Origin: Spirochaetia bacterium
Lineage (GTDB): Bacteria > Spirochaetota > Spirochaetia > UBA9216
DNA: 64,000 nucleotides
NCBI GenBank assembly: GCA_965140585.1
Contig: OZ223269.1
Coordinates: 1,152,001 to 1,216,000 of the forward strand
Direction of reading: 5' to 3'
Both the position numbers and the translations under genes were made by a program. Under the pieces are notes generated by a model that had not been told where the DNA came from, did not search any database, and saw nothing but the letters and a program-made list of their open reading frames with translations. Positions 1 through 64,000 of this stretch are shown piece by piece. Numbering within the stretch: the first letter of the stretch is position 1; each line of letters begins with the position of its first letter.

Positions 1-58
1 AGATCATGATGAATATCGCAGTGAAAATCACAATACCGGCAATTGCAAGTATACTCAT
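1..58 (-). CDS. 5' end of a membrane protein (MSILAIAGIVIFTAIFIMI...), possibly an ArsB/NhaD-type ion transporter; runs off the window
   Basis: ATG at 58 preceded by GGAGG (66-70), 4 nt after the stop of the PTS-CBS gene. The 19 visible codons are hydrophobic. Family guess is from context only. Confidence 0.55.
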   Translation of the reverse strand, partial: MSILAIAGIVIFTAIFIMI

Positions 59-62
59 GATG

Positions 63-956
63 CTACCTCCTTAAAACCTTTGTAAGAATGTCCATGATGT
101 TGAGTATTCCAACAATTCTGCCTTCCTGAATAACCGGCAGATGTCTTAGTCCGCCCTTGGTCATTTTTAATGCAGCCTCTATGACTGATGCTCCGGGTTT
201 AAGTATTTCAACGGGCTTTTTCATAACATCCCTTGTAAGAATGTTTTCTTCTTCACGAAGAAGCTTTTCAAAAGGCTCAAAATTAGACAGAAAACTCAGG
301 CTTCCGATCGAAACAGCATACTGGGGAATACCTATAGCTATTAAGTCATTAATCCTGACTTCACCCAGGAAATTATTGCTGTTGTCCACAACCGGAAGGT
401 AGCTTGTCCTCTCCTTGTAGAAGATATCAATAAGCTCTTTGATAGTATTTTCCGGCTTGATTGAATTAAAATCAGTGATCATTATGTCTTCAACTGTGAG
501 ATCTTTTTTGATATATATTGTTGAAAGCAGACTGTGAATATCATCTACTGAAGCGCCGGCGATTAGCTGCTTATAAAATTCTCTGTCAGTTGACATTCTT
601 GAGAATGAAGCAAGAACCTGAAGATAGGTATTAGACACACTCAGAGAGGTAAGCATGATGACAAAGCAGCTTACATCCACGTCCTCAACCCTTATTGGAT
701 TCTTCGGGAGTACCATCATGATAACAAGGTCTTCAAAATCCTTCAGTCTTGCATGGGGAATGGCCATACCTGTTAGAAATACTGTTCCGCCCAGTGTATC
801 GCGCTCCATTATTGCATCTATAGCATCTTTTTTACTTATCGACAGTGACCTGGATTGATACAGCTGTCCAATAGCTTCCCTGATCACGTCTTCCCGGGTT
901 TCCGCCTTGCTCCCGGTGATTATATATTCTTTTTCGATTAGAGATGACAGTTTCAT
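63..956 (-). CDS. PTS EIIA (Ntr/Fru-type) domain fused to a CBS-domain pair
   Basis: GMAIPHAR phospho-His motif; two CBS repeats (TVEDIM...LPVVD...GEV, TRDVM...LPVIQEGRIVGIL). Start moved to ATG 956, which has AGGAGG upstream. Confidence 0.88.
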   Translation of the reverse strand: MKLSSLIEKEYIITGSKAETREDVIREAIGQLYQSRSLSISKKDAIDAIMERDTLGGTVFLTGMAIPHARLKDFEDLVIMMVLPKNPIRVEDVDVSCFVIMLTSLSVSNTYLQVLASFSRMSTDREFYKQLIAGASVDDIHSLLSTIYIKKDLTVEDIMITDFNSIKPENTIKELIDIFYKERTSYLPVVDNSNNFLGEVRINDLIAIGIPQYAVSIGSLSFLSNFEPFEKLLREEENILTRDVMKKPVEILKPGASVIEAALKMTKGGLRHLPVIQEGRIVGILNIMDILTKVLRR

Positions 957-974
957 GTATCCCTCCTGAGATAA

Positions 975-1003
975 AGAATATGTATGCATACACACTTTGT
1001 CAA
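975..1003 (-). promoter_or_regulatory. sigma70-type promoter of the PTS-CBS operon with a palindrome in its spacer
   Basis: TTGACA (1003-998), 17 nt, TATTCT (980-975). Perfect palindrome TGTATGCATACA at 981-992. Confidence 0.7.
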
Positions 1004-1123
1004 TAGTGTACTATAAGGTATTATAAAAGACTTTTAGAGACTCCTGAGATAAATAGAAATAAAATTTTTTAAGTAAAAGACTTTGATTTTAACTTAGTTT
1101 ATAGTATCTTTCTAAATAGGAAC

Positions 1124-2257
1124 ATGGAACAATCATTTGTTGAACGCCCAAGCGCAGAGCGTCTGCTCGATATTATCTTTGATTACCTGAAGCGCATTGC
1201 AAAAGAAAGAAGCGTAGACAGGATTCTCAATGTTATTGCCGACTTCGGCAGGGATATTGTATGCGCAGACCGCTGTACCGTTTGGCTTATTGATGAAAGA
1301 AGCAGAATTCTCTGGACAATAGTAGCACACGGTGTCGACAGGATTGAAATTCCTCTCGCGAAGGGGATTGCCGGAGTGGTTGCAACCAGCGGTGAACCTT
1401 TAATAATAAACGACCCTTATTCCGATGACAGATTTGATAAGGAAGTTGATCAGAAAACCGGCTACCATACCTACGGAATTATTGCCCTGCCCATCAGGGA
1501 CAGCCACGGTAAAATGATCGGTGTTGTTCAGGTTTTAAACAGCCTTACCGAGCAGAAAGAATTTACCAGAGAAGATCAGGAAAGACTCGTTCTTGCAGCA
1601 AGTTATGCCGGTAACCAGCTTGAAGCTGTTCTTCTTCAGGAAGAAACAGAAAGCTCATTCAAGGAAATGATTTTCGCACTTGCGGAAGCTGGTGAAATGA
1701 GATCAAAAGAAACCGGTAATCATGTAAAGCGTGTTTCAGAATTTTCTCGAATACTGGCCCTCCATTACGGCTTGAAGGAACAGGACGCGGTACTGCTTAA
1801 AACAGCATCACCGCTCCATGATATAGGAAAGATTGCGATACCTGATGAAATACTGCTTAAACCCGGACCTCTTACAGAAGATGAAAAGCAGAGAATGAAA
1901 AGTCATACCCTTATCGGATTTGACATGCTTAATCATTCGGAACGTCAGATATTCAAGGCAGCTGCAGAAATTGCTCTTCAGCACCATGAAAAATGGGACG
2001 GCAGCGGGTATCCCAATGGTCTTAAGGGCGAGGATATCAGTCTATACGGCAGAATCACGGCTGTTGCTGATGTTTTTGATGCCATATCCAATTCAAGAGT
2101 TTATAAGGCAGCCTGGGATAAAGAAAGTGTTTTTGATCTATTTGAAGAAGAAAAAGGCAAACACTTTGACCCAGTGCTTGTTGATATTCTTATTGAAAAT
2201 TTTGAAGAATTCTGGGCTGTTAACGAACAGCTTGCCGATGACAACTTTTCCGGCTGA
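1124..2257 (+). CDS. GAF + HD-GYP cyclic-dinucleotide phosphodiesterase
   Basis: GAF (GIAGVVA...LIINDPY.DDRF...D.KTGY.T); ETGNHVKRV, LHDIGK, HHEKWDGSGYP and VADVFDA motifs intact. Confidence 0.93.
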   Translation: MEQSFVERPSAERLLDIIFDYLKRIAKERSVDRILNVIADFGRDIVCADRCTVWLIDERSRILWTIVAHGVDRIEIPLAKGIAGVVATSGEPLIINDPYSDDRFDKEVDQKTGYHTYGIIALPIRDSHGKMIGVVQVLNSLTEQKEFTREDQERLVLAASYAGNQLEAVLLQEETESSFKEMIFALAEAGEMRSKETGNHVKRVSEFSRILALHYGLKEQDAVLLKTASPLHDIGKIAIPDEILLKPGPLTEDEKQRMKSHTLIGFDMLNHSERQIFKAAAEIALQHHEKWDGSGYPNGLKGEDISLYGRITAVADVFDAISNSRVYKAAWDKESVFDLFEEEKGKHFDPVLVDILIENFEEFWAVNEQLADDNFSG

Positions 2258-2329
2258 GAATTATAAATAATTTCAAAAAAGTTTTAACTTGCAAAAGACT
2301 GCAGTTACCAATATATTCTATATAGCATA

Positions 2330-3091
2330 ATGAGAAATAAAAAACGTAACTTGAAAACTCTTTTACTAAGAGAAATATTTCCAACCCTCATCCATTACTG
2401 CCTTAATTACTTTTTCACAATCATCATGCTCATACCCGTAATTTTATTTTCCCTTTTGAGACTCGATGCCCTGAACAGGCTCCTGTTGAAATTCTGGGCT
2501 CATTCACTTTTCTGGAGCATGGGGAGAAGAGTGCATATTACGAACAGGAATTACATAGAGAAAGGAAAATCCTACATAGCAGTTATGAACCATACCAGCT
2601 ATCTGGACATTCCTGCGGTAATGACTGTAATTCCCAACGGAGCCTGGGTGGGGCGTGAAAAACTCCTTCATCTTCCGCTTTTCAATATAATGCTGAAAAG
2701 ACTCAAGTATATTCCTATAGAACCTTCAAGCTGGCGGAAAAGCCTGGAAGCCATCAAGCTGGCAGCAGAACGATCTAATGAGGGACTTGTTATCCTGATG
2801 TTTCCGGAAGGAACCAGGACAGATGACGGCGGCATAGCAGATTTCAGAAAGGGCTTTATCCGCATTTTAAGGGAATCGGAAACTGACGTTCTGCCGATAA
2901 CAATTAATGGGCTGTATTACTGGAAATCAAAATATCAAAAACACATAAACACAACTGAACAGCTTGAAATAGTAATAGGCCGCCCGCTGGAGGCCGAAAA
3001 ACTTTTGGAATTATCAGATTTTGAAATTGCTCTTAAAGTAAAAGAGGCTGTAGAATCTGAATACCGATACAGTAAACGAACAGAGGGATAA
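2330..3091 (+). CDS. plsC: 1-acyl-sn-glycerol-3-phosphate / lysophospholipid acyltransferase
   Basis: NHTSYLD (HxxxxD) and FPEGTR motifs; N-terminal membrane segment. Confidence 0.88.
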   Translation: MRNKKRNLKTLLLREIFPTLIHYCLNYFFTIIMLIPVILFSLLRLDALNRLLLKFWAHSLFWSMGRRVHITNRNYIEKGKSYIAVMNHTSYLDIPAVMTVIPNGAWVGREKLLHLPLFNIMLKRLKYIPIEPSSWRKSLEAIKLAAERSNEGLVILMFPEGTRTDDGGIADFRKGFIRILRESETDVLPITINGLYYWKSKYQKHINTTEQLEIVIGRPLEAEKLLELSDFEIALKVKEAVESEYRYSKRTEG

Positions 3092-3093
3092 TT

Positions 3094-4020
3094 ATGGCAA
3101 AATGGGGTGTAATAATAAATCCGGCAGCAGGCGGCGGACTTTCTGATGATAAACGTCAGATGATAATGAAAAAATTCAACAGAATAGATGATTCCGCATT
3201 GATTAAATTCACGGAGCAGCCCGGTCATGCAACCCAGCTGGCTGAGGAAATGATAAACAAGGGTATTACACTCATAGCAGTTGCAGGCGGAGACGGGACC
3301 TTTAATGAGGCAGCGAAGGCAGCTCTTGGTCATGATGTGACTCTCGGAGTCGTCCCCACAGGTACCGGAAATGATTTTATGCAGATCAGCGGATTCAGCG
3401 ACGTTTTTGAACAGTTTGAATGGGATACCTTCCTTAATGCTGATGTAAAAGCTATAGATGTCGGTGACTGCAACGGTAATCCCTTTTTCAATGGAATGGG
3501 AATAGGTTTCGACGCAGAAATGACAGCAGCCGTTACCGAAGACCGGCTAAGAACCGGACGTATTAGCAGGGCAAAGTATAACTACTACATAGTAAAAACA
3601 CTTCTTGGCTATAAAGAACGGGAACTGACTTTTACCAGAGACGGCAGTTCTACTACAGAAAAATGTTTTATGACCACCTGTTCTATCGGACGGCGTTTTG
3701 CAGGTAATTTCTTCCTGACCCCGAAAGCCATTGCTGACGACGGACTTCTGGATGTACTGCATATAAACCCTTTAAAACTGATGAAGCGAATGACTATTCT
3801 AACCCAAGTTCCCAAGGGCAGTCATATTACTGATCCGCTGATTCAGTACTTCAGGGCATCAACACTTAAACTGACTTTCTCACAGAAAGTAGCAGCCCAT
3901 CTTGACGGTGAGTTGATTTTTTCTGACTCCTTCGATATCAGAATAATACCAGGAGCTTTGAAGCTGATATACAACCCCGATGGAAACCATTATTTCAGTC
4001 AAAATTCAGGTAAAGCATAG
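3094..4020 (+). CDS. diacylglycerol/lipid kinase family protein (YegS/BmrU-like)
   Basis: NPAAGGG, GGDGT, GTGND, IDVG, DDGLLD and DGE motifs. Confidence 0.9.
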   Translation: MAKWGVIINPAAGGGLSDDKRQMIMKKFNRIDDSALIKFTEQPGHATQLAEEMINKGITLIAVAGGDGTFNEAAKAALGHDVTLGVVPTGTGNDFMQISGFSDVFEQFEWDTFLNADVKAIDVGDCNGNPFFNGMGIGFDAEMTAAVTEDRLRTGRISRAKYNYYIVKTLLGYKERELTFTRDGSSTTEKCFMTTCSIGRRFAGNFFLTPKAIADDGLLDVLHINPLKLMKRMTILTQVPKGSHITDPLIQYFRASTLKLTFSQKVAAHLDGELIFSDSFDIRIIPGALKLIYNPDGNHYFSQNSGKA

Positions 4021-5426
4021 GCACCGTAGAGGGAATAATAGTTTGTATAAAAGTCAATTGACTCCCTGTATTCCGAGATCCTGTCAGTATAGAGATTTAA
4101 TTCCTCTTCGAGCAAATCTGTTTCATCACCGGAGCCGGCTGTAAACTGGGTCTGCTTGATACCAATCTGAAGGTTATCGTTTTCCTGTTTAAGACGGTGA
4201 TATTCTATGTTCCGTCTGTTTAACTCAAGTTTGAGCAGTGTTTCGGAAATATACTGTCTGATGGAATCAACACCGTCTTCGTAATCATACATCGCTTTCT
4301 CTAGCTCATAGCTGTCTTTTTCAGCATCTGCAAGCGCACTGCCTCCGTCAAAAACATTTCCTGAAACCGCTATGGTGGATGTCAGCCCAAGTGAATCCTG
4401 ACCGAACCAATCCGTTTCGATAAATGGAAAGCGTGACCCCGAGTATGAAAGTTCAAAATGCAGCCCGATATCCGGTTTAAAACCTGTTGCGGCCCTGGTG
4501 ATATCGAGTTTTAATTCATTTATTCTTTGCACTTTGGTCAGCAGCTGAATATCAGGGTTGTTTGAAAGTGAGCTGTTCATACATTCATCAAGCCCGGGAA
4601 CCTCCAGACTGCTTATCTCACTGATGAAATCAAAATCAAAATCCCGGGCGGAAATATCCTTTATTCCCGAAAGCCTTGCCAGCTGAAGGAGGGTCTGTTC
4701 CCGCTGCTGTAAAAGCTGAGCCTCGGCAACACTAATCTCACTTGCTTTAATCCGGGCATCCAGCAAATCAGCATAGAGTATAAATCCGTTTTTGTATGAT
4801 TCATCCGCTATTTCTATCATCCTTTCAGAAACTGATTTCTGCATCTTCAGGGTATCTTCAATCATGCTTATGTAATAAAGAACGTATGAGTAAACATAAA
4901 GGCTTGTACGTATTTCATGCTGCTTCTTCTGAAGCTGCAGCCCGCTTGTTTCATTGATGGAACTGTACAGCAGCTCCATATTCTTTATTTTACCCCAGGT
5001 GAAAACGGGCTGATCGACAGTAAACTGAAAATTATAATGAGTATTTTCCGAACCCTTGTATATAACCATATCTTCAGCAGGAAGAAGAATATCGCTTCCT
5101 CCCATAGTATAGCTTCCCAGTTCTCCTGCCGTGAGAGTAATAGGCTCTATCATGGGATTGGTCATATAAGTCATGGTAGTTTGAAAATCTACCGTTGGAA
5201 AACGAGCGGCTTTTGCCTTTTTAAGCTCAGCTTCAGACTGCATCTTCTCAATTCCCAGCTGTATCAGGCTTATATTGTTCTCAACAGCCGATTTATAGAG
5301 GCTTTCAGGTGTTAGTTTCAAAGAATCCTCTGCAGCGAGCAGCTGAGTACAGCTAAAGAGAACTGCAGCAATAATTATTTTCAAAAATCCGGATATCTTT
5401 CGGGCAGCTCTTAGTTTTTTTCTCAT
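3999..5426 (-). CDS. TolC-family outer membrane efflux channel
   Basis: Signal peptide; two OEP halves (AVENN...AKAARFPTVDF, NNPDI...FKPDIGL); RND pump nearby. Confidence 0.85.
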   Translation of the reverse strand: MRKKLRAARKISGFLKIIIAAVLFSCTQLLAAEDSLKLTPESLYKSAVENNISLIQLGIEKMQSEAELKKAKAARFPTVDFQTTMTYMTNPMIEPITLTAGELGSYTMGGSDILLPAEDMVIYKGSENTHYNFQFTVDQPVFTWGKIKNMELLYSSINETSGLQLQKKQHEIRTSLYVYSYVLYYISMIEDTLKMQKSVSERMIEIADESYKNGFILYADLLDARIKASEISVAEAQLLQQREQTLLQLARLSGIKDISARDFDFDFISEISSLEVPGLDECMNSSLSNNPDIQLLTKVQRINELKLDITRAATGFKPDIGLHFELSYSGSRFPFIETDWFGQDSLGLTSTIAVSGNVFDGGSALADAEKDSYELEKAMYDYEDGVDSIRQYISETLLKLELNRRNIEYHRLKQENDNLQIGIKQTQFTAGSGDETDLLEEELNLYTDRISEYRESIDFYTNYYSLYGAYALPEF

Positions 5427-7216
5427 TGTTTAAGACTCACATAGTTTGAAGATCCCGCGGTAACATAGCCTTTCTCAAGATTAGCTGAATTTGCAATATC
5501 ATATGCGCCAGCCTCAATTTCAGCAGAGGTCGGTAGATACAGGTAGTATGAGGCACGGCTCTGGTTACCGGTGTAAGCTGTATCTGTCCATTCAAGACCG
5601 TCAAATGAGAAATGGCCCTTCTCATAATTATTGGTGTCTATTACCTGGTTTACAGTGGTATCAATATAATCAGGAGCATCTCCGTCTGCCGGAGCGGCAG
5701 TCAGAAGCGTTGCAGCATCAGGATTAAAAAACAGCCAGACTTCAACGCCGTTTACCTGCAGGGTTCCTGCAGCGTTCCAGACTTCTCCGGACAATGTTTC
5801 GCTGAACTCGGTCTGCTTGATAACTATGCTCCCCATATCAGTGCTCTGTTCATTGTGAAGGATATAATTGGTGTGAGCGGATGCATCATAATAGGCGGGT
5901 TCATAGTAGGCGTCAGACTCATCCGATTCTGTTGTCCCATTTCCATCCCGATCCCAGCCTCCGTCTGTCAACTTTGAATCTGTTGAATTATCTATAAGAA
6001 AGCTGTTCTTTGTAAAAACTATTCTCACGCAGCTGGTTTCAAGGTTGTTTGTTTCAGATGGACGTCTCACAAACTCGACAGTCTGAGAGTATTCGCCTGA
6101 ATCATCTGTAGTTACAGTATATGTGGGATTCTCCGGCCAGACGATATCGGCGTAAATTATACTTTCCGGATCTGATGAATCACTGTAGGTCCATTCTTCG
6201 GCTGCAAATATTTCTACCGTAACATTCGGTTCACCTTCGCCGGTGTTTGAATTAATTACAGTCCCGGAAATATCTGAAGTATTATACTCATCAGCAAGAG
6301 CGGTTGTTCCTGCATCATGATATGTTCCGGCTGATATCTCTGCAGTCTGCAGGTAGCCGATATTCTCATCATCATCAACAACCCCGTTAGCATCAACATC
6401 CCATCCGCCGTCGGTTATGTCGGCATCAGAGGCGTTCTCTGCTATGTAACCTCCGGCAGAGTAGGTAATTCTTACAATCACTGTACCGGCGTTATCGGTA
6501 GAAGAGGGCAGCATCTTATAAGAGATTTCTCTTGTCCATTCGCCGTTATCGTCTGTGGTCGAAGTATATGTCGGATTTTCAGCCCAGGTAAAACTGTCTT
6601 CATCCGTATTTACAGAACCTTCAGAATTGTACTCCCAGGACAGGGGCACCCATATATTCACTGTTGCATTTGCAATGTAATCGCCGGTTGCAGCTTCCGT
6701 AACAACTCCGGTTATTTCTGCTGTATTCATAATTTTATTAAGCGTAATCACGGGAATCCGGTTTGTAACATCAGAGACTATATACACCGGTGAAGGATTT
6801 GCCGCCAGGCCGTAGTTACGATGGTAGAATAGCAGAAAGACCTCTTTCCTGTCCCCGGACTTACCGTATTTCGGAAACAAATCATTCCAGATAAGGCCGT
6901 TGAAAGTGTAGTCGCCCTGATCATCTGTCACCGTCTTATTAAAGTAAAGGGGCTCAGTATCAGTCCGGTTCTCTGGCAGAAAACTTTCGTCAGACTGCCA
7001 GGCCTCAAGATCGGTAAGCTGATCGGCCTTATCAAGATAAAGATATACATAGGCATCACTTATTCCCGCGCCTGAATCTCCGTTTTCATACAATTCATAG
7101 TCTGAAATGTTTCCGTTTGCAGAACTCGTAAAGACAACAGAACAGCCTGTAAGAAGTAATGATGACATAATTAAAGTAAATGTTGAAAGCAGGATATTTT
7201 TTTTAAGTTTTATCAT
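5423..7216 (-). CDS. acidic multidomain lipoprotein with repeated carboxypeptidase-regulatory/prealbumin-like beta-sandwich domains
   Basis: Lipobox LLLTG-C after a basic plus hydrophobic leader; GGAG RBS before ATG 7216; repeated ITG.V...TG...NATV and T.TDD.G.(Y/W) motifs; ATGA overlap with the TolC start. Confidence 0.75.
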   Translation of the reverse strand: MIKLKKNILLSTFTLIMSSLLLTGCSVVFTSSANGNISDYELYENGDSGAGISDAYVYLYLDKADQLTDLEAWQSDESFLPENRTDTEPLYFNKTVTDDQGDYTFNGLIWNDLFPKYGKSGDRKEVFLLFYHRNYGLAANPSPVYIVSDVTNRIPVITLNKIMNTAEITGVVTEAATGDYIANATVNIWVPLSWEYNSEGSVNTDEDSFTWAENPTYTSTTDDNGEWTREISYKMLPSSTDNAGTVIVRITYSAGGYIAENASDADITDGGWDVDANGVVDDDENIGYLQTAEISAGTYHDAGTTALADEYNTSDISGTVINSNTGEGEPNVTVEIFAAEEWTYSDSSDPESIIYADIVWPENPTYTVTTDDSGEYSQTVEFVRRPSETNNLETSCVRIVFTKNSFLIDNSTDSKLTDGGWDRDGNGTTESDESDAYYEPAYYDASAHTNYILHNEQSTDMGSIVIKQTEFSETLSGEVWNAAGTLQVNGVEVWLFFNPDAATLLTAAPADGDAPDYIDTTVNQVIDTNNYEKGHFSFDGLEWTDTAYTGNQSRASYYLYLPTSAEIEAGAYDIANSANLEKGYVTAGSSNYVSLKQ

Positions 7217-7232
7217 ATATAAAGTCTCCAAA

Positions 7233-7250
7233 AAAGAATGCTCGTTCTTT
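7233..7250. promoter_or_regulatory. putative TetR operator 1 (AAAGAAT-GCTC-GTTCTTT)
   Basis: Inverted repeat just downstream of the TTGAAT-17-TATATT promoter of the lipoprotein-TolC transcript; near copy at 7956-7973. Confidence 0.72.
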
Positions 7251-7256
7251 AATTAG

Positions 7257-7285
7257 AATATACATACCGATAGTTTGAAATTCAA
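7257..7285 (-). promoter_or_regulatory. sigma70-type promoter of lipoprotein-TolC
   Basis: TTGAAT (7285-7280), 17 nt, TATATT (7262-7257). Confidence 0.65.
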
Positions 7286-7301
7286 TAGGGATGAGCCATT
7301 T

Positions 7302-7904
7302 TTACTGATTGATTTCGATTCTGTCTACAAGACTTTTTAAAATGATTTCGTTCAGCACTTTTTTGACATCACGATAATCCATAAGTTCACCGCTGGCAAG
7401 CGAGATCCTGATTGCGTTGGCTATACCTGTTGCAACTATGGTTACGAATACAAAGAACTCCCTGTGATTTAGTTTAAGCATTCCATAGATACTTTCGGCA
7501 TCTCCCTGATGAAATCTTTCTGCGATTATTCCAGCCATCCGCTGATAAAAATTCTGAAGTTTATTCTGAAAACTAAGCTCATTGAAGATAACAGTAACGA
7601 TTTTGTTGTGATTTTTGATAAGCTGCATAATATTTTCAGTAAAACGCAGGGCTTTTTCCTGATTACTCATCTCTATATCAATATCCTGAAAGAGCTCTAT
7701 CCGCAGTATTTCAATACCGCCATCGAGGAGGGCATCGAATATTTCTTCCTTATTGGCAAAGTAAAGATAAATTGTTCCGACAGACAGACCCGATTCCGCA
7801 ACAATATCCTGGATGGATGTGGCATGAAATCCTTTTCTTGCAAAAAGTTCAGTTGCCGTCTTTATTATTATTTCTTTCTTTTTTTCATCTCTCTGTCTTG
7901 CCAT
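7302..7904 (-). CDS. TetR/AcrR family transcriptional regulator
   Basis: N-terminal HTH ATELFARKGFHATSIQDIV...GTIYLYFANKEEIF. Confidence 0.95.
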   Translation of the reverse strand: MARQRDEKKKEIIIKTATELFARKGFHATSIQDIVAESGLSVGTIYLYFANKEEIFDALLDGGIEILRIELFQDIDIEMSNQEKALRFTENIMQLIKNHNKIVTVIFNELSFQNKLQNFYQRMAGIIAERFHQGDAESIYGMLKLNHREFFVFVTIVATGIANAIRISLASGELMDYRDVKKVLNEIILKSLVDRIEINQ

Positions 7905-7910
7905 AAAATT

Positions 7911-7954
7911 AGTATCACAAATATATTGAAAAAAATCAATAAAATTCTTATATT
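7911..7954. promoter_or_regulatory. overlapping divergent promoters for tetR (-) and the MFP-RND genes (+), both apparently leaderless
   Basis: Plus: TTGAAA (7926-31), 17 nt, TATATT (7949-54), 6 nt, ATG. Minus: TTGATT (7939-34), 17 nt, GATACT (7916-11, with extended TG), 6 nt, ATG. No SD on either side. Confidence 0.68.
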
Positions 7955-7955
7955 A

Positions 7956-7973
7956 AAAGAATGAATATTCTTT
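7956..7973. promoter_or_regulatory. putative TetR operator 2 (AAAGAAT-GAAT-ATTCTTT), overlapping the MFP start codon
   Basis: Perfect 7-bp arms with a 4-nt spacer, same geometry as operator 1. Confidence 0.72.
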
Positions 7974-9022
7974 CTAAAAAGAAATTTGCTGTAATTATCA
8001 CCATCGCTGTACTTATAGCGGTTGTAGTTCTACTTTCTGCTGTCACCGTATTTGCCAGAAAGGAAATTCCCCAGGATTCCGAAGCTCCCGCTGGAACCCC
8101 GGTAAAAACAATCAAGCCGCAGCTAGGGTCTCTGGAAAAAGAGCTTAAACTTACCGGTTACGTAGAATCAAATGAAATCGTAACAGTTCTTCCTTTTGTT
8201 TCAGGAACGCTTGAAAGCCTTACCAAGAAAGCGGGGGATGCGGTTGAAAAAGGTGAGGTCATAGCAGAGATTGATTCAAAATCCTATGACCTTCAGCTAA
8301 AGCAGGCCGAGGCAGCATATTTTGGAATACAGTCTTCCTACGAAAGAATAGAACAGATGTATAATTCAGGTGCTGCAACCAGACAGAATTATGATCAAAC
8401 TAAATCCCAGTATGATGCATATAAATCCCAGTACGAACTTGCACAGCTCCAGGTAAGCTACACGCATATCGAAGCACCCATCAGCGGTACAGTTCTGAAA
8501 GTACATACAACTGAGGGAGCAATGGCAGCTCCCGAAATTCCGGTTTTGACAATTGGAAATCTTAAAAACCTCATAGTAAAATTGAGGGTGCCTGAGAAGT
8601 ATTATGAACTTTTTTCTAAAAATCCTGATATGAAGGTTACTGTCTCCAAGGACGGCCTGACAGCTTTTCATGCAGCAGAGATCCACGAAATATCACCTAT
8701 GATAAATGCTCAGACAAGAAACTTCGATATTGTTGCAGGAATAAGTGATAAGGATGCGAAGCTCCGTCCGGGAATGTTCGTCTATTGTATATTTGAAACC
8801 GACAGGCAGGAAGACCTGTGGTATCTTCCGCATTCCGTCTACGGTCCGGGTAATTCACTCTGGATAGTAAATCATACTGATGAAACTGCAGAAAAAATCA
8901 GTTTTGATGAGATTTATTCCAATAACCGTTTTTTTGCTATTCCGGAAAAATATTCAAACAGTGACTTTATTATCGAAGGACAGAGCTTTTTGGTTGAAGG
9001 CAGTCCGGTAAGTATCCGATAG
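7961..9022 (+). CDS. RND efflux periplasmic adaptor (membrane fusion protein)
   Basis: N-terminal TM; lipoyl halves (VSGTL...GDAVEKGEVIAEID, IEAPISGTV); LRPGMF motif. Confidence 0.93.
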   Translation: MNILSKKKFAVIITIAVLIAVVVLLSAVTVFARKEIPQDSEAPAGTPVKTIKPQLGSLEKELKLTGYVESNEIVTVLPFVSGTLESLTKKAGDAVEKGEVIAEIDSKSYDLQLKQAEAAYFGIQSSYERIEQMYNSGAATRQNYDQTKSQYDAYKSQYELAQLQVSYTHIEAPISGTVLKVHTTEGAMAAPEIPVLTIGNLKNLIVKLRVPEKYYELFSKNPDMKVTVSKDGLTAFHAAEIHEISPMINAQTRNFDIVAGISDKDAKLRPGMFVYCIFETDRQEDLWYLPHSVYGPGNSLWIVNHTDETAEKISFDEIYSNNRFFAIPEKYSNSDFIIEGQSFLVEGSPVSIR

Positions 9023-9031
9023 GGGCTGCGG

Positions 9032-12000
9032 ATGAAACTTGCAGATTATTCGATTAAACATCCCGCAGTTATTACTATAATACTGATTGCAGTAGTCTTC
9101 TTCGGTTTCTTTGCGCTGCAGGGTTCCAATCAGGAAGCCTTTCCGGCAATAGGGATGCCAGGAGCTTCCGTGGTAACTATATACCCCGGTGTCGATGCTA
9201 AGAGTGTCGAACGCGATGTCACAGCTCCTCTGGAAGACTCTTTAATAAGCCTTTCGGGACTCTCAAATCTGACCTCGTCATCGAGTGACTCAGTGTCATC
9301 AGTCGTAATAGAATTCGATGAAAATGTAGACGCCTACGCTAAACTGCCGGAGATAAGAGAGCTTGTTAACGCTGCTATGGATGAACTGCCGGAAGGGATA
9401 TCCGGCGATCCTGTTATTATAGTTCATGATATGGCTGCAATTCTTCCAATCTATTCCGTAATGGTCAAAAGCAGGCTGGAGCCGGAAGTTCTTACGGACT
9501 TTATAGAAAATGAGTTCAGTCCCCAGATTACCAGAATAGACGGTGTTTCAAACATTCAGATAAAAGGCGGAGTACAGAAGCAGCTTGAGATAAAACTGCA
9601 TATAAATGAACTTGAGCCCCGCGGACTTTCAGTCCTCGATATCTACCAGCTTCTTCAGTATTCAAACATTTCTTTTCCCGCTGGTGAGATCAGTTACAAG
9701 GATGAGGCGCTGAATCTCCGTACATCGGGTGAATTTTCAAACATAGACGAGATACAGAACCTCGTGGTAGGTCATGTTGATGATTCTTATGTATACCTCA
9801 AGGATATTGCGGATATCGAAATAAATTTTGCTGAACCGGATTTTTATATCCGCTCCGACAGTCAGGCTGTTATGGCTATCGATGTTATGAAACGCCAGGA
9901 AGGCAATACCCTGGATATTGTAGACAGTCTAAAGCGTATTGAGGCGGAAACTGAAGAAAAATACTCTGGCCTGATTGAGTTCTATACAATAGCCGATGAA
10001 AAGGTGACCACCGAGCTTACAATTAATACAGTACTCAAATCAGCCTTTACCGGAATAGCACTTGCCATCCTTATTATCTATATCTTTCTGCATAATATCC
10101 GCAGTACCATTATCATCGGACTTTCAATTCCACTTTCTATGCTGATCACTGTAATAGGAATGTACCTGACCGGAACAACAATGAACATGCTCAGTCTGTC
10201 CGGCCTTACAGTAGCGATTGGTATGATCGTGGACAGTTCCATCGTTGTTCTTGAAAACACCAATCGCCACTTTGCAGACTCAGGCGATCCGGCCGGTTCA
10301 GCCTCGATCGGAGCCGGAGAAGTGGGGGGAGCAGTACTGGCATCGGCAACCACATCAATCTGCGTATTTCTGCCGATGATCTTTCTATCCGGCTTGATTG
10401 GCATAATCATGAAAGGATTATCCCTTACGATCGTTATTGCACTGGGAGCGTCGGCTCTGGTTTCTGTTATAGTAGTTCCATACCTGTCGGCACAGTTTCT
10501 TAAAGAGGACAAACCGAGATTTAAGTCAACAGTACTGTTCCACAGATTAATCGACGGAGCTCTGGATAAGCTCACTTCCGGATACAAAAAAATACTTGCG
10601 GGGGCTATAAAACGGCCGCTGAGAGTACTTATAGTTGCCGTAGTGGTGCTTGTGCTGACGGTAATGCTTATATCATTTATGGGAATAAGTTTTATACCTC
10701 CGTCCGATACCGGTGAGTTTGAAATACATATCAATACTCCTGAATCATACAGCCTGCTGCAGACAAGAGACAAAATTGATGAAATAGACAGGCTTGTTAC
10801 TGAACTTACGCCCGAGATTGAAACTTCCATTTACTACGTCGGTGCTTCAAGCACACTCAGTTCCGCATCAAAGAAAAATGTTGCTATTGGAAGAATAAGG
10901 CTCATCGGAAATCAGCACCGGGACAGAACCGTTCACGAAATAGTAGACTCACTTCAGACCGCCCTGAATAATGAAATCACTGATATCGATGTTATTGTTG
11001 TAAACGGAGGTTTCGATTCACTTCTGGGTATGGCAACCGGCGGTCAGGGTTTTAAAGTCAGGCTTTACGGAAACAGCCTCGATCAGGTTATGAAGTCTGC
11101 TGAAATAGTTGACGGGCAGCTGGACAGAGACCCGGAAGTTTTTAAAACGACCATGAGTATGAACTACGGAAAGGAGCAGCTTGTATCCAACCTTATCCTT
11201 GATTATCTGGGTTCAACCGGAATCACGCCATATGAAGCAGCCATTACATCAAGAATTTTATTTAACGGCATGGAAACCGGTAAATACCGGACCGATGAAG
11301 GGAATATTCCAATCCTGCTGTCTTCCGGGGTTGCCGGGTCTGATATCGATGAAAACACTATAAATATGATTACTCTCAAAACACCTTCAGGAGATCCGAT
11401 TGCACTCTCAAGTCTCACTGAGATCGACAGAGAGCCGGCAGTATCCTCAATTGCCAAGGAGAACAGGAATATATCCATCACTATCACAGGATACCTCACA
11501 ACCCAGGATCAGATGGGTGTAACCGGAAGAATGTCAGAGTACATGAACAATGTTGAGCTTCCCTACGGAGTTTCATGGGAAATTGCCGGAACCTCAAGTC
11601 TTATCGGCTCCTCATTCAAATCACTTTTCATGATACTCGGTATCGCTGTCTTTCTTGTCTACATGGTAATGGTTATTCAGTTCGAAAGATTCGTTCAGCC
11701 GTTTATAATAATGATTTCAATTCCATTCACTCTTATTGGTGTGGTTATAGGTCTCATAGCCTTCGGATCTACGATATCCATCATTCCGATGCTGGGTATG
11801 ATATCACTGGCCGGAATGGTTGTTAACAACGGTATTGTAATGATTGACTACCTTAACCTGCTTAGAAAAAAAGGCACTGAACTCGAAGAAGCGGTTCTCG
11901 AAGGCTGTTCATCAAGGTTGAAGCCTATACTTATGACTACGCTGACCACTTTTTTCGGTGTTCTTCCGATGGCCTTCGCCTTTGGGAACGGCTCAGAGGT

Positions 12001-12151
12001 TTATGCTCCGCTTGGTCAGGCTATAGCAGGAGGACTGATAACATCAACGATTCTTACATTGATTCTGGTTCCGGTAATTTATACCCTGATTGAGAAAAGA
12101 CACATTAGACGTGATGGTTACGACAGGACACTATCCAGCGAATCGGTATGA
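9032..12151 (+). CDS. RND efflux permease (AcrB/AcrD/AcrF family)
   Basis: 1039 aa; IKHP N-terminus, YPGVDA..VE..VT.PLE, GMIVDSSIVVLEN and RLKPILMTTLTT motifs. Confidence 0.95.
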   Translation: MKLADYSIKHPAVITIILIAVVFFGFFALQGSNQEAFPAIGMPGASVVTIYPGVDAKSVERDVTAPLEDSLISLSGLSNLTSSSSDSVSSVVIEFDENVDAYAKLPEIRELVNAAMDELPEGISGDPVIIVHDMAAILPIYSVMVKSRLEPEVLTDFIENEFSPQITRIDGVSNIQIKGGVQKQLEIKLHINELEPRGLSVLDIYQLLQYSNISFPAGEISYKDEALNLRTSGEFSNIDEIQNLVVGHVDDSYVYLKDIADIEINFAEPDFYIRSDSQAVMAIDVMKRQEGNTLDIVDSLKRIEAETEEKYSGLIEFYTIADEKVTTELTINTVLKSAFTGIALAILIIYIFLHNIRSTIIIGLSIPLSMLITVIGMYLTGTTMNMLSLSGLTVAIGMIVDSSIVVLENTNRHFADSGDPAGSASIGAGEVGGAVLASATTSICVFLPMIFLSGLIGIIMKGLSLTIVIALGASALVSVIVVPYLSAQFLKEDKPRFKSTVLFHRLIDGALDKLTSGYKKILAGAIKRPLRVLIVAVVVLVLTVMLISFMGISFIPPSDTGEFEIHINTPESYSLLQTRDKIDEIDRLVTELTPEIETSIYYVGASSTLSSASKKNVAIGRIRLIGNQHRDRTVHEIVDSLQTALNNEITDIDVIVVNGGFDSLLGMATGGQGFKVRLYGNSLDQVMKSAEIVDGQLDRDPEVFKTTMSMNYGKEQLVSNLILDYLGSTGITPYEAAITSRILFNGMETGKYRTDEGNIPILLSSGVAGSDIDENTINMITLKTPSGDPIALSSLTEIDREPAVSSIAKENRNISITITGYLTTQDQMGVTGRMSEYMNNVELPYGVSWEIAGTSSLIGSSFKSLFMILGIAVFLVYMVMVIQFERFVQPFIIMISIPFTLIGVVIGLIAFGSTISIIPMLGMISLAGMVVNNGIVMIDYLNLLRKKGTELEEAVLEGCSSRLKPILMTTLTTFFGVLPMAFAFGNGSEVYAPLGQAIAGGLITSTILTLILVPVIYTLIEKRHIRRDGYDRTLSSESV

Positions 12152-12156
12152 GATTT

Positions 12157-12191
12157 AAACAACTATAAATCTGAATGATTTATAGTTGTTT
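12157..12191. terminator. probable bidirectional terminator hairpin between convergent genes
   Basis: Perfect 15-bp inverted repeat AAACAACTATAAATC-tgaat-GATTTATAGTTGTTT. Confidence 0.7.
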
Positions 12192-12803
12192 TCAGTAAGT
12201 ATCAGGGTTCATATTCTCGAAGGCTTCCCGAACTTCGTACAAACGCTTCAGATCGAGTTCTATAAATTCCTTATAATCAATCTCGCCCTCATCAATTTTA
12301 ATCCGTTCATCTTCCCAGTATTCCATGCCCTCTATGTATATGTATGGCATGGCGTCAATCTCTGCTTTCATCTCAAGTACCTTATCCCAGTAATAGAGGG
12401 CGTTCTTATAGTACTTTTCAGCCATCTGCAGACTCTTGAGGTTTTCCTGTTTCCATGGATAGTTATAAAAGTATGCGTCGAATTTATCGTATTTAACGCC
12501 CAGAAGCCGCCACTGCTCTATGAGTTTCAGATATATATGCATAGTAAACATAAATCTGTAGCGCTCCCATTCCTTCTCGGTTTTGATAGTGGCCAGAGCA
12601 TTCAGCGGATTAACAAAGGGTCTCTTTAAGGCATTTTCCAGGTAGTATATATTTTCAGCGCTGTCTTCCGGATACTGGATATAGTGACTGTGATATAGCT
12701 TATAAAACTGTTCTGCATAAAGAATCTTATAGCCAAAAGTACTCTGAACTGTAAACAGAGCAAAAAAGAGAATAATTACTGCAGGTTTAAATAAATGCCT
12801 CAC
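12192..12803 (-). CDS. exported helical hypothetical protein, Tyr-rich
   Basis: 203-aa ORF with a signal peptide, 7 nt downstream of tmk. Confidence 0.75.
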   Translation of the reverse strand: MRHLFKPAVIILFFALFTVQSTFGYKILYAEQFYKLYHSHYIQYPEDSAENIYYLENALKRPFVNPLNALATIKTEKEWERYRFMFTMHIYLKLIEQWRLLGVKYDKFDAYFYNYPWKQENLKSLQMAEKYYKNALYYWDKVLEMKAEIDAMPYIYIEGMEYWEDERIKIDEGEIDYKEFIELDLKRLYEVREAFENMNPDTY

Positions 12804-12810
12804 ATGAAGC

Positions 12811-13431
12811 TTATCGGCTTATAGCCGCAATTATTTCAGAACATATTTCATCAGGTTTCTTTGTGCCGTCAATCCTCAGCAGTTTCATACCGGTATTCGC
12901 ATAAAGGCTGAACGCTCTGTTGTAATTTTCAATAATCCGGTTCTGTATAGAGAGGGCATCAAACAGCTCAATTTTATCACGCTTGTGCATTCTCTGACTG
13001 CATACTTCCGCCGAAAGGTCGAGAAAAATTGTGTATTCAGGTATCGGGTATGGATTGAGATCATGAACAAGATCAAAATCACAGCCAAGGCTCTGGTAAG
13101 CAAGCGAAGAGAACAGATATCTGTCGGTGAGAACAGTACTACCGTCTTCAAGCATTTTAAGAATTCCGGAATCCGGGTTATACAGATGCTCATACCTGTC
13201 TGCGGAAAAGAGTCTTGCCAGGGTTTCGGGTTCTGCTTTTATCTCTTTAAGCAGAATCTGTCGTATCAGTTTACCTGAAGGCATCGGTGTAGGTTCACAA
13301 GTTGAATACAGTGCTTTATCATTGTCCGCAAACCATTTTTTCAGCATATTAAGCTGTGTTGTGGTTCCGCTGCCGTCAAGGCCCTCAAGGGCAATAAAAT
13401 TTTGTAAAACTTCAGGTTTCTCTCTCATCAC
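12811..13431 (-). CDS. tmk: thymidylate (dTMP) kinase
   Basis: FIALEGLDGSGTTTQ P-loop; TDRYLFSSLAYQ motif. Confidence 0.95.
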   Translation of the reverse strand: MMREKPEVLQNFIALEGLDGSGTTTQLNMLKKWFADNDKALYSTCEPTPMPSGKLIRQILLKEIKAEPETLARLFSADRYEHLYNPDSGILKMLEDGSTVLTDRYLFSSLAYQSLGCDFDLVHDLNPYPIPEYTIFLDLSAEVCSQRMHKRDKIELFDALSIQNRIIENYNRAFSLYANTGMKLLRIDGTKKPDEICSEIIAAISR

Positions 13432-13437
13432 ACACCG

Positions 13438-13466
13438 ATAATAGAATATTGGGTCTTTTTTGACAA
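13438..13466 (-). promoter_or_regulatory. sigma70-type promoter of tmk, leaderless geometry
   Basis: TTGTCA, 17 nt, TATTAT, 6 nt, GTG ATG; no SD. Confidence 0.65.
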
Positions 13467-13574
13467 TCTTATATTGATGATTTCAAAAGTCGAAAACTTT
13501 TAAACGAAGTTCTATACACTTATTAGTAAATTTGGTGTAAATTCACTAATTGAAAAGATGAAGAGGTACCTGTT

Positions 13575-16500
13575 CTGAAACCTTCTGCAAAAAGGTCAAA
13601 AACAATTCAAATATTATCTATAATCTCAGTATGTGCGGTTCTGCTGCCGCTTGTTATGTTTCCGGTTCAGAGGAAATTTGTAACATATCTCGAGGATGTG
13701 AAACTGAGGTTTATCAATACTCTTGAACTGAGACTGAACCGTAATATTGCATATGAAAGCATCTCGCCTTCAATCTTCCGGGCTTTTGAAATTCAGGGAT
13801 TTAAAATATTCGCTGAAGATAATTCAGATGAAGTACTCCTTGAAATAGGCCGGCTGAGGCTTGATTTCAGCCTGCTTAAGCTTCTGCAGAATAATCCTCT
13901 CGGTGCGTTCAGGGGATTGACCATAATCAACTCAAAACTCAGCTTTGATACAGCTGAAGATGCCGAGCTGCTCGATCTATTTAAATCAGCAGACTCATCC
14001 CGGGAGAGGGGAATGCAAACTTCCGGCACTTTCGATCTTCCGGACAGCTTTTATCTCAGGGGAAAAAACCTCAATTTAAACCTCAAGTCCCCGGATTATT
14101 CGGGCAGTTTCAGTAAACTGTATTTTACCCTTAAAAATTCATCATCTGATGATTTTGCTCTTACAGCACGCTCTGAAGCCTCTCTGTTTTTCTATGAAAC
14201 ACCTCTGCCTACCGATGATAACTCAATCTCGGTTGACACCTCACTAAATGCATCCGGAAGGATAGATCGAAATCTCAACTGGGTGGAGCTTGTATTAAAA
14301 AGCCGGAATCTTGATTCCGATCTTATATCTGCTGAACGTTTAAGTGTCAATTTCAGATTCACCGCACCCGGAGTCTATCAGCTTACTAAAATCGGGGACA
14401 AAACACCTGCGGATATTAATCTCAAACTTGATACGGAAACACACAGTGTTCGTTTGGAACTGGATGCTGATGATTTTATTTTCAGCGAATATTTCAGCCC
14501 TGGCAGACACACCAGGCAGTACACTGATTTTCTTGGACTTTCAGTTACCGGAAATGCTGCACTTGACTACGATTACGCTGAAAGAAAACTCGAATATCAT
14601 GGAGCATTGGCAGTAGATACATATCCCGATTTTATTATTCCGGACTCTCACATTGAAGCATCGTTTTCCGGAAATAATATGGAACTTAATATTGCTGATT
14701 CCCGCTTTGAAAATGATACCCTTGCCGGAGGCTTCAATGGAAGGATAGGTTTCACTGATGGGCTGCCTGAAATAAACGGGAATGCGGCTGTCGAAAATTT
14801 GATAATTAACAATGCAGAAATCTCGACTGAGATCAGCATAGTCACAGATAATATCGGAAAATACACTGTAAATTCCGACAGCCTTAGTGCCGGAAACCTC
14901 AAGCTGCGTAAACTCAAGCTGAGTATTCTTCCTTATCAGGATAATTTCGACTTTCTTCTCGAGGCTGAACCGGAATCTGATGATGGCATAAATGAATCGC
15001 TTTATATCGAAGGTGTATATCAGTCCGGTAAGGATCAGTATCTTCAGACGGTTGTGTCTACTGACAATCTCAGTATCAGGCCCTTAATGTCGCTTATCCC
15101 TCCCGGTATTAGCCTTCCTGTCGATCTGCTTGATTTCAGGCTGAGTTCCGAACTTTTCTTTTCAGGAGATCTCAAGCAGATGGCCTTCGCCGCATCAGAA
15201 TTTCTTCTCACCAGCCGTACCGCGCCGGAAAACAAAATCGAACTTCAGCTTTCCGGAAATAATCGGCGTATCAGCCTGACAAACCTTAATATAATCTGGA
15301 ATCAGAATATTATCAGCGGACAGGTATCTGCAGAAATAGACAGTGATAAGACCATCATGCTGAATACTGGCCTGAGTCTGAATGATCTGAAATATGATAT
15401 CGGAGGGGTATACAGTATATCAAGCGGAGCTTTAAGCCTTACCGGTTCTCACGGCTTTCAGCTGAGTCTGCTTGAACTTCCGCTTACAGGATATACCTTT
15501 CAGCTAAAGACCCGGGAGCTGCCTTTTTATATAGGAAAAGACAGGCCTTCAGGAATAAGCGCAGATATTTCAGGATATTATGATTCACCTGAAAACTGGA
15601 AAATCTTTTTAAATAAAACCTCTATATCATCACTGCCTTTATCAGGATATACAGGAAACCTGCTGCTCAGTGCGGTTATAGGAAACGATGGCGGCCAGCT
15701 GAGCAGCCTTAAATACAGTGATTCATATTCGGAGCTTAATGGCAGCGGATTTGTCAGAATTACCGACTTAAACGATGGACTCAGCGGAAGTGCATATCTC
15801 CAGCTGGCTGACCGTCGATCGGATGAGAACTACTCTCTATTATTTGACATGCTTAAGGGTGAAGCAGGCGGAACTCTTGATATAAACAATTTCAAGCTTG
15901 AAAGACTGTCGGGATTCCTTCCTGTGGAGGGAGACATATCTGGTACAGCGGTAATTTCAGGCAGCCTTGCAAGTCCGGAACTCAGTCTCGAACTGACCAC
16001 AGGAGATGCAGAGTTCACCGGACGCCCCCTGGATCTTAATACTTCGCTTCAGTACAAGGACCTTGTTTTTGAAGCAGGCCTTATAGATCTCACCGCAGGA
16101 AGCGTATCTCTTAAACAAGGCAGAGGACTGCTTGATTTCAGTACCGGAAGGCATCAGCTGACAGGGAATCTGACTGCAGAACTGGCTCCGCTTTCACTTG
16201 GGACTCAGATCAGCATTACAGGAAAATCAGTCCCTATAGAGAATATTGGCGATATTGCTTCAATCATCAAAAACGACATGAATTTGCAACTTAACCTCGA
16301 AGAACTTCTCTATAATAAACTGCCCAGAGATGACCTGTATTTTACAATAGTTCATTCAGAGGGAACCTCCATCCTGACAGGAGGGCCTGAAAACTCTGTA
16401 TCAGGCCGTTATAATGACGACGGAACATTCACTATTAATATTGCCGACCCGGTTCCTCTGACATTCGTAGCCAAAGGCTCCATGAACCGAGGAAATATTG

Positions 16501-17912
16501 ATGCAAGGATCAGCGGCATTGAATATGTTTTTGATAAACTTGAAATTCCATTCTTTTACTTTGAAAAGGGAAGTATTACCGGTGATCTTAAAATTCTGGG
16601 ACCGTTTAACGATCCGGATTTTTTCGGACAGCTCGACTTGAATAACCTTGATTTCAGACCGCCCATTGTACAGGAGAAAACCAAAAACCTTTCCACATCT
16701 TTCTTTTTCAGCGGAAAATCAGTTACTCTCCCGTCCACCCGCATAATCACCGAAAACGGAATAGTAATGATGACTATTGACGGTGTTATGGAACGCTGGC
16801 TGCCGAGAAACTATGATTTTAATATGTCTGTTCCTGAAGGACGTGGAATATCTGCAATGTTTTATCGGGCGCCATTTTATGTTTCAGGTTTTGCAGAAGG
16901 CAATCTGCGCATATACGGCGACTTTCTCCGTATGAACGTCAGCGGTGATATCAAGGCAATAGATGCGACTATAATGTTCAGCAATAGTCTCGGGGACGGA
17001 AAGATGGGTATGCCGACCGAGCAGATTGGAGCCGATTTAAAAATCAGGGTAGGAGAAAACAACCAGCTGATGTGGCCCAGTCAGACGCTGCCGATCGTAA
17101 GAGCCTACATAAAACCCGAAGATGAGTTCAGTCTTAGATATGATTCAATTCCCAACGAGCTTATTCTTGACGGAGCTCTTGCACTTAAGGGCGGTGAAAT
17201 ATTCTATTTCGAAAGAAACTTCTATATCAAGGAAGGCTCGATCAGATTTACCAACGATATGGTCTATGCAATGGATCCGCTTCTAAGCGCAAGGGCGGAA
17301 ATAAGGGATGTAAACGCTGCAGGTGAACTTGTAAAGATTTATCTTATAGTGGACAAATCACCGCTAAGCTCTTTTGTGCCGCGTTTTGAATCAGACCCTG
17401 CGATGTCAACCAACGAAATAATCTCCCTGCTCGGTGGAAATATCCTTGATACTATCGGAGCTTCGGACGGTGATTTAGGCGAAACAGCAGCTTTTGTAAC
17501 AGATCTGGCAACCCAGTACGCGCTTAAGGGTATCGAAAACGAACTAAAGAAAACACTGGGTCTTGATCTGCTGTCAATCCGTACATCCTTTATCGGAAAC
17601 ATAATTGAAGACAAACTTCAGAGCAGTATTGTAAATCCTGATGACAATTTCGCCAAATATCTTGACAATACGACCTTATTCTTGGGAAAGTACTTCACAG
17701 ATGATATATTCTTACAGGGATTGTTTCAGTTTGATCTTTATAACGATTCGGGTTATTCTGACGGATTGAATCTTAACCTTGACAGTGAGATAAAACTGGA
17801 GTGGGAAGGACCGGTTGCAAATATCGAATTCAGCCTCTTTCCCGACTTTGTGGATCCTGCTGCAGGATTGAAAAAAACGAGTGTCGGATTATCCTGGCAT
17901 TTCTCTTATTAA
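13575..17912 (+). CDS. tamB: TamB/AsmA-like translocation and assembly module protein
   Basis: About 1445 aa, beta-rich; C-terminal DUF490-like region (GSIRF...DPLL..RAE, FESDP.MS..EI.SLLG, LGKY); directly upstream of bamA. Start extended to an in-frame CTG with GAGGT RBS (start position uncertain). Confidence 0.85.
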   Translation: MKPSAKRSKTIQILSIISVCAVLLPLVMFPVQRKFVTYLEDVKLRFINTLELRLNRNIAYESISPSIFRAFEIQGFKIFAEDNSDEVLLEIGRLRLDFSLLKLLQNNPLGAFRGLTIINSKLSFDTAEDAELLDLFKSADSSRERGMQTSGTFDLPDSFYLRGKNLNLNLKSPDYSGSFSKLYFTLKNSSSDDFALTARSEASLFFYETPLPTDDNSISVDTSLNASGRIDRNLNWVELVLKSRNLDSDLISAERLSVNFRFTAPGVYQLTKIGDKTPADINLKLDTETHSVRLELDADDFIFSEYFSPGRHTRQYTDFLGLSVTGNAALDYDYAERKLEYHGALAVDTYPDFIIPDSHIEASFSGNNMELNIADSRFENDTLAGGFNGRIGFTDGLPEINGNAAVENLIINNAEISTEISIVTDNIGKYTVNSDSLSAGNLKLRKLKLSILPYQDNFDFLLEAEPESDDGINESLYIEGVYQSGKDQYLQTVVSTDNLSIRPLMSLIPPGISLPVDLLDFRLSSELFFSGDLKQMAFAASEFLLTSRTAPENKIELQLSGNNRRISLTNLNIIWNQNIISGQVSAEIDSDKTIMLNTGLSLNDLKYDIGGVYSISSGALSLTGSHGFQLSLLELPLTGYTFQLKTRELPFYIGKDRPSGISADISGYYDSPENWKIFLNKTSISSLPLSGYTGNLLLSAVIGNDGGQLSSLKYSDSYSELNGSGFVRITDLNDGLSGSAYLQLADRRSDENYSLLFDMLKGEAGGTLDINNFKLERLSGFLPVEGDISGTAVISGSLASPELSLELTTGDAEFTGRPLDLNTSLQYKDLVFEAGLIDLTAGSVSLKQGRGLLDFSTGRHQLTGNLTAELAPLSLGTQISITGKSVPIENIGDIASIIKNDMNLQLNLEELLYNKLPRDDLYFTIVHSEGTSILTGGPENSVSGRYNDDGTFTINIADPVPLTFVAKGSMNRGNIDARISGIEYVFDKLEIPFFYFEKGSITGDLKILGPFNDPDFFGQLDLNNLDFRPPIVQEKTKNLSTSFFFSGKSVTLPSTRIITENGIVMMTIDGVMERWLPRNYDFNMSVPEGRGISAMFYRAPFYVSGFAEGNLRIYGDFLRMNVSGDIKAIDATIMFSNSLGDGKMGMPTEQIGADLKIRVGENNQLMWPSQTLPIVRAYIKPEDEFSLRYDSIPNELILDGALALKGGEIFYFERNFYIKEGSIRFTNDMVYAMDPLLSARAEIRDVNAAGELVKIYLIVDKSPLSSFVPRFESDPAMSTNEIISLLGGNILDTIGASDGDLGETAAFVTDLATQYALKGIENELKKTLGLDLLSIRTSFIGNIIEDKLQSSIVNPDDNFAKYLDNTTLFLGKYFTDDIFLQGLFQFDLYNDSGYSDGLNLNLDSEIKLEWEGPVANIEFSLFPDFVDPAAGLKKTSVGLSWHFSY

Positions 17913-17928
17913 TTTTCGAGGAGAAATT

Positions 17929-20589
17929 ATGCGAAAAATCATCATATCAGCTGTTCTTATACTCCTTACAGCTGCATTTGCTTTTGGACAGGAACTTGAA
18001 TGGTATGTTAATAAGCCCATCAAAGACGTTACTTTCAGCGGTCTGAATCATATAAACCCATCTGAACTTGAGGGAATCACCTCGCAGTTCAAAGGAAAAA
18101 CTTTTTCAGATACGCTTTTCTGGGATCTTCAGAGTAAGCTTTATGCCCTTAATTATTTTGAAACTTTTACCGCCAACGCTCTTCCGGGTAATGATGAACA
18201 AACTGAAGTCATAATCGAATTTACCGTTACAGAACGGCCGCTTGTTGATAAAATCATACTTTCCGGAAACAAGAGTGTAAATAAAAACGATATTATGGAT
18301 GTCATCCTGACAAAAAAAGATGACATACTCAACAAGGCCAGAATCAGAATGGATACCGAGGCAATAAAGAATCTTTATACAGATGAAGGCTATCCGGATG
18401 CTGAGATTGAAAACTCAATCAGTTCCGCCGACACCAACGGTCTTGTCGATATCACTTTTGCCATAGTGGAAGGTTCACAGACCAGAATTAAAAACATATC
18501 CTTCAGCGGTAATACCTTTGCTTCGGAAAACACCCTGAAAGGTCAGTTAAAGTCTAAACAGCAGTCATTTTTCACCACCGGTATCTACAAAGAAAGCCGT
18601 ATAGAGGAAGACAAGGCAGCTCTGCTTAAATACTACATGGACAGCGGCTATATCGATGCTAAAATTCTAGATGTAGCGGTTGAAGAGGCTGAAGATGACT
18701 CAGAAGAAAGAAATTATGTAAATATTACTTTTTACATTGAAGAAGGCGCACAGTGGAAATTCGGCGGCTTCAGCTTCAGCGGCAATACGCTTTTTACCGA
18801 TGAAGAACTGCTTAAGCAGGTGTCATCAAAACCCGGCTCAATACTCAACAGAACAAAGCTTGAAAGCGACTACATGCTCATCAGCGATAAGTATTACAAT
18901 GACGGTTATATCTACAATACAATCAGCCGCCAGGAAACACGTAATGAACAGACAAAGGAAATTTCCTATAAAGTCACTATTTCCGAGTTAAGCCGGGCGC
19001 ATATCGAAAATATTATCGTAAAAGGCAATGAAAAAACAAAAGAATACGTAATACTTCGTGAAATTCCGCTTGAAGTAGGCGACATCTTCAGTAAATCAGC
19101 TATCATGCAGGGACTGAACAACCTCTACAATACAAGATATTTCACTTCAGTTATTCCCGAAATGCCCTACGGCAGTGAATCAGGTCTGATGGATCTCGTA
19201 ATCAATGTTGAAGAAGACAACACAACCGACATTCAGTTCGGTATGACTTTCACATCCACTGAAAGCTCTCTTCCGATTATTGGTTTTCTAAAATGGACAG
19301 ATACCAACTTTCTAGGCGAAGGAAACGCCTTAAGCGTCGGTGTTGAACTTTCAACCGCAACTCAGGAAGTTACCTTCAGCTGGGATGACGGCTGGCTTTT
19401 TGACCAGAGAATATCTGCCGGTGTTGATTTTTCAATCAGTCATAACCTTTACAGCAGTGTTCCGCAGGATGTTATGTATCCGATCTTCGATATAGATGAT
19501 GACGATAATATTTTTGTTGTTCCTGATCCCTTTGACGGACACCTTGTCTGGGCCTCTGATGCCAGTGACAATTCGTATTCAGCCGGTGAAGCGCTTACAG
19601 ATGCCGAACTTACAGCACTGGAGGCCTCAGGCGAGCTCCAGACACTTATCGACGAGGGTGATGTTTTAACTGATTATGATTATGCAGTCTCACAGAGTGA
19701 AACTATCGGAAGTGAATACCTGATGTCCTATGAGTCCTTTGACTTCTCTCTTGGCGGAAACGCAGGATATTCCTGGCACACCCCATATGGAAGACTTGGA
19801 GTAGGCACAGGTGCAAGCACTACGCTTTCATATGCACAGTATGATTCATCCATTTATCGTCCTTATGACAAGACAATCAGAGATGCTCTTGATACCTGGC
19901 AGTTTGTGAACAAGCTTTGGACAACAGCAAGCTGGGATACCAGAGATCTTACATATTCACCTACAAAGGGATATCAGATTAAAGAGACTCTCACATATAC
20001 CGGCGGATTTCTCTTCGGAAGCAGGCATTATATAAAAACCAAAACCGATGTCGATGCTTATTTCAAACTTTTTGATATTTCACTTTCAGAGGAATTCAAC
20101 CTCAGCATGGTCATGGGACTGCATTCACAGTTTTCAATGATTCTCGATCAGTTCTATTATGACAGCAGTTCAGGTTCATGGACCACCGATACTGTGGCTA
20201 CCCGTTCTGATCTGCTTTATTTTGACGGTATGTTTATTGCAAGAGGCTGGGGATATAACTATGATAACAAGGTCCTATGGGATAATGTAATTGATTTTAC
20301 TACACCGGTAGCACCCGGTATGCTTTCGTGGGTAAACTTCTTCAGCAGTACTGCTGTATGGGATGAGGTTTCAGATCTGTCAGGTATTTCACTTGATGAT
20401 TTCTACTTCTCATTCGGTACAGGCCTGCAGGTTGATATACCGAGTTTTCCAATCTCCTTCTTCCTGGCCAAGAGATTTAATTTCGACAGCGAAGGCACTT
20501 TTCAGTGGCAGCAGGGCGATCTTTTTGCAGGAGACAGTGAAACCGGCGGTCTTGACTTTGTTGTAAGTTTCGATCTTGATTACTTTTAA
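17929..20589 (+). CDS. bamA: outer membrane protein assembly factor BamA
   Basis: POTRA repeats (GN..F...L, IENIIVKGNEKTKEYVILRE), barrel with terminal Phe, GAGGAG RBS before ATG 17929. Confidence 0.95.
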   Translation: MRKIIISAVLILLTAAFAFGQELEWYVNKPIKDVTFSGLNHINPSELEGITSQFKGKTFSDTLFWDLQSKLYALNYFETFTANALPGNDEQTEVIIEFTVTERPLVDKIILSGNKSVNKNDIMDVILTKKDDILNKARIRMDTEAIKNLYTDEGYPDAEIENSISSADTNGLVDITFAIVEGSQTRIKNISFSGNTFASENTLKGQLKSKQQSFFTTGIYKESRIEEDKAALLKYYMDSGYIDAKILDVAVEEAEDDSEERNYVNITFYIEEGAQWKFGGFSFSGNTLFTDEELLKQVSSKPGSILNRTKLESDYMLISDKYYNDGYIYNTISRQETRNEQTKEISYKVTISELSRAHIENIIVKGNEKTKEYVILREIPLEVGDIFSKSAIMQGLNNLYNTRYFTSVIPEMPYGSESGLMDLVINVEEDNTTDIQFGMTFTSTESSLPIIGFLKWTDTNFLGEGNALSVGVELSTATQEVTFSWDDGWLFDQRISAGVDFSISHNLYSSVPQDVMYPIFDIDDDDNIFVVPDPFDGHLVWASDASDNSYSAGEALTDAELTALEASGELQTLIDEGDVLTDYDYAVSQSETIGSEYLMSYESFDFSLGGNAGYSWHTPYGRLGVGTGASTTLSYAQYDSSIYRPYDKTIRDALDTWQFVNKLWTTASWDTRDLTYSPTKGYQIKETLTYTGGFLFGSRHYIKTKTDVDAYFKLFDISLSEEFNLSMVMGLHSQFSMILDQFYYDSSSGSWTTDTVATRSDLLYFDGMFIARGWGYNYDNKVLWDNVIDFTTPVAPGMLSWVNFFSSTAVWDEVSDLSGISLDDFYFSFGTGLQVDIPSFPISFFLAKRFNFDSEGTFQWQQGDLFAGDSETGGLDFVVSFDLDYF

Positions 20590-20611
20590 TTAGACTTTAA
20601 GGAGTAGAATT

Positions 20612-21148
20612 TTGAATAAGAAAATCTTTATTTTATTTTTAATTATTATCTCAATATCAGGCAGTCTCTATGCCGAACAGCTTTCCAAAATCGGGATTGT
20701 AAACTTCTCAAGGATTGTCGATGACTATTTTGCAGAATCTTCAGCCTGGCGTGAAATATCAGCAATTCAGGAGAAATACAACGACGGAATGGCTGATATT
20801 CTCGACGAAATCAATGATCTCAAGATGCAGAAGCTTGAAGCAGAAAATGCTGGTGACGACCAGAAGGTTCTGCAGATTGATGCACAGATTTATTCGAAGC
20901 AGGAATATGCCAAAGAATTTCATTCAGTTATGACAAACCGAATCAACGCAAAAAAACAGGGACTGGCACAGTCTTCTACCTTTACAGCTGAGATTCTCGA
21001 TGCAATCACCTATATTGCAGAATCTGAAGGTTATTCAATGATTATGAGAACCCAGGACCCCGATATTTTATGGTATAACCATGAAATTGACATTACTGAT
21101 CTGGTACTTGAAAGATTACAGTGGCAGGCGGCAAGGGAAAATAATTAA
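20612..21148 (+). CDS. skp: OmpH/Skp periplasmic chaperone
   Basis: KIGIVN...I..IAESEGYSMI...DITDLVL; AAGGAG RBS, TTG start; follows bamA. Confidence 0.88.
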   Translation: MNKKIFILFLIIISISGSLYAEQLSKIGIVNFSRIVDDYFAESSAWREISAIQEKYNDGMADILDEINDLKMQKLEAENAGDDQKVLQIDAQIYSKQEYAKEFHSVMTNRINAKKQGLAQSSTFTAEILDAITYIAESEGYSMIMRTQDPDILWYNHEIDITDLVLERLQWQAARENN

Positions 21149-21153
21149 GCTGC

Positions 21154-23742
21154 ATGTCGACTGACACGCCAATGATGCGCCAGTACAGGCGCATCAAAGC
21201 TGAACATACCGATTCAATCCTCTTTTTCCGCCTTGGCGATTTCTATGAGATGTTTCAGAGTGATGCAAAAGAAGCATCATCAATTCTGAATCTCACACTT
21301 ACCAAGCGGCATAATATACCTATGTGCGGGATCCCTTATCATGCCTCACACGGATATATCGCAAGGCTTCTGAAAGCCGGCAGAAAGATAGCAATCTGTG
21401 AGCAGGTAAAAATGCCGGAGGGCGGTAAAGGAATTGCCGAACGTGAAGTAGTTGAAATCATCACACCCGGTACAGTTACCGAGGAAGACTTCCTTGACAG
21501 CACAAGAAATAATTATCTCATGTCTGCCGGTATTTATAAAAAACATCTTTCGATTTCCTACATTGATTTATCAACAGGAGAGTTTTACGCTTCTTCTTAT
21601 CCAGCTGAATCAGCATATGAGATCCTTAAAAGGGAACTGCTCAGACTTGCCCCCGGGGAACTTCTCATACAGCAGTCCATAGCAGAAAGCAATTCAGATA
21701 TTTCGAGGCTTTTGAAAGACCGCAGCAGCCTTTTGGTCAATCATTTTCCCGACTGGTCTTTTGATCTTGAAAACTCATACAAGCTACTGACAAGACAGTT
21801 TAAAGTATCCTCACTCAAGGGTTTCGGTATTTCCGATTCAGATCCTTCGGTTTATTCATGCGGTGTAATTCTTGAATATCTGTCTGATACATCAAAAAGT
21901 CTTCTTCCTCATGTCAGAACCTTAAAACTTCTTAACGACAGTGATTTTCTTCTTCTTGATGAATCGAGTCTGCGGAATCTAGAAATAACCTCAAACCTGA
22001 CGGATGGCAGCAGGCGCTACTCCCTGATTGAGGTTGTTGATCATACAAGAACTGCAATGGGAGCCCGCAGGCTGAAAAACTGGATAGTGCACCCACTGGT
22101 TAAAACCGATGAGATCAACAGCCGCCTTGAACGGGTTAACTCGCTATACCATGATCAGATCCTGCTGTCTGCAATTACAGCTGAACTTTCATCAATACTT
22201 GATATTGAAAGGCTCAGTTCCAGGATAGCCATGGAGAAAGCCCACGCCAGGGATCTTCTTTCTGTCAGAAACTCACTCAGAGCAGTCCAGAGACTTAATG
22301 AACTTCTTATGGAGTGGGATTATGAGGATGCAAAGCTGCCGGATGAAGCATTATCGGACAGCCTCAAAATGCTGGATTTACTTGAGAAAACCATCGATGA
22401 AGACCCGTCAATACTGCTCACCGAGGGGCGGCTTATAAAAAAAGGCTGGGACAGTGAACTTGACAGGCTGAAACAGCTTAAAGAGCACAGCCGGGATATT
22501 CTTAAAGAATACCTTGAAAAGGAAAAGCAGGATTCCGGTATCAATAATCTTAAAATTAAATACAACAAGATTATCGGATATTTTATTGAGGTGACTAAAT
22601 CAAACCTCGACGCTGTACCCGGACACTTTATAAGACGGCAGTCCCTTGTAGGTGCTGAACGTTTTACTACAGAAAAACTTGCAGATCTTGAAAACGATCT
22701 TAATTCCGCCTCTGAAAAAGCGGTTGAACTTGAAAAAGAAATTTTCATAAAGATCAGATCTGAAATCAGAAAGGATATCGAAACATTATTAATGCTTTCA
22801 GCCTACATAGCTGAAATAGACTGTGTGGCATCTTTTGCAACCGCAGCTACCAAATTCGGATGGATAAAACCTGTTGTTAACGAAGGCTCAAAGATGGATA
22901 TCCGAAACGGCCGACATCCTGTAGTTGAAGCAAACCTTCCGTCTGGTGAGTTTATTCCCAATTCACTTGAGCTGGATAACGGCAGTAATTATTTCGCACT
23001 TATCACCGGACCTAATATGGCTGGTAAATCCACCTTTTTAAGACAGAATGCACTGATAACTCTGCTGGCACAGTCCGGCTCATTTGTCCCTGCGGATTCG
23101 GCCGAGATCGGAACTGTGGACAAGATATTCTGCCGTGTCGGAGCTTCCGACAATCTTGCAAGAGGGGAATCAACCTTCCTTGTTGAAATGAACGAAACGG
23201 CAAACATCCTTAACTCGGCAAGCTCCAGAAGTCTCATAATTATGGATGAAGTAGGGCGCGGAACAGGAACTAATGACGGCCTGTCAATTGCCTGGGCGGT
23301 ATCTGAATATCTGCTTAATAAACTTTCAGCAAAAACACTTTTTGCCACCCACTACCATGAACTTACGCTTCTTGAACATCAGGGACTTATAAATCTTTCG
23401 CTTGAAGTAATAGAGAAGGATGAGAATATCATCTTTCTTAAAAGAATTAAGGAAGGACCGGCAGATGCTTCCTACGGCATCCATGTGGCGAGACTTGCAG
23501 GTATTCCCGATTCAGTAATTTCCCGAGCCAGGGAGATACAGGCGGAACTGGAATCCAAGGCAGAACTTGAGCAGAAGGTAATTAAAAACAAGTCCGGAAC
23601 TGTGAATAAACCGGATCTTCAGCTTTTCAGTGAATTTGAAATGATTGAAAATGAAATAAAATCATTGGATTTGAACAAAATAACCCCTCTTAATGCATTA
23701 AATAAAATTGCGGCCTGGAAGGAAAAGCTGGCGGGCAGCTGA
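21154..23742 (+). CDS. mutS: DNA mismatch repair protein MutS
   Basis: TPMMRQY, FFRLGDFYEMF, TGPNMAGKST, DEVGRGT and FATHYHEL motifs. Confidence 0.98.
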   Translation: MSTDTPMMRQYRRIKAEHTDSILFFRLGDFYEMFQSDAKEASSILNLTLTKRHNIPMCGIPYHASHGYIARLLKAGRKIAICEQVKMPEGGKGIAEREVVEIITPGTVTEEDFLDSTRNNYLMSAGIYKKHLSISYIDLSTGEFYASSYPAESAYEILKRELLRLAPGELLIQQSIAESNSDISRLLKDRSSLLVNHFPDWSFDLENSYKLLTRQFKVSSLKGFGISDSDPSVYSCGVILEYLSDTSKSLLPHVRTLKLLNDSDFLLLDESSLRNLEITSNLTDGSRRYSLIEVVDHTRTAMGARRLKNWIVHPLVKTDEINSRLERVNSLYHDQILLSAITAELSSILDIERLSSRIAMEKAHARDLLSVRNSLRAVQRLNELLMEWDYEDAKLPDEALSDSLKMLDLLEKTIDEDPSILLTEGRLIKKGWDSELDRLKQLKEHSRDILKEYLEKEKQDSGINNLKIKYNKIIGYFIEVTKSNLDAVPGHFIRRQSLVGAERFTTEKLADLENDLNSASEKAVELEKEIFIKIRSEIRKDIETLLMLSAYIAEIDCVASFATAATKFGWIKPVVNEGSKMDIRNGRHPVVEANLPSGEFIPNSLELDNGSNYFALITGPNMAGKSTFLRQNALITLLAQSGSFVPADSAEIGTVDKIFCRVGASDNLARGESTFLVEMNETANILNSASSRSLIIMDEVGRGTGTNDGLSIAWAVSEYLLNKLSAKTLFATHYHELTLLEHQGLINLSLEVIEKDENIIFLKRIKEGPADASYGIHVARLAGIPDSVISRAREIQAELESKAELEQKVIKNKSGTVNKPDLQLFSEFEMIENEIKSLDLNKITPLNALNKIAAWKEKLAGS

Positions 23743-23776
23743 ATCAGCAGGTTTATTATCCCCTTTTCATTATTGC

Positions 23777-24523
23777 ATGAGCCTTCCCGACATTAAGAAA
23801 ATTATCCGCATCTTTTCTGATCTTATTCTCCCGGACTACTGTATCGGCTGTTCGGATAATCTGTTCACATGCAGAAATCTTTCAGTACCTCAGATTCCTA
23901 TATGTTCAGCATGTTTCAGAAAATACCTAAATGAAACCGGTGTATTTGACGGACTATTCGAAGGCAGATGCAGTCAATGCGGATATCCGCTGACCTCGGA
24001 GGAAGAATTATGCCTGAGATGCCGTGAAAATACCTGGCATTTCTCATCATCTGAAAGCCTAAGCACATACAGGGATTTTTCCAAAAAAATCCTGCGTGAA
24101 TATAAATTCAGTAAAGTTAAAAGTCTATCCTCATTATACTCCTATATGATAAATCAATATTACAGCGGAAAACTGGAAGGCTATACTGTTGTTCCTGTTC
24201 CATTCAGACCGTCTTCAGTAAGAAAAAGGGGCTGGGATCAGGTAAAAACAGTTACAGATATTCTTCGTACCAGATACAAACTGCCGGTTTGTGAATGTCT
24301 GTCCAGGGATGACGGTGCAGCCCAGAAAACACTTGATTATAAACACCGGAAAAAGAATCTGCATGGCAAAATCAGTTGCTTACAATCTATCAATCCTCCC
24401 CGAAAAGCACTCCTTATTGATGATGTTTTTACAACCGGAGCAACCCTTGACTGCTGCGCTGAAGTCCTTGGCAAACAGGGCTGCAATGAAATCCGCTGCC
24501 TTACATTTGTTATCGATATATAG
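23777..24523 (+). CDS. comF: ComF family protein (double zinc ribbon + PRTase domain)
   Basis: CxxC pairs, VPVP...RGWDQ, LLIDDVFTTGAT; start trimmed to ATG 23777. Confidence 0.88.
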   Translation: MSLPDIKKIIRIFSDLILPDYCIGCSDNLFTCRNLSVPQIPICSACFRKYLNETGVFDGLFEGRCSQCGYPLTSEEELCLRCRENTWHFSSSESLSTYRDFSKKILREYKFSKVKSLSSLYSYMINQYYSGKLEGYTVVPVPFRPSSVRKRGWDQVKTVTDILRTRYKLPVCECLSRDDGAAQKTLDYKHRKKNLHGKISCLQSINPPRKALLIDDVFTTGATLDCCAEVLGKQGCNEIRCLTFVIDI

Positions 24524-24552
24524 GATTCGTCGCTTACCGAAAGCTGCCTTTA

Positions 24553-24581
24553 TTGACATAAATATCTCAATAAGATATTAT
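24553..24581 (+). promoter_or_regulatory. sigma70 promoter of the rimP-nusA-infB operon
   Basis: TTGACA, 17 nt, TATTAT. Confidence 0.8.
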
Positions 24582-24608
24582 GACTTGACAACTGAAGAAA
24601 GCTGCTTT

Positions 24609-24636
24609 AAGAAGTCTATCAACGACTTCTTTTTTT
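24609..24636 (+). terminator. intrinsic terminator (attenuator) in the rimP 5' leader
   Basis: AAGAAGTC-tatcaac-GACTTCTT followed by a T tract, between the promoter and the rimP ATG. Confidence 0.7.
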
Positions 24637-24662
24637 ATGCTATTCAGTTTTTTACAGGTGGA

Positions 24663-25106
24663 ATGTTGAAATATAACAGCTACGAAGAAAATGAATTATT
24701 TTCAGTAATCAAACCCGTTTGTGATGGTTATGACGCGTCTATCGTCAGGCTCAGTTCCGCGGTCATCAATAAAACCCTACAGATAAATCTTGTACTTTAC
24801 CAGAAGGGCGGGATTGGAATTGACCAGTGCGGCACTATCTCCAGGGCTGTAATGCCCCGAATTGAAGTATGGGCTGAAAACAGGGATGTATCTCTTGAGA
24901 TATCGTCTCCCGGAATCGGCCGTATTCTAAAGGATGCTTACGAGTTTCAAGTATTCGCCGGTGAAAAAATACAGCTTCTGATAGACAGTCAGTGGCTCAC
25001 CGGAGATATCGTTGAGGCAGGTACAGAATCAGTCGATATAAAAACGGAAAACGGTGAAACCGTAAAATATATGTTTGATTCTATACAGAAAGCCAAACTT
25101 TATTAA
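24663..25106 (+). CDS. rimP: ribosome maturation factor RimP
   Basis: GIGIDQC..ISR and LEISSPGI.R.L motifs; AGGTGG RBS; precedes nusA. Confidence 0.92.
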   Translation: MLKYNSYEENELFSVIKPVCDGYDASIVRLSSAVINKTLQINLVLYQKGGIGIDQCGTISRAVMPRIEVWAENRDVSLEISSPGIGRILKDAYEFQVFAGEKIQLLIDSQWLTGDIVEAGTESVDIKTENGETVKYMFDSIQKAKLY

Positions 25107-25123
25107 ATAAACGGAGGAACAAT

Positions 25124-26677
25124 ATGGCAGCCGGTGGTTTAGCTGATGCTATAAGACAGTTAGTTCAGGATAAAGGAATTTCAGAAGATCTGGTTATAAA
25201 AACCATCGAAGATTTTCTGCTTGCAGCATATAAGAAAACTTTTGGTACTGTAGACAACGCAGTAGTTCAGTTCAGTGAAGACGGTGCGGAAGTTGAACTT
25301 TTCGCAAAAAAGGAAATTGTAGACGGCGTTTACGATCCCGTTTCCGAAATTGAACTGGAAGATGCTCTCAAGCTTAATGAAGACTGTGAAGTGGGAGATG
25401 AACTTCTCATACCCATTGATCCGATGGATTTCGATCGGGTAGCGGTACAGAGTGCAAAACAGAAAGCCAAGCAGACCCTTCGTGAAATACAGAAGGATAC
25501 CCTGTTTTCTGAATATAATGAAAAACTTGGAGAGATGATAATCGGATATTACCAGCGTGAACGCAATGGCAATATCTACGTTGATCTCGGAAAAACCGAA
25601 GGCATACTGCCCAAACGTTTTCAGTCTCCCCGTGAAATATACCGGCCTAATGACCGTATCAAGGCTTTGATCTATGAAATTAACAAGTCTCCCAGCGGTC
25701 TGCAGATCATTCTCTCAAGAACTCATACAGACTTTGTAAAAAGAGTATTTGAACTTGAGGTTCCGGAAATATACGATAAGACCGTTGAAATCTTTAAAAT
25801 AGTCAGAGAACCCGGATACAGAACCAAAATTGCAGTTTACTCAAACCGTGATGATGTAGATCCCGTTGGTGCATGTGTCGGTATGAAGGGTGTACGAATC
25901 CAGGCAATCGTGCGTGAGCTGGAAGGTGAGAAGATTGATATACTTAAATACGATCTTGATCCGCGGGTTTTCATCAAGAATGCTCTTTCACCGGCAGAAG
26001 TCAATGACATAATCGTACTTGATGAGGCAAAAAGACAGGCCCTTGCAATAGTTGCTGAAAGTCAGCTTTCTCTTGCAATCGGTAAGCAAGGACTTAACGT
26101 CAGACTTGCCAACAGACTTGTTGACTGGAACATAGATGTTAAAACTGAAGCTCAGTTTGATGAACTTGATATTGCAGTTGAATCCAGAAAGGCAGTTTCA
26201 GAACTTTTTGGTGATATTGATGAAACTGAAGAGATTACAGCCATAGCCGAGCTTCCGGGTATTACAGAAAGAATCGTCGATTCACTGCAGGCCAACGACA
26301 TTGAGCTGATAGAAGAGCTTGTCGCTATGCAGGATGAGGAACTTGAGAAAATTGAAAACCTCAGTACTGAAGATGTAGCACTGATAAAGTCTATCATAGC
26401 CGAGAATGTTGACATTATCGAAGAAGAAGAAGATTATATAGAAAGTCAGGATGCCGAGGATGATGAATACTACGAAGACGAGGCATATGACGAGGAAGAA
26501 GTCTCCGACTCAGAGGACTCCGGTGATGATGCTGAAACCGAAGAGGAAGATGATGAGGATGATGACGACGAAGGATATGAGTGCCCTGAGTGCGGCTCTC
26601 CAATTACTCTTGAAATGACATCCTGTCCTAACTGTGGTGTAGGAATCAGTTTTGAAATAGAGGATGATGAGGAATAA
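25124..26677 (+). CDS. nusA: transcription termination factor NusA with an acidic tail and C-terminal zinc ribbon
   Basis: S1/KH core (FELEVPEI, REPGYRTKIAV, GACVGMKGVRI, LAIGKQGLNVRLA). Confidence 0.97.
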   Translation: MAAGGLADAIRQLVQDKGISEDLVIKTIEDFLLAAYKKTFGTVDNAVVQFSEDGAEVELFAKKEIVDGVYDPVSEIELEDALKLNEDCEVGDELLIPIDPMDFDRVAVQSAKQKAKQTLREIQKDTLFSEYNEKLGEMIIGYYQRERNGNIYVDLGKTEGILPKRFQSPREIYRPNDRIKALIYEINKSPSGLQIILSRTHTDFVKRVFELEVPEIYDKTVEIFKIVREPGYRTKIAVYSNRDDVDPVGACVGMKGVRIQAIVRELEGEKIDILKYDLDPRVFIKNALSPAEVNDIIVLDEAKRQALAIVAESQLSLAIGKQGLNVRLANRLVDWNIDVKTEAQFDELDIAVESRKAVSELFGDIDETEEITAIAELPGITERIVDSLQANDIELIEELVAMQDEELEKIENLSTEDVALIKSIIAENVDIIEEEEDYIESQDAEDDEYYEDEAYDEEEVSDSEDSGDDAETEEEDDEDDDDEGYECPECGSPITLEMTSCPNCGVGISFEIEDDEE

Positions 26678-26705
26678 AAACAAACACGCTGTTTGAAGGA
26701 ATTTT

Positions 26706-29700
26706 ATGTCAGAAGAAATAGAAAAGAAAAATTTACCCAAAGCGACTTTAATAAAACACAAGAAGACGCCGCAGGAATCTGATGCTTCCAAGAACGAAAA
26801 GAAAAAAGTAGTTGTTGTAAAGAAGAAGAAGAAACCTGTAGTAAAAGCCGTACCTGCGTCAGGAAATGATTCATCCGACTCAAAGGATAAGAATATTCGC
26901 GTCCGCACAGATGAATCCTCCAAGGCTGCTGGTCGAAATGAGCGTCCTCAGGGCGGCTCAAGAAAAGGCAGAGCTCAGGATGATCTTTATTCACCTAATC
27001 AGGCGGTTAAAGAAAGTGCTGAAACCGCAGCACCTGTTTCTGAACCTTCTTCTGACAATAAACAGGAAACACGTGAAAACAGTCCCCGGGAAAGATTCAG
27101 CAGGGACAATAACAGCGAAAACAGAAGCACATACCAGGGCGATCGCGACAGCGGTGGATACCAGGGTAATCGCCAGGGTGGAGGATACCAGGGCAACCGC
27201 GACGGCGGAAGCGGATACCAGGGCAATCGTCAGGGCGGGGGCTATCAGGGCAACCGCGACGGCGGAAGCGGATACCAGGGCAATCGCCAGGGTGGAAGTG
27301 GATACCAGGGTAATCGTCAGGGCGGCGGCTATCAGGGCAACCGCGACGGCGGAAGCGGATACCAGGGTAATCGTCAGGGCGGCGGCTATCAGGGCAACCG
27401 CGACGGCGGAAGCGGATACCAGGGTAATCGTCAAGGCGGGGGCTATCAGGGCAACCGCGACGGCGGAAGCGGATACCAGGGTAATCGTCAGGGCGGCGGC
27501 TATCAGGGCAACCGCGACGGCGGAAGCGGATACCAGGGTAATCGTCAAGGCGGGGGCTATCAGGGCAACCGCGACGGCGGAAGCGGATACCAGGGTAATC
27601 GTCAAGGCGGGGGCTATCAGGGCAACCGCGACGGCGGAAGCGGATACCAGGGTAATCGTCAGGGCGGAAGCGGATACCAGGGCAATCGCCAGGGCGGAAG
27701 CGGATACCAGGGTAATCGTCAGGGCGGAAGCGGATACCAGGGTAATCGTCAGGGCGGAAGCGGATACCAGGGCAATCGACCGGCAGGCGGCGGATACCAG
27801 GGACGACCCGGAGGTCCAAGGCCGGGAGGTCCCAGACCAGGCGGACCCGGAAGACCCGGAGCAGCAGGTCCGGCACCCGATTCCCAGGAAAACAAGAAAA
27901 GCGCGGGAAGAAAGGTTTTTAAAACCAAGAAGAAGACTGACTACAAAAAGAAGGACGACGTTCAGGAAAGAGATTTTCAGATCAAGAAAAAGACTGTTCA
28001 GCGTGCTAACCCCGTTCCTTCTGAAATTGAAATGATGGAAGTCATCACAGTTTCTGATCTTGCAAGAAAAATGAATCTTAAGGCATCAGAACTCATAGGC
28101 AAGCTTATGGGTATGGGTATGATGGTTACTATAAATCAGCAAATTGATGCTGAAACAGCCGAAATACTCGCTGCTGAATATAACTGTAAGGTAAAAATTG
28201 TTTCTCTTTATGATGAAACAATCATAGAAAGCGAAAAGGATGAGGAATCAGATCTTAAACCAAGATCTCCAATTGTAACTGTCATGGGTCATGTAGACCA
28301 TGGTAAGACCAAACTCCTTGATGCAATACGAAAAACTGACAAAGTTGCCGATGAACATGGTGGAATTACACAGCACATTGGTGCATACAAAGTGGCTCTC
28401 GACCAGGGTTCAATAGTGTTCCTTGATACGCCGGGTCATGAAGCTTTTACTCTGATGCGTGCCCGTGGTGCACAGGTAACTGACATAGTAGTTCTTGTTG
28501 TAGCTGCAAATGACGGCGTTATGCCTCAAACAATTGAAGCTATCAACCACGCAAAAGAAGCTAAAGTACCTATAATAATCGCAGTAAACAAATGTGATTT
28601 ACCCGAAGCAAACCCGGACAGAGTTAAGCAGCAGCTTTCAGAGTACGAACTCATCCCTGAAGACTGGGGCGGCTCCACTTTATTCTGTGAAATATCAGCA
28701 CTTAAAGGAACAGGAGTTCAGGAGCTATTGGATACTATTCTTCTTCAGGCAGAAATCCTTGAGCTTAAGGCTAATTATGACTGCCGTGCAGAAGGAAAGG
28801 TTATAGAATCCAGAGTTGACCAGGGACGCGGTATTGTTTCTTCTGTAATTATAGAGAGAGGAACACTCAAAGTCGGCGATACCTTCGTAGCCGGAGTATT
28901 CCCCGGTAAGGTTAGAGCACTTTTTGATGATAAGGGAGATAAAATCGATGAGGCGGGTCCCGCAACACCGGTTGAAATACTTGGTTTCTCAGGTATTGCC
29001 AGTGCGGGTGCTCCATTTCAGGTAACTGAAAACGAAAGAACTGCCAGACAGGTCGGTGAAAAAAGGCAGGAACTTGAAAAGCTTGGTAAGGCTGAAAACC
29101 TCAGTAAAGTTACACTTGATAACCTTTACGATTCCATTCAGGACGGTGCAGTTCAGGAACTCAAGGTTATCATCAAGGGAGATGTGCACGGTTCAGTAGA
29201 AGCCCTGCAGTCAAGCCTTAAGAAGCTCAGCACTGATGAAATCAGGCTTGTTCCAATTCATGCCTCTGCAGGTGCTATTGTTGAAAACGATGTAACACTT
29301 GCTTCTGCATCTAATGCCATTATCATTGGTTTCCATGTTAGACCTACAGCCAAGGCGCTTGTTCTTGCTGAACAGGAAAAGGTTGATATCAGAAAATACA
29401 ACATTATTTACGATGCTGTTGCAGATATAAAAGCAGCCATGGAAGGAATGCTTGCACCGGAATTATCAGAAGAGACCATCGGTACTGTTGAAGTCCGTGA
29501 TGTCTTCAAGGTTCCAAAAATCGGACTTATCGCAGGATGTTATGTCCTTTCAGGTAAGGTAAAACGTAATGAGCAGGCTCATGTTATCCGTGACGGTGTA
29601 ATTATTCATTCCGGAAAGATTACATCACTTAAACGATTTAAGGATGATGCAAAAGAAGTTGATGCAGGTTATGAATGTGGTATCGGCATTGAAAATTATG

Positions 29701-29768
29701 CTGATGTACAGGTCGGCGATCAGTTTGAAGTTTTCATCATCAAGGAAACAGCAAGGAACCTGAGCTGA
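26706..29768 (+). CDS. infB: translation initiation factor IF-2
   Basis: [21 protein letters not shown] and [12 protein letters not shown] motifs. Confidence 0.98.
27132..27803 (+). repeat. coding tandem repeat in infB: 24 YQG units of 27/30 bp with a 57-bp higher-order unit
   Basis: YQGNRQGGG / [10 protein letters not shown] / [10 protein letters not shown] units counted from the translation. The unit lengths sum to the 663 bp between the first and last Tyr codon. Confidence 0.95.
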
Positions 29769-29783
29769 ATCAGGAGAATTTAA

Positions 29784-30161
29784 ATGGCTGAGTACAGACT
29801 TCAGAGAGTAGAGAACCTGCTCAGAGAAGAAATAAGCAGCATGATTATGCGCGGTGTTATTAAAGACCCGCGCATAAGTACGCTTACTTCTATAACCAGA
29901 ATTGAGGTATCTAACGATCTTTCCCATGCTAAAGTTTTCATTTCAGGCTTTGAAAATGAAAATAAGATAAAGAAATGCGTTGATGCACTTAACCACGCAT
30001 CAGGCTATATTCAGAAACAGCTTGGAAAAAAAATGCATACCAGATCTACACCAAAACCGCATTTTATATTTGATACCTCAATCAAAGACGGTTTCGAGAT
30101 GACCCGTAAACTGGAAGATCTCGAAATTACCCCGGAATCTGATACGGAGAATACGGAATAG
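29784..30161 (+). CDS. rbfA: ribosome-binding factor A
   Basis: RLQRVE...IKDPR...VSNDLSHAKVF...P.PHF..D.S. Confidence 0.96.
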   Translation: MAEYRLQRVENLLREEISSMIMRGVIKDPRISTLTSITRIEVSNDLSHAKVFISGFENENKIKKCVDALNHASGYIQKQLGKKMHTRSTPKPHFIFDTSIKDGFEMTRKLEDLEITPESDTENTE

Positions 30162-30166
30162 TCAAT

Positions 30167-31066
30167 TTGAGCGAAGCAAACGGGATTATTCTCCTGAAAA
30201 AAACTTCCGGCCTTACATCATTTAAGGCATTGAGCGGTATAAAGCGAGTTTTGAAAGAGCATTCCGGAAATAAGGTTAAGGTAGGTCATACCGGAACACT
30301 TGACCAGTTTGCATCAGGACTTCTTGTTGTTCTTTCAGGCAAATATACACGGCTGAATCAGATATTCTCAGGATTTGACAAGAAATACAGTGCAGTAATA
30401 AAATTCGGAGAAACAACTGAAACCCTGGATCCGGAAGGGGCTGTCATCGGAACTGGATTGATACCTGATTTGACATTAATCACTGAAAAGATAGAAACTT
30501 TTAAAGGCTCAATAGAGCAGATACCTCCCAAATATTCGGCGGTACATGTTAATGGGAAAAGAGCATATAAGATGGCTTTAAAGGGGCAGGAAGTGAATAT
30601 TCCTTCCCGTAAAGTTTATATTTATTCTTTTGAAGTAACTTCCTGGCAGAGCCCTTTCTTAAGCGTGGATATTCATTGTTCAAAGGGTACTTATATAAGA
30701 TCACTGGCAAGAGATCTTGGACAGTCATGCGGTACCTGCGCATATCTGACGGAATTGAAACGAACAGAAGTTGGCCCTTTCAGTCTTAACGATGCAGTCA
30801 GTGAAACAGAATTTAATCCTGAATCAAATTTTCTTGACAGCAGGGCTGCAATAGAAGCAATTTATAAACATAACATGAGTATCGGTATACTCGAATTAAA
30901 GCAGGAAAGACGGCAGGATATAACTCACGGGTCATTACCTGATGATTCATTTTTTGATAATAAACCTGAATTTGATGGAACCTACGCCGTTTACAGCAAT
31001 GAGACCTTATGTGCGGTTATTGAATATTCTAACAATAATTACAGATATTTAATGGTGACTTTATAG
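30167..31066 (+). CDS. truB: tRNA pseudouridine(55) synthase
   Basis: KVGHTGTLD, PPKYSAVHVNGKRAY and CSKGTYIRSLARDLG motifs. Confidence 0.96.
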   Translation: MSEANGIILLKKTSGLTSFKALSGIKRVLKEHSGNKVKVGHTGTLDQFASGLLVVLSGKYTRLNQIFSGFDKKYSAVIKFGETTETLDPEGAVIGTGLIPDLTLITEKIETFKGSIEQIPPKYSAVHVNGKRAYKMALKGQEVNIPSRKVYIYSFEVTSWQSPFLSVDIHCSKGTYIRSLARDLGQSCGTCAYLTELKRTEVGPFSLNDAVSETEFNPESNFLDSRAAIEAIYKHNMSIGILELKQERRQDITHGSLPDDSFFDNKPEFDGTYAVYSNETLCAVIEYSNNNYRYLMVTL

Positions 31067-31069
31067 ATT

Positions 31070-31855
31070 ATGCATATAATTGGATGGAATGAATTACTGA
31101 AAAACGGGCTTCCTCTCCAGCAGGAGATCTCTCTTACTGTTGGCGTTTTTGACGGAGTTCACAGAGGACACAGGCAGCTGATTGATTGTCTGAAAACAAG
31201 GGAAGGAACGTTACCCGTTGTAGCAACCTTCAAATCTAATCCTATTCTGCTATTCAGACCTGATCTGTATAAAGGTGACATTCTCACTTATGAACAGAAG
31301 CTTGACCGGCTGGTTGAGGCTGGCTGCGCCTCAATCATTCTAATTGACTTTTCTCCAGAATTCAGTAAACTGTCAGGAAGGGATTTCTTCAATTGTCTTA
31401 AAGATTCGATGAAACTCAGCCATCTGGTACTTGGAAAAGACCATAAGCTTGGCCGGAACGGAGATACTTCATCAGAAATGGCAAGAGAGCGGCTGGAACC
31501 TCAGGGAATAAAGGTTGATATCGTTGAACCGCTGATAGACGGCGATTTACCGGTAAGCAGTACAAGAATAAGGAATTCCATTGAGGAAGGCGATTTTAAT
31601 ACTGCCGAAAAGCTTTTAGGCTGCCGCCATGAATTGAACATAGAGGGCATCAGTCCCGTAACAGAGAATAACTCCTCCTGGTACAGGAGAAGAGATATTA
31701 AACAGGTGCTGCCGTTATTCGGACGATATGCTGTAGAATACGATAACAGCGGCTTTACCTTCGCCACAACGATTCAGATTACGGAAGACCGGCTGATAGT
31801 GGAAAATCTGCCGGATTTTAAATCTGACAAACTAAAAATTTTTAATCTTTTGTAG
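31070..31855 (+). CDS. ribF: FAD synthetase family protein (FMN adenylyltransferase domain; riboflavin-kinase domain degenerate)
   Basis: [10 protein letters not shown] and VSSTRIR present; no GFPTAN kinase motif; only 261 aa. Confidence 0.85.
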
Positions 31856-31865
31856 GGAGTATACA

Positions 31866-32132
31866 ATGTTAACAAAAGAACGCAAGCAGGCGATTATAGC
31901 AGAATTTGGACTCAACGATAAGGACACAGGTTCAACTGAGGTTCAGATTGCACTGCTTACAGCAAGAATTCAGGATTTAACTGATCACTTTAAAGAGCAC
32001 AAGAAAGATCATAGTTCAAGAAGGGGACTTCTGAAGATGGTCGGCCAGAGAAGAACTTTTCTGAAATATCTTAAAAGAACAGATCTGGAAGCCTACAGGG
32101 AGATTTTGAAGAAACTGAATCTCAGAAAGTAA
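31866..32132 (+). CDS. rpsO: 30S ribosomal protein S15
   Basis: [13 protein letters not shown]...[19 protein letters not shown]. Confidence 0.99.
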
Positions 32133-32152
32133 TTAATTATTAGGAATTATTT

Positions 32153-34273
<2,121 letters not shown>

Positions 34274-34290
34274 CTTACTTAGGTAAATTA

Positions 34291-34321
34291 AACCCGGTGG
34301 TAAGACACCGGGTTCTTTTTT
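34291..34321 (+). terminator. intrinsic terminator after pnp
   Basis: AACCCGGTG-gtaaga-CACCGGGTT followed by CTTTTTT. Confidence 0.88.
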
Positions 34322-34327
34322 GGAGCC

Positions 34328-34768
34328 GTGATGAAAAATTTTAAAGTACGATACAGCTGCACTGAAAATCTTGAACCGGTATATTCTTCAGAGTTTGCAT
34401 CAGGAGCTGATTTAAAGGCTGATGTCAATGAAGATATTATACTCAGCCCTCTTCAGCGGGTTATGGTTCCAACCGGCATTAAACTTGAAATACCGGCCGG
34501 TTATGAAGCCCAGGTAAGACCCCGATCAGGACTAGCCGCAAAAAGCGGGATTACAGTTCTAAATACTCCCGGCACAATCGATGCTGATTACCGTGGAGAA
34601 GTCAAAATAATTCTGATAAACCTCAGCAGTGAAGATTTTATAATTAAACGCGGAGACCGCATTGCACAGCTGGTGTTTGCACCTGTTGTTCAGGCAGAAT
34701 TGATTAAAACAGAAGAACTTTCAGAAACAGACAGGGGGAGCGGCGGTTTCGGCTCTACCGGAGTCTGA
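34328..34768 (+). CDS. dut: dUTP diphosphatase (trimeric)
   Basis: [27 protein letters not shown] and [10 protein letters not shown] motifs. Confidence 0.98.
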
Positions 34769-34790
34769 GTTTCAGGGATAAATTAATTAA

Positions 34791-36059
34791 GTGGGTAGAA
34801 AGTTTACCAGTGTTTACAGATACGTAGCGGAAGAATTTCTCTTTTCATTTACCGTTGCGTTTTTATTCTTCTTCTTCATTTTCTTCGTAAATCAAATACT
34901 TCTCATGGCAGAAGAAATACTCTCCAAAAACATCGGCATATTTGTAGTCCTTAGACTGCTGATATATTCTCTGCCGGCAATAATATCATTCTCATTTCCC
35001 TTCGGCTCACTTGTAGGAGCTTTAATGGCTATAGGCCGTCTATCTTCGGATAATGAAGTTCTCGCATTTCAAGCCTGTGGTGTGCCGGCACTAAGACTTT
35101 TTATTCCTATTGCAGTAGTGGGTCTTGTATTTTCATTATTCAGTTTCTTAATGAATGATATTTTCTATCCTATGGGAAATATAAAATTCAGCCAGCTATA
35201 CCGTGAAGTCTTATATTCCAACCCGGAGCTGGAATTATCTCCATATTCAATCAAACGCTACCAGAAAAGTACAATAATCACAGGAAAAATTGAAAATAAT
35301 ATAATCTACGATCTGGTGATCATGGATAAAACTCCAGAAAAAGACAGGCGTATTATACTTGCTGATTCAGCCTCACTGAACAAACTTGAAGAACAGAATG
35401 GTGTAATTTCTCTGGAACTGCATGGAGTATTCATTCAGACCTTTGATCAAAAAAAGAAGAACGATTTTGATTATCTCACATCACAGTCCATGGTTTATAA
35501 TATTCTTCTTAAAGATATATCATTTTCAATGAAATCACCCGGACCGAGAGAAATGAGTTCGAGAGATGTAAAAGCTGAAATTCTAAAAAAACAGGGTTCA
35601 CTTGATTCCAAAATTCTCTCAAACCTCAGAAGTGCGGAACTTTCAGGATATACTATGACCTCTGAATACTATACTGCGGTTTCTCAGTTTCCGCCGAATT
35701 CCGATTTTAAAATAATGAGTTCAAATCTTGAAGATTACAGAAACCGGCTAAATAAGAACCTCAGTGACCGATCATTAAAAATATACCTTGTTGAATACTA
35801 TAAAAAGTTTTCATTGCCATTTGCCTGCTTTGCTTTTGTACTTTTCGCATTTCCAGTCGGACTTTTCACCAAAAGAAGCGGTCGTTCGGTCGGCTTCGGT
35901 ATAGGACTTCTTGTTGCAGTTGCTTACTGGGGACTTCTATTTGCAGGACAGACTTTCGGTATACAAAATGATTCAATACCTGTACTGACAATGTGGATGC
36001 CGGATATAGTAATCATGGCTGCAGCTCTAATATTTTCATTACTGAGGTTTCGCCATTGA
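34791..36059 (+). CDS. lptF: LptF/LptG family permease (LptF-like)
   Basis: GRLSSDNEVLAFQACG, EYYKKFSLPFAC, MWMPD; 3+3 TM layout. Confidence 0.85.
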   Translation: MGRKFTSVYRYVAEEFLFSFTVAFLFFFFIFFVNQILLMAEEILSKNIGIFVVLRLLIYSLPAIISFSFPFGSLVGALMAIGRLSSDNEVLAFQACGVPALRLFIPIAVVGLVFSLFSFLMNDIFYPMGNIKFSQLYREVLYSNPELELSPYSIKRYQKSTIITGKIENNIIYDLVIMDKTPEKDRRIILADSASLNKLEEQNGVISLELHGVFIQTFDQKKKNDFDYLTSQSMVYNILLKDISFSMKSPGPREMSSRDVKAEILKKQGSLDSKILSNLRSAELSGYTMTSEYYTAVSQFPPNSDFKIMSSNLEDYRNRLNKNLSDRSLKIYLVEYYKKFSLPFACFAFVLFAFPVGLFTKRSGRSVGFGIGLLVAVAYWGLLFAGQTFGIQNDSIPVLTMWMPDIVIMAAALIFSLLRFRH

Positions 36060-37141
36060 ACACTTTAGACAGAATGATCATCAGACAGTTTTTACCGACT
36101 CTTCTTGTTGCTGTAATGTTTTTTGTTCTAATCCTTGAGATGGTTGATTTATTTGCAAACCTATGGCGTTATATCGACAATGAAACTCCTTTAATGCAGA
36201 TAGTTACTGTATTTATATTATATATTCCAAAGTGTATTTCGTTTTCAATACCGATGGCACTTCTGTTTGCGGTTTCATATACCCTTGGAAATTTCTATTC
36301 AAATAATGAGCTTATTGCGGTTTTCGGCTCCGGAGTACCGCTTTTCAGATTTGTTCTTCCTCTGATTTTTGCGGGGCTTATTCTAAGTGTTTTTTCATTT
36401 GCTTTTGAAGAAAACCTCGTAATAGAAACCTATAAAATGAAAAACGATCTCTCTAACCAGATGCTCAGACGCTCGGAAAGTCTGAATAACAGCAATCCCA
36501 CAGTAATCGATGAGAATGGAAGAGTTATCTACAGTGCAGATTTTTACAACGATAATGAAACAAACCTTACTAATTTAACTCTTATAGAAAGAGATGTTGA
36601 TGGTAATCTGATACAGAGCTTAAGCGCCGAATACGCCAAATGGAATGAGGAAAAATTACTTTGGGAATTTAACCGATGCAGGATTTATGCTTTAAATTCA
36701 GATTCCGGATTTTATGAAATTGATTATATAGACAAGTATACTAATGTACTTTATGATGCTGCACCTTTTACATTCAGGAAGGTTGTCCGTGATGTTGAAG
36801 AAATGCAGCTTAAAGATGCATCAATGTGGATTGAAGCGCTTCAGAAAGCCGGACTGCCTTACAGAGAAGCCCTTACCGCTTATTACAAAAGATTTTCTTT
36901 TGCACTCACACCATTTATAGTCAGTCTGCTTTCAGCAGCTATCGGCGGACGATTCAGAAAAAATATACTGTTGATGAGTCTGCTTACAAGTCTTATTATA
37001 TCTGTAGTATATTACGTAATGCAGATGGTTCTGGTTATTCTGGCAAATCTGGGTTATATATCTCCTGCAGCAGGAGCCTGGTCACCATTCATCTTTTTCT
37101 GCATACTTGGATTCTTTGCCTACCGATGGTCTCATTCGTAA
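36056..37141 (+). CDS. lptG: LptF/LptG family permease (LptG-like)
   Basis: TTG start overlapping the lptF stop with GAGG RBS; LDRMIIRQF, NNELIAVFGSG and ISPAAGAWSP motifs. Confidence 0.85.
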   Translation: MNTLDRMIIRQFLPTLLVAVMFFVLILEMVDLFANLWRYIDNETPLMQIVTVFILYIPKCISFSIPMALLFAVSYTLGNFYSNNELIAVFGSGVPLFRFVLPLIFAGLILSVFSFAFEENLVIETYKMKNDLSNQMLRRSESLNNSNPTVIDENGRVIYSADFYNDNETNLTNLTLIERDVDGNLIQSLSAEYAKWNEEKLLWEFNRCRIYALNSDSGFYEIDYIDKYTNVLYDAAPFTFRKVVRDVEEMQLKDASMWIEALQKAGLPYREALTAYYKRFSFALTPFIVSLLSAAIGGRFRKNILLMSLLTSLIISVVYYVMQMVLVILANLGYISPAAGAWSPFIFFCILGFFAYRWSHS

Positions 37142-37170
37142 TAAATTATTCTTTAAATATGGAGTATTAG

Positions 37171-38313
37171 TTGAAATTCGAAGTTACATTACACGATTCA
37201 GAATCTTCCGCCAGAACCGGAAAACTTGAACTGCCTCACGGCACCCTTGAAACACCGGTCTTTATGCCCGTCGGAACAAATGCAACTGTCAAAGGTATGC
37301 ATCATGATACCCTCGATAATATCGGATTTAAGCTTATCCTTGCAAATACCTATCACTTGTACCTCCGTCCCGGTATGGATCTGTTTCTTGAATTCGGAGG
37401 AGTACACAAATTCAGTAACTGGAAGCACAATATTCTTACCGACAGCGGCGGATTCCAGGTATTCTCGCTTGCGCCCTTCCGAAAGATAAAGGAAGAGGGC
37501 GTATATTTTAGATCTCACATTGACGGCAGCTATCATACTCTGACTCCCGAGAAGGTTGTTCAGCTCCAGAAGGCTTTCAACAGCGATATTATGATGCAGC
37601 TTGATGTTTGTACAGCTCCTGAAATAGACTATCGAAAAGCTCTTGAAGCACTTGAACTTACAACAAGATGGGCCGGAAGATGCAAAACCGAGTGGCTCAA
37701 GGAATCTCCCGGTTACGAAGGAAGTCTTTTCGGGATAGTGCAGGGAAACTTTTATGAAGATCTCCGAAAAAGAAGTGCAGAGGAACTCATTGAGCTTGAT
37801 CTTCCCGGATACGCTATAGGCGGTCTTTCAGTCGGTGAAGAGTACAATATATTCCGGGACTTTCTTTCATATACTTCACAATTCCTGCCCGAATCAAAAC
37901 CTAGATATCTTATGGGTATAGGTACACCTGAATACATACTAGATGCTGTTGAAAACGGTATTGATCTTTTTGACTGTGTACTTCCCACAAGAATTGCCCG
38001 CAACGGGACTGTATTTACAAGGGGAGGAACCATTTCTCTCAAAAAAGCGGTGCACTCCTCATCACATGAACCTATTGAAGAAGGCTGCGGCTGCCGGGCC
38101 TGTACACAGTATTCCCGGGCTTACCTTCGGCATATGTTCAAGGCAGGTGAGATGTATGGGCCCATGCTGGCCACGGAACATAATCTCTTCTTTCTTTATA
38201 AAATGCTTGAAGATATACGAAAAAGTATACGCGAAGACCGTTTTCCACAGTTTAAAAAAGAATTTTTGTCCGGTTACAACTCAAGCAGTTCCACCGGAAA
38301 GGCCGGCAGATAA
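37171..38313 (+). CDS. tgt: tRNA-guanine transglycosylase
   Basis: TPVFMPVGT, DSGGFQ, LDVC, GGLSVGE, DCVLPTR and CGCRAC zinc motif. Confidence 0.98.
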   Translation: MKFEVTLHDSESSARTGKLELPHGTLETPVFMPVGTNATVKGMHHDTLDNIGFKLILANTYHLYLRPGMDLFLEFGGVHKFSNWKHNILTDSGGFQVFSLAPFRKIKEEGVYFRSHIDGSYHTLTPEKVVQLQKAFNSDIMMQLDVCTAPEIDYRKALEALELTTRWAGRCKTEWLKESPGYEGSLFGIVQGNFYEDLRKRSAEELIELDLPGYAIGGLSVGEEYNIFRDFLSYTSQFLPESKPRYLMGIGTPEYILDAVENGIDLFDCVLPTRIARNGTVFTRGGTISLKKAVHSSSHEPIEEGCGCRACTQYSRAYLRHMFKAGEMYGPMLATEHNLFFLYKMLEDIRKSIREDRFPQFKKEFLSGYNSSSSTGKAGR

Positions 38314-38318
38314 AAATT

Positions 38319-39881
38319 ATGAGCGATAAAACAAAAACTGTCCGTTCTACCTTCGTTGTCATGGTATGTACTTTTGCATCGAGAATACTCGGATTCATAC
38401 GAATCGCTGTGATTACAGCTATTTTCGGTGCTGGTGATGTAGCTGACGTTATAAATCTTACTTTTTCTATCCCGAATAACCTCAGGAAACTGATGGCTGA
38501 AGGAGCACTTTCTTCAGCATTTATACCTGTTCTTTCACAGGCCATTGTAAAAGATAAATCCGGAAAAGAACCAAAGCGTCTAGTGAGAAATATTCTGTCA
38601 TTTCAGGTCTTGATTCTTGTTCCCCTATGCGTTCTGCTTATAATCTTTGCAAAACCGCTTATCGCTCTTGTCCTGGCCGAGTTTGATGCGCAATGGCAGG
38701 TAGAACTTGCTGTAAAACTTTTCAGATGGTTTATCAATTATCTGCTTTTTATAAGTATCAGTGCAGTTCTAATGGCAACTCTCAACTCATCAGGTCATTT
38801 TATGGTACCGGCAGTTACACCGATACTTTTTTCCATCTGCGTAATAGGCTCTATAATCCTTCTTCATTATGTTCTCGGTGTTTATTCAATGGTGGTAGGT
38901 GTTCTGGCTGGAGGGCTGGCTCAGATACTGTTTCAGTCTCCTGTTTTCATAAAATCCGGCTTTGATTTTAAACCTGATTTTAAGTTCAAAAATTCCGGTT
39001 TTCAGCGGATAATGAAACAATGGATGCCGGTTCTTGCCACAAGCTCAATCTTAACAGTAACACAGACAATTGCTTTCCGTTTTGCAAGCGGTCTTTCTGA
39101 AGGAAGTACTTCTGCACTCAGCAATGCAGTTGTTTTCTGGCAGTTCCCTTACGGAATTTTTTCAGCATCGATATCAACAGTACTGTTTCCGAGAATGAGC
39201 CGTCAGGCAGCTTCATCTGATTACTCCGGACTTGCAGATACTATACAGTATGGTATACGCTACCTGGCTGTACTTCTGATTCCATCAACTCTTTTTTTAA
39301 GCCTTTTCGGCAAAGAGATTATAGCAGTCACCATTCAGCACGGCATGTTTACTGCCGAAAATACTATTATGACCGCATCTGTATTAACAGCCTATAGTGC
39401 AGGACTGTTCAGCTCTGGCGCATATAATTTCCTCCAGAGATTTTTTTACAGTTCAGGTAATTACCGTATCCCCCTGTATATGACTATTATAATTGCAGTA
39501 AGCGATATAATTCTTTCTCTTATTCTGAAAGAAACATATCTCGGGGTCAGGGGACTTGCTTATGCCAATACCATTTCCTTCAGTATCGGGTTTATAATTC
39601 TGTTTATTCTTGCGGTATTAAAACTTCAGACTATAGATTATAGAAGTATTTTGAAGACCTTTTTAAAGATAATCTTTTCAATGACACCATTTATTGCTTT
39701 TCTACTTATTTTTAAGAGATTAAGCGGAGATTGGTGGCTGGATGGAAGCAGTTTTTACGGTGTAGCTATGCTTTTAGCCGGTTTTACCGTCAGTTGCGCA
39801 TTAATATTGGGTATGTATAAACTTACAAGAGTCGAGATGATAAATGCTCTTCTGAGTAAAAGGAAAAGAAAAAATGCATAA
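38319..39881 (+). CDS. murJ: lipid II flippase MurJ (MviN)
   Basis: SRILGFIR...IPNNLRKLMAEGALSSAFIPV, QFPYGIF. Confidence 0.95.
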   Translation: MSDKTKTVRSTFVVMVCTFASRILGFIRIAVITAIFGAGDVADVINLTFSIPNNLRKLMAEGALSSAFIPVLSQAIVKDKSGKEPKRLVRNILSFQVLILVPLCVLLIIFAKPLIALVLAEFDAQWQVELAVKLFRWFINYLLFISISAVLMATLNSSGHFMVPAVTPILFSICVIGSIILLHYVLGVYSMVVGVLAGGLAQILFQSPVFIKSGFDFKPDFKFKNSGFQRIMKQWMPVLATSSILTVTQTIAFRFASGLSEGSTSALSNAVVFWQFPYGIFSASISTVLFPRMSRQAASSDYSGLADTIQYGIRYLAVLLIPSTLFLSLFGKEIIAVTIQHGMFTAENTIMTASVLTAYSAGLFSSGAYNFLQRFFYSSGNYRIPLYMTIIIAVSDIILSLILKETYLGVRGLAYANTISFSIGFIILFILAVLKLQTIDYRSILKTFLKIIFSMTPFIAFLLIFKRLSGDWWLDGSSFYGVAMLLAGFTVSCALILGMYKLTRVEMINALLSKRKRKNA

Positions 39882-41292
39882 AGCAACAACAGCCTTCATT
39901 TGTTCTGCGGTAATTTTCTTTATTCCGCTCATTAGTATATCCGCACAGGATAGTACGGCTGAAGCTGACCCAACCTCCACTGGAACCTCTGCTGATGAAC
40001 AGACGAAAGCAGATGAGAAAAAAGCAGAAGAACAGCTTAAATCTCTTGATGAAGACAGAAGAGATACGCTTCTCTACGGCATCGATTCAGAAGTTACCGA
40101 ACTTATAGACAAACTGACTTCTGAAAAGGATTCAAAGTTTACTCCTGAAATCAGCGAAATTTACTCTGCAGCTCTGAATCCATCGATAATCAGCAGCTGT
40201 GTTAATTATTTTATCACTGTAGAATTTGACGGTGCCGGAGAAAAATCCAGAGATATAATCAGTAATTTTGAAGATGAGAATAATAATTCACTGTCCGCCG
40301 CACTGCGGTATGTTTCAACCTATCCTGATGAAGAATCTGAAGATATCATTATAAATCTTGTTGATAATGAGAATAAACTTTTAGCTTCCGCAGCAATAAC
40401 CGCTCTTGGTAAATGCGGCACAGAAAAAAGTGCAGACACACTTCTTGATTACCTTGAAGACGATGATTTTCCAGAAGAACTAAAACCGACAATTATTAAA
40501 GCACTCGGTGAGATGAAATCTGAGATTTCGGTCGATATCCTTATTGAAATTCTGGATGACATTGATGAAGAAAAATCATGGCGGTGGAATGCTTGTGAAG
40601 CACTCGGTAAAATCGGCGATCCTGAAGCTCTTCCGTCTATTAAAGAAGCACTGCTTGATAAGGATACTTATCTCCGCTCATTTGCGGTAAAAGCGCTGTC
40701 ATCCTATGAAGGCAGCGATATAGAAAAAACACTCATCCAGTCCCTCCGTGATTCATTCTGGAGAGTCCGGGTAAGTGCAGCAGAAGCCCTTGGTGAGAGG
40801 AAAACAAAAGAAGCTGTAGACATCCTTATTTATAAAGCTGAAAAAGATCCTGAAGCCAATGTTAAAAAAGCTGCAGTCAAAGCCCTAGGCGAAATAGGAA
40901 CCAAAGAATCCTTTGAGTTTCTGCGTGAAGCCTTCGGCAGCAGCAGCACTTCTGCCGGGATACGAGCGCTGTGTGCTCAAACCGTAATAGAAAAAGATCT
41001 TTCAGCCTCACTTGATACTGTAAAAAAGGTATTTGCTGAAGAGTATGAAAAAGAAACTTCACCAATCCTCGGTCATGTATGCAACTTTCTCAGCAAACAG
41101 GAAAACTCAGGACTTAAAGACCTTTATCTTAGAATGCTTGATCATAACGATGTTGCTATCAAGATATATGGAATCAAGGGTATAGAACTGAACGGATTTA
41201 AAGATCTGAAGGAAAAACTTGAGGCAATCACTGAATCAGCAGGTAATAATGCCGTAAAAAAGAATGCCCTGTCTGTACTTGAAGAGTGGTAA
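39874..41292 (+). CDS. exported HEAT-repeat protein
   Basis: Signal peptide; repeated A..ALG.IG...A...L...L.D units; overlaps the murJ stop by 8 nt. Confidence 0.85.
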   Translation: MHKATTAFICSAVIFFIPLISISAQDSTAEADPTSTGTSADEQTKADEKKAEEQLKSLDEDRRDTLLYGIDSEVTELIDKLTSEKDSKFTPEISEIYSAALNPSIISSCVNYFITVEFDGAGEKSRDIISNFEDENNNSLSAALRYVSTYPDEESEDIIINLVDNENKLLASAAITALGKCGTEKSADTLLDYLEDDDFPEELKPTIIKALGEMKSEISVDILIEILDDIDEEKSWRWNACEALGKIGDPEALPSIKEALLDKDTYLRSFAVKALSSYEGSDIEKTLIQSLRDSFWRVRVSAAEALGERKTKEAVDILIYKAEKDPEANVKKAAVKALGEIGTKESFEFLREAFGSSSTSAGIRALCAQTVIEKDLSASLDTVKKVFAEEYEKETSPILGHVCNFLSKQENSGLKDLYLRMLDHNDVAIKIYGIKGIELNGFKDLKEKLEAITESAGNNAVKKNALSVLEEW

Positions 41293-41315
41293 TGCAGTTA
41301 TAATCCAACGGCTCT

Positions 41316-43190
41316 TTAGAATTCCAGATCAGGGGTTCCGGTTGTTCTGGTCATATTAAGATATCTGTTAAGTTTCTCCAGTTTTGAAATATGCTGTCTG
41401 AACTCAATATAAAATGTATGCTCGTCCTTATTAACTACTTTTACAGGTCTGTAAAGGCAGCCGTGCATGGGACCGTCAAGTTCGGGGAAAAACTCAGGGA
41501 TTTCAGGCCGTAAAATAAAATCATCGCCAGTACATTCGATTGTAGCAATTACCGCTGGCACCTTTACCAGAAAGATTCTGAACGCAGCTCCTGATGAGCC
41601 GCCTATTTTCTGTCTGGTATTTATTCCAAGCCACTTTATATTGAATATTCCGGTTTGAGTATTCTGCCCGTATACAATCATTTGTATAGGTCTGTTCTTC
41701 TTTATATCAAACTCATCAAACCCGCGGCGCTTAGCCTCAGCAATCATCAGCTCCTGCATTGCATTAGGCTGCTCGATAACGGGCATCTTTTCGTGCTCTT
41801 TACGTTTTCTTGCTGAAGCAGCCCCGGATTCGCTCGGTTCCAACCCATCTTCAGATTTTTTCGCAGACTTTGCTGCAGAAATATCAGATGAAGCTTCAGA
41901 AACTTTATGTTGCGCTTTCGCCGATGAAGTCATCGACGGTAAATGCGATGCTGACCCGGCAAGTTTTCTGAGTATAAGAATCAGCAGCACTGCAATAACG
42001 ATTGCGGCTAGAAGAACTATAATTATAAATCTGACTATGGGGCTGAGCGAAGAGATAGGACCACGGCTTTCGATCACTTCAAAATGCAGATTAACGCTGT
42101 CAGGACTCACCCTTTGCCCCCCGGTGAAAATAAACTTTATTTCTGCAGTATATTCTCCCGGAATAACTGATTCAGGAAGGCTGACAGCAGCTGTCATTGT
42201 ACCTTCGGCTCTTCCTTCAAGTTTCAGACTTACCGGTTCCTGAAGAATGTCCCGTCCGTCCCATAACAGAGCGGAAAGACTCAGTAAAATATTTGAATCG
42301 GATTTGTTTGTAATTTCAATTGGAAGCTTAAAATTTCTTTTTACTTCTCCAAGTTCACTATTTACATGAAGTGCAGGAATTCCCAGAGCTACAGCAGCCA
42401 TGTCATTTTCATCAACATCGAAAACACTTGAACTTGCTCCGGCTGCTTTACTAACCTTTGAAATAACTTCATTACTGTCAGTTTTTTCTGATTCTGCAGA
42501 ATCGGATATTGCATCACTATTTCCGCCGGAAGCAGTGGAAATATTAGCAGAGTTATCCCCGGAACTGACATCTGTATTTCGATCTTTTGAAACAGCATTG
42601 TCCGGCTGCACCGGGGTTAGTGCATTCACGGATTCATTGTCAGAACCGCTTTCCGATTCATCAGTTTTCAACTGGAGGATGCTTACATCCCAGCCCTCTT
42701 TGTGGATATCACTTGAAACCCTGTTAAGTTCATCAAGTACTTCATCGTCAGTTTTACCGTAATAGGGACTTCCCTCAGGAGGATCATGAATTCCGTCGGT
42801 CAAAATAATAATTTTCTTGGCATTACTTAAAGGCAGATCAAGGCAGTATTTATACAGAACACGCAAAGCCAGAATAAGATCGGTATGCTGTCCCATAGGC
42901 TGAAGCAGCATGGAGTAACTCATGACCTGGTTAAGGTCGTCATTATTTCTGATTTCTCTGGCTATTTCCACTTCTGTAGAATCAGAAAAGGTTATCAGGT
43001 TGAAAGTGTCACCTGGCTTCAGATGCTCTGTAATAATTTTACCGATAAGAGATTCCTGAATACGATCGTAGTAGGGGATTACACTTATGGAATTATCAAG
43101 AAGTATAACCATATCGGTTCTGTCCGCGCCCGAAACAGGGCTGAGCAGAACCAACAGGAAAATAATAAAACTAATAACACTTTTTTTCAT
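41316..43190 (-). CDS. von Willebrand factor A domain membrane protein
   Basis: Signal peptide; MIDAS DNSIS...T...ILTDG; Ser/Asp-rich linker, Ig-like segment, TM helix, cytoplasmic tail. Confidence 0.82.
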   Translation of the reverse strand: MKKSVISFIIFLLVLLSPVSGADRTDMVILLDNSISVIPYYDRIQESLIGKIITEHLKPGDTFNLITFSDSTEVEIAREIRNNDDLNQVMSYSMLLQPMGQHTDLILALRVLYKYCLDLPLSNAKKIIILTDGIHDPPEGSPYYGKTDDEVLDELNRVSSDIHKEGWDVSILQLKTDESESGSDNESVNALTPVQPDNAVSKDRNTDVSSGDNSANISTASGGNSDAISDSAESEKTDSNEVISKVSKAAGASSSVFDVDENDMAAVALGIPALHVNSELGEVKRNFKLPIEITNKSDSNILLSLSALLWDGRDILQEPVSLKLEGRAEGTMTAAVSLPESVIPGEYTAEIKFIFTGGQRVSPDSVNLHFEVIESRGPISSLSPIVRFIIIVLLAAIVIAVLLILILRKLAGSASHLPSMTSSAKAQHKVSEASSDISAAKSAKKSEDGLEPSESGAASARKRKEHEKMPVIEQPNAMQELMIAEAKRRGFDEFDIKKNRPIQMIVYGQNTQTGIFNIKWLGINTRQKIGGSSGAAFRIFLVKVPAVIATIECTGDDFILRPEIPEFFPELDGPMHGCLYRPVKVVNKDEHTFYIEFRQHISKLEKLNRYLNMTRTTGTPDLEF

Positions 43191-43204
43191 GAAAACGCTC
43201 CGGT

Positions 43205-45898
43205 TTAGAATTCAGAGACGGCCAGTTTTTCAATTGTATAATTATATTCTCTCTCATTTATAGTAAAGGTAAGAGTTTCGCCTGCCTGATGCCCAAGCAG
43301 TTCTCCAGCGAACGGAGACTGGTAAGAGATAATATTCTTTGCAGGGTCTGATTCCCATGGACCGAGAATTGTAAACTCTTCATTTTTACCGGAAGTATTA
43401 TTTTTCATTGAAACTTTAACACCGAAGGCAATCTTCTCATCGCTGATATTAGAAGGATCAACAATCTGAGCCTTTTCAATTTCTTCCTTCAGTTTACCGA
43501 CAGAAATCTGCAGAAGTTCCTGCTTTTCCTTTCCGGCTTTATACTCCGCATTTTCACTAAGGTCACCAAGTGCAATTGCAGCACCGATTTCCTTTGAGTT
43601 CATAGGTATCTCAACCTCAACAAGATGCTTAAGTTCCTTCTGTTTGATCTTGTAAGATTTTTCAGAAACAAGAAGTCCTCTGATGGATGTCTTCTTCTCA
43701 ACCTTTGATGATGTTTCATCATAGAACTTGAAGTCAGAAAATCTGTGTTTAATTGTATCTTTAAGTTTGATCTTAATCTGCGGATCGAGATCCTTAACAT
43801 CTGATATAAGAGTATAAATTCTTGATACAGAATCTTCATCAGCATTTGAAAGATAGTCGCTGATCTTGCCTTCACGAAACAGGAAGGTCTGAATCTGCTT
43901 GTTGAGCCTTCTGTTATCACTTACATCCTTTTTGTCGGATATCTCACGGAAGGTAATATCAAGAAGATGCACCATGTTTATGAGAATCTTCTCATAATTG
44001 GTATTATGCTTGCTGCACCATTTTTCAGTAACGTAATTTCTTACAATCCAGATAAATGCTTCTCTGAACTCCCTATACCGGTCTGAAATAGAAATGAAAA
44101 GTTCTTCAATTCTGTCCTTGTATCCGGAAGAGGAGAGTTCATCAATAATGGCAGTAGACATTGATTTCGGGAATAATCTGATGTAAAGATCCGGCCAGTC
44201 TTCAAGTTGTTTAAGTGCAATAAGAAAACTTCTTTTAATATCACTGTTATCAAGCTTTACGTAAGCGGCTTCAAGGTCATCAATATTTGCAATAAGCTTC
44301 ATAAAATCAAGTTCAAATTCAGCAGATTTCAGAAACGGAAACTCTTTCACAAGCTTGCTTACAACAAAGAAACTGGCAATAGTCTGTTCGTTTACAATAG
44401 TATGTGATTTCAGCAGATTGGCAAAATAGGAAAACATTTCATTGAAAAAATCCGATTCTACATCACTGACTTTCACAAAGTCATCAAGTGCTTTAATCTT
44501 ATTGAAGAAATTCTTTTCAGCTTTAAATTTATTATAGATTTTCTCTTCTTTGGAGATCGGCTTGTCTCGTACGATAAAAACATCGATTTTATCAGGATGG
44601 TTGCCGAAAACAGGGTCTTCTTTAAGAATATTTCTTGCATTGGTACTCCAGCTTGACCATTCACCCTGTGTAAGGATTCCAGGAACCAGAGCAGCCTTGA
44701 TTTGCTTCATATTAGCTGCATTATCGAAACTTCTAATGACTATTTTTAAAGCCCAGGTAATGTCATTCTTAATCTTATCATGAAGCACATCTTTCTTTTT
44801 TCTTACTTTAAGAACTGTTATATGATCCTTTGCAAGACTGGTAAGAGCATTTACTGCCATTTTAAGCGACATCTTGTGATTACGCTTTTTAACAAAATCT
44901 ATAACTATTTCATCACCGCTTATGCTTTTGATTTTACCGATGCCCCAGGAATTATGGCTTACAAAGCTTCCGACATCGAATGAAATATGCTTTTCAAAGT
45001 CAGCAATCGCATCATGCACATTTCTCCAGCTCTGATTAAGGTTGGAAAGACGCACATATTCATCAAGCTGGCTGTGAAAGCTGTATTTGGCCTTGAAACA
45101 GTCCGTAATTTCTTTTCTTGCCCAGGCATTCTTTGGATCATAGATGAGAACCTGTTTCAGTATCTCTATACATTTATCCCAGAGTTCTTCCTGTTTGTAA
45201 TATGCATACAAATCTTCAAGTAGCTGTGAAGCACGTTCTGTACTGATAATAGTGCTGACTTTCCTGTCCACATGAGCAAAAAAGTCGGTTTCTTCTGGGG
45301 AGTATTCGATGAGCTTTGCCCAGATTTCCTTTACACTGCTGAAAAGTTTCTTATTTATATAACGGTGAATAGCTTTCTTGTATAATTCAACGGCTTCTTC
45401 GATCTGGCCTTCATTTTCTCTTTTTTCAGCGAGAAGCTTGGTGATATCAGCCTCTTCATAATCTACTTTAATCAGTCTGTCCCAGACTTCATATTTTTTC
45501 TCTTCTTCATTCTCGTTTTCATAGCATTCAGCAAGGGTTCTTAATGCGTATTTGTTTTCCCCGAATTCGAGGATTCTTTCGCAAAGGAACTCAACAATGT
45601 TCCATTTATGGTTATCTGTAAATATTGTAATCAGCATCACAAGGTTGGTATCATCGATGAGCTGGCGTCTTAAGGACAGGATTCCGGAAATGTAAAGTGC
45701 TACAATGCTGTTTTTTGTGTGAGTCAGGTGTTCGTCACAAAGATCCTTTACTTCATTCTGTATTTCATCTTCATAGGCAAGTTTGATAAGTGATTCAAGC
45801 TCCTTGAAGTTATTTATTGTATAGCTGTTTAAAGTTGCTCTGGTCCATTTCTCTTCGTTTAGGATCTCAGAAATCGTTTTTATGCAATCTGTGGACAT
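43205..45898 (-). CDS. greA: transcription elongation factor GreA, long form with a large N-terminal helical extension
   Basis: C-terminal GDLSENAEYKA...ILGPWESDP..NIISYQSP. Confidence 0.93.
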   Translation of the reverse strand: MSTDCIKTISEILNEEKWTRATLNSYTINNFKELESLIKLAYEDEIQNEVKDLCDEHLTHTKNSIVALYISGILSLRRQLIDDTNLVMLITIFTDNHKWNIVEFLCERILEFGENKYALRTLAECYENENEEEKKYEVWDRLIKVDYEEADITKLLAEKRENEGQIEEAVELYKKAIHRYINKKLFSSVKEIWAKLIEYSPEETDFFAHVDRKVSTIISTERASQLLEDLYAYYKQEELWDKCIEILKQVLIYDPKNAWARKEITDCFKAKYSFHSQLDEYVRLSNLNQSWRNVHDAIADFEKHISFDVGSFVSHNSWGIGKIKSISGDEIVIDFVKKRNHKMSLKMAVNALTSLAKDHITVLKVRKKKDVLHDKIKNDITWALKIVIRSFDNAANMKQIKAALVPGILTQGEWSSWSTNARNILKEDPVFGNHPDKIDVFIVRDKPISKEEKIYNKFKAEKNFFNKIKALDDFVKVSDVESDFFNEMFSYFANLLKSHTIVNEQTIASFFVVSKLVKEFPFLKSAEFELDFMKLIANIDDLEAAYVKLDNSDIKRSFLIALKQLEDWPDLYIRLFPKSMSTAIIDELSSSGYKDRIEELFISISDRYREFREAFIWIVRNYVTEKWCSKHNTNYEKILINMVHLLDITFREISDKKDVSDNRRLNKQIQTFLFREGKISDYLSNADEDSVSRIYTLISDVKDLDPQIKIKLKDTIKHRFSDFKFYDETSSKVEKKTSIRGLLVSEKSYKIKQKELKHLVEVEIPMNSKEIGAAIALGDLSENAEYKAGKEKQELLQISVGKLKEEIEKAQIVDPSNISDEKIAFGVKVSMKNNTSGKNEEFTILGPWESDPAKNIISYQSPFAGELLGHQAGETLTFTINEREYNYTIEKLAVSEF

Positions 45899-45910
45899 AT
45901 GTACTCCTGA

Positions 45911-46843
45911 CTAGTTAATATATTGATTAAAGACTTCGTTATTAAGTCTTTTTATTTTCCGCAACAGTTCCTCAATTTTTTCACGTTCTTCACCAACTGA
46001 AATGTAATGATCAACAAGCCTGAAGTATGCATTGAGTAGTCTGGGCTGTGTTTCTGCACCAATCTCTCCGTTTTCTTCAAGTCTGTTTTCAAACGAAAAA
46101 ATAGACTGTTTTAATTTTCCAAGCTCAAGCGGCTTGAGCTCTCTTTTGATATTGAATACTCCGTATATCACCCCGTAGACGGGTATCCATTCTTTTATCT
46201 GCTCCCTGCTCAGATTCAGCTCTCTTACTCTCGAAATAAGCCGCTGAATCATCATTGATTCCAGAAAGGCTGTCTCTACTTTTGAAGGATCAATAAAAAA
46301 GGCCTCCCTGAAGAACAGTTTTGCAGGCTTAATCTCATTGATTAAAGCATAGCAGTCTGCAAGTTCAGCCATTACTGCAGCATTCTCTTTCTGCTGTCTG
46401 AAAGTTCTTTCAAGAAAGGTCAGGGCATTGGCATAATCACCCATGCATTTATAGCACCTTCCTATTTTAAACAGTATCTCGTGGTCGTTCCCGCCTGAAT
46501 CATAGAAAACCTTCTCATAGCTGTTCAGAGCAGTCCCGAAACACCACTGTCTAAGTGCATTAATGCACTTTTCATCAAAGCCGGTAAAATTCTCTGCAAA
46601 AACCATGAAGTTCTTCCATTCTTTTAGAAGATATTCACCCTTGGCAAGATTTTCACCAATCGTATCTATTCTGTTCTCTTTCTCCCGCCAGAAATTTGCA
46701 CATTTAAGAGCACTCAGGATTCTATCATCCTCAAAATCTATCTCCAGAGCTTTCTCAAGTGTTTCAATGGCATCTCCAAAAAAGCCCTTGTGAAAAAAAC
46801 CATATGCCTCTTCGAGGAGAGATGACTTCATTACGCTGTTCAT
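45911..46843 (-). CDS. tetratricopeptide repeat protein
   Basis: TPR-like units (AIETLEKALEID, ILFKIGRCYKCMGDYANAL); 12 nt upstream of greA. Confidence 0.8.
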   Translation of the reverse strand: MNSVMKSSLLEEAYGFFHKGFFGDAIETLEKALEIDFEDDRILSALKCANFWREKENRIDTIGENLAKGEYLLKEWKNFMVFAENFTGFDEKCINALRQWCFGTALNSYEKVFYDSGGNDHEILFKIGRCYKCMGDYANALTFLERTFRQQKENAAVMAELADCYALINEIKPAKLFFREAFFIDPSKVETAFLESMMIQRLISRVRELNLSREQIKEWIPVYGVIYGVFNIKRELKPLELGKLKQSIFSFENRLEENGEIGAETQPRLLNAYFRLVDHYISVGEEREKIEELLRKIKRLNNEVFNQYIN

Positions 46844-46854
46844 GTGCGTCTTTC

Positions 46855-46882
46855 ATTATAACATGTGTGGATTATTAGTCAA
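46855..46882 (-). promoter_or_regulatory. sigma70 promoter of TPR-greA-vWA
   Basis: TTGACT, 16 nt, TATAAT with extended TG, 11 nt before ATG. Confidence 0.72.
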
Positions 46883-46912
46883 TCAGTGGAGGAAAACTCA
46901 GAGTGACAATAA

Positions 46913-46941
46913 TTGAACCTTTGTGCAAATTCTGGTACAGT
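46913..46941 (+). promoter_or_regulatory. sigma70 promoter of the rpe operon, leaderless geometry
   Basis: TTGAAC, 17 nt, TACAGT with extended TG, 6 nt, ATG 46948. Confidence 0.62.
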
Positions 46942-46947
46942 TTAGCC

Positions 46948-47613
46948 ATGAAAGATAAAAATGAAATAATTCTTGCCCCCTCAGTACTTTCCGCTGATTT
47001 TACAGCCATGAAAGACGGGGTCAGACTGGCTGAAAAAGCAGGCTGTGAATGGCTTCATCTTGATGTCATGGACGGTAATTTTGTACCTGTCATAACCTTC
47101 GGTCATAAGATGATTGCAGATATACGGCCGCTCACCAAACTCGTTCTTGATGCACATCTGATGATAAATTCGCCTGAAAATCAGATAGATAATTTTGTAG
47201 AGGCCGGTGCAGACTATATTACCATTCACATGGAAAGCACTGTTCATGTAAACAGAGTAATTAACAAAATTAAAGACAGCGGTGTTAAAGCCGGCATTTC
47301 ATTAGTTCCGTCAACACCAGTTGAGGCACTTTCAGAAATACTTTCCGAAGTTGATCTGGTCCTTATCATGACCGTAAACCCCGGTTTCGGGGGGCAGAAA
47401 CTTATACCTTCATGTATTGAGAAGATAAGAAAACTTGCGGCAATCCGTGAGGAAAAAGGCTATAATTACCTGATTTCCGCAGACGGAGGTATCAGCAGAA
47501 ATACTGTAGGCCCAATGATTGAAGCAGGGCTTGATGTAGCTGTAAGTGGAAGTTCTTTCTATGGAGCAGAAGACCCGGTAAAGGAAGCCGGAATCATAAA
47601 AGGCCGTATTTAA
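46948..47613 (+). CDS. rpe: ribulose-phosphate 3-epimerase
   Basis: APSVLSADF, HLDVMDGNFVP, MTVNPGFGGQ and DGG motifs. Confidence 0.97.
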   Translation: MKDKNEIILAPSVLSADFTAMKDGVRLAEKAGCEWLHLDVMDGNFVPVITFGHKMIADIRPLTKLVLDAHLMINSPENQIDNFVEAGADYITIHMESTVHVNRVINKIKDSGVKAGISLVPSTPVEALSEILSEVDLVLIMTVNPGFGGQKLIPSCIEKIRKLAAIREEKGYNYLISADGGISRNTVGPMIEAGLDVAVSGSSFYGAEDPVKEAGIIKGRI

Positions 47614-47664
47614 TTCTTTATATAATACGGAAAAAGGTCGAAATTGAAGATAGGAGTGCAGACC

Positions 47665-48705
47665 TTGAAACGTATATCAAAAATCCTTATAGCAGTTTCT
47701 CTTTTATATATAACGGCAGTTTCGGCGACCGCCCAGAATACCGCTTCAGTTTCAAAACTGGACATGGGTATTAAAAGTTTCGGTGTGGCCGATTATGAGA
47801 CTGCCTTGAACTATTTTCGTGAAGTAATTATCGACTCGGGACTTAAATTTTACCATTCAGATGCCTATTTCTGGATTGCAAAATCATATATGGCTCTTAG
47901 AAAGCTTGATAATGCGGAACAGAATCTTGAATTTTTTATTTCAAACTTCCCTGATCACAGATTTTATCCGGAAGCGCTATATCAGAAAGGCCGACTTCTT
48001 TTTCTTCAGCAGGATTATGAGAACTGCATACAGGAAAATCAGAAATACATAGAAAAATACCCGGACGCTCCTTTTACGGCAAACGCATACTTCTGGACCG
48101 CTGAATCATTATATTCACTCGGAAGGCTGCAGGAAGCAGAAAAGATATACAGTTACATTACCTATAAATATCCTTCAACCTATAAGGTTGAATCAGCAAA
48201 TTACCGTCTGGCTCTAATTGAGCAGAAATACAGAGAAGAATCCCTGATAGATCTTCTTAAACTTACTCATGAAGAATACCTGAAATCTCTCGAAGAATTT
48301 CAGGTAAGAGAAAAGACCTACGAAAAAGCTCTTGATAACTATCAGAAACGGCTTTCACTGTCTGAAACCGGAATCCAGGACAGTTCACAGGGGCTTTCAG
48401 TTGAGCTTCTGGACCTGCAGACAAAAATTAGAAATAAAGACAACGAAATCATGGCACTGAAACGGAAAATTGCTGAACTTGAATACAGGCTTACCAACGC
48501 AGAAACCAAAATTCAGGAATCTGCAGCGAAGGTTATTGAAGTAAATCCTGAAGAAACTGAAGCTGCAGACGTGAACCCCTCAGATACCGAAGAAAAAACC
48601 AATCTGACTGCGAATGACCGGCTGAAGCTGCTTGAAATAAAATCAAGAGCTCAGGAAATCAAAAACTTTTATCTTGAATATCTAAGCAAGGTCGGGAGAG
48701 AGTAA
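47665..48705 (+). CDS. exported TPR protein (BamD/CpoB-like repeats) with a C-terminal coiled coil
   Basis: AGGAG RBS and TTG start; signal peptide; AYFW.A and F..+P...A.Y repeats; heptad region. Confidence 0.8.
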   Translation: MKRISKILIAVSLLYITAVSATAQNTASVSKLDMGIKSFGVADYETALNYFREVIIDSGLKFYHSDAYFWIAKSYMALRKLDNAEQNLEFFISNFPDHRFYPEALYQKGRLLFLQQDYENCIQENQKYIEKYPDAPFTANAYFWTAESLYSLGRLQEAEKIYSYITYKYPSTYKVESANYRLALIEQKYREESLIDLLKLTHEEYLKSLEEFQVREKTYEKALDNYQKRLSLSETGIQDSSQGLSVELLDLQTKIRNKDNEIMALKRKIAELEYRLTNAETKIQESAAKVIEVNPEETEAADVNPSDTEEKTNLTANDRLKLLEIKSRAQEIKNFYLEYLSKVGRE

Positions 48706-49770
48706 ATGAAAAAGTTATACGCAGTGATACTGACAGCAGTTGTATTTACATCTCTTATTTCTGCAGAAGACATTAAAGAAGGCAGGATGAAGCTTACAAT
48801 GCATGAATCCAGCGGAAGAATAAGTGTTTTCTATCAGAATGAGCTTGTCACAGACAAATATACCTCTCTTCTGCTCAAACAGGATCCCAGAACAAGCGGT
48901 ATAACCCTGCTTGTTGATAATAAAACCTATAAGCTCGGTGACAGTTATGAGTTTGAACAGAGTATCGAACCTACTAAAACAGGATCTTCTTTTATATGGA
49001 CATCAAAACAGCTCAAGATAACAGAAGCCTTTTCATTTGTGACATCAAAGAATTCCAGTATAGCGGATGGAGTCAGAATCGATATCACAATAAATAATAT
49101 TTCTGAAACAGCCTTAAGTGTCGGATTGAAATACCTTTTTGACACATGGCTTGGCGAAAAGAACAAGAGCAACAGGCATTTTCGAAATCCTGATTATACA
49201 TATATTTCCGGTGAAAAAGTTTACAAGGGGCTTATGCCCGATTACTGGGTATCCATTGATGAGGATACTCCTGACATCGGACTTCTTGTAATGCTTGATA
49301 ATAAGGTAGTAACTCAGCCTGACCAGGTTATCTTCGCTAACTGGAAGAGGCTTGATGAAAGCGGGTGGACACTGAACACAAAGGACGACCGGAATTTCAA
49401 TCTGCTTCCTTATTCAATTAATGATTCTGCTGTTGCACATTATTATGCCCCCGTCAGAATCCCGTCCGGAAGCAGCCGTACAATAACTCTTGTACTTGGT
49501 AATTATTCTGAATCCGGATTTGAAGTAAAAACAGCAGCTGCAAATTCTAACCTTGATGATCTTTATAACCGTGTTTCAACCGATGATTCCACTGAATCAT
49601 TTACCAGTACTGAAAATGCTATCAAAAATGAACTTGTTTTAACAGATGACCTTATCATTCATATAAACAGACTGCTGAACTCTGATGAACCTTTAACAGA
49701 AGACGAGCTTAATACACTGAATATAATGATACAGGCCTTAGAAAAGAATAAAGAGAATTTTGAAGAATAA
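48706..49770 (+). CDS. exported hypothetical protein (beta-rich, helical C-terminus)
   Basis: 354-aa ORF with a signal peptide, abutting both neighbours. Confidence 0.75.
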   Translation: MKKLYAVILTAVVFTSLISAEDIKEGRMKLTMHESSGRISVFYQNELVTDKYTSLLLKQDPRTSGITLLVDNKTYKLGDSYEFEQSIEPTKTGSSFIWTSKQLKITEAFSFVTSKNSSIADGVRIDITINNISETALSVGLKYLFDTWLGEKNKSNRHFRNPDYTYISGEKVYKGLMPDYWVSIDEDTPDIGLLVMLDNKVVTQPDQVIFANWKRLDESGWTLNTKDDRNFNLLPYSINDSAVAHYYAPVRIPSGSSRTITLVLGNYSESGFEVKTAAANSNLDDLYNRVSTDDSTESFTSTENAIKNELVLTDDLIIHINRLLNSDEPLTEDELNTLNIMIQALEKNKENFEE

Positions 49771-49772
49771 CG

Positions 49773-50879
49773 ATGGCGGAAAATTTCAAAAATGCTCTTA
49801 TACTATACAACAAACAAAAATTCTCTGATGTAATAAGGATACTTGAACCTCAGGTATTTCGTTTCCGTGATAATTTTGAATTCTACCATTTACTCGGAAT
49901 GTCCTGTCTATTTACAGGTGATTACGGCGGCGCTTATTCTTATTTGAGACGGGCAATTACAATAAATGAAGATGACATTGTTTCTCTTCTTGGAATCGCC
50001 GCAGTTTATCTTAAAAGAGGTGATACCGGTAATGCACTTCGAATATGGCTCGATGTTGTTGAACTCGATCCTGATAATACATATGCAGCACGAGGGCTTA
50101 ATTTTCTCAAAAAGAATGCGGAAAGTGATTATTTCACCGGCGTAGCAGCACAGGAAAGACTTCAAAAATTTATTCCAGTTCCAGGCAAAAGAAAAAATAA
50201 TCTCAAATATCTGTTGATACCTGCAGCGATTCTAATCCTATTGCTGATTGCAGTTCAAATAATTCCAGGCAGCCTTATACCGGCGCCCGTTAAAGTTGTT
50301 AAATTAATTGATTTTTTTGATAAAGCCTCTTCCAGACCGGAACTTCCAGATGTAGAACTTGATGCAAGGAAAGAATTTACCGAACTAACAGGCAGCTTTT
50401 CCTATACTTTTTCTGAAAAGGAAGTAGAAAAGCTTTTAAAAGATATCCAGGATTATCTTTATGATTTCCGCGATAACATTGCTATGAGAGAAATCAACAG
50501 ACTTCTGCTTTCAAATGCTACTGAGTATGTGAAAGATCGTGCTAGACTTTTATCCGAATACATACGAGCACCTGAAATAACTGATGTAAAAGACAACTTC
50601 ACCTATGCAGAAGTTTTAGCCGAGCCGGCACTGTACCGTGGATGCTATATTCTATGGAAAGGCAAAACAACAAATGTTTTTGAAAGCGAAGATGTTATCA
50701 GGTTTGATTTTCTTGTGGGCTATCATGAGGAAAAGAATCTTGAAGGCGTCCTGCCTGTTGAATTTAATTTTGGTATCAGAGTAAATACAAATCAGGCTGT
50801 AGCCTTACTTGCACGTATAGATATCGATAATTCCAGCCGGATAGTTCTGAAAGGTAAGGCCATTCAGCGGCTTTTCTGA
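49773..50879 (+). CDS. bitopic protein: cytoplasmic TPRs, one TM helix, periplasmic OB-fold-like C-terminus
   Basis: TPR units in residues 1-115; KRKNN followed by a hydrophobic helix; Y.EV..EP.LY.G..+.WKG motif. Confidence 0.75.
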   Translation: MAENFKNALILYNKQKFSDVIRILEPQVFRFRDNFEFYHLLGMSCLFTGDYGGAYSYLRRAITINEDDIVSLLGIAAVYLKRGDTGNALRIWLDVVELDPDNTYAARGLNFLKKNAESDYFTGVAAQERLQKFIPVPGKRKNNLKYLLIPAAILILLLIAVQIIPGSLIPAPVKVVKLIDFFDKASSRPELPDVELDARKEFTELTGSFSYTFSEKEVEKLLKDIQDYLYDFRDNIAMREINRLLLSNATEYVKDRARLLSEYIRAPEITDVKDNFTYAEVLAEPALYRGCYILWKGKTTNVFESEDVIRFDFLVGYHEEKNLEGVLPVEFNFGIRVNTNQAVALLARIDIDNSSRIVLKGKAIQRLF

Positions 50880-51013
50880 TAATCTGTTTTCACTCTTTCA
50901 GTTGTCATAACAGATATCTGTACTTTTTTATTTTTCTAAGCTATTATTACAGAAAAGATATTCCTGAATCACCGTAAATATTTTTCGGTATTGGGAGGGT
51001 AAGGAGTATATTT

Positions 51014-52144
51014 ATGGCAAAACGAGCAGCATTGCCCGAAACCAAAGTAATTACTGATGACAGTGAAAAAGATAAAGCTCTTGAAGCAGCACGACTTCAG
51101 ATAGAAAAACAGTTCGGTAAAGGTTCATTGATGAAATTGGGAACCGGAACTGATTTGAATGTTGAATCTATACCATCGGGCTCCATACTTCTTGATGAAG
51201 CTCTTGGAGTAGGTGGATATCCGAAAGGAAGAATCATTGAAGTCTACGGACCTGAATCCTCAGGTAAAACCACTCTTACACTGCATGCTATCGCTGAAGC
51301 TCAGAAGAAAGGCGGTATTGCGGCATTTATAGATGCGGAGCATGCACTGGATCCGACTTATGCTAAAGCTCTAGGCGTTAATACCGATGAACTGTGGGTT
51401 TCGCAGCCTGATACCGGTGAACAGGCCCTTGAGATAGCTGAATCACTTGTACGATCCGGAGCGGTGGATATTGTTGTTATAGACTCGGTAGCTGCGCTTA
51501 CGCCTCAGGCTGAAATTGAAGGAGAAATGGGAGATTCCCATATGGGCCTTCAGGCCAGACTTATGAGCCAGGCACTGAGAAAACTAACCGGAACCATTTC
51601 AAAATCCGGATGCTGTCTGATATTCATTAACCAGATTAGAATGAAAATAGGTGTTATGTTCGGTAACCCGGAAACAACTACAGGCGGAAACGCTCTTAAA
51701 TTCTATTCCTCTGTAAGACTTGAAGTCAGAAGAGTCGAAACCATCACCCAGGGAACTGATAACGCCATCGGAAACAAAGTAAGGGTAAAGGTCGTAAAAA
51801 ATAAGGTTGCACCTCCATTTAAAAAAGTTGAAATGGAAATCATGTTCGGAAAAGGTATTTCTGCGAGCGGAAGTCTTCTTGATGCAGCCGTAAAATATGA
51901 ACTGATAGATAAAAGCGGAAGCTGGTATTCCTACGGCGAAGAAAGAATCGGTCAGGGACGTGAAAATGCGAAACTTTTCATTGAAAATAACCCTGATACC
52001 GCTGCTGATATAGAAGCAAAGCTTCGTCAGGTTATGTTTCCCAAGCCCGAAGCTTCAGCTTCAGCTGATGACAGCAAGAAGGAAGAAAAGAAAACTGCTG
52101 CATCCAAAAAAGCGGTTCCAGCGGCTGATGGAGATCTTTTCTGA
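51014..52144 (+). CDS. recA: recombinase RecA
   Basis: [42 protein letters not shown]. Confidence 0.99.
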
Positions 52145-52634
52145 ATTGACTGAAAAAACGGTATATCTTGGGCTGGGTTCCAACCTCGGGAACCCGGTAC
52201 AAACCCTTAAAGACGCTTTTGAACAGTTAAAAAAAATACTTTCGAATGCGGAAATCGCATCATTTTACAGAACAGATCCTCAGGATGTAACAGATCAGCC
52301 GCAGTTCATCAATACCGCAGTAAGAGGTATGACAGGACTGTCTGCTTATGATTTACTATCCGAAATTAACAGAATTGAAGCAGAATACGGGCGAAACAGG
52401 GAAAATGAAATCAGAAGAGGACCGCGAACCCTCGATATTGATATACTTCTCTATGGAAACGATTTAATTATAGATCCGCCTGTTCTGGTTATTCCTCATG
52501 AACGTCTGCACCTGCGTAAATTTGCCTTAGTACCGCTGTTGGAACTCAATCCCGAAATAAAACAGCCTGGTACCAATGTCCTTTATAGCACATTTATTGA
52601 AGGGCTTTCAGAACAGGGTATTTACTGTTTTTAA
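52128..52634 (+). CDS. folK: 2-amino-4-hydroxy-6-hydroxymethyldihydropteridine diphosphokinase
   Basis: [25 protein letters not shown] and [10 protein letters not shown] motifs. Confidence 0.94.
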
Positions 52635-52656
52635 CCGAAAAGTTATATTAACCGTC

Positions 52657-53427
52657 ATGGATGAAAGGTCTGAAACGGAGCTTCACAGTCATTTTAAAAT
52701 TAATGATTTTGAAGGGCCACTCGATGTTCTGCTTTTTCTGATAAAAAAATCGGAAATCAATATATATGATATACCAATTTCTCAGATCACGGAACAATAT
52801 ATAAAATTTATAGAATATGCCGTCTCGGTTAATCTTGATAACCTGACGGAGTTTTACGTAATGGCTTCAACTCTGCTTTATATTAAGAGCAGGATGCTTC
52901 TTCCGGTTGAAATTGATGTCGATGAGGAGCTTGAAGATCCAAGAAAGGAACTTGTCGAACGGCTGATTGAATATCAGAAATTCAAGAAGATATCGGATCT
53001 TATGGCCGAAAAAGAAGCTGAATCCGAATGGCGGATTGAACGAACAAGAAAGCAGCGTACGCTCCCTTTCCCTCAGGATGACAGTCTATGGGAACAGGTT
53101 GACGTATGGGATCTATTTCAGACTTTCTCAAATATTATTACTTCTTTATCTTCAGAACGTATTCTTGATTTATACGAAGAAGTAAGTATCAATGAAAAGA
53201 TAAGTCTGATGTATGAGTATTTCGAAGCAAGGGAAGAGTTCTTGTTCTCGGAACTGCTCGTACGTGAAAATTCGATTCTTGATGTCGTCTGTGCCTTTCT
53301 GGCCGTTCTTGAATCGGTAAAACAGAAAAGAATTACTATACTGCAGAATAAACTTTTCGGAGATATCCTTATAAAGAAACGCGAAGAACCCGAAGAGCAG
53401 GAGGAACCACTTGATGGAACTGCTTAG
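52657..53427 (+). CDS. scpA: segregation and condensation protein A (kleisin)
   Basis: FEGPLDVLLFLI...IPISQITEQY, IKSRMLLP, FLAVLE. Upstream: TTTACT-17-TATATT-7 nt-ATG. Confidence 0.95.
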   Translation: MDERSETELHSHFKINDFEGPLDVLLFLIKKSEINIYDIPISQITEQYIKFIEYAVSVNLDNLTEFYVMASTLLYIKSRMLLPVEIDVDEELEDPRKELVERLIEYQKFKKISDLMAEKEAESEWRIERTRKQRTLPFPQDDSLWEQVDVWDLFQTFSNIITSLSSERILDLYEEVSINEKISLMYEYFEAREEFLFSELLVRENSILDVVCAFLAVLESVKQKRITILQNKLFGDILIKKREEPEEQEEPLDGTA

Positions 53428-53953
53428 AGAAATGGCGCTTATAGAAGCAGTCCTGTTTCTTGAATCCGATCCGGTTGAAATAAAAACCATTAAGAAGATT
53501 ACAGATCTTCCGGAAGATGTGATTTTAAAAGCTCTGGAGAAACTTGAAGAAAAATATAAAGCAGAAGGAAACGGGCTTGATCTTATTGAATTTGCCGGCG
53601 GATATCTGCTGACCCCTAAGGGTGAACTCTGGGATTATTTAAAAGAGAGATACGGCCAGAAAAACGATAAAAGACTCTCAAGAGCTGCAATGGAAACACT
53701 GGCAATCATTGCTTATTCACAGCCTATTACAAAGGCTGAAATTGAGAATATCAGGGGAGTTTCAGCTGACAACATGATGCGGATACTCAGTGAAAGAACT
53801 CTTATTAAAGTAGTAGGAAAGAAAGATGTCCCGGGTAAACCGGTTCAATACGGAACTACTAAAGAATTTTTAAAGACATTCGGACTCGGCAGTATATCCG
53901 ATCTGCCGAAACTGGATGATGTCCAAAGTGACAGGTTTGAATTAAATGGATGA
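53411..53953 (+). CDS. scpB: SMC-Scp complex subunit ScpB
   Basis: IEAVLF, LSRAAMETLAIIAYSQPITKAEIENIRGV and YGTTKEFL motifs. Confidence 0.96.
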   Translation: MMELLREMALIEAVLFLESDPVEIKTIKKITDLPEDVILKALEKLEEKYKAEGNGLDLIEFAGGYLLTPKGELWDYLKERYGQKNDKRLSRAAMETLAIIAYSQPITKAEIENIRGVSADNMMRILSERTLIKVVGKKDVPGKPVQYGTTKEFLKTFGLGSISDLPKLDDVQSDRFELNG

Positions 53954-54671
53954 CAATAAAGAAGCAATAAGACTGCAGGTATATCTGGCTCATTCCGGAA
54001 TAGGTTCCAGGCGTAAATGTGAAGAATTTATTTCGCAGGGAAGAGTTTCTGTAAACGGTAAGATCGTGCGGGAACAGGGCATAAAAATTACTGATGATTC
54101 AGTATCCTTCGATGGAAGACCGGTATATCCGGCAAAGAAAAAAATATATCTTGCACTGAATAAACCCATACGTTATGTATGCACTTCAGATGATCCTGAC
54201 GGACGTCCGACAGCACTTGACCTCGTAAAGAATGCCTGGCCCGGCAGAATATATAATGTAGGACGTCTTGATTATATGTCTTCCGGACTGATTCTTTTCA
54301 CAAACGACGGTGAATTTACCAAGATAATTACTCACCCGTCTTCCGGTGTCCTTAAAACCTACCTCATAGAAACAAGAGAGGAAATCAAGGACGAGGATCT
54401 TGAAGAATGGAAGAAGGGCGTACGGGTTAAAGGAATAAAATACCAGATTAGTGATTTTTCAAAGAAATCACCTTATAAGGTTGAAGTTACCCTTGCTGAA
54501 GGTAAAAACCGGGAGATAAGAAACCTTTTTGCCTCACGTCTTTACAAGATTAAAAAACTTCACAGAATAATGATAGGAAATATTTCCATCAAAGGCATTA
54601 AACCCGGTGAGTACAGATATCTGAACGATAAGGAAGTTTCAAGGCTTCTGAGATCAGGAGACGGACATTGA
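53946..54671 (+). CDS. rluB: RsuA/RluB-family rRNA pseudouridine synthase
   Basis: S4 domain (RLQVYLA..GIGSRR), VGRLDYMSSGLILFTNDG, EGKNREIR; scpAB context. Confidence 0.85.
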   Translation: MDDNKEAIRLQVYLAHSGIGSRRKCEEFISQGRVSVNGKIVREQGIKITDDSVSFDGRPVYPAKKKIYLALNKPIRYVCTSDDPDGRPTALDLVKNAWPGRIYNVGRLDYMSSGLILFTNDGEFTKIITHPSSGVLKTYLIETREEIKDEDLEEWKKGVRVKGIKYQISDFSKKSPYKVEVTLAEGKNREIRNLFASRLYKIKKLHRIMIGNISIKGIKPGEYRYLNDKEVSRLLRSGDGH

Positions 54672-55300
54672 TCATAGCACTCGACGGTCCTGCAGGCGTC
54701 GGTAAAAGTACAATAGCAAAAAAAATTGCTGAAAAATCCGGTTTTTTTTACCTGAATTCAGGAAACTTTTACCGGGCTGTAACACTTTCAGCCATTAAAA
54801 AGAATCTGGAACTGACAGATAAGACTGCGATTACCGATAATGCGAAAAATATAAGCATTGAAATAAAAGATAAAAAGCTTCATCTTGACGGAATTAACGT
54901 TGAAACTCATCTTCACACAGATGCCGTTGATAAATGGGTAGCTACACATTCTGCCATTATCGATGTAAGAAGCATAGTAACCGATGCTCTTCGAAAAACC
55001 GCATCAGGAATGGATGTAGTTGTTGAAGGCCGTGATATATCAACCGTCGTTTTTCCTGATGCTGATTTCAAGTTTTACATGGATGCTTCAATTGAAGTCC
55101 GCGCCAGCCGCCGCTACAAACAGGGAACCAGTTCACAATCACTGGAAGAGCTTATAAACTCTATCAGAGAACGTGATGAAATAGATAAAAACAAACCTGT
55201 GGGGAGTCTGAAATTAGCCGAGGATGCCATATATTTGGACACATCGGACTTGACCATAGATGAAGTTTGTGAGAAAGTATTACATAAAATTCAGAGATGA
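54668..55300 (+). CDS. cmk: cytidylate kinase
   Basis: IALDGPAGVGKST and EGRDISTVVFPDA motifs. Confidence 0.96.
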   Translation: MIIALDGPAGVGKSTIAKKIAEKSGFFYLNSGNFYRAVTLSAIKKNLELTDKTAITDNAKNISIEIKDKKLHLDGINVETHLHTDAVDKWVATHSAIIDVRSIVTDALRKTASGMDVVVEGRDISTVVFPDADFKFYMDASIEVRASRRYKQGTSSQSLEELINSIRERDEIDKNKPVGSLKLAEDAIYLDTSDLTIDEVCEKVLHKIQR

Positions 55301-55322
55301 AATAACAGGTTTTAGGAGATAG

Positions 55323-57041
55323 TTGCCGCTTATGACAGACAGAGATGTTACCGCCGACAATAACAACATGACCCTTCAGGAAGAATATCTGAAGAACTTC
55401 GAAGATATCGAAGAAGGGGCCCTGATCGAGGGTACAGTAATAGAGATTACCCCCGAACAGGTTTTTATAGACGTAGGCTATAAATCAGAAGGCAAAATCT
55501 CCCTTGAAGAATTCGAAAATAAACCAGAAATTGGGGATAAGGTCAGTGTAGTGCTGATCAAGAAAGAAGGAAGAGGCGGCCAGGTTGTCGTTTCCAAGAA
55601 AAAAGCCGACAGTCAGGTATTCTGGAAAAACCTGAAAGAAGCTTCAGAGAACGAAACACCCATTGAAGGAACAGTATGTAAGGTTATCAAGGGTGGTTTT
55701 GAAGTTGATCTGGGGTTTGATGTAAAGGCTTTCAACCCGATTTCAAAAATTGACACAATCAGAGTAGAAACTCCGGAAGAGTACCTCAATCTAAAGTCAA
55801 AGTTTCTGATTGACAAGTTCAGTACTTCTTCACGGGCAAGAATAGTAGTTTCAAGAAGACAGTATCTTGAAAAAGCTGCTGAAAAAGCCAAGAAAGACTT
55901 CTTTGAAAACACAACTATCGGCGATGAAGTTGAAGGTTCAGTTAAAAGCTTTACATCTTTCGGTGCATTCATAGATCTTGGTGGTTTTGACGGACTTCTC
56001 CATATCAATGATATGAGCTGGGGACATGTCACAAAGCCGAAAGATTATGTTAAGAAAGGACAGGTTATAAAGCTTAAGGTCATCAAGATTGATCCTGAAG
56101 ACAAGAAAATCAACCTTTCACTTAAACATTTTTCAGACAACCCATGGAACACCTTCGAGCACAGATATCACATCGATGATGTTATTAATGGAAAGGTTAC
56201 AAAGCTCACAGATTTCGGTGCTTTTATAGAGATAGAAGAAGGTATTGAAGGTCTGGCGCATATTTCAGAACTTTCATGGACCAAGAGGGTTAATCATCCG
56301 AAAGAAGTTGTTTCCATCGGTGATGAAGTAGAAGCCAAAATACTTGCTTTTAACCTTGATGAGGGACGTATTTCGCTTGGACTCAAGCAGGTTCTTCCTA
56401 ATCCGTGGGATTCAATTGCAGAAAAATTCCCTGTTGGAATGGTTCTTAAAAAGACTATCAAGAAAGTTACCAATTCAGGTGCTTTCATTGAACTTGAAGA
56501 AGGTATTGATGCCTTCCTTCATATAGATGATCTTTCCTGGACAAAGAAGATTAAGAATGCTTCTTCAGTTCTTAAGGAAGGTGAGGAAATTGAAGCTTCA
56601 GTTATTTCTGTTGACAGTGAAAACAAGCGTGTTAGACTTGGTGTTAAACAGCTTTCCGACGACCCATGGGATCAGCTTAAGAAATCCTATCCGAGAGGAA
56701 GTCTTATTGAAGGCGAAGTAACCAATATTACCGACTTTGGAATTTTTGTTAAGGTTCCCGGAGGTATTGAAGGTCTTATCAACAAGTATAATCTTGCTGA
56801 AAACCCCAACAGAGAGCTTTCAGACGAAGATCTTCTTAAGAAATTCAACGTAGGCGATAAGGTTAAAGCCCTTGTTACAGAAATCAAAGCTGATGCACAG
56901 AGACTTTCACTTTCCATCAGGGAATACCAGAAGAGTCTTCAGCGTGAAGAACTTTCCAAATATATTCATGACAGTGAAGAGGAAGGAAACTTTACACTTG
57001 GCGACATGCTTAAAGATAAAATAAATCTCGACGAAGAATAA
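55323..57041 (+). CDS. rpsA: 30S ribosomal protein S1
   Basis: Six S1 repeats (DVGYKSEG, FGAFIDLGGFDGLLH, FGAFIEIEEGIEGLAH); start is TTG 55323 or ATG 55332. Confidence 0.98.
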   Translation: MPLMTDRDVTADNNNMTLQEEYLKNFEDIEEGALIEGTVIEITPEQVFIDVGYKSEGKISLEEFENKPEIGDKVSVVLIKKEGRGGQVVVSKKKADSQVFWKNLKEASENETPIEGTVCKVIKGGFEVDLGFDVKAFNPISKIDTIRVETPEEYLNLKSKFLIDKFSTSSRARIVVSRRQYLEKAAEKAKKDFFENTTIGDEVEGSVKSFTSFGAFIDLGGFDGLLHINDMSWGHVTKPKDYVKKGQVIKLKVIKIDPEDKKINLSLKHFSDNPWNTFEHRYHIDDVINGKVTKLTDFGAFIEIEEGIEGLAHISELSWTKRVNHPKEVVSIGDEVEAKILAFNLDEGRISLGLKQVLPNPWDSIAEKFPVGMVLKKTIKKVTNSGAFIELEEGIDAFLHIDDLSWTKKIKNASSVLKEGEEIEASVISVDSENKRVRLGVKQLSDDPWDQLKKSYPRGSLIEGEVTNITDFGIFVKVPGGIEGLINKYNLAENPNRELSDEDLLKKFNVGDKVKALVTEIKADAQRLSLSIREYQKSLQREELSKYIHDSEEEGNFTLGDMLKDKINLDEE

Positions 57042-57064
57042 GAACTGACAGGACGGTAAAACCT

Positions 57065-58573
57065 ATGCAGGCAGCGTCCATTGATGTTGAGCGCCTTGAA
57101 ACACTAATCGAAATTAACACTCTTATTAATTCCGATTATGCTGATGACAAGGCGCTTTTAACGCATATACTGGAGGCTGCCTCACGCCTGACAAACGGTG
57201 AATCATCATCTATTCTCTTATTGAATCCTGAAAATGACCGATTGTATTTTGAAATCTCGCTTGGACCGAAGGGACCTGAAGTCCAGAAATTTTCAGTGAA
57301 AGTAGGTGAGGGCATAGCCGGATGGGTTGCAAAGCATAATAAAAGTCTGATTGTAAATGATGTTGATAAAGACGAAAGACACTTCAAAGGCATAGATTCA
57401 CAGACAGGATATGCCACAACCTCAATTCTGGCCGTACCAATGCGTATTAAAGACCGCTGTGTCGGTGTTATAGAAATTATTAACAGACTCGATCAGCAGA
57501 ATTTCACCAATGATGACCTTGTCTGGCTCGAACGCTTTGCTGTTCAAGCTGCACTGGCTATTCAGAACGCAAGATCCTACCAGCGGCTTACTGATGAAAT
57601 TATCAGGCTTCAGGATAAAATCAATGTGGAAAAAGGATACCATCCATTTATTCATGGCAGCAGAATAATTAAAGAAAAACTTGAACTTGCTGAAAAGATT
57701 GCATCTACAGATTCATCTGTATTGATTCTTGGAGAAAGCGGCGCAGGCAAGGAACTCTTTGCTGAGCAGATACACCTTAACAGCAAAAGAGCAGGCGGTC
57801 CTTTTATCAGAATTAACTGTGCAGCGCTTCCTGAACATCTTCTCGAAAGTGAGCTTTTCGGACATGTTAAGGGTGCTTTTACCGATGCCACAAACGACAG
57901 GCGCGGCCGATTTGAATTGGCAGACGGGGGTACAATTTTTCTTGATGAAATAGGTGATATGCCGCTGAATCTTCAAAGCAAGCTGTTAAGAGTTTTACAG
58001 CATATGGTTTTTGAAAAAGTCGGAGCCAGTGAACCTACCACTGTTGACGTGAGGGTGCTTGCTGCAACAAATAAAGATATTGAAAAGCTGATTGAACTGG
58101 GCGAGTTCAGAAGGGATTTATATTACAGGTTAAATGTACTGCCTTTTTATGTTCCGCCGTTAAGAGAACGTGTTGAAGATATTCCTGAACTGTCCTCCTT
58201 TTTTCTAAAAAAGTTCAATCGGGAGCTTAAAAAAAGAATAAAAGAGTTTTCAAATGAAGCTCTGGATGCACTTATGAGTTATGCCTGGCCTGGCAATGTG
58301 AGAGAACTTGAAAATGTAATTGAACGTTCCGTAGTTATTTGTGATGAAGATTTTATTAAGCCTCAGCACCTGCTTTTATTCAATAATGCAGATCAGGCCG
58401 GTGATTACGATAAAAGCAGTCTTAAAGATGCAGTAAATACATTTAAAAAGCACTTTATCAAAAGTACTTTAGAAAACCATAGCTGGAATCAAACCGAGAC
58501 TGCAAAAACTCTTGGTATACAGAGAACATATCTCTCTAAATTGTTAAGGGAACTTGAAATAATCAATTCTTGA
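57065..58573 (+). CDS. GAF-domain sigma-54 enhancer-binding protein (NifA/FhlA-like architecture)
   Basis: GAF; GESGAGKE; ESELFGHVKGAFTDA; FLDEIG; FRRDLYYRL; WPGNVREL; Fis-type HTH. Confidence 0.93.
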   Translation: MQAASIDVERLETLIEINTLINSDYADDKALLTHILEAASRLTNGESSSILLLNPENDRLYFEISLGPKGPEVQKFSVKVGEGIAGWVAKHNKSLIVNDVDKDERHFKGIDSQTGYATTSILAVPMRIKDRCVGVIEIINRLDQQNFTNDDLVWLERFAVQAALAIQNARSYQRLTDEIIRLQDKINVEKGYHPFIHGSRIIKEKLELAEKIASTDSSVLILGESGAGKELFAEQIHLNSKRAGGPFIRINCAALPEHLLESELFGHVKGAFTDATNDRRGRFELADGGTIFLDEIGDMPLNLQSKLLRVLQHMVFEKVGASEPTTVDVRVLAATNKDIEKLIELGEFRRDLYYRLNVLPFYVPPLRERVEDIPELSSFFLKKFNRELKKRIKEFSNEALDALMSYAWPGNVRELENVIERSVVICDEDFIKPQHLLLFNNADQAGDYDKSSLKDAVNTFKKHFIKSTLENHSWNQTETAKTLGIQRTYLSKLLRELEIINS

Positions 58574-58607
58574 TATATAATACACCAAAGGAGAATTTTT
58601 AAATAAA

Positions 58608-59306
58608 ATGGCGACTTCGAAAAATGCTAAAGAACTTAGCGGCAAACAGAAATTTTTAAATGGATTATCATCTTTTCTTGAAAAAAATAAAAAGTTGCTG
58701 GTTATCCTGCTTGCAGTTATTTTTGTTGCTGTAATAGTTTCAGCTATAATTACAAATCTTTCTGAAAAGAAAAATAATGAAGCGGCTTTAAGTGTTGAAG
58801 CTCTTCAGGAAAAATATGTCGAATGGCAGTCTTTCACTGATGAGGAAGAGGCTGATAAAACAGCGATGGAGCAGGAAATTATTGCTGATGCTGAAACACT
58901 TATTTCCGAGTATACAGGCAGTTATGCAGCGCAGAAAGCCTATTTTCTTTCCGGAAATATGAAATCAGCAGCTGAAAAATATGATGAGGCTGCGGATTAT
59001 TATGTAAAATCCTCAGAAGTAAACAAAAAAAGCTATCTCGCACCTGTTTCAATCATGCTTGCTGCAATATCCTATGAAAACTCGGGAAATAATGAGAAAG
59101 CAATCGAGATGTACCAGAATGTGGCTGATGACTATAGAGAGACCTATGCTGATGCACCAAGAGCAATTCTCTCCCTTGGCAGGCTATATGAGGCTTCAGG
59201 TGACATTGATAAGGCGGTTGAATATTACAACAGCCTAATAGACGACTTTCCTTCCAATGGCTGGACTGATTTTGCACACACCAGACTAATACAGTTAAAT
59301 AAATAG
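58608..59306 (+). CDS. membrane-anchored TPR protein (YfgM-like)
   Basis: N-terminal TM followed by TPR units ending LGRLYEASGDIDKAVEYY...FP. Confidence 0.8.
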   Translation: MATSKNAKELSGKQKFLNGLSSFLEKNKKLLVILLAVIFVAVIVSAIITNLSEKKNNEAALSVEALQEKYVEWQSFTDEEEADKTAMEQEIIADAETLISEYTGSYAAQKAYFLSGNMKSAAEKYDEAADYYVKSSEVNKKSYLAPVSIMLAAISYENSGNNEKAIEMYQNVADDYRETYADAPRAILSLGRLYEASGDIDKAVEYYNSLIDDFPSNGWTDFAHTRLIQLNK

Positions 59307-59330
59307 ACCAGTATACCTGTTAAAAGAAAG

Positions 59331-59364
59331 GCTGACCATAACTATTAATGGTCAGCTTTTTTTT
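59331..59364 (+). terminator. intrinsic terminator
   Basis: GCTGACCAT...ATGGTCAGC followed by T8. Confidence 0.88.
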
Positions 59365-59423
59365 GTTAAAAAATGCTTTTATTTTGCGTATTTTTTTGAC
59401 ATAATTAGTCAGGAGAACCCCTT

Positions 59424-61799
59424 ATGTCAGGAAAAAAGAAACGGTTAAAAATATTTGAAACAAAGGTATTCTGCTGGATCATTGGTCTTCTTCTTCTACT
59501 AGCATTCACTGCAGTCTCAGAATATACAGATGTCTTCAGACGGCTCGATTCTTCTATGCTTGATACTTTTTTTAAAAACAGATATTCAAGGCAGAATAAG
59601 GACATAGAAGTCGGCGTTACTCTGGAAGAATTCAATCCAAACATATCTCCTGATATCCTTATAGTAGGTATAGATTTAAAATCACTTGAAAGACTGGGAA
59701 AATGGCCGTTTCCACGCTGGAGGGAAGCTGATCTGCTCAGTTCACTTGCAAGAATTCAGAATCAGAATGAAAGAGAAAGCTCCATCTTCATGGATATTTT
59801 CCTTACAGACCCTGATAATAATACGACTCATGATGGTATTCTCAATGAAGCGATAAATGAAAATGGAAGAGTCTTCCTTGAAACAGTACTCAGCCAGACA
59901 CCACCTTCTTCTACAACATATGATGATTATTTTTACCGTCAGGAACTTTTATATGATAATTACGGAGAGTTAACTGATATTAAGGGAAACTGGTCCGAGA
60001 TGATGTCATTCTACGGACTGGAACCGCCTCTTGCACCTTATGCCAATTCAACCTACGGATACGGACATGCAAACTTTAAAGAGGATAACGACGGGATTTA
60101 TCGCCGACAGGCTCTTGTTGCAAAAAGCAGTAAATTAATTGATTCTGTTAAACTAAATGAGCTTGAGGTTGATTATCCTGTAGATTTCAATAATTACGAA
60201 CAACTTGTTTGGACTGATAATACAGGAAATAAGCATAATATTGAGTATCCTCTTACAAGACAGATTATTGAAAAGCTTAAAAGTGATATGGAAAAGGATG
60301 CACCTTTAAAAACTGTTGATACTAACAATGACGGGGAACCGGACGAAAAATATTACATTGTTGAAAAATATGAAAGCAGTTTTGTTCCATCTATCACCTT
60401 AAGTTTATCATGTAATTATTTCGGAAAGACGCTCAATGATCTTGATATTACAATAGGGGAGTCCATAGTAATTCCTTCTCCGCAGGTTTTTAACGTTGAA
60501 AGCGGAGCATGGGAGAAATACACAATAATTACAAGTCCGGCTGAATTTGATGAAGAAGGCAATCTGACCAAGGAAGCTGTCAAGCGTGATATCGACGAAA
60601 TACGTATTCCAATTGATGAAGACGGAACAATGCTGATAAATTACATGGGATTCCCATCATTTGCAGCAGCTGGCGAACGTCAAACCTATCCTATACGTTC
60701 CTTTTCCGGTTATGCTACTACACCGCCTGAGGCCGGAGGAAGACTACCCAGAACCAAAGCTCTGGGTAATAAAATTGTAATGGTTGGAGCCTTTACAAGA
60801 GGAATGGCTGATGATGAAAAACCGACACCATACGGACTGATGTTCGGTGTTGAAATACACGCCAATGCCCTTAATACCATCCTGATGGACAAATTTCTAA
60901 CAGACGCTCCTTTCTGGGTAGATACATTAATTCTGGCTGTAGCTATTTTCCTTGTAGCTTTTCTTTCTTCAAGGCTGCCAACTTTATGGTCTCTGCTTAT
61001 ATCACTTGTTCTAATCCTGAGTATTTTCATAGGATCCAGCTTTATTTTTGATTCACATAATTATGTAATATCTTTTCCAGAACCGGCCTCGGCTATTGTT
61101 CTGACCTTCCTTATGATCATTGCCTACAGGGCAATGACAGAGGAACGTGATAAACGTAAAATAAAGGGAATGTTCGGTACATATCTCAGTCCGAAGGTTG
61201 TTGAGCAGATGATGGATAATCCTCCAGAGCTTGGCGGTGTTGATAAGGATTTAACAGTATTCTTCTCTGACATAAGAGGTTTTACAACGCTCTCAGAGTC
61301 AATGGAACCACAGGAGCTCGTGCAGCTACTTAATAAGTACCTGACTGAGATGACTAACATTATAATCGAAACAGAAGGAACTCTTGATAAGTTTGAGGGT
61401 GATGCCATTATGGCCTTCTGGGGAGCACCCCTTGAACAGGATGATCATGCTTTAAGGGCCTGTACAGCTGCCATTAAGCAGATGGAAGCATTAAAAGAAT
61501 TGAACAAAACCTTACCTCCCGAAAAACAGATTGATATTGGAATCGGCCTTAATTCAGGAAAAATGACTGTAGGAAACATGGGCGCCGCCCAGAGGATGGA
61601 TTATACGGTAATGGGTGATAATGTAAACCTGGGTGCAAGGCTTGAAGGAACCAATAAACAGTACAGAACAAACATAATAATGAGTGATAATACATTTGGA
61701 AAGGTTAAAGATAAAGTTATTGCCAGGGAACTCGATAACATCAGGGTAAAGGGAAAGAATAAACCTGTACTCATCTATGAACTTATTGACATTTTATAA
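59424..61799 (+). CDS. CHASE2-domain class III adenylate cyclase
   Basis: CHASE2 (IVGID..SL..LGKWPFPR, D.DGIYRR, GVEIHANAL), three C-terminal TMs, FSDIRGFT, DKFEGDA, DYTVMGDNVNLGARLEG. Confidence 0.93.
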   Translation: MSGKKKRLKIFETKVFCWIIGLLLLLAFTAVSEYTDVFRRLDSSMLDTFFKNRYSRQNKDIEVGVTLEEFNPNISPDILIVGIDLKSLERLGKWPFPRWREADLLSSLARIQNQNERESSIFMDIFLTDPDNNTTHDGILNEAINENGRVFLETVLSQTPPSSTTYDDYFYRQELLYDNYGELTDIKGNWSEMMSFYGLEPPLAPYANSTYGYGHANFKEDNDGIYRRQALVAKSSKLIDSVKLNELEVDYPVDFNNYEQLVWTDNTGNKHNIEYPLTRQIIEKLKSDMEKDAPLKTVDTNNDGEPDEKYYIVEKYESSFVPSITLSLSCNYFGKTLNDLDITIGESIVIPSPQVFNVESGAWEKYTIITSPAEFDEEGNLTKEAVKRDIDEIRIPIDEDGTMLINYMGFPSFAAAGERQTYPIRSFSGYATTPPEAGGRLPRTKALGNKIVMVGAFTRGMADDEKPTPYGLMFGVEIHANALNTILMDKFLTDAPFWVDTLILAVAIFLVAFLSSRLPTLWSLLISLVLILSIFIGSSFIFDSHNYVISFPEPASAIVLTFLMIIAYRAMTEERDKRKIKGMFGTYLSPKVVEQMMDNPPELGGVDKDLTVFFSDIRGFTTLSESMEPQELVQLLNKYLTEMTNIIIETEGTLDKFEGDAIMAFWGAPLEQDDHALRACTAAIKQMEALKELNKTLPPEKQIDIGIGLNSGKMTVGNMGAAQRMDYTVMGDNVNLGARLEGTNKQYRTNIIMSDNTFGKVKDKVIARELDNIRVKGKNKPVLIYELIDIL

Positions 61800-61818
61800 A
61801 GTAATTACCTAAATTACA

Positions 61819-61861
61819 AAAAAGCCCTGATTCTTTATTTAATAAAAGAACAGGGCTTTTT
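61819..61861 (+). terminator. intrinsic, probably bidirectional, terminator
   Basis: AAAAAGCCCTG...CAGGGCTTTTT with an extended inner stem. Confidence 0.82.
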
Positions 61862-61988
61862 AAGTATTAGGGGAGGAAAATAGTGTTATAAATATTAAGA
61901 CAATATTAGTTATTATGTCCGTATAAAGTTATTAAACATTAGCTTGACATTATAAGAGTAAAAGGTAAGAATAAGCTCGAAACAATTT

Positions 61989-62864
61989 ATGAGCTTATTG
62001 ATATTTAATATAAAAGATAGATTAGAAATTTTAGAAAATAGGGTAGTGCTAAGTTTTATTTCATTACCGCTCCTCCGGTATTTTAGTCTAATAAGTCTTG
62101 TTTTAATATTAATTTTTATTTCATCCTGCGGGTTGCCTACATATGCCTACCTTGCACCACCCGTAACAACTCAGGTACGTGATGATCCTACTACAGGTGA
62201 ATATGACTTGATTTTTCAAAACGCTTATACTAATTCCCTAAATATATTTCAGGGTTATGAGATTTTCTATAAAATCTATTATCCGGAATCAACGAGTTCT
62301 ACAACCTATCTTACAGATTTTAATAGAATTGACGGGAACTCCAGTCCTGATTATACTCTTTTAAAAAATAATGGATTCAGAAGGTTATATGTTTCCACCG
62401 GAATAACTGGGTCTACTCTTATTACATCCGGTATTGATGAAACTTCACACAGCAATTCTAAACCTGCATTTCTGCTTGATGAGAATCTTCTGGATGCTGA
62501 TTTTGAAATCAGATTTAATTTTCTCAATGAGAATTATAATAATATTGAATCTTATAACACAAGCACATATACATTCGACCCGACACCTTATCTTTACAGA
62601 TGGGTATATAATGATCAGATATCTGATCCTTCAAGTTCTGATTATATTGCTAAATCTTTTAATGATACTGATTTTGATTTAAATGACAGTGATATGCCAT
62701 CGAGTATTACTTCTGCAAATATGTCGGATGTAATGAACCTCTATATAACTTTTTATATATGTTCCTACGGAAGAGACACAGACGATATTACTCAGTCTGT
62801 GTATAGTGAACCTGAATATCTGGGAACCTTAAGCTTTGACTGCAGTATTACAGATTCCTACTGA
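61989..62864 (+). CDS. hypothetical lipoprotein
   Basis: Hydrophobic leader ending FISS-C-GLPTYAYLAPP; the true start may be GTG 62046; TTGACA at 61944. Confidence 0.72.
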   Translation: MSLLIFNIKDRLEILENRVVLSFISLPLLRYFSLISLVLILIFISSCGLPTYAYLAPPVTTQVRDDPTTGEYDLIFQNAYTNSLNIFQGYEIFYKIYYPESTSSTTYLTDFNRIDGNSSPDYTLLKNNGFRRLYVSTGITGSTLITSGIDETSHSNSKPAFLLDENLLDADFEIRFNFLNENYNNIESYNTSTYTFDPTPYLYRWVYNDQISDPSSSDYIAKSFNDTDFDLNDSDMPSSITSANMSDVMNLYITFYICSYGRDTDDITQSVYSEPEYLGTLSFDCSITDSY

Positions 62865-62900
62865 TACTTTTTTATTATAATATTGGAGATTTATAGTTAG

Positions 62901-63188
62901 ATGTTTTTTTATTTTAATGTAGCACTTACGTATCTTTTGATTGGTACTATCATATCTTTCCTTTTCTTTTTATTTTTTAAACGAAAAAGCCTTAAACATT
63001 TTCTTCCCTGCCTATTATTCGGAGTGATAGGTTCTTTTCTGGGAGGTTTCTTAAATCTTTTTATTACATTTGATCCTCTTAAGTATTTCAGCTTTTTCAA
63101 AAATATTTTTACGATAAGTATATTCATGCCACTTATAACATCTATAGTTGTTGTCTTTTTTTACAGTATAGTAGCCGAGAATAACTAA
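62901..63188 (+). CDS. small 3-TM membrane protein, possibly GlsB/YeaQ/YmgE-like
   Basis: GGAG RBS; LLFGVIGSFLGGFL motif. Confidence 0.6.
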   Translation: MFFYFNVALTYLLIGTIISFLFFLFFKRKSLKHFLPCLLFGVIGSFLGGFLNLFITFDPLKYFSFFKNIFTISIFMPLITSIVVVFFYSIVAENN

Positions 63189-63660
63189 TTTTAAATAAAT
63201 AGAGTGGAATGATTGTTGGTTTTTTCTTTATAGATCTCATATTTACTTAGGGTTAATTTATAGGAAAAAACGCTGCTTTTTATAATTATTTGGAAACATT
63301 TTACTTCTGATAATATATATTCTGTCTACATGTAATAATTATCATTCCAATTATTTGAACACTTTATAACCCCCGCTGCTCAAAATTACACGACTTTTGC
63401 CCCGGAACACAAACGAAACCTCTCCTCCATAAAAACCGAAACCGCCAAAAAGACCAAACGCGTGCTAAACAACAGTCAAAATCCAGAACTTCACCTTTAT
63501 GTATTACCTCACGTTGTGTTATTTTATATACACCTCTGCTCTGAATTACAGAAACTTTCATGCAATTATATGCACAATATATGAATACAATGAAGCATTT
63601 AATTTTCTAATGATTGCCAGTATTATTAATTAATTTTTATATATGTGTTATCATAACTGT

Positions 63661-64000
63661 ATGGAAAATAATACACCTTCATACGATTTCAACTCTCTGA
63701 TTGAGATACTTAATACACTTCTTGGTCCAAATGGTTGTCCCTGGGATCGAGTACAAACTCCTGACAGTCTTAAAGAAAACCTTATTGAAGAAGCATATGA
63801 ATGTTTTGATGCAATAATTGAGAATGACTATGAACATGCCTGTGAAGAATTGGGAGACGTTTTCTTACTTGCTGCCTTTATAAGCATAATCTATGAAAAA
63901 CAGAATAGATTCGGTATGAATGATGTTTTTAAATCTATTTGTGAAAAATTGATCAGAAGACACCCGCATATCTTCAGTGATAAACAGGCAGGTACTCCTG
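63661..64000 (+). CDS. mazG: nucleoside triphosphate pyrophosphohydrolase MazG (partial; not in the supplied ORF track)
   Basis: Manual translation gives GCPWDRVQT..SL...LIEEAYE..DAI...EELGDV...KLIRRHPHIF. Upstream: TG-T-TATCAT, 6 nt, ATG. Confidence 0.93.
   Translation, partial: MENNTPSYDFNSLIEILNTLLGPNGCPWDRVQTPDSLKENLIEEAYECFDAIIENDYEHACEELGDVFLLAAFISIIYEKQNRFGMNDVFKSICEKLIRRHPHIFSDKQAGTP

Follow-up and report, generated by a model that had tools for sequence, protein, structure and literature searches.

Genes and candidate regulatory sites at the locus

The 64 000-nucleotide stretch of DNA analysed here (the window) contains a five-gene locus in which TolC, a lipoprotein and a TetR-family regulator are encoded on the minus strand and a periplasmic adaptor (MFP) and an RND permease on the plus strand, with strands and sizes, as read from open reading frames and Pfam matches, agreeing with a preliminary description of this DNA. 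The TolC family outer-membrane factor (3999–5426, minus strand; 475 amino acids, with a signal peptide) matches PF02321 in two repeats (OEP; E = 5.8e-35). The lipoprotein, a member of an unnamed family and a candidate fourth pump component, occupies 5423–7216 (minus strand; 597 amino acids) and has a start, a ribosome-binding site and a lipobox; its open reading frame extends over 5423–7231, the likely start being the ATG at 7216, just preceded by GGAG. The TetR-family regulator (7302–7904, minus strand; 200 amino acids) matches PF00440 (TetR_N; E = 1.6e-18), every NCBIfam match being below its cut-off. On the plus strand, the MFP (7961–9022; 353 amino acids; HlyD_D23, E = 4.9e-23) belongs to NCBIfam RND_mfp (163.8 bits; cut-off 94.9) and its N-terminus reads as a transmembrane anchor lacking a lipobox cysteine, while the RND permease (9032–12151; 1039 amino acids) matches ACR_tran (E = 4.5e-218) over model positions 2–1020 of 1021. 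The stop codon of the lipoprotein gene and the start codon of tolC share an ATGA (5423–5426, minus strand; context caATGAga), as had been described, which suggests translational coupling of the two genes.

An 18-bp palindrome, AAAGAATnnnnnTTCTTT, occurs before both the lipoprotein gene and the MFP gene, each time just 3′ of a −10-like hexamer. One copy (AAAGAATGCTCGTTCTTT, 7233–7250) lies between TATATT (7262–7257, minus strand) and the ribosome-binding site of the lipoprotein gene; the other (AAAGAATGAATATTCTTT, 7956–7973) covers the MFP ATG, two bases past TATATT (7949–7954), and both are candidate TetR operators. Allowing at most one mismatch, AAAGAATN5TTCTTT gave five strand-matches in the window (the two palindromes, on both strands each, and a one-mismatch match at 1296–1313) against a mean of 0.72 after shuffling, and none of 100 shuffles reached five. 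The palindrome of the preliminary description is real. The looser form AAAGAA[TC]N4[GA]TTCTTT has three matches in the 4.85-Mb genome, two of which are the lipoprotein and MFP sites and the third of which falls within a 400-amino-acid open reading frame (C6:861970). The pair of palindromes makes joint control by the neighbouring TetR plausible.

Promoter-like sequences are present in both spacers, TTGAAT-17-TATATT (7257–7285, minus strand; 9 of 12 consensus matches) in the 85-bp tetR–lipoprotein spacer and TTGAAA-17-TATATT (7926–7954, plus strand; 10 of 12) in the 56-bp divergent tetR/MFP spacer. The lipoprotein–tolC pair had been credited with its own promoter: the consensus match is there, but such sites are not enriched in 3800–12900 (21 found versus 21.3 expected from shuffles). 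No terminator-like site was reported in the tetR–lipoprotein gap, and read-through from tetR into the lipoprotein gene is therefore also possible.

Domain structure of the lipoprotein

The signal peptide of the lipoprotein (aa 1–24, MIKLKKNILLSTFTLIMSSLLLTGC; 7145–7216, minus strand) carries a canonical lipobox, L-T-G-C (LLTGC). The lipidated residue, Cys25 (codon 7142–7144), is invariant in the aligned homologues (22/22 and 20/20 in alignments A1 and A2) and is directly followed by the CSVVFT motif. The conserved N-terminal domain (aa 25–163; 6728–7144, minus strand), a transthyretin-like beta-sandwich with a helical insert, is the family signature; this specialised domain begins only about five residues past the lipidated cysteine and must therefore lie against a membrane surface. 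It is followed by the tandem duplicated beta-sandwiches D2 (aa 164–310) and D3 (aa 311–469; together 5810–6727, minus strand; 38% identity to one another, BLASTP E = 1e-30), each with an acidic DGGWDxDxNG motif (at aa 273 and 422) that possibly binds Ca2+, and by the C-terminal beta-sandwich D4 (aa 470–597; 5426–5809, minus strand), delimited from AF2 secondary structure and conserved in most homologues. The whole protein is very acidic (pI 4.05).

The full-length AF2 model (pLDDT 86) comprises four transthyretin/CnaB-like beta-sandwiches, the N-domain being modelled with a pLDDT of 89.6 and a pTM of 0.84, and the AF2 models place no disordered tether after the cysteine. Structural matches were to CnaB, pilin, SdrD-B and carboxypeptidase-D transthyretin-like domains: the full-length model matched 6fwv (Foldseek E = 8e-15), and the N-domain was best aligned by VIA-align with the carboxypeptidase-D transthyretin-like domain 5aq0_B (Z 9.8, rmsd 2.0 over 82 residues), with Z 8.8 for the CnaB2 domain 8bdw_A. 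Pfam, NCBIfam and structure searches recognised no enzyme-like domain and no ligand-binding or enzymatic fold; the protein has no Pfam match above cut-off and no NCBIfam match, and its 31 homologues are all unnamed or ‘hypothetical’. All four domains share the fold of carboxypeptidase-regulatory-like/transthyretin-like and CnaB domains (PF13620, SdrD_B), but the sequence scores under the Pfam cut-off (19.2 versus 32.3 bits), and the N-domain differs in its helical insert, in a conserved loop of its own and in being part of a lipoprotein encoded in a pump operon.

The N-domain profile matched 262 representative clusters and was N-terminal in every one. Family members range from 113 to 953 amino acids and their domain number varies freely: D2, D3 or both are absent from shorter homologues, and natural forms of 150–180 amino acids occur (e.g. 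a 165-amino-acid open reading frame between RND and tolC in locus L049). Because some homologues are an N-domain alone, the acidic beta-sandwich rod is probably not the core function. Conservation is strongest in the membrane-proximal N-terminal segment and not in the acidic repeats, invariant residues being concentrated in C25–D39 and in the loop W110...G118-K-x-x-D122 (alignments A1 and A2).

Association with RND and tolC genes

The gene-neighbourhood survey covered 401 Spirochaetota genomes and metagenome loci. The full-length profile A1 matched in 22 of the 401 genomes; 20 of these contributed one locus each, examined together with locus L001, and all 21 loci contained MFP, RND and TolC homologues. 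A lipobox-bearing open reading frame lies between RND and TolC in 20/20 fetched loci, the copy in L039 being split by TAG. The N-domain profile A2 gave 22 matches in 21 of the 401 genomes, all at A1 loci (that in genome G380 starts 155 nt past the RND match), with no stray N-domain copies outside RND/TolC loci in these genomes, and the lipoproteins of all four metagenome loci (4/4) were linked to RND/TolC as well. Homologues are thus not unlinked from the pump genes, and the linkage described for the window holds throughout the survey.

MFP–RND–lipoprotein–TolC is the commonest gene order, and wherever the contig permits a check (the window, L001, the 20 loci, L053, L054 and L055) the lipoprotein gene immediately precedes tolC. 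Counted from the first in-frame start, it overlaps or directly adjoins the end of the RND gene in 12 of the 20 loci, and its stop is overlapped by the tolC start in about 10 of the 20 and in the window. Split operons, in which the lipoprotein gene is parted from MFP–RND, were found in the window, L001 and L052; in the first two it is still directly upstream of tolC, and the L052 contig ends inside it. Any argument from the operon split is drawn from one lineage. Conserved gene order of this kind is evidence of functional dependence, not of contact.

Of the five full RND pumps encoded in the window's genome, only two are accompanied by the lipoprotein. These two share 45% identity with one another and 25–30% with the other three, and the window RND is 36–49% identical to lipoprotein-linked RNDs elsewhere; the lipoprotein-linked RND genes form one subfamily. 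Thirteen loci of this subfamily are without the lipoprotein, including plain MFP–RND–TolC operons (L065 and L067) and four RND–TolC fusions. On the RND tree the lipoprotein-bearing rows are basal and scattered over several families and classes, and at least seven changes of the presence/absence label are required, so the lipoprotein looks ancestral and lost at least seven times. Such a history would mean that the lipoprotein depends on the pump and the pump can do without the lipoprotein, whose role would then be auxiliary or conditional. The initial proposal of a dedicated fourth pump part is supported in part: all homologues found are in RND/TolC loci, but the lipoprotein is not obligatory. 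No subfamily locus without an adjacent tolC has the lipoprotein (0/6 MFP–RND loci: L056, L059, L060, L061, L064 and L068).

TolC features bearing on docking

The window TolC has a cysteine at residue 26 (LFSC) that is not conserved in an alignment of 18 homologues. Fourteen of the 18 are without a cysteine near the end of the signal peptide; the other four, the window's among them, have one and might be lipidated themselves. Since these 14 TolCs lack the cysteine and the MFP is transmembrane-anchored, no product of the locus other than the lipoprotein is consistently lipidated. Profile alignment showed that the subfamily TolCs exceed E. coli TolC by about 28 residues in the first extracellular loop, which contains conserved residues; the second loop has an invariant RFPxxExxW motif. 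Residues E127, R332, P334 and W340 do not vary among 18 lipoprotein-linked TolCs but differ in the three fusion TolCs; they are located in extracellular loops, not on the periplasmic face, a placement that fits a surface-located partner better than a periplasmic one. The three fusion TolCs represent two genera only, and the TolCs of the lipoprotein-less loci L065 and L067 retain P334 and W340.

Proposed role of the lipoprotein

The lipoprotein probably belongs to the pump as a hitherto undescribed accessory component. The best explanation, to which we assign a probability of about 0.5, is an accessory lipoprotein dedicated to a single, ancient RND–MFP–TolC subfamily in spirochaetes and most likely docked on a mostly unlipidated TolC, a functional analogue of E. 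coli YbjP with its own fold and encoded in the operon. The lipoprotein would be made together with the pump and bind it through its N-domain, most likely on TolC, on the periplasmic side of the outer membrane. In that position it would give a lipid anchor to an exit duct that is usually without its own, and help to position or assemble the duct, while the acidic rod, which varies from one to several beta-sandwich domains, would project from the docking site. In the window's genome the ancestral operon would have been split, with the lipoprotein and tolC genes kept together behind tetR; both new transcription units share the 18-bp palindrome after a −10-like hexamer, and the TetR repressor would thus probably switch all five genes together.

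Most homologues have Ser at position +2, and Asp is found there in those of L035 and L037. In E. coli an Asp at this position would keep the protein in the inner membrane; sorting in spirochaetes follows different rules. These two Asp residues would suit a periplasmic partner of RND or MFP that is anchored in the inner membrane: its lipid would be in the outer leaflet of the cytoplasmic membrane, its N-domain would sit on either the RND porter/docking domain or the membrane-proximal MFP domain, modulating assembly or substrate entry, and its rod would run up along the MFP/TolC tunnel. The ancestral gene order, with the lipoprotein right after RND and frequent stop/start overlap, also agrees with this arrangement, as do the inner-membrane or periplasmic action of the known fourth components AcrZ, MexG and CusF (PMC4338810) and the presence of carboxypeptidase-regulatory-like domains in SusC transporters, where they form N-terminal extensions in the periplasm (Z 8.0 for 9hfj_A, 6.8 for 6ytc). 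We nevertheless regard it as unlikely, given that the lipoprotein left MFP–RND on the operon split and stayed with tolC in the window and L001, that it is absent from the six tolC-less loci, and that Ser prevails at +2. Quite unlikely, in our estimation, is a surface lipoprotein on the extracellular TolC mouth, forming a cap, chimney or adhesin-like stalk on the enlarged loops as SusD lids do on SusC. The longer first loop and the invariant motif of the second would accommodate it, and these loops hold the only TolC positions that separate lipoprotein-linked from fusion-type lipoprotein-less TolCs, but the loops are conserved also in L065 and L067 and so may serve TolC itself, and the differences come from three closely related sequences. 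Likewise, a fold resembling Gram-positive surface adhesin and pilin stalks and Ca2+-binding SdrD B repeats, the marked acidity and the surface exposure of many spirochaetal lipoproteins would all fit, but the models lack the disordered tether that Borrelia surface lipoproteins use for export.

It is also unlikely that the protein is a co-expressed envelope lipoprotein in no stable contact with the pump, one that deals with the pumped substrate or with its effects; it might, for instance, bind or sequester an amphiphile or cation at the membrane, or shield the envelope. Synteny alone does not distinguish a subunit from such a pathway partner, the pump subfamily works without the lipoprotein in several lineages, the domain number is free to vary and the acidic motifs suggest cation binding; however, a fixed position between RND and tolC with frequent overlaps on both sides across large evolutionary distances is typical of complex subunits, the protein offers no recognised ligand-binding or enzymatic fold, and conservation peaks near the membrane and not in the acidic repeats. 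Secretion of the lipoprotein as cargo through the RND–TolC machine, a role considered in the preliminary description, is highly improbable: conserved pump linkage and nothing else speaks for it, the Sec/SPII signal implies that the inner membrane is crossed by Sec and the protein then lipid-anchored, and a folded four-domain rod of about 60 kDa would not fit the RND–TolC path. Small molecules are the substrates of AcrB-type RND pumps, and proteins are exported through TolC by ABC-type T1SS with C-terminal signals.

Comparison with known systems

The preliminary description recognised no characterised pump with such a partner, a statement now outdated by the publication in eLife in 2026 of YbjP, a TolC-binding outer-membrane lipoprotein of E. 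coli with a DUF3828 domain (PMC13082787, PMC13095208). As these reports describe it, YbjP contacts the equatorial domain of TolC in a 3:3 complex while its lipid sits in the outer membrane, and is proposed to lipid-anchor TolC and help to position or assemble it (PMC13095208, PMC13082787). As far as these accounts go, both lipoproteins are lineage-restricted, both accompany a TolC-type duct without an N-terminal lipid of its own (here mostly without), and basic efflux can do without either, as judged from experiment for YbjP and from repeated evolutionary loss for the window lipoprotein. They differ in that YbjP is small and of an unrelated fold and family, whereas the window lipoprotein, with four transthyretin/CnaB-like beta-sandwiches and no DUF3828 match, is about three times larger and variable in domain number; the YbjP gene lies away from pump genes and YbjP serves a shared TolC, whereas the window lipoprotein is encoded in the pump operon beside tolC and tied to one RND subfamily; and YbjP binds TolC, whereas the window lipoprotein is proposed to do so.

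Among other additional pump components, CusF is a small periplasmic metallochaperone. AcrZ is an inner-membrane peptide of about 50 amino acids and MexG a proposed four-TM membrane protein (PMC4338810). As presented in that source, AcrZ–AcrAB–TolC, MexGHI–OpmD, CusF–CusCBA and YknWXYZ resemble the present locus in having one more protein, either operon-encoded or co-regulated, that is conserved with a particular transporter without being strictly required, but that source describes none of these proteins as a large lipoprotein of several domains, and the Pfam search here matched none of their families. A lipid anchor for the exit duct can, according to one of the YbjP papers, come in cis or in trans; in the N-terminally lipidated outer-membrane factors OprM, CusC and CmeC the anchor is likewise at the inner leaflet beside the exit duct, whereas here it would be on a separate polypeptide with a long beta-sandwich rod.

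The pump locus

The five genes and strands proposed in the preliminary description were confirmed by the open reading frame listing and by Pfam scans of the window. The plus strand carries the MFP gene (7961-9022; HlyD_D23, E 4.9e-23; TIGR01730 RND_mfp, 163.8 bits with a cut-off of 94.9) and, after a gap of 9 nt that places the adaptor beside its permease, the RND gene (9032-12151). The permease matches nearly the whole of PF00873 (positions 2-1020 of 1021; E 4.5e-218) and is, by Pfam membership, a full-length AcrB/AcrD/AcrF-type 12-TM protein; it scored 610 bits with NCBIfam RND_permease_2, under that model's strict cut-off of 1250. On the minus strand lie tetR (7302-7904; PF00440, E 1.6e-18, the TetR HTH domain at N-terminal residues 13-59), the gene for the 597-amino-acid lipoprotein (5423-7216, from the frame listing and the reading of its signal and lipobox) and tolC (3999-5426; PF02321, E 5.8e-35, in two stretches corresponding to two OEP repeats), the profile of whose product aligned to Escherichia coli TolC at E 1.6e-20. 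The lipoprotein stop codon overlaps the tolC start as ATGA, as described earlier.

Linkage of the lipoprotein to RND and TolC genes across Spirochaetota

In all cases examined, the gene for the lipoprotein lies between those for RND and TolC in one pump subfamily, in several Spirochaetota families and classes. Searched in genome contigs, the lipoprotein sequence alone returned one near-identical locus from a MAG (L001). The full-length alignment profile matched 22 of 401 sampled Spirochaetota genomes, from which 20 loci, including a second system in the genome of the window, were taken in addition to L001; one match (G082), outside this set, covers no more than a C-terminal fragment at the end of a contig. 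With the five proteins of the window as tblastn queries, MFP, RND and TolC were found in 21/21 loci and the lipoprotein in 19, while frame reading identified a lipobox-containing ORF between RND and TolC in 20/20 taken loci, including two missed by tblastn and one (L039) with an interrupted frame. The genes follow one another on one strand as MFP-RND-lipoprotein-TolC. When the first in-frame start of each gene is used, 12/20 loci have the lipoprotein start abutting or overlapping the RND stop, and in about 10/20 the lipoprotein stop is overlapped by the start of tolC.

The more sensitive profile of the N-terminal domain gave 22 matches in 21 of the 401 genomes, all at the same loci (in G380, a genome outside the 20 taken loci, the match begins 155 nt after the RND gene), and no unlinked paralogue of this domain was found among the 401 Spirochaetota genomes. 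Linkage to pump genes also extends to 4/4 metagenome loci, one with the divergent layout of the window (L052), two arranged as RND-lipoprotein-TolC-TetR (L053 and L054) and one as lipoprotein-TolC (L055). The gene neighbourhood thus ties every N-domain homologue found in these genomes and metagenome loci to an RND/TolC locus, with none stray. In its general form, the proposal that the lipoprotein is a fourth functional part of the pump is supported by this linkage, which is strong evidence of a comparative kind; the suggested role as exported cargo is unlikely and was rejected.

In one locus (L039, G024:C6) the lipoprotein frame (8052-9311, oriented coordinates) contains a single in-frame TAG that divides it into pieces of 246 and 114 amino acids, which could reflect a pseudogene, a sequencing error or read-through.

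A lipoprotein family with a conserved N-terminal domain

The reading frame of the lipoprotein begins with a TTG (7231), and the ATG at 7216 is preceded by GGAG. Starting at this ATG, the protein begins with MIKLKKNILLSTFTLIMSSLLLTG-C, comprising a positively charged n-region, a hydrophobic h-region and a canonical lipobox (the rule being [LVI][ASTVI][GAS]C), i.e. the features of a Sec/SPII signal. The lipobox Cys is invariant in two alignments of homologues (22/22 and 20/20), and the product is a predicted Sec/SPII-type lipoprotein, presumably acylated at this residue. The stretch CSVVFT includes the lipidated Cys position and runs directly on from it, the first strand lying about five residues further on.

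Nothing scored above the Pfam cut-off or matched in NCBIfam; PF13620 (CarboxypepD_reg) reached 19.2 bits, below its gathering score of 32.3, and a precomputed match to it is present in some homologues. A word-indexed search returned 31 homologues, all unnamed or 'hypothetical', those with a taxonomic label belonging to Spirochaetales or Spirochaetia only, and a protein atlas search yielded nothing beyond Spirochaetota clusters without a name and generic CarboxypepD_reg ones (scores 0.88-0.92). The AF2 model (22-sequence alignment, pLDDT 86) has four beta-sandwich domains, and its Foldseek matches were tandem CnaB, pilin and SdrD-B stalks. The second and third domains (D2 and D3) share 38% identity (E 1e-30) and both contain the acidic motif DGGWDxDxNG; on sequence grounds they are a tandem duplication. 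The mature protein has a pI of 4.05.

Judged from the alignments, the conserved core is the N-terminal domain (aa 25-163). When only this domain is modelled (pLDDT 89.6), it is predicted to form a sandwich of the transthyretin/carboxypeptidase-D-regulatory-like type that contains a helical insert: the model is a seven-stranded beta-sandwich superimposable on solved transthyretin-like members, with best matches to 5aq0_B (Z 9.8, rmsd 2.0, 82 aligned residues) and 1qmu_A (Z 9.2), scores that sit only a little above the tool's stated background of Z 7-8.

Among 1.84 billion proteins, the profile of this domain retrieved 262 representative clusters (208 at E <= 1e-10), none of them annotated. In all 262 the domain is N-terminal, just after the signal peptide, in proteins of 113-953 amino acids. 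Ten members were looked up and none has a name or a description other than 'hypothetical', one being labelled as a Bacteroidetes MAG protein on a 5.6-kb contig, and Pfam revealed no OEP fusion and no other informative domain in 14 long or short members. We found no description of this family, nor of any RND operon encoding a beta-sandwich lipoprotein, in the open-access PMC/bioRxiv literature. A minimal natural form is a 165-amino-acid lipoprotein consisting of the N-terminal domain only (L049, G374:C34:4573-5070), whose gene overlaps RND by 4 nt on one side and tolC by 1 nt on the other. We considered a periplasm-spanning 'ruler' as the core function of the lipoprotein and rejected it because such single-domain forms occur.

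Lipoprotein-bearing and lipoprotein-less members of the RND subfamily

The genome that contains the window encodes five full RND pumps, only two of them with the lipoprotein; the RNDs of these two share 45% identity, against 25-30% with the other three. The second system (L032, G000:C7:604232-610937) is a paralogous MFP-RND-lipoprotein-TolC operon whose lipoprotein is 416 amino acids long, lacks one middle repeat and is 36% identical in its N-terminal part to that of the window.

When the same 401 genomes were searched with the RND, the top group (>= 530 bits, >= 33% identity) was clearly separate from the remainder and also included 13 loci without the lipoprotein: plain MFP-RND-TolC operons (L065 and L067), in-frame RND-TolC fusions (L058, L062, L063 and L066), one locus with a divergent tolC (L057) and six with no adjacent tolC. 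In a quick IQ-TREE phylogeny of 39 RNDs (leaving out the partial RND of L053), lipoprotein-bearing entries are basal and lipoprotein-less entries nested, and the starred branches force at least seven label changes; it therefore seems that this RND clade started out with the four-gene module and that the lipoprotein was lost repeatedly. The lipoprotein needs the pump, but the pump is not strictly dependent on the lipoprotein.

The fusions (L058, G398:C11; L062, G185:C58; L066, G235:C1; L063, G075:C4) are single open frames of 1,556-1,598 amino acids, that of L063 being cut by the contig end, in which a hydrophobic segment resembling a signal peptide (e.g. KKKKASGTKNLLLLLIPVLFLY...) links the RND part to the TolC part. 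Of the loci with no adjacent tolC, two (L059, G308:C7; L060, G386:C8) are second MFP-RND pairs of the subfamily in genomes that also possess the four-gene module. In place of lipoprotein and TolC, each is followed by a secreted protein of 273 amino acids, in which QTPLNRLDSLYFDGD... comes after the signal peptide; these pumps may borrow the lipoprotein-TolC pair from elsewhere in the genome.

Candidate regulatory sequences

The shared palindrome claimed for both transcription units is present as two 18-bp copies of AAAGAATnnnnnTTCTTT (7233-7250 and 7956-7973), preceding the lipoprotein and MFP units respectively, each just 3' of a -10-like TATATT. Across the 4.85-Mb genome no other copy is intergenic, and the pattern in the window is far above shuffle expectation; the two are candidate operators for the TetR-family regulator. 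A looser form occurs three times in the whole genome, the third copy (AAAGAATGTAAATTCTTT, G000:C6:861970) lying within the coding frame of a 400-amino-acid ORF (861433-862632) and probably being a chance match. Promoter-like sites were at chance level (21 found, 21.3 expected) and there was no terminator-like site between tetR and the lipoprotein gene, so that a separate promoter for the latter, as proposed earlier, is plausible but unproven. A search for sequencing runs containing the stretch returned no RNA run; of three runs, all from one study, one contained it. The two intergenic regions are 95% and 99% identical to those of a 93%-identical MAG, in which the palindrome at 7233-7250 differs at one arm position; at this level of identity the comparison carries no information.

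TolC as the probable partner

Several points favour TolC as the partner of the lipoprotein. The lipoprotein gene lies immediately upstream of tolC in every locus that allows the check. Where the operon is split (the window, L001 and L052), it has left MFP-RND, and in the window and L001 it is found with tolC, the L052 contig stopping inside the lipoprotein gene; where tolC is not adjacent, the lipoprotein is present in 0/6 loci. A Cys near the end of the signal peptide is absent from 14 of 18 aligned TolC homologues (those of the window, L036, L038 and L050 have one) and the MFP of the window is anchored by a TM segment; the lipoprotein would thus be the only product of the locus to be lipidated consistently. 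Our preferred reading is that the lipoprotein is an accessory pump part, probably docked on TolC and co-regulated with the pump by TetR, a joint statement to which we assign a probability of roughly one half.

Other observations call for caution. Four TolC residues (E127, R332, P334 and W340) that are invariant in 18 lipoprotein-linked TolCs and altered in three fusion TolCs fall, by alignment to E. coli TolC, in extracellular loops; however, these fusions represent only two genera, and the lipoprotein-less L065 and L067 TolCs keep P334 and W340. In OMFs, conservation is usually lowest in such loops. In this subfamily the first is about 28 residues longer than in E. coli TolC and conserved as NP..PI.I..G.LGS...P.ED, and the second contains an invariant RFPxxExxW motif. 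The enlarged, conserved first loop keeps a surface-located partner in consideration. The lipoprotein might be a structural extension of the exit duct, either a surface cap or chimney or a periplasmic strut, which we judge improbable. As a cap it would sit on the enlarged TolC loops like a SusD-like lid on an efflux channel; as a strut it would be Ca2+-stiffened and would keep TolC in register with MFP-RND across the flagellum-containing spirochaetal periplasm. We know of no described tripartite pump with a structural exit-duct extension of this kind; if real, it would constitute a true four-component RND architecture, ancestral in Spirochaetota.

Comparison with known fourth components

Tripartite RND pumps are regarded as three-part machines. 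Four-component pumps are already known, and the locus here would add one with a new accessory-lipoprotein family. AcrZ, MexG, CusF and YknW are described as fourth components (PMC4338810), joined only in 2026 by the E. coli lipoprotein YbjP, whose role is still unclear. YbjP is reported to bind TolC at its equatorial domain (3:3) with its own lipid in the outer membrane, as a trans lipid anchor for the unlipidated E. coli TolC (PMC13082787, PMC13095208). The lipoprotein, as the one product presumed to be consistently lipidated, would echo this trans anchor. It differs in having no DUF3828 match (Pfam, E <= 0.01), in its predicted all-beta sandwich fold and in the far tighter linkage of its family to pump genes. 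No Pfam or NCBIfam family of AcrZ, MexG or CusF matched the lipoprotein, and none of AcrZ, MexG, CusF, YknW and YbjP is a multidomain beta-sandwich lipoprotein encoded between RND and OMF genes.

If the lipoprotein binds the pump, exit-duct lipoprotein partners would be a recurrent, independently evolved feature. The lipoprotein-bearing, lipoprotein-less and single-domain forms would provide a natural system with which to probe anchoring, assembly, positioning and gating. A family of hypothetical proteins would also gain a name and a context, including members from treponeme-like, host-associated genomes, whose scarce outer-membrane components are in demand.

Genes downstream of the pump locus

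Immediately beyond RND, the minus strand carries a 203-amino-acid ORF (12192-12803) with no Pfam or NCBIfam match. It is followed, 1.5 kb downstream of the RND gene, by a 1,418-amino-acid TamB-like protein (13656-17912, plus strand; PF04357, E 2.2e-23). TAM is implicated in TolC assembly in the discussion of PMC13082787, and the nearness of the TamB-like gene to the pump locus may be a coincidence.
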